13,819 nucleotides of DNA from Candidatus Cryosericum sp. (lineage in GTDB: Bacteria; Caldisericota; Caldisericia; Cryosericales; Cryosericaceae): assembly GCA_049699855.1 (NCBI GenBank), contig JBNAWM010000033.1, positions 1 through 13,819 of the forward strand, given 5' to 3'. The notes beneath the pieces are model-generated. The model did not search any database and was not told the origin of the DNA. It saw nothing but the letters and a program-made list of their open reading frames with translations. This document shows, in pieces, positions 1 through 13,819 of the stretch (within the stretch, counting starts at the first letter, position 1; the number at the start of each line of letters is the position of its first letter). The translations under genes were made by a program, and so were the position numbers.

Positions 1-2
1 GG

Positions 3-1370
3 CGGAGTTTCACCACCGACAACCCCTTCGTGCCTGCCGGCCGCGAAGAAATCTTTGCCCGGGGCATGGACGCCGGCATGAACGGCGACTTCCTTGTCGC
101 GGTGTCCTTACTGACACCCCAGGTCGAGAATGCCGTGCGCATCGTTCTCAAGAAAGCCGGCGTGGTCACCAGCAAGATCGACATGCGCAACGTCGAGCAG
201 GAGCGTGTTCTGGGTGCCCTTCTGGATATGGACGAGGCAGAACGCGTCTTTGGGCGCGACCTTATGTTCGACCTCAGGGGCCTGCTTGTCGAGAAGTTTG
301 GCTCCAACATGCGCAATGAACTGGCGCACGGCCTTCTTGACCTTGATGACTTCAAGGGCCCCGATGCCGAGTACTTGTGGTGGTGCGCTCTGCGTCTGAT
401 GTTCCTGCCATCGCTCCAAGGCGTGAAGACAGACCTTTCGCGCCTGCGCCCCGGCACGCCAGCGCGCCAGCAGCCCGATGTGATCGACGCGCACGGACGT
501 GTGCACCATCAGGAAAACGGCCTTGCCGAACCCGCCGTGGCTGCAGCCGCTGCTGCGGCGCCCGTTGCTGTTGCTGCTGTGACTTCAGCACCCGCCGCAT
601 CGACCACCGCGCCCCAGCGACCAACCGACCGCACCAGAGGGCGTGGCCGCTTTGACCGCCGCGACCGCACGCAGAGACCGGCGGCAGTACCCACCACCAC
701 GCCTTCTGCCATCCCGACCCCGGCGGCAACTCCTGCGGCAGTCACGACGCCGGCACCGGCACCCGCCGTTCAGCCAGCAGCCACAGCCCAGCCTCAGCAG
801 CCCACGGTGCGCGCCAGCGCTCCCGCGGCCACCTCGGCTGTCACCGCTGCTCCCGCGCCAAAGCCGGTCACACCTGCACGACCAGCGGTTGACTTCCGTG
901 CCGAAGTCCGTGCAGCGATGGCAGCAGCAGGTCTGCTCAACTCACCTGATGCAAAACCACAGCAGACGGCAGCTGTTGTTCACCCAACCGAAACAGTGCC
1001 TGTCAAGGCAGCTGCTCCGACCACACAGGCACACAGACATGCCAGCAAGCCATCGCGTCCTGCTGCCTCACAGGCGAAGCCCGTCCAAGTGACGGCTGCG
1101 AAACCGGCACCGGCCAGTGTTCCAGCAGTGAGTACACAACGTCCTGAGAAACAGCAGGCATCAAAGGGATCGCCACAGAACCAGCCCAAAGCTGCTCAGA
1201 AGAAAGCCGAGACAGCAGGCAAGACACCTGCCGTGAAGACAGGCAGCGAAGCTCTGAAAGCCACTGCCCCCACGGCTGCTGCCCCCAAGGCAAAAACCCA
1301 GGCAAGACCCCAGGCAAGACCCCAGCGCAGCCAGAAGACTCCGAAATTAGGAACAGGCACCACCAAGTAA
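3..1370 (+). CDS. DUF4209-like (HEPN-family) protein with long low-complexity C-terminal tail; 5' end lies outside the window
   Basis: Frame is open from base 3 ([21 protein letters not shown]...), so the GTG at 30 is probably internal. Motifs NPFVPxGRExIFxRG, LLxPQxEN and [11 protein letters not shown] (RxxxxH at 312-329) recall DUF4209/HEPN. After ~nt 430 the sequence is A/P/T/Q/K-rich. Ends in TAA. Confidence 0.75.
1297..1325 (+). repeat. 12-bp in-frame tandem repeat (cccaggcaagac x2 plus partial), encoding QARPQARPQ
   Basis: cccaggcaagac at 1297-1308 and 1309-1320, then cccag at 1321-1325. Confidence 0.85.
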
Positions 1371-1391
1371 CCTGCTCCGCTGTTTGTCGTC

Positions 1392-1424
1392 AAAGCCCCG
1401 AAACAGTTGTTTCGGGGCTTTTTT
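1392..1424 (+). terminator. Intrinsic terminator, possibly bidirectional
   Basis: Perfect 14-bp inverted repeat aaagccccgaaaca (1392-1405) / tgtttcggggcttt (1408-1421) running into a T tract, located between convergent genes. Confidence 0.9.
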
Positions 1425-1427
1425 CTT

Positions 1428-1467
1428 CAATTGTGAAGCCAATGGTGCCTGACACCAAGGGCGTCAC
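1428..1467. repeat. Palindromic intergenic element, copy A (diverged)
   Basis: caattgtgaagccaatggtgcctgacaccaagggcgtcac matches 31/40 positions of copy C (5433-5472) without gaps; its right end overlaps the phosphomutase stop codon. Confidence 0.7.
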
Positions 1468-3137
1468 TCTATGGCATTCAGGAGTACCGAGAACTCCGTT
1501 TTCACCCGTTCCAGGAGTGCTTTGGCGCCCACACGGGTTTCCATGTTCATAACCATCAAGTAGAATTTCACCTTCGGCTCCGTGCCAGAAGGCCGTGCGT
1601 AGATTGCCAGCCGGTCACCGAATTCCATCTTCAAGACATCCGACGGCGGCAGGTGGTCATGCCCCTTTGCATAGTCGATGACATCTGTCAGCTCGTATCC
1701 TCCCAGCACCTTGACAGGATTCTCGCGCAGGTTCTGCATGATGCTTTGTATTTTGGCGACGCCGGCTTCGCCTTCGAAGACCGGTGAAAGCTGATCTTCA
1801 AGGTAGTAGCCATATTTTTTGTACAGCTCCTCAACCGCATCCACAAGAGTCATGCCTTTCTGTTGGTAGTACGCCGCCATTTCACAGGTCATCATGATGG
1901 GCGTGCCGGAGTCTTTGTCGTAGATGAAGTCCCCCACGTTGTAGCCGTAACTCTCTTCGTAGGCAAAGAAGACGTTCCTTCCCCGGGACCGCAGGTCGTC
2001 GGCTTCGTTGCAGATCCATTTGAAACCCGTCAGAACCTCGCTGACTTCAACGCCATACGACTTCGCTATTTTGGCGAACAGCTTCGAAGAGACGATGGAC
2101 TCGATGGCTGCGGGGTGTTCCGGCATTCCCTTTCTGGAGTACATCTCCAGCATGAAGTGCAAGAGGAGAGCCCCCATCTGGTTTCCATCGATTCTGACGT
2201 AGTCCCCGTCATGCCGCACGAAAACCCCCATGCGGTCCGCATCGGGGTCGGATGCAACGACGATGTCCGAACCAAGTCTCCTGGCATCGGCCAGGGACAG
2301 CTTGAACGCTTCGTCAAACTCGGGATTTGGATAGTTGACCGTCGGGAACGATCCATCGGGAACGCTCTGTTCCTTCTGAGAGGTAAACTCAAAACCGTCC
2401 CGTTCGAGCAGGACAGGCACTGTCTTGACACCCGTACCGTGCAGAGGAGTGTAGACGATCTTCAATGCCTTTGAGTGCACTCCGAACGAGTACGAAAGAG
2501 CCTTGGTGAAATACTCCTGGTCGACTTCGCTGCCAATCATGACAACCAATCCCTTCTGGCGGGCCTCTTCCAGGGGCATGCTTCGTATTTCACCAAAAGA
2601 TGTTATCGCTTCGTACTCCCGCGTGATCCCTTCATCGTGAGGAGGAATGACCTGTGCTCCGTTGGACCAGTAGGCCTTGTAGCCGTTGTATTGCGGGGGA
2701 TTGTGACTTGCTGTGATCATGATGCCGGCCGTTGCCTTGAAATGCCGCACGGCCAGTGAAAGCACCGGAGTTGGCCTGAAATCGTCGAAGAGATATACTT
2801 TTATGCCACTCTGAGCAAGGATTTCGGCAGATTCCAGTGCAAAATCCTTTGAAAAATGCCTCGTATCATATGAAATGGCAACGCTCCCGCCCGACGCAAC
2901 GGTCTTCTTGATGTAATTGGCAAGGGCCTGCGTTGCCCTGCCCACGGTGTAGCGATTCATCCTGTTTGCGCCAAGGCCCATCACGCCGCGCATTCCTGCC
3001 GTACCAAATTCCAGGTCCTTGTAGAAGGCATCCTGCAGTTCCGCTTGATCCGTGTTCCTGAGTGTATCCTTGTCCGTCTGCGAAATCACCGGATCGTTCA
3101 ACCACAGCTCATATCTTGTCATTGCATCTTTATCCAT
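1464..3137 (-). CDS. pgm: Alpha-D-phosphohexomutase (phosphoglucomutase/phosphomannomutase family), ~557 aa
   Basis: FGTAGMRG, catalytic TASHNP, metal-binding DPDADR, sugar-binding YEESYG and RPSGTEPK motifs. Start placed at ATG 3137 because GGGAG lies 6 nt upstream; the ORF-track extension to 3305 reads through intergenic repeat DNA. Confidence 0.93.
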   Translation of the reverse strand: MDKDAMTRYELWLNDPVISQTDKDTLRNTDQAELQDAFYKDLEFGTAGMRGVMGLGANRMNRYTVGRATQALANYIKKTVASGGSVAISYDTRHFSKDFALESAEILAQSGIKVYLFDDFRPTPVLSLAVRHFKATAGIMITASHNPPQYNGYKAYWSNGAQVIPPHDEGITREYEAITSFGEIRSMPLEEARQKGLVVMIGSEVDQEYFTKALSYSFGVHSKALKIVYTPLHGTGVKTVPVLLERDGFEFTSQKEQSVPDGSFPTVNYPNPEFDEAFKLSLADARRLGSDIVVASDPDADRMGVFVRHDGDYVRIDGNQMGALLLHFMLEMYSRKGMPEHPAAIESIVSSKLFAKIAKSYGVEVSEVLTGFKWICNEADDLRSRGRNVFFAYEESYGYNVGDFIYDKDSGTPIMMTCEMAAYYQQKGMTLVDAVEELYKKYGYYLEDQLSPVFEGEAGVAKIQSIMQNLRENPVKVLGGYELTDVIDYAKGHDHLPPSDVLKMEFGDRLAIYARPSGTEPKVKFYLMVMNMETRVGAKALLERVKTEFSVLLNAIE

Positions 3138-3223
3138 AAGCATCTCCCTTCCCCTGACATAGGTACCTCTCCGGTATTGTACAATGAAAGCGCCAAAACA
3201 GTCACAGCTGGGCAACGACATGC

Positions 3224-3277
3224 CAATTGTGAACACCATTGTACCTGGTACAAAGGGATTCACAATTCGCGGGGTGA
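3224..3277. repeat. Palindromic intergenic element, copy B (54-bp direct repeat with copy C)
   Basis: caattgtgaacaccattgtacctggtacaaagggattcacaattcgcggggtga; 52/54 identical to 5433-5486. Confidence 0.95.
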
Positions 3278-3285
3278 CTCCCACG

Positions 3286-3314
3286 TTGACGCGTAAGCAG
3301 GGCAACCATATACT
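3286..3314 (+). promoter_or_regulatory. sigma70-type promoter for the B12-binding protein/DGC unit
   Basis: TTGACG (3286-3291), 17-nt spacer, TATACT (3309-3314); each hexamer 5/6 to consensus. Strong SD GGAGGTGA at 3347-3354 before ATG 3360. Confidence 0.75.
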
Positions 3315-3359
3315 GAATTACAAATTGTGCTGTGCTATCAACTCGCGGAGGTGATTTGC

Positions 3360-4487
3360 ATGCAGATCAATGATCTTGTGACGTCAGCGGAGACGCTTGG
3401 TCCGGTTTCAAAGGAAGCGGCGCTGGCCTACATGCGGTCCCGGGCAGACTTGACCGCACGCGTCAACGCATCCATGGAGGCTTTGCCATCGATCCATGCC
3501 CTGACGGGAGGTAACCCGCTGAGCGTGATGAGAGACAATCACGACAACCACTCTTCGCTGATGAAGACGGTGTTTCTGCTCAACAACTACACGATGCTCG
3601 CCATGGTTCTGCCCTGGGTCTACCGGACGTACACCTCACGGGGCTTTCAGCTGGAGTACTTTCCGACCGTGCTCCATGCATGGCAGTAGGCAGTCCGCGG
3701 CACCCTCGAGGCATCTCAGGCTGAGGAGATCTGCACCGTCTATGACTGGATGATTGCCCAGCATGAGCGTATCGCCGCACTGTCACAAGAAGCGCATCCG
3801 AGCGTGCCATCGTCTACTGAAGAGCCCTGGTCCACCGTCGAACGCCAGTTCCTGGCCGCCCTGGTGACCGGCGACAGCAGCCGCGCCTTGGATATCGCCC
3901 GAAACGCAGTCCATTCGGGAGATGACATCGCCCGCTTCTATCTGGATGTGGTTCAGCCTGCCATGTATGACATCGGGCAGATGTGGGAGCGCAACCAGGT
4001 GTCGGTGGCCATGGAACACTTTGCCACCTCCATTGTGGCTCGCATCATGTCGGCGCTGTACATGCGCGTTCCGGCTCCTGTCCACGAAAAGGGCAGTGCC
4101 CTGGTGACGTCGGCACCCAATGAGTTCCACGAGTTGGGCGCGCGCATGGTCGCCGATCTCCTGGAGCTCGACGGATGGAACGTCACCTTCCTCGGAGCGA
4201 ACACACCAGTCGGCGATCTCATCGCCCTCGCAAAGATCCTGAATCCTCAGATCGTTGCCATCTCTGTCGCCATGCCCTTCAATATCGACGTTGTCCAGCG
4301 CACGGTTGCCAGCATCCGCGCAACACCGGAACTGTCAGGGGTCCGCATCATGGTGGGCGGCATCGCGTTCAGCACGTATCCATCGCTGGTGGACTCAGTT
4401 GGTGCGGACGGTTCCGCCATGGACGGCGCATCTGCTGTCGCGCTTGCCAACAGCTGGTGGGAGGAACGCCGCCGTCTCAACGCATGA
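3360..4487 (+). pseudogene. Helical N-terminal domain + CarH-type cobalamin-binding domain protein (375 codons) interrupted by an in-frame TAG at 3687-3689; pseudogene, recoded gene or sequence error
   Basis: ORFs 3327-3689 and 3750-4487 are in the same frame, separated only by one TAG (HAWQ*AVRGTLEASQAEEICTVYDWMIAQ). C-terminal part has W-x9-EH (3984-4019), EFHELG (4122-4139), LGANTP, VAISVA and MVGG motifs of B12-binding four-helix cap plus Rossmann domains. Confidence 0.75.
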
Positions 4488-5416
4488 ACGACTCACTTCT
4501 GCTCCGCTACAAGGACGCTCTCCTGGAGGCAGTGGTGGCAGCGCCCTCTGTCATCATTGCGCTCTTCGATGGCGAGTGGAAGGTTCTTGACTGCAATGAG
4601 GGAGCACAGCGAACCTGCGGGGGTATCCCGACCGGCCACTCGCTGCTCGAGTACGTTCTTGATGTCACGCAGCTTCCTGCCTTGCCCGAGCCCAATTCAT
4701 CCACGCCAGTCACACTCATCCTCCGTACGTCAAGCGGGGACATGGCAGCGGTGGCCGGCACCGTGAGCGCCCTTGACGGCACATATCTCCTTGTTGGGAT
4801 TCCTTCCACCGTGGGCACCGATGACATGATCCTTCAGATGTCTCGCCTGACTGATCAACTGACCGATGTGACACGCGAGGTCCGCAGGCGCAACAGTGAA
4901 TTGGAGCAAGCCAACAAGACGATCACGGCGCTCATGAATACCGACGTGTTGACCGACCTTCCCAATCGGCGCTCGTTTCTTGCGGCAATGCCAGCGGCGC
5001 TGTCCTTCTCCAGACGCACCGGCCAGCCGCTCAGTCTGCTCATGGCGGACCTCGACAACTTCAAGCACGTGAACGACACGTTTGGCCACGACGAGGGTGA
5101 TGTCGTCCTCAAGACGTTCGCGGCCGTACTGCGTTCTTCCTGCCGCCTTGAGGACACACCTTGCCGCTTTGGCGGCGAAGAGTTCCTCCTGCTGCTTCCA
5201 AACACAGATCTGACGGGCGCTGTCGTCGTCGCTGAACGCCTCCGCACCCGGACAATCGAGTCGGTTCGTTTGCCCGACGGTTCCGCTGTGTCGGCCAGCT
5301 TCGGTGCCACGCTTTTTCACGAAGATGATACGCAGGATACCTTCCTGAAGCGCGTCGACGATGCACTCTACGAGGCCAAGAACACGGGGCGCAATCGCAC
5401 AGTTGCAGTGCCATAA
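4484..5416 (+). CDS. Diguanylate cyclase (PAS-like region, coiled coil, GGDEF), ~310 aa
   Basis: DVLTDLPNRR, DLDNFKHVNDTFGHDEGD, RLED I-site (RxxD), RFGGEEF active site, DDALYEAKNTGRN. ATG 4484 overlaps the upstream TGA (ATGA). Confidence 0.93.
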   Translation: MNDSLLLRYKDALLEAVVAAPSVIIALFDGEWKVLDCNEGAQRTCGGIPTGHSLLEYVLDVTQLPALPEPNSSTPVTLILRTSSGDMAAVAGTVSALDGTYLLVGIPSTVGTDDMILQMSRLTDQLTDVTREVRRRNSELEQANKTITALMNTDVLTDLPNRRSFLAAMPAALSFSRRTGQPLSLLMADLDNFKHVNDTFGHDEGDVVLKTFAAVLRSSCRLEDTPCRFGGEEFLLLLPNTDLTGAVVVAERLRTRTIESVRLPDGSAVSASFGATLFHEDDTQDTFLKRVDDALYEAKNTGRNRTVAVP

Positions 5417-5432
5417 CCAGAGCATCCTGCAA

Positions 5433-5486
5433 CAATTGTGAAGACCATTGTACCTGGTACAAAGGGATTCACAATTGGCGGGGTGA
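5433..5486. repeat. Palindromic intergenic element, copy C
   Basis: caattgtgaagaccattgtacctggtacaaagggattcacaattggcggggtga; 5433-5477 is a 45-nt imperfect palindrome with 10-bp perfect outer arms caattgtgaa/ttcacaattg and inner arms ttgtacc/ggtacaa. Confidence 0.95.
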
Positions 5487-5510
5487 GGGGGAGGGGGCGA
5501 ACGAGGGTAT

Positions 5511-6113
5511 CTAGGAGACGGCGATGGACCAGGCGGCGTAGAGCAGCAAGAGCGCCAGCGTGAGGGTGTAGATGAATTTGACCCTGGGGTTGGCGATGAA
5601 GCGCTGGATGCCGGCGCCCAGCAGAGCCCACATCGATGTCGAGCAGAAGCTGAGCAGGGTGAGCAGGAGCGCAGAAACGAGGATGGCACGCCAGTTCCTG
5701 GCAAGGGGAGCCAGCAGCGTCGCATACATCGTGAGCCCAAAGAGGATGACCTTGACGTTGACGAACTGGAGCACAAGCCCGTCGCGGTACCGGGCTCCGC
5801 CTTGAGCACGCGCATGCGCTCCACGCTTGGGCCTCAGGACGGTGTAGGCAAGCCACAGGAGATAGGCGACACCCAGGATTTTGAGGACGACCGCGATATG
5901 GCCATAGAGCGAGACGAGCAGGTCTGTCAGCAACCCCGACGCAGCCATGATGCAGAAGAACCCGCTGACCACACCGGCGATGAAGCGCAGTGTGCGCGGA
6001 TATCCAAGGCGCATCCCCAGCGAGGAGGAGGTGATGTTGTTGGGCCCGGGCGTGAAGATGGAAACCAGTGCATAGCTGAGCACCGGCAAGACCTCAATGT
6101 CTGTTATGCCCAT
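5511..6113 (-). CDS. LysE/RhtB-family amino acid exporter (EamB-like), ~200 aa
   Basis: FTPGPNN motif near the N-terminus, LKILGVAYLLWLA and GLVLQFVNVK motifs, several hydrophobic helices. Start at ATG 6113 gives a typical family length; exact start uncertain. Confidence 0.88.
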   Translation of the reverse strand: MGITDIEVLPVLSYALVSIFTPGPNNITSSSLGMRLGYPRTLRFIAGVVSGFFCIMAASGLLTDLLVSLYGHIAVVLKILGVAYLLWLAYTVLRPKRGAHARAQGGARYRDGLVLQFVNVKVILFGLTMYATLLAPLARNWRAILVSALLLTLLSFCSTSMWALLGAGIQRFIANPRVKFIYTLTLALLLLYAAWSIAVS

Positions 6114-6234
6114 GATGCGGCAGCGTCCTCTCTGCCCACGCGCATTCCGTTGATGATGGCACCACCCGCGTTCTCCGGTCTCCTCCCCTGCGTACAGCAT
6201 AGCAGAGAAGTCCAAAACTGCTCGGCCGCGGGGC

Positions 6235-6256
6235 GGGGCGGACATGCAGCCGCCCC
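6235..6256 (-). terminator. GC-rich hairpin downstream of the ABC operon (possible terminator or mRNA-stabilising stem)
   Basis: ggggcgg (6235-6241), 8-nt loop, ccgcccc (6250-6256); no U tract. Confidence 0.35.
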
Positions 6257-6275
6257 GTGTGCATGACCTATCAGA

Positions 6276-8120
6276 CTATGGTTCCATGGCAGCTGCTGCA
6301 GCCGCTGCAGACGTTCCCTTGAACTGGGACATGTACAGGTTGTAATAGAAGCCGTGCTCATCCAGCAGAGATTCGTGCGTTCCGCGCTCGATGATGCGCC
6401 CGCCATCGATGACCAGAACCTGGTCGGCTGTGCGGATGGTGCTGAGGCGATGGGCAATGACGAAGCTGGTTCGCCCCTTCATGAGGTTGAGCAGAGCCTG
6501 CTGAATGTGGATCTCGGTACGCGTATCGACGGACGAGGTGGCCTCGTCGAGGACGAGGATGCGCGGGTCTGCCAGGATGGCACGGGCAATCGTAAGCAAC
6601 TGGCGCTGTCCCTGGCTGAGATCACTGCCGCGCTCGGCAAGAACGGTCTCATACCCATCCGGCAATCGCCGGATGAACTGGTCGGCGTTAGCCAGGGTGG
6701 CGGCGGCGACAATCTCGTCATCGGTCGCATCCAACCGGCCAAACCGCAGGTTCTCCTTGACTGAGGCAGAGAACAGGAAACCATCCTGGAGAACGATGCC
6801 CAACTGGCGCCGCAGGCTGTCCACCTGGACGTCCCTGATGTCTGTGCCGTCGATGAGGATGCGCCCGCTCTGGATGTCGTAGAAACGCGAGAGGATGCTG
6901 ACCATGGTGGTCTTGCCAGCCCCGGTGGGACCCACGAGAGCCATCATCTGGCCAGGAAGGGCGTGCAGGCTGACATCGTGGAGGACGGTCACATCCTTCA
7001 GGTATCCAAAGTCGACATGGTCGAAGACAACATCGCCCTGAATCTGCTGGAGGGGCAGGGCTCCCGGCTTGTCTCGCAGCTCGGGCCTGTGGTTGATGAC
7101 CTCGAAGACGCGCTCAGCACCAGCGAGCGCCGCTTGCACCGTGTTCATAAGGTTTGCCACCTGCAGTAGTGGCTGTGAAAGGCGCTGGGTATAGGTGAGG
7201 AAGGTGGCCACGAGGCCGACGGTGACGATGCCCCTGAGGGCCAGCACGCCTCCCACGCCTGCCACGATGGCCACGTCCATATGATCGAGGAACTGCAGGA
7301 TGGGCATCATGATCATGGCGATGAACTGCGCCCGGCGCCCGGCCTCACGTGCCGCATTGTTGCTGGCGTCGAACACCATGAGCGCCTTTGCCTGCTGTCC
7401 GAATGCCTGGACGACCCGCTGGCCGCCGACCTCCTCGTCCATGACACCGTTGAGGTCTCCGACCGTGCGCTGCTGCTTCAGGAACAGCGGCCGGGTCCAG
7501 ACCATGACTCTGCTCGTGAGATAGAACATCAGCGGCAGCATGACAAACGCCGTCAGCGCAAGCCACCTGCTGAGAATCAGCATCATGATGATCATGCCGA
7601 GGACACTCAGCAGGTTGCTGATCAGTGACGTCAGATCCTGCGAAAGTGACTGGCTGACGGCGTCCATGTCATTGGTCAGGCGGCTCATCAGGTCGCCCTG
7701 CGAATGGCGGTCGAAGTAGCTCATGGAAAGGGTCTGGAGGTGCTCAAACAAGTTCTTGCGCATATCGCGGACGGCACGCTGAGAAACCCCGGCCATGATC
7801 CAGGCTTGTGCCGATCCAGCCAGCCAGCTGCCGACGCCTGCCCAGATCATCCATCCGGCAAGGATCGCGCCCACCCGGATACTGTGGGTTTTGTCGATCG
7901 AATCGATGGCCTTGCCGATCAGCAGGGGCCCGACCAGCGACAGCGCAGCGCCGATGACCAGCAGAACGGCGACGATCGCCAACTGGCCCGTGTATGGCCG
8001 CAGATACTGCATCAGGTGCCGCAGCGTCCCCTTCGCATCCTTGGCTCTTGCTGTAGCGCTGGCCCCTCCCATGGGGCCACCGCCCCGGACAAGCTGTCCT
8101 TCCGTCTTCTTTTCAGCCAT
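6276..8120 (-). CDS. ABC exporter permease/ATPase, TM288-like half of a heterodimer, ~614 aa
   Basis: N-terminal TM domain; Walker A GPTGAGKT, signature LSQGQRQ, Walker B LVLDEATS, switch IAHRLST. Start ATG 8120 has GGAGG upstream and overlaps the preceding gene's end. Confidence 0.93.
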   Translation of the reverse strand: MAEKKTEGQLVRGGGPMGGASATARAKDAKGTLRHLMQYLRPYTGQLAIVAVLLVIGAALSLVGPLLIGKAIDSIDKTHSIRVGAILAGWMIWAGVGSWLAGSAQAWIMAGVSQRAVRDMRKNLFEHLQTLSMSYFDRHSQGDLMSRLTNDMDAVSQSLSQDLTSLISNLLSVLGMIIMMLILSRWLALTAFVMLPLMFYLTSRVMVWTRPLFLKQQRTVGDLNGVMDEEVGGQRVVQAFGQQAKALMVFDASNNAAREAGRRAQFIAMIMMPILQFLDHMDVAIVAGVGGVLALRGIVTVGLVATFLTYTQRLSQPLLQVANLMNTVQAALAGAERVFEVINHRPELRDKPGALPLQQIQGDVVFDHVDFGYLKDVTVLHDVSLHALPGQMMALVGPTGAGKTTMVSILSRFYDIQSGRILIDGTDIRDVQVDSLRRQLGIVLQDGFLFSASVKENLRFGRLDATDDEIVAAATLANADQFIRRLPDGYETVLAERGSDLSQGQRQLLTIARAILADPRILVLDEATSSVDTRTEIHIQQALLNLMKGRTSFVIAHRLSTIRTADQVLVIDGGRIIERGTHESLLDEHGFYYNLYMSQFKGTSAAAAAAAMEP

Positions 8121-9858
8121 TGCTGGTTCCTCCGTTCCCAAGCTGGGAATCGTAGATTTCACGATAGATGGGACTCGTCTCCATCAGCTCCTGATGTGTC
8201 CCCTCGGCAGCGATGCGTCCCCGGTCGAGGACCAGGATCTTGTCTGCTCCGAGCACCGTACTGATTCGTGTTGCAACCATGATGACGGTCGCTCCTGCGT
8301 GCGCCTTGAGCAGCTCCTCCTGAATGTGCGCCTCAGTATCCACGTCAACCGCACTGGTGCTGTCATCCAGAATGAGGATACTCGGCTTCATGAGCAGCGC
8401 CCGCGCTATGGCAAGTCGCTGCTTCTGCCCGCCGGAGAGGTTGGCTCCGCGCTCCTCCACCTTCGTGTCATATCCTTCTGCAAGGGTACCTATGAACTGA
8501 TCAGCTGCCGCAACCCGCGCCGCAGCCCGCACTTCCTCGTCGGACGCCTCCGGGCGCCCATACCGGATGTTATCGCGGATCGTGCCGGTGAAGAGGACGG
8601 CCTCCTGCAGGGCAATACCCATGTGACTGCGCAGGGAGGAGAGTGTCACGTCGCGCACGTCGACGCCGTCTATGGTGACGCGTCCATCGGTGACATCGTA
8701 GAAGCGCGGAATGAGATTGACCAAAGTTGTCTTGCCCGCGCCGGTCTCACCCAGAATGGCAACGGTCTGGCCTGGCTCCACGGCAAAGCTCACATCCTGG
8801 AGCACGGCGTCGCCACCGTCCTGCCCGTAGCCAAAGCTGACATGGTCGAAGACGACTCTGCCCTGGACGCTCGTGAGATCGCGGGCACCTGGCTTGTCGA
8901 CGATGCTGCTCTCCGCGTCAAGCACCTTGTTGATGCGTCCCGCCGACGCTTCGGCCTGGGAGAGGATGATGACCAGATTGGCCATCATGACCAGAGGGAA
9001 CATGGTAAACATGAGGTAGTTGAGAAAAGCCATCAGCTGTCCCGTCGTCATCGTGCCGCCGATGACCTGCTTGCCCCCGACCAGGATGATGAGAGCCATC
9101 CCTACGTTGATGACCACCATCATGGTTGGCATCACAAAGGCGAGCAGACGCTGGACGCGGATATTCTGTTCCATGAAGTCATTGTTGACCACGTCAAAGC
9201 GCCTGTTTTCCTCGTTCCCGCGGACAAATGCCTTCACGAGGCGCATGCCGGCCAGGTTCTCCTGCAGAACCGAGTTGAGGCGGTCAAGCCTGGTTTGAAC
9301 GCGGAGCCAGATCGGCTGAGCCTTGGTGGAGACCACGACAATGAGCGTGCCACTGACAATCAGGATGGCCAGCACCTCCAGCGCCAGCTTCGGGCTGGTC
9401 AGGAACATGAGAATAACACTGCCCACCAGCATGAGCGGCGCCCGCGTTATGACGCGCAGGCTCATCTGAACAATGGTCTGCACGCGGCTGACGTCACTGG
9501 TCAGATTGGTCATGAGGTCGCCGGTGCGGTGCTCGTCGAGATTGCTGAAACTGAACTTCTGGATGTTCCGGAAGGTCGCACTGCGCACGTCTGTTCCGAC
9601 ACCCACAGCCACGTCAACTGCATACCTCGTGTTGAGGATGGACATGAGCACGCCCAGGGCGGACACTGCCAGCATGACACCCATGGTTCCCAGGACAACG
9701 CGCATGTCGTTCTTGGAGATGCCGTTGTCAACGACGTTCTGGATGAGACGGGGAACGGCGAGATCCGAGGCGATGGTCACAAGCAACGTGACCATGGCCA
9801 GGATGGCCGCCCTCCGATAGGGTTTCAAGAAACGAAAAATCCTCAGCAATTGATGCAT
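8113..9858 (-). CDS. ABC exporter permease/ATPase, TM287-like half with degenerate catalytic residues, 581 aa
   Basis: Walker A GETGAGKT, signature LSGGQKQ, Walker B LILDDSTS (E to D), switch VATRIST (no His); SD AGGAG 6 nt upstream of ATG. Confidence 0.93.
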   Translation of the reverse strand: MHQLLRIFRFLKPYRRAAILAMVTLLVTIASDLAVPRLIQNVVDNGISKNDMRVVLGTMGVMLAVSALGVLMSILNTRYAVDVAVGVGTDVRSATFRNIQKFSFSNLDEHRTGDLMTNLTSDVSRVQTIVQMSLRVITRAPLMLVGSVILMFLTSPKLALEVLAILIVSGTLIVVVSTKAQPIWLRVQTRLDRLNSVLQENLAGMRLVKAFVRGNEENRRFDVVNNDFMEQNIRVQRLLAFVMPTMMVVINVGMALIILVGGKQVIGGTMTTGQLMAFLNYLMFTMFPLVMMANLVIILSQAEASAGRINKVLDAESSIVDKPGARDLTSVQGRVVFDHVSFGYGQDGGDAVLQDVSFAVEPGQTVAILGETGAGKTTLVNLIPRFYDVTDGRVTIDGVDVRDVTLSSLRSHMGIALQEAVLFTGTIRDNIRYGRPEASDEEVRAAARVAAADQFIGTLAEGYDTKVEERGANLSGGQKQRLAIARALLMKPSILILDDSTSAVDVDTEAHIQEELLKAHAGATVIMVATRISTVLGADKILVLDRGRIAAEGTHQELMETSPIYREIYDSQLGNGGTSNG

Positions 9859-9861
9859 CTG

Positions 9862-10515
9862 CTACTCCTTTTCCTGTTCAGGGGAGTCGCTCCCCATCAA
9901 ACCATACAGCAGGATGTCGATGACCGAACGCATGCGGCGGTCGCGCCCCTCCTGCGTCTCCCCCGCGGGGCAGGCCCGCATGGGATGCATCATGAACGCC
10001 ATGAGCAGGGAGATGACGGCACGCGCCGTGCTGTCGGGATCCAGCGACCGCAGCCAGCCAGCCGCCGCTCCCGCACTGATGACCCCCGCAAGACGCGATG
10101 TCAGCTCTTCGACGTGTGCCGCCTGATACTGCCGAAACAGCTCGTCGTTGGTCCACGCCTCCTTGATGATCGTGCGCATCCAGGGCTGCTCTGATGCCGG
10201 CGTCATGACCGCCCGTTCAAAGAATTCGATGAACTGCTCCCGGCTGGTCACGGATCCAGCGTCGGCAAGGAGGCGGTCGATGGGAGACGGCGAGCGCGAG
10301 ATGATCGCTACCAGCATGTCCCGCTTGCTCGCAAAGTAGTTGTAAAGACTGCCCTCAGCGATGTCGGCGGCGGCGGCGATCTCCCTCGTCGTCGCAGCAG
10401 CGTACCCCCGTGCAGCAAAAACGGACGCAGCCGCCTGCAGGATTTCCTCCTGCCGCCGGTGCGTGCGGCGTTCACGCCGCGCCAGGCTCTCCTGTTGATC
10501 CTGCATGTCAGCCAT
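9862..10515 (-). CDS. TetR/AcrR-family transcriptional regulator, ~217 aa
   Basis: EILQAAASVFAARGYAAATTREIAAAADIAEGSLYNYFASKRDML is a classic TetR HTH. GAGGAG 7 nt upstream of ATG 10515. Confidence 0.93.
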   Translation of the reverse strand: MADMQDQQESLARRERRTHRRQEEILQAAASVFAARGYAAATTREIAAAADIAEGSLYNYFASKRDMLVAIISRSPSPIDRLLADAGSVTSREQFIEFFERAVMTPASEQPWMRTIIKEAWTNDELFRQYQAAHVEELTSRLAGVISAGAAAGWLRSLDPDSTARAVISLLMAFMMHPMRACPAGETQEGRDRRMRSVIDILLYGLMGSDSPEQEKE

Positions 10516-10530
10516 TTCCAAACTCCTCAT

Positions 10531-10566
10531 CTGAGTATATGCTCATTTTCTGAGCAGGCACTCATT
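10531..10566. promoter_or_regulatory. Two tandem palindromic operators CTGAG-N6-CTCATT, probable TetR sites
   Basis: TGAGtatatgCTCA (10532-10545) and TGAGcaggcaCTCA (10551-10564), 19-bp period, between the predicted -10 box and the TetR start. Confidence 0.75.
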
Positions 10567-10591
10567 CTAGCTAGGAACTACGCCGAATCAA
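10564..10591 (-). promoter_or_regulatory. Putative sigma70 promoter of the tetR-ABC operon
   Basis: Minus strand TTGATT (10591-10586), 16-nt spacer, TAGAAT (10569-10564). Confidence 0.55.
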
Positions 10592-10681
10592 GGGGCGGCC
10601 GCTGACCCGACGCCGATAACAACCCTTACAGGACCTGCCAATGCCACGCCGATCTCCAGTGAGCAAGCGCCCCGCGCACTC

Positions 10682-10709
10682 TTGCAGAGTCTCTGTTTTC
10701 TTTCATAAT
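10682..10709 (+). promoter_or_regulatory. Putative promoter of the histidine kinase gene
   Basis: TTGCAG (10682-10687), 16-nt spacer, CATAAT (10704-10709) in an AT-rich patch; SD AAGGAG at 10722-10727. Confidence 0.4.
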
Positions 10710-10732
10710 GAATATTGTATGAAGGAGAACGG

Positions 10733-13700
10733 ATGACACACAACGATGACCGTGATGGAATCCCCGGAACGAAGGGCGGCCTGCCGGTTCCGGCACAAGA
10801 ACCAGAGGACCAGGAGCTGGCCCGGCTGATGGCTGGCCTGCCCGGCATGGTGTATCGCGCCTCTGCACAACCGCCCTTTGTCTTCGAGGTCGTGGGCGGC
10901 GGGTATGAGCATCTGCTTGGGCGTACAGCGGAGGATCTGGTGGGACACCCGGAGGTTCTTGCCGAGACCGTTCATCCGGACGATCTTCAGCGGTGCGTCG
11001 ACGCCATTTCGGTCGCCGTCCAGCGGGGAGAGCCCTTTCAGATGCGGTACCGCATGCTTCATGCCAACGGCACCATGCGCGTTGTGTGGGAGCAGGGGCG
11101 GCCCGTGACCATGAAGGATGGCCGCCTGGTTATCGAGGGAACCATCGTCGACATCGACGAGCCGGTCCATGCGCGCCAGTTGCAGGACGCCACGTACCAC
11201 ATCTCACAGGCGGCGGTCGCGGCCGAAAACCTGGACCAGCTCTACGCGCGCATCCATGCCATTGTCGGGGAGCTGATGCCGGCACAAAACCTGTATATTG
11301 CTCTTCGCGATCCGCAAACGAACATCATCACGTATCCGTACTATTTCGACGAATATGACGCGCCCCCCGACCCGCAGACCGCCGAGACGGGGTTGACGGC
11401 CCATATCCTGCGCACTGGTGTTCCACTCCTTCTCAGCAGGTTTGCCGAGGAAGAGCCGATCAGGACGGGGCGGCTGGTGGCCACGGGGACCCCTCCTTCC
11501 AGCTGGCTGGGCGTCCCGCTGAAGCTGAAAGGCAGACCAGTTGGCGTCCTCGCCGTCCAGGTGTATCGCGGAACCTACAAGTATACCAAGCGTGACAGGG
11601 ACATCCTGTCCTTCGTCGGAGATCAGATCGCCGTCGCTATCGAACGGCAGAGAGCCGCAGAAGCTGTCCACGCCAGCGAACTGCGCTACCATTCCCTGTT
11701 CGAAGACGCTCCGGTTGCATTGTGGGAAGAGGATTACTTCGAGCTGAACAAGCGCCTGAGACAGCTTCTCCCTCCGGGCACGGCAGATGTCGCATCATGG
11801 CTGCACGCACATCCAGACATCGTGCGCGAACTTGCATCCCTTGTCCGTGTCACCGATGTCAACCGTGCGGCCCTTCAACTGGCCGGCGCCACCAGCAAGA
11901 GCGAACTGCTGGGGTCGCTCATGAACACGATGCCCGAAGAAGCCCTTGAGCACTTCGAGGATGAGGTGGTACATGTCGCTGCGGGCGACTCATCGTTTGT
12001 GTGGGAGGGGCCAGCTTCGACCGTAACAGGCAAGCCGCTGGTCGTTTCTTCGCAGTGGATGGTCGCGCCCGGCGCAGAGGAGAATCTGCACCGCGTCCTG
12101 GTAGCGATGGTGGACATCACGGACCGCATCACAGCCGAACATGCCCTGCGCGACTCCGAAGCCCGTATGCGCGCCCTGTTTGCGGCCATGAACGACCTCA
12201 TCATCGTTCTGGATGGGGACGGCCGCTACATCGAGATTGCGCCGACACGGGAGGAGCTGCTTGTCGCTCCCCGCGAGGAGCTGCTGGGCCGGACTGTCCG
12301 TGAGCTCTTTGACCGGAATCTTGCTGAACGGTTTCTCCAGAGCATTCACCAGGCACTTGAGAGCCGGACCACCACCGAGATGGACTACAGCCTGGAGACA
12401 GGCGGCACCACGCGCTGGTTTGAGGCACGCATCAGCCCGCTCCCAGGTGACAGGGTCCTGCTGGTGGGCCATGACGCCACCGCCCGTCACCTGGCTCAGG
12501 AAGCCGCGCGCGAAGAGGCATCCAAGGCCGAAACATATTTCAACATGTCAGGAGTCATCATCGAGGTATACGACGCAAACCTTCACCTCCTCCGCCTCAA
12601 TCAGATGGGCTACGACTTCTTCGGCTACACACCCGAGGAGATCGCGGGCAAAGACTGGCTCAGCCTCCGTCTGCCAGAGCGGGAGCGCGACAAGGCCAAG
12701 GCCTTCCTTCGCGGCGAGCTGGAAGGGCAGCCAATTCCAGACCACATCAATGGCCCGGTGGTTCTCCGCAGTGGCGAAGAACGCATCATTTCGTGGCATG
12801 ACTCCCTGCTGAGGGACGCCGATGGCCGGGTCACCGGCCTCATTTCGTCGGGTGCGGACGTGACGCGCACGGTGCACCTGGAGGAAGAGCTTCAGCGCAT
12901 GGACAAGCTGGAATCGCTGGGAACGCTTGCGGGCGGCATTGCCCATGACTTCAACAACATGCTGACGGGTATCATCGGCAACATCAACCTGGCCCGCATG
13001 GAGGAGGATCGCGACCGCTCACACGAACTGCTGGAGGAAGCCGAGCATGAAATCCTGCGGGCCCGCGGGCTGTCGCAGCAATTGCTGACCTTTGCCAAGG
13101 GAGGGGCACCCGTGCGCTCGGTCCAGGATGTCGGTCATCTCCTGCGCGATGCCGTCAGCTTCGCCCTGCGCGGCTCCAGCGTGTCAGTCCAGTTCGATCT
13201 GCCCGAGGACCTCTGGACTGCCAATGCGGACGCGGGCCAGATCAGCCAGGTGTTTTCGAATCTCGCAATCAACGCCAATGAAGCGATGCCCTCTGGGGGA
13301 ACCGTCACCGTTTCGGCACGCAATGTCAACGTCGCTCACGGTTCGCACGCCGACCTGGCTCCCGGCCCCTATCTCCAGATCGAGTTTCGTGACAGTGGCA
13401 TCGGCATAGGTCCAGACGACCTGCCCAAGATTTTTGACCCCTTCTTCAGCACAAAGCGCCGTGGCAGTGGACTTGGCCTTGCAACCTCCTACGCCATCAT
13501 CCACAAGCACGACGGGCACATCGGCGTCACCTCGACGCCTGGCGTCGGCACCACCTTCACCATCGTCCTGCCGGCAGCCTCGGCTCCCGCATCCCGGTCG
13601 CCTGCTCAGCCCTCTCCTGTCATCAGCGCACACGGGCGCATCCTGGTCATGGATGACGAGCCAGCTGTACGACAGGTCGTCGTGGCCATGCTGAAGAAGC

Positions 13701-13819
13701 TGGGCTATGACGCAGAGGCTGTTCCCGATGGAGCGGCCGCCCTGCGGGCAGATGCGGAAGCAACCGCCTCGGACCAGCCCTTCAGCGTCATCATCATGGA
13801 CCTCACCATTCCCGGGGGC
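10733..13819 (+). CDS. Hybrid sensor histidine kinase/response regulator (PAS-GAF-PAS-PAS-PAS-HisKA-HATPase-REC), truncated by the window end
   Basis: Absent from the ORF track, consistent with no stop in the window. Hand translation from ATG 10733: LPGMVYR...VHPDD (PAS), NLYIAL...SWLGVPL (GAF), further PAS repeats, H-box LAGGIAHDFNNML (His 12944-12946), QVFSNLAINANEAM, DSGIGI, KIFDPFFSTK, GSGLGLA, receiver ILVMDDE...IIMDLTIPGG. Start, H-box and final codons share the same frame. Confidence 0.93.
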   Translation, partial: MTHNDDRDGIPGTKGGLPVPAQEPEDQELARLMAGLPGMVYRASAQPPFVFEVVGGGYEHLLGRTAEDLVGHPEVLAETVHPDDLQRCVDAISVAVQRGEPFQMRYRMLHANGTMRVVWEQGRPVTMKDGRLVIEGTIVDIDEPVHARQLQDATYHISQAAVAAENLDQLYARIHAIVGELMPAQNLYIALRDPQTNIITYPYYFDEYDAPPDPQTAETGLTAHILRTGVPLLLSRFAEEEPIRTGRLVATGTPPSSWLGVPLKLKGRPVGVLAVQVYRGTYKYTKRDRDILSFVGDQIAVAIERQRAAEAVHASELRYHSLFEDAPVALWEEDYFELNKRLRQLLPPGTADVASWLHAHPDIVRELASLVRVTDVNRAALQLAGATSKSELLGSLMNTMPEEALEHFEDEVVHVAAGDSSFVWEGPASTVTGKPLVVSSQWMVAPGAEENLHRVLVAMVDITDRITAEHALRDSEARMRALFAAMNDLIIVLDGDGRYIEIAPTREELLVAPREELLGRTVRELFDRNLAERFLQSIHQALESRTTTEMDYSLETGGTTRWFEARISPLPGDRVLLVGHDATARHLAQEAAREEASKAETYFNMSGVIIEVYDANLHLLRLNQMGYDFFGYTPEEIAGKDWLSLRLPERERDKAKAFLRGELEGQPIPDHINGPVVLRSGEERIISWHDSLLRDADGRVTGLISSGADVTRTVHLEEELQRMDKLESLGTLAGGIAHDFNNMLTGIIGNINLARMEEDRDRSHELLEEAEHEILRARGLSQQLLTFAKGGAPVRSVQDVGHLLRDAVSFALRGSSVSVQFDLPEDLWTANADAGQISQVFSNLAINANEAMPSGGTVTVSARNVNVAHGSHADLAPGPYLQIEFRDSGIGIGPDDLPKIFDPFFSTKRRGSGLGLATSYAIIHKHDGHIGVTSTPGVGTTFTIVLPAASAPASRSPAQPSPVISAHGRILVMDDEPAVRQVVVAMLKKLGYDAEAVPDGAAALRADAEATASDQPFSVIIMDLTIPGG

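Follow-up and report, generated by a model that had tools for sequence, protein, structure and literature searches.

The window, the whole analysed stretch of 13,819 nucleotides of contig JBNAWM010000033.1 from Candidatus Cryosericum sp. (genome G000; other G-numbers denote relatives and C-numbers contigs), contains three copies, A, B and C, of a hairpin element, each located at a gene boundary (Table 1). Similarity and folding (z of -2.3, -3.1 and -5.0 for A, B and C, respectively) agree on these positions with the sequence-only reading in which the copies were delineated, and so does the partition of the region: A and B enclose the phosphomutase gene alone, and B and C enclose the genes of the B12-binding and GGDEF proteins. 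The consensus quoted in that reading fits B and C, which are 96% identical to each other over 54 nt, but not A (75-78% identity with B and C over 40 nt), which differs in its 11-nt core and is missing the right outer box, with the stop codon of the phosphomutase gene (1464-1466) in its place. The genes between the copies point in opposite directions. The terminator-like hairpin that precedes copy A has similar counterparts in relatives, whether or not a copy follows, and a copy adjoins the lysE stop codon also in G005, G011 and G018. Among the matches listed, the nearest relatives of the phosphomutase (71% and 68% identity) come from unrelated anaerobes. Amber read-through in the B12-binding protein gene was considered and rejected: no PylS scores above the cut-off and the close homologs are uninterrupted.

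Table 1. Elements, accessory genes and anchor genes of the variable slot in the window
Feature	Coordinates	Strand	Remarks
Left slot anchor: conserved DUF7380/DUF4209 gene, 3' part	3..1370	+	
Terminator-like hairpin of the upstream DUF7380/DUF4209 gene	1392..1421	+	6 nt before the start of copy A
Copy A	1428..1467	+	left arm, G1 core GTGCCTGACAC, right spacer
Module 1: phosphoglucomutase/phosphomannomutase gene	1464..3137	-	no ortholog in 22 congeners
Copy B	3224..3277	+	45-bp hairpin 3224-3268, T core GTACCTGGTAC, 9 nt right flank
Module 2, gene 1: B12-binding protein	3360..4487	+	375-codon frame, in-frame TAG at 3687-3689
Module 2, gene 2: GGDEF diguanylate cyclase	4484..5416	+	no close homolog (E<=1e-40) in 22 congeners
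Copy C	5433..5486	+	45-bp hairpin 5433-5477, T core, 9-nt flank in common with B
Right slot anchor: lysE-type translocator gene	5511..6113	-	conserved across the genus

A search of G000 identifies 24 copies with E<=7e-5 (the best E in the reversed-genome control is 1.1), and a strict pattern yields 21 matches in G000 and none on the reversed genome; the repeats are real and not due to chance. The family is present in 20 of the 22 congeners, with one weak match among 18 other genomes, and copy midpoints are intergenic in 23 of 24 cases in G000. The outer boxes, TGTGAA and TTCACA, are nearly invariant, show no covariation and lie 25-27 nt apart; the spacers between box and core covary as a stem (paired 0.64 vs 0.51). 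The 256 distinct copies contain 130 different left spacers, and in 49 of them the spacers are perfectly complementary (4 expected), so that the internal mismatches described earlier as fixed are not.

The element could be considered a double-stranded binding site of a host regulator, e.g., Rex, selected in place, with cores that track the specificity of the protein. The sites are old, the near-invariant boxes resemble the half-site consensus of Rex, and G000 encodes two Rex-like proteins. Nevertheless, this explanation is very improbable given the distance between the boxes, the stem-like covariation of the spacers, the location of 8 of the 24 copies between converging genes (compared to 84 of 690 junctions), a poor position for an operator, and the three-base changes in each of two copies at a divergence of 7-9% (run X1, see below). 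An Rfam search of window positions 1-7000 detects nothing close to a gathering score. A literature search retrieved nothing on this repeat or on Cryosericum repeats, although the supplementary files of PMC3733652 and PMC6006769, and Figure 9 of the former, could contain similar terminal inverted repeats (TIRs); searching by the core sequence returned, among the matches listed, only unrelated animal biology.

Inverted copies of the same element flank an HUH/Y1 transposase gene upstream of uvrB on another contig (G000:C53:5328-5969), with one copy over the last codons of the gene and two upstream. The suggestion of a REP-like family accompanied by a RAYT/IS200-type HUH transposase is thus borne out. 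Among orthologous Y1 loci, the 3' copy is present in 14 of 14 and the 5' copy in all 13 for which upstream DNA is visible; in contrast, none of the 16 paralogous Y1 loci has any copy. The cognate gene is single-copy and occupies a fixed locus; G022 has neither a Y1 gene at uvrB nor copies, and in G016, which has copies, no transposase gene lies upstream of uvrB. The Y1 protein, 213 aa long with Tyr119 as its presumed catalytic residue, scores above the cut-off for PF01797 and below the cut-off for NF047646 (71 vs 80 bits). The HUH and catalytic Tyr motifs are invariant in 13 aligned proteins, and the signatures NHYH, FQG/D and YLLLNP match those given for TnpA-Y1 subclass 2.1 in Table 1 of PMC6006769. 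The top fold match of the protein model is E. coli TnpA-REP (PDB 4er8, E 3e-9), and a sequence search of solved structures with this protein gives no match. The orthologs end at 208-216 aa, the paralogs extend further, the tail of the model is of low confidence, and longer homologs carry HTH Pfam matches; the cognate protein appears to lack a C-terminal HTH-like tail. The repeat encodes the C-terminal residues of this protein and likely contains the uvrB start codon. The gene has a median dN/dS of 0.10 (90 pairs) and, as judged from sequence comparison, is under purifying selection, with intact ends. As a separate observation, all 13 proteins with Asp at residue 100 have a G-type core in the 3' copy, and proteins with Gly at this position split 22 to 8; this association is a lead only, because it emerged from a test of 150 columns in which residues 5 and 192 had better scores, with linkage and ancestry uncontrolled.

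In all 34 cases in which both genes at a copy-bearing junction of a relative are adjacent in G000, a copy is present in G000 too; by this comparison, most sites are evidently old and orthologous. A test across 14 orthologous sites (121 site-by-genome cells) finds identical cores in 238 of 415 pairs within a genome (130.5 expected, P 2e-4), and dispersed copies match the transposase-end core of their own genome in 60 of 93 cases (30.8 expected, P 0.0014), permutation P values that ignore the relatedness among genomes. Within a site, the core is identical in 32% of the pairs, compared to 30% for unrelated pairs. The match to the transposase-end core extends to only 6 of 21 dispersed copies in G000 and 0 of 7 in G020. 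Position by position, a site excess of +0.18 to +0.38 characterizes the flanks and the two outermost spacer bases, which have hardly any genome excess, whereas the central bases show a genome excess of +0.10 to +0.23. Thus, the flanks and the outer stem are inherited with the site, and the inner 13-17 nt follow the genome. Both core orientations occur at 11 of the 14 orthologous sites and, for this reason, the co-orientation and the stable polarity attributed to the element are not features of the family. Shared sites differ even between close relatives (4 of 4 in G011/G018 and 5 of 7 in G001/G020), and G010 and G012 have two cores within one outer frame. In run X1, a separate assembly of a close strain that is 7-9% diverged, contig ends around the same modules have a G1 core in both B, where it is flipped, and C, i.e., two copies each changed at three bases. 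Single or paired changes connect the four cores; part of the pattern could therefore have arisen, given long times, from hairpin-templated mutation and selection. Assembly collapse is unlikely to be behind the uniformity of the cores because the adjoining bases are site-specific and X1 comes from a different assembler.

Copies also tend to cluster. A neighbor within 4 kb is found for 8 of 21 copies (about 1.6 expected), B and C are the second most similar among 276 pairs of copies, and a C70 pair has 30 nt in common, including a rare spacer. The ends of the duplications reveal no common cleavage dinucleotide, and the empty sites display deletions or replacements of varying length, with no constant target duplication. 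In the C6/C13 pair of G000, the shared sequence extends well past the hairpin, which looks like ordinary gene conversion. Such conversion is one of the points in favor of an explanation that dispenses with the enzyme, namely that host recombination and template switching at hairpins homogenise, flip and delete, and that the transposase did no more than found the family and has been retained for a different reason. Under this explanation, the arms of a hairpin would correct each other, in agreement with the excess of perfectly complementary spacers; module losses between uvrA and clpB, where the direct repeat in G004 includes about 50 nt of flank, need no special enzyme; and G016 retains its copies in the absence of the gene at uvrB. 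However, the genome-specific signal does not extend beyond the inner 13-17 nt, and from there to the boxes the spacer bases are site-specific, although homology-driven conversion initiated at the boxes should co-transfer the spacer bases. Taken together with the purifying selection on an end-intact transposase gene, this makes host recombination an unlikely alternative.

The fate of the modules bears on the possibility that the elements are recombination sites of a gene-cassette system, in which the transposase would use the hairpins to capture, excise and re-insert modules, as a dispersed, HUH-driven analog of integrons. Part of this proposal stands: both window modules are absent from the 22 congeners, and other modules have left one-copy empty sites. 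The uvrA-clpB module was repeatedly lost, with one site kept in 10 of 10 empty forms, and L354 is the one-copy empty form of the three-copy L344. Furthermore, the phosphomutase looks foreign, its stop codon lies within the lost right box of copy A, in all five copies with a simple truncation the same arm is lost, 4-8 nt beyond the core (P 0.06), and PMC3333891 includes a proposal that TnpA-REP might sequester flanking genes. Several candidates were set aside in this analysis: L379 is identical to G015 and is not independent; L373 is not a precise one-copy empty site given that its left flank shows the deletion starting outside the element; the empty C155 site in G001 crosses Ns; and the B-C module left uncovered in run X7 does not count as a loss because no contig joins across.

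Other findings count against the cassette proposal. At the uvrA-clpB locus, the gene tree agrees with the species tree, so that only loss and no re-insertion is seen, and a re-gain in G004 was considered and rejected. The window slot is fully visible in 9 relatives, 5 of which have no copy in it, and its gene content varies also without copies; in G005, the 4Fe-4S gene enclosed by two copies is native to the slot. No copy is detected at 80 foreign phosphomutase loci, including the nearest ones, or in viral contigs and plasmids. Gene gain and loss are not significantly enriched at copies: with home-made gene calls, junctions tallied by hand and five 'extra gene' rows at C155 (a gene split in G000) taken as adjacent, the first count gives 3 of 10 vs 19 of 233 (P 0.05) or vs 63 of 277 (P 0.7), and another count gives 3 of 12 vs 25 of 140 (P 0.46). 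Searches of G000 (97.9% complete) for the integron integrase, serine resolvase and IS110 families detect none, and its one tyrosine recombinase is Xer-like (61 bits against the cut-off of 265 for TIGR02249) and is encoded on a contig without a copy. Given also the flips and the opposite-facing genes, a true cassette system appears improbable.

The explanation most compatible with these results, to which we assign a probability of about 0.6, is that the HUH/Y1 enzyme rewrites hairpin cores in place and that the window modules were gained horizontally and are not cassettes. The pairing of gene and element, the fixed sites, the split between frame and core, the flips and the repeated loss of modules between copies are observed. 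The agent is likely the Y1 enzyme, which would nick hairpins extruded in single-stranded DNA and exchange the central 13-17 nt between them; such a reaction would explain how old, fixed copies adopt the current core of the genome in either orientation. Occasionally, nicking and rejoining may copy the element with a few flanking bases to a nearby junction, e.g., B and C, and ordinary recombination between two direct copies could then delete the intervening DNA. The window modules would be horizontally acquired genes in an already variable slot that became bracketed by locally copied elements and brought no recombination site of their own. Cleavage and strand transfer near REP hairpins are described for group 2 and 3 enzymes (PMC8266576, PMC3333891), and the consulted parts of the literature yielded no biochemical data on subclass 2.1. 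A stronger version, in which a domesticated group 1 HUH transposase edits the whole genome, matching 15-25 fixed platforms to the core of its own gene ends through swaps of the inner stem-loop alone and, with the same activity, joining incoming DNA at the hairpins, is doubtful; if true, it would amount to a dispersed, integrase-free system of gene gain and loss.

The system described here bears on the role of RAYT-type enzymes in cells and is small enough for a complete reading, with one gene, about 24 sites and four core alleles. The rewritten tract is mapped to the inner 13-17 nt and, therefore, provides a defined substrate and a predicted product for an in vitro test, namely an element with its frame intact and its core exchanged or inverted. 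Within one genome, repeats that bracket accessory genes can also be told apart from true cassette sites, for which they could be mistaken. Similarly to integron attC arrays, bulged hairpins of comparable size bracket accessory genes and leave one-copy empty sites; unlike those arrays, the family has no IntI-type integrase and no R boxes at the three window copies, its polarity is unstable, the cargo lies in both orientations, and many sites are old. The elements are intergenic, dispersed and lineage-specific like canonical REPs and REPINs. The E. coli REPtron/BIME system with TnpA-REP (PMC3333891, PMC8266576) is similar in the fold of the enzyme, the domesticated single-copy gene, the hairpin substrates, local duplication and the proposed capture of flanking genes. 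Unlike the E. coli REPs, the three window copies have no GT[AG]G tetranucleotide in the adjoining 12 nt, and the family lacks REP doublets and comprises about 24 copies rather than hundreds.

In Pseudomonas chlororaphis, REPINs are kept at orthologous intergenic sites and change type with the RAYT of the genome, and the REPORTH preprint, which calls the finding preliminary, suggests that RAYTs modify or replace REPINs (10.1101/2024.10.14.618302). That case involves a group 3 RAYT, a single species and a change of REPIN type, and the same preprint associates REPINs with group 2 and 3 RAYTs only; by contrast, the Cryosericum enzyme belongs to group 1, the species are about 20-25% apart, and the exchange involves the inner 13-17 nt, including inversion. 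TnpA-Y1 subclass 2.1, which corresponds to RAYT group 1, is the largest subclass of class 2 (Quentin et al. 2018, PMC6006769; Bertels et al. 2017, PMC5581495). The Cryosericum proteins share its NHYH, FQ and Y-x-x-LNP motifs and the presence of several divergent paralogs per genome. The consulted part of PMC6006769 describes subclass 2.1 genes as having a C-terminal HTH-like tail and no adjoining REP-like sequences; in Cryosericum, one gene is linked to a dispersed family of hairpins, and the tail is apparently absent. The closest counterpart is the TIRtron, or TIRYT (Di Nocera et al. 2013, PMC3733652), in which a RAYT-like gene lies within inverted, non-GTAG repeats that may overlap the ends of the gene and be self-complementary, and some of these TIRs form moderately abundant dispersed families. 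The motif GGGGWSAS, reported there in some TIRs, occurs exactly in 36 of the 256 copies and with at most one mismatch in 92; the T core of B and C departs from it. We regard the Cryosericum element as a putative TIRYT-associated repeat family of the REP/RAYT kind, the core of which is probably rewritten in place by the enzyme. It differs from the TIRtrons by a short protein of 208-216 aa with its end encoded by the repeat and by a likely uvrB start codon within the repeat, and the TIRtron account, as far as it was consulted, covers neither this lineage nor orthologous sites, core rewriting, flips or module loss.

The positions that the sequence-only reading gave for copies A, B and C are confirmed, and a hairpin fold is predicted for each. 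B and C share 96% identity over 54 nt, and A is 75-78% identical to them over 40 nt. A profile search of the genome under study (1.63 Mb, 157 contigs) identifies 24 copies at E ≤ 7e-5, compared with a best E of 1.1 in the reversed-genome control; 21 copies match the strict full-length pattern. The element runs from the outer box TGTGAA through a spacer of 7-8 nt, a core of 11 nt and a second spacer of 7-8 nt to TTCACA; A has lost its right outer box. Four cores, T (GTACCTGGTAC, in B and C), G2 (GTGCCTGGCAC), G1 (GTGCCTGACAC, in A) and G3 (GTGCCTGACCC), account for 252 of the 256 distinct copies. The internal mismatches, previously described as fixed, are not, given that the spacers vary, with stem-like covariation between them (pairing 0.64 vs 0.51 with shuffled arms; 49 copies with perfectly complementary spacers, 4 expected). 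All five simple truncated copies, including A, have lost the same arm 4-8 nt beyond the core (P 0.06), which weakly suggests that the break point is polar. Copy midpoints are intergenic in 23 of 24 cases (by our own gene calls, about 10% of this genome is intergenic), and a hand count of neighboring genes at the 24 copies gives 11 co-oriented, 8 converging and 5 diverging arrangements. Judging from position, a role of the sites at transcript ends is plausible.

Repeat copies, genes and associated features (window, contig C33; Cnn, contigs of the genome under study, G000; Lnnn, fetched loci; other G numbers, congeners)
Feature	Location	Strand	Remark
Copy A	window 1428-1467	+	
Copy B	window 3224-3277	+	
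Copy C	window 5433-5486	+	
DUF7380/DUF4209 gene	window 3-1370; C34:12420-13778	+ (window)	~930 aa; N-terminal half 93-95% identical genus-wide, then a long fast-changing Ala/Pro/Thr-rich tail
Phosphomutase gene	window 1464-3137	-	between A and B
B12-binding gene	window 3360-4487	+	between B and C; two ORFs form a single 375-codon gene with in-frame TAG at 3687-3689
GGDEF gene	window 4484-5416	+	between B and C
lysE	window 5511-6113	-	
Flank common to B and C	window 3269-3277, 5478-5486		leads into a GGGGWSAS match, as also beside C6, C13 and C21 copies
Sigma-70-like consensus matches	window 3238-3265, 5447-5474	-	in T-core copies, 9 of 12 consensus positions; in B, faces phosphomutase start ~100 nt off
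Y1 transposase gene	C53:5328-5969		
3' copy of transposase gene	L004:1187-1238 (C53)		end contains likely TTG start of uvrB
Copies at 4Fe-4S gene	L099:4270-4321 (G005); L108:290-341 (G011)		replace about the last nine codons and supply the stop
Low-GC (0.51) module	L300:1512-3553 (C70)		two genes, one a family 2 glycosyltransferase, between direct rare-spacer copies
Copy missing in G001	L305 (C50:9776-9826)		behind terminator-like hairpin, edge of long intergenic region
Copies with shared right flank	C6:26719; C13:13677		flank G000-specific; copies adjoin in several relatives, on separate contigs in G000
Rex-like genes	C105:4468-4611; C12:3863-4003		two in the 1.6-Mb genome

The covariance-model search of relatives that the sequence-only reading had suggested reveals a genus-wide family, present in 20 of the 22 congeners; among 18 genomes from four other families there is a single weak match (E 0.002; 144 candidates scored per genome in both sets). 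A pattern scan of metagenomes detects at least 140 stretches with the element, and in 74 of the 79 metagenome loci listed there is a gene with 60% or more identity to one of the genome under study. The element was not found in the viral contigs or plasmids searched.

Among the enzymes proposed as possible partners, a HUH/Y1 transposase is present, with its element-flanked gene on C53, whereas in the same genome no resolvase, IS110 or integron integrase was found, and the sole tyrosine recombinase found is Xer-like, far under the integron cut-off. Three Y1 transposases are identified by Pfam matches and four by protein search. In the C53 gene, one copy covers the last 17 codons and the stop, and two, one of them partial, lie upstream. 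Orthologs (69-85% identity) occupy 14 loci in 13 of the 22 congeners; the 3' copy is present in 14/14 and an inverted 5' copy, at a nearly fixed distance, in all 13 loci with upstream DNA, compared with a copy at 0/16 paralogous Y1 loci. The locus lies between a gene of the metallo-beta-lactamase fold and uvrB. The gene is missing at uvrB in G022 and G016; the copies are likewise missing in G022 but retained in G016. The start of uvrB was looked for without success in seven other congeners, and in G016 and G022 it is ATG. The partner gene has a median dN/dS of 0.10, an 84% identical homolog of its product is assigned to Candidatus Cryosericum, which points to this genus for the host, and the top structural match of the predicted model is E. 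coli TnpA-REP. The last residues of the transposase are encoded by the 3' copy, so that a core change alters the protein tail (VPDT, VPGT or VPDP); G004 and G007 have early stops in this tail.

The sites are old and their cores change. The 80 loci fetched from relatives comprise 11 around lysE and 69 around copies picked among the top matches listed. They include 84 copy-bearing junctions, 34 of which have both genes adjacent in the genome under study, with a copy there in 34/34. At 14 sites (121 site-by-genome cells), same-genome pairs share a core in 238 of 415 cases vs 130.5 expected from a within-site shuffle (P 2e-4, relatedness uncorrected), and same-site pairs do so in 32% of 514 cases vs 30% of unrelated pairs. 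Resolved by position, the flanking bases and the two outermost bases of the spacers track the site, and the central 13-17 nt track the genome. Of 93 dispersed copies, 60 carry a core present at their own genome's transposase ends (30.8 expected, relatedness uncorrected), with poor agreement in the genome under study (6/21) and G020 (0/7). Dominant cores differ between close relatives on the species tree and therefore have changed several times. At least three cores occur at 12 of the 14 sites and both orientations at 11, so the co-orientation of the window copies is not a stable trait. A sequencing run of a related strain (7-9% diverged, both window modules present) provides independent support for core rewriting: at its contig ends, B has a flipped G1 core and C a G1 core. 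That the copies are operator sites is highly improbable.

In G010 and G012, one outer frame encloses two cores, which would fit insertion rather than exchange of an inner unit. The flank shared by the C6 and C13 copies looks like conversion extending beyond the hairpin. Among 276 copy pairs, B and C rank second in similarity, with 9 nt of flank in common; the C70 pair has 30 nt in common, including a rare spacer; and 8 of 21 copies have a neighboring copy no more than 4 kb away, compared with about 1.6 expected for 22 junctions drawn at random. These observations point to local copying. Host recombination alone is a rather unlikely mechanism.

The 22 congeners (61-97% completeness) contain no ortholog of the phosphomutase, B12-binding or GGDEF gene of the window. 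The nearest phosphomutases among the listed relatives, 71% and 68% identical, come from Thermoanaerobacteraceae and Mesoaciditoga genomes, and the element is present at 0/80 such foreign phosphomutase loci. Homologs of the B12-binding gene (71-82% identity) are uninterrupted and a PylS search found none, which makes a nonsense mutation or an error in the assembly the likely origin of its TAG. Across the genus, the stretch from the DUF4209 gene to lysE is a variable slot: of nine relatives with the whole slot visible, five have no copy, three have one, and G005 has two, which bracket a 4Fe-4S gene native to the slot.

Between uvrA and clpB, a GGDEF gene is flanked by two copies in four genomes and absent in ten, each of which retains one site (in one genome as a partial tandem; in two, the core is doubled); in G018, two copies remain, 226 bp apart. 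The tree of this gene agrees with the species tree, which indicates loss, not re-insertion, and on our reading of the trees there were three to five losses. L354 is the one-copy empty form of the three-copy locus L344. The intergenic region at the L305 copy contains several words resembling DnaA boxes and is possibly the replication origin. The suggested link of copies to breakpoints of gene gain and loss is not significant: measured against 772 kb of unselected sequence taken from two relatives, broken junctions are not significantly commoner at copies. Thus, modules are lost through paired copies; capture or re-insertion at copies is hypothetical. Of the cassette-like behavior envisaged for the sites, empty one-copy sites and loss between copies are observed, whereas re-insertion is not seen at uvrA-clpB and 5/9 slots are copy-less; a true cassette system is improbable.

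Taken together, a transposase gene is paired with the element, sites are fixed, inner cores are exchanged and flipped, copies are duplicated locally, and genes are lost between copies. Related enzymes nick close to REP hairpins in single-stranded DNA and join the strands again (PMC8266576, PMC3333891). By analogy, the transposase would recognize the extruded hairpin, nick within the spacers and then exchange the inner stem-loop, a mechanism to which we assign a probability of about 0.6.

In the literature searched, the repeat is undescribed as far as found, although figures or supplements may contain related TIR sequences. For group 3 RAYTs, earlier work suggests that repeats are overwritten while their sites stay conserved (10.1101/2024.10.14.618302), flanking-gene capture has been proposed (PMC3333891), and so has a diversifying role (10.1101/2020.03.09.984088), for which the same authors later saw no strong evidence either way (for further related work, see PMC5581495, PMC8049555 and 10.1101/2024.07.17.603846). 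By its signatures NHYH, FQ and YLLLNP, the partner belongs to subclass 2.1 as defined by Quentin et al. (PMC6006769), which those authors tentatively equate with the TIRYTs described by Di Nocera et al. Quentin et al. did not find a dispersed hairpin family for subclass 2.1, in contrast to the family present here. The pairing of a subclass 2.1 gene with such a family, the mapping of the rewritten tract to the inner 13-17 nt, inversion included, and the occurrence in the Cryosericum lineage are new. The closest likeness is to the TIRYT genes already described with dispersed TIR families (PMC3733652), where, as here, self-complementary repeats are tied to a transposase gene.
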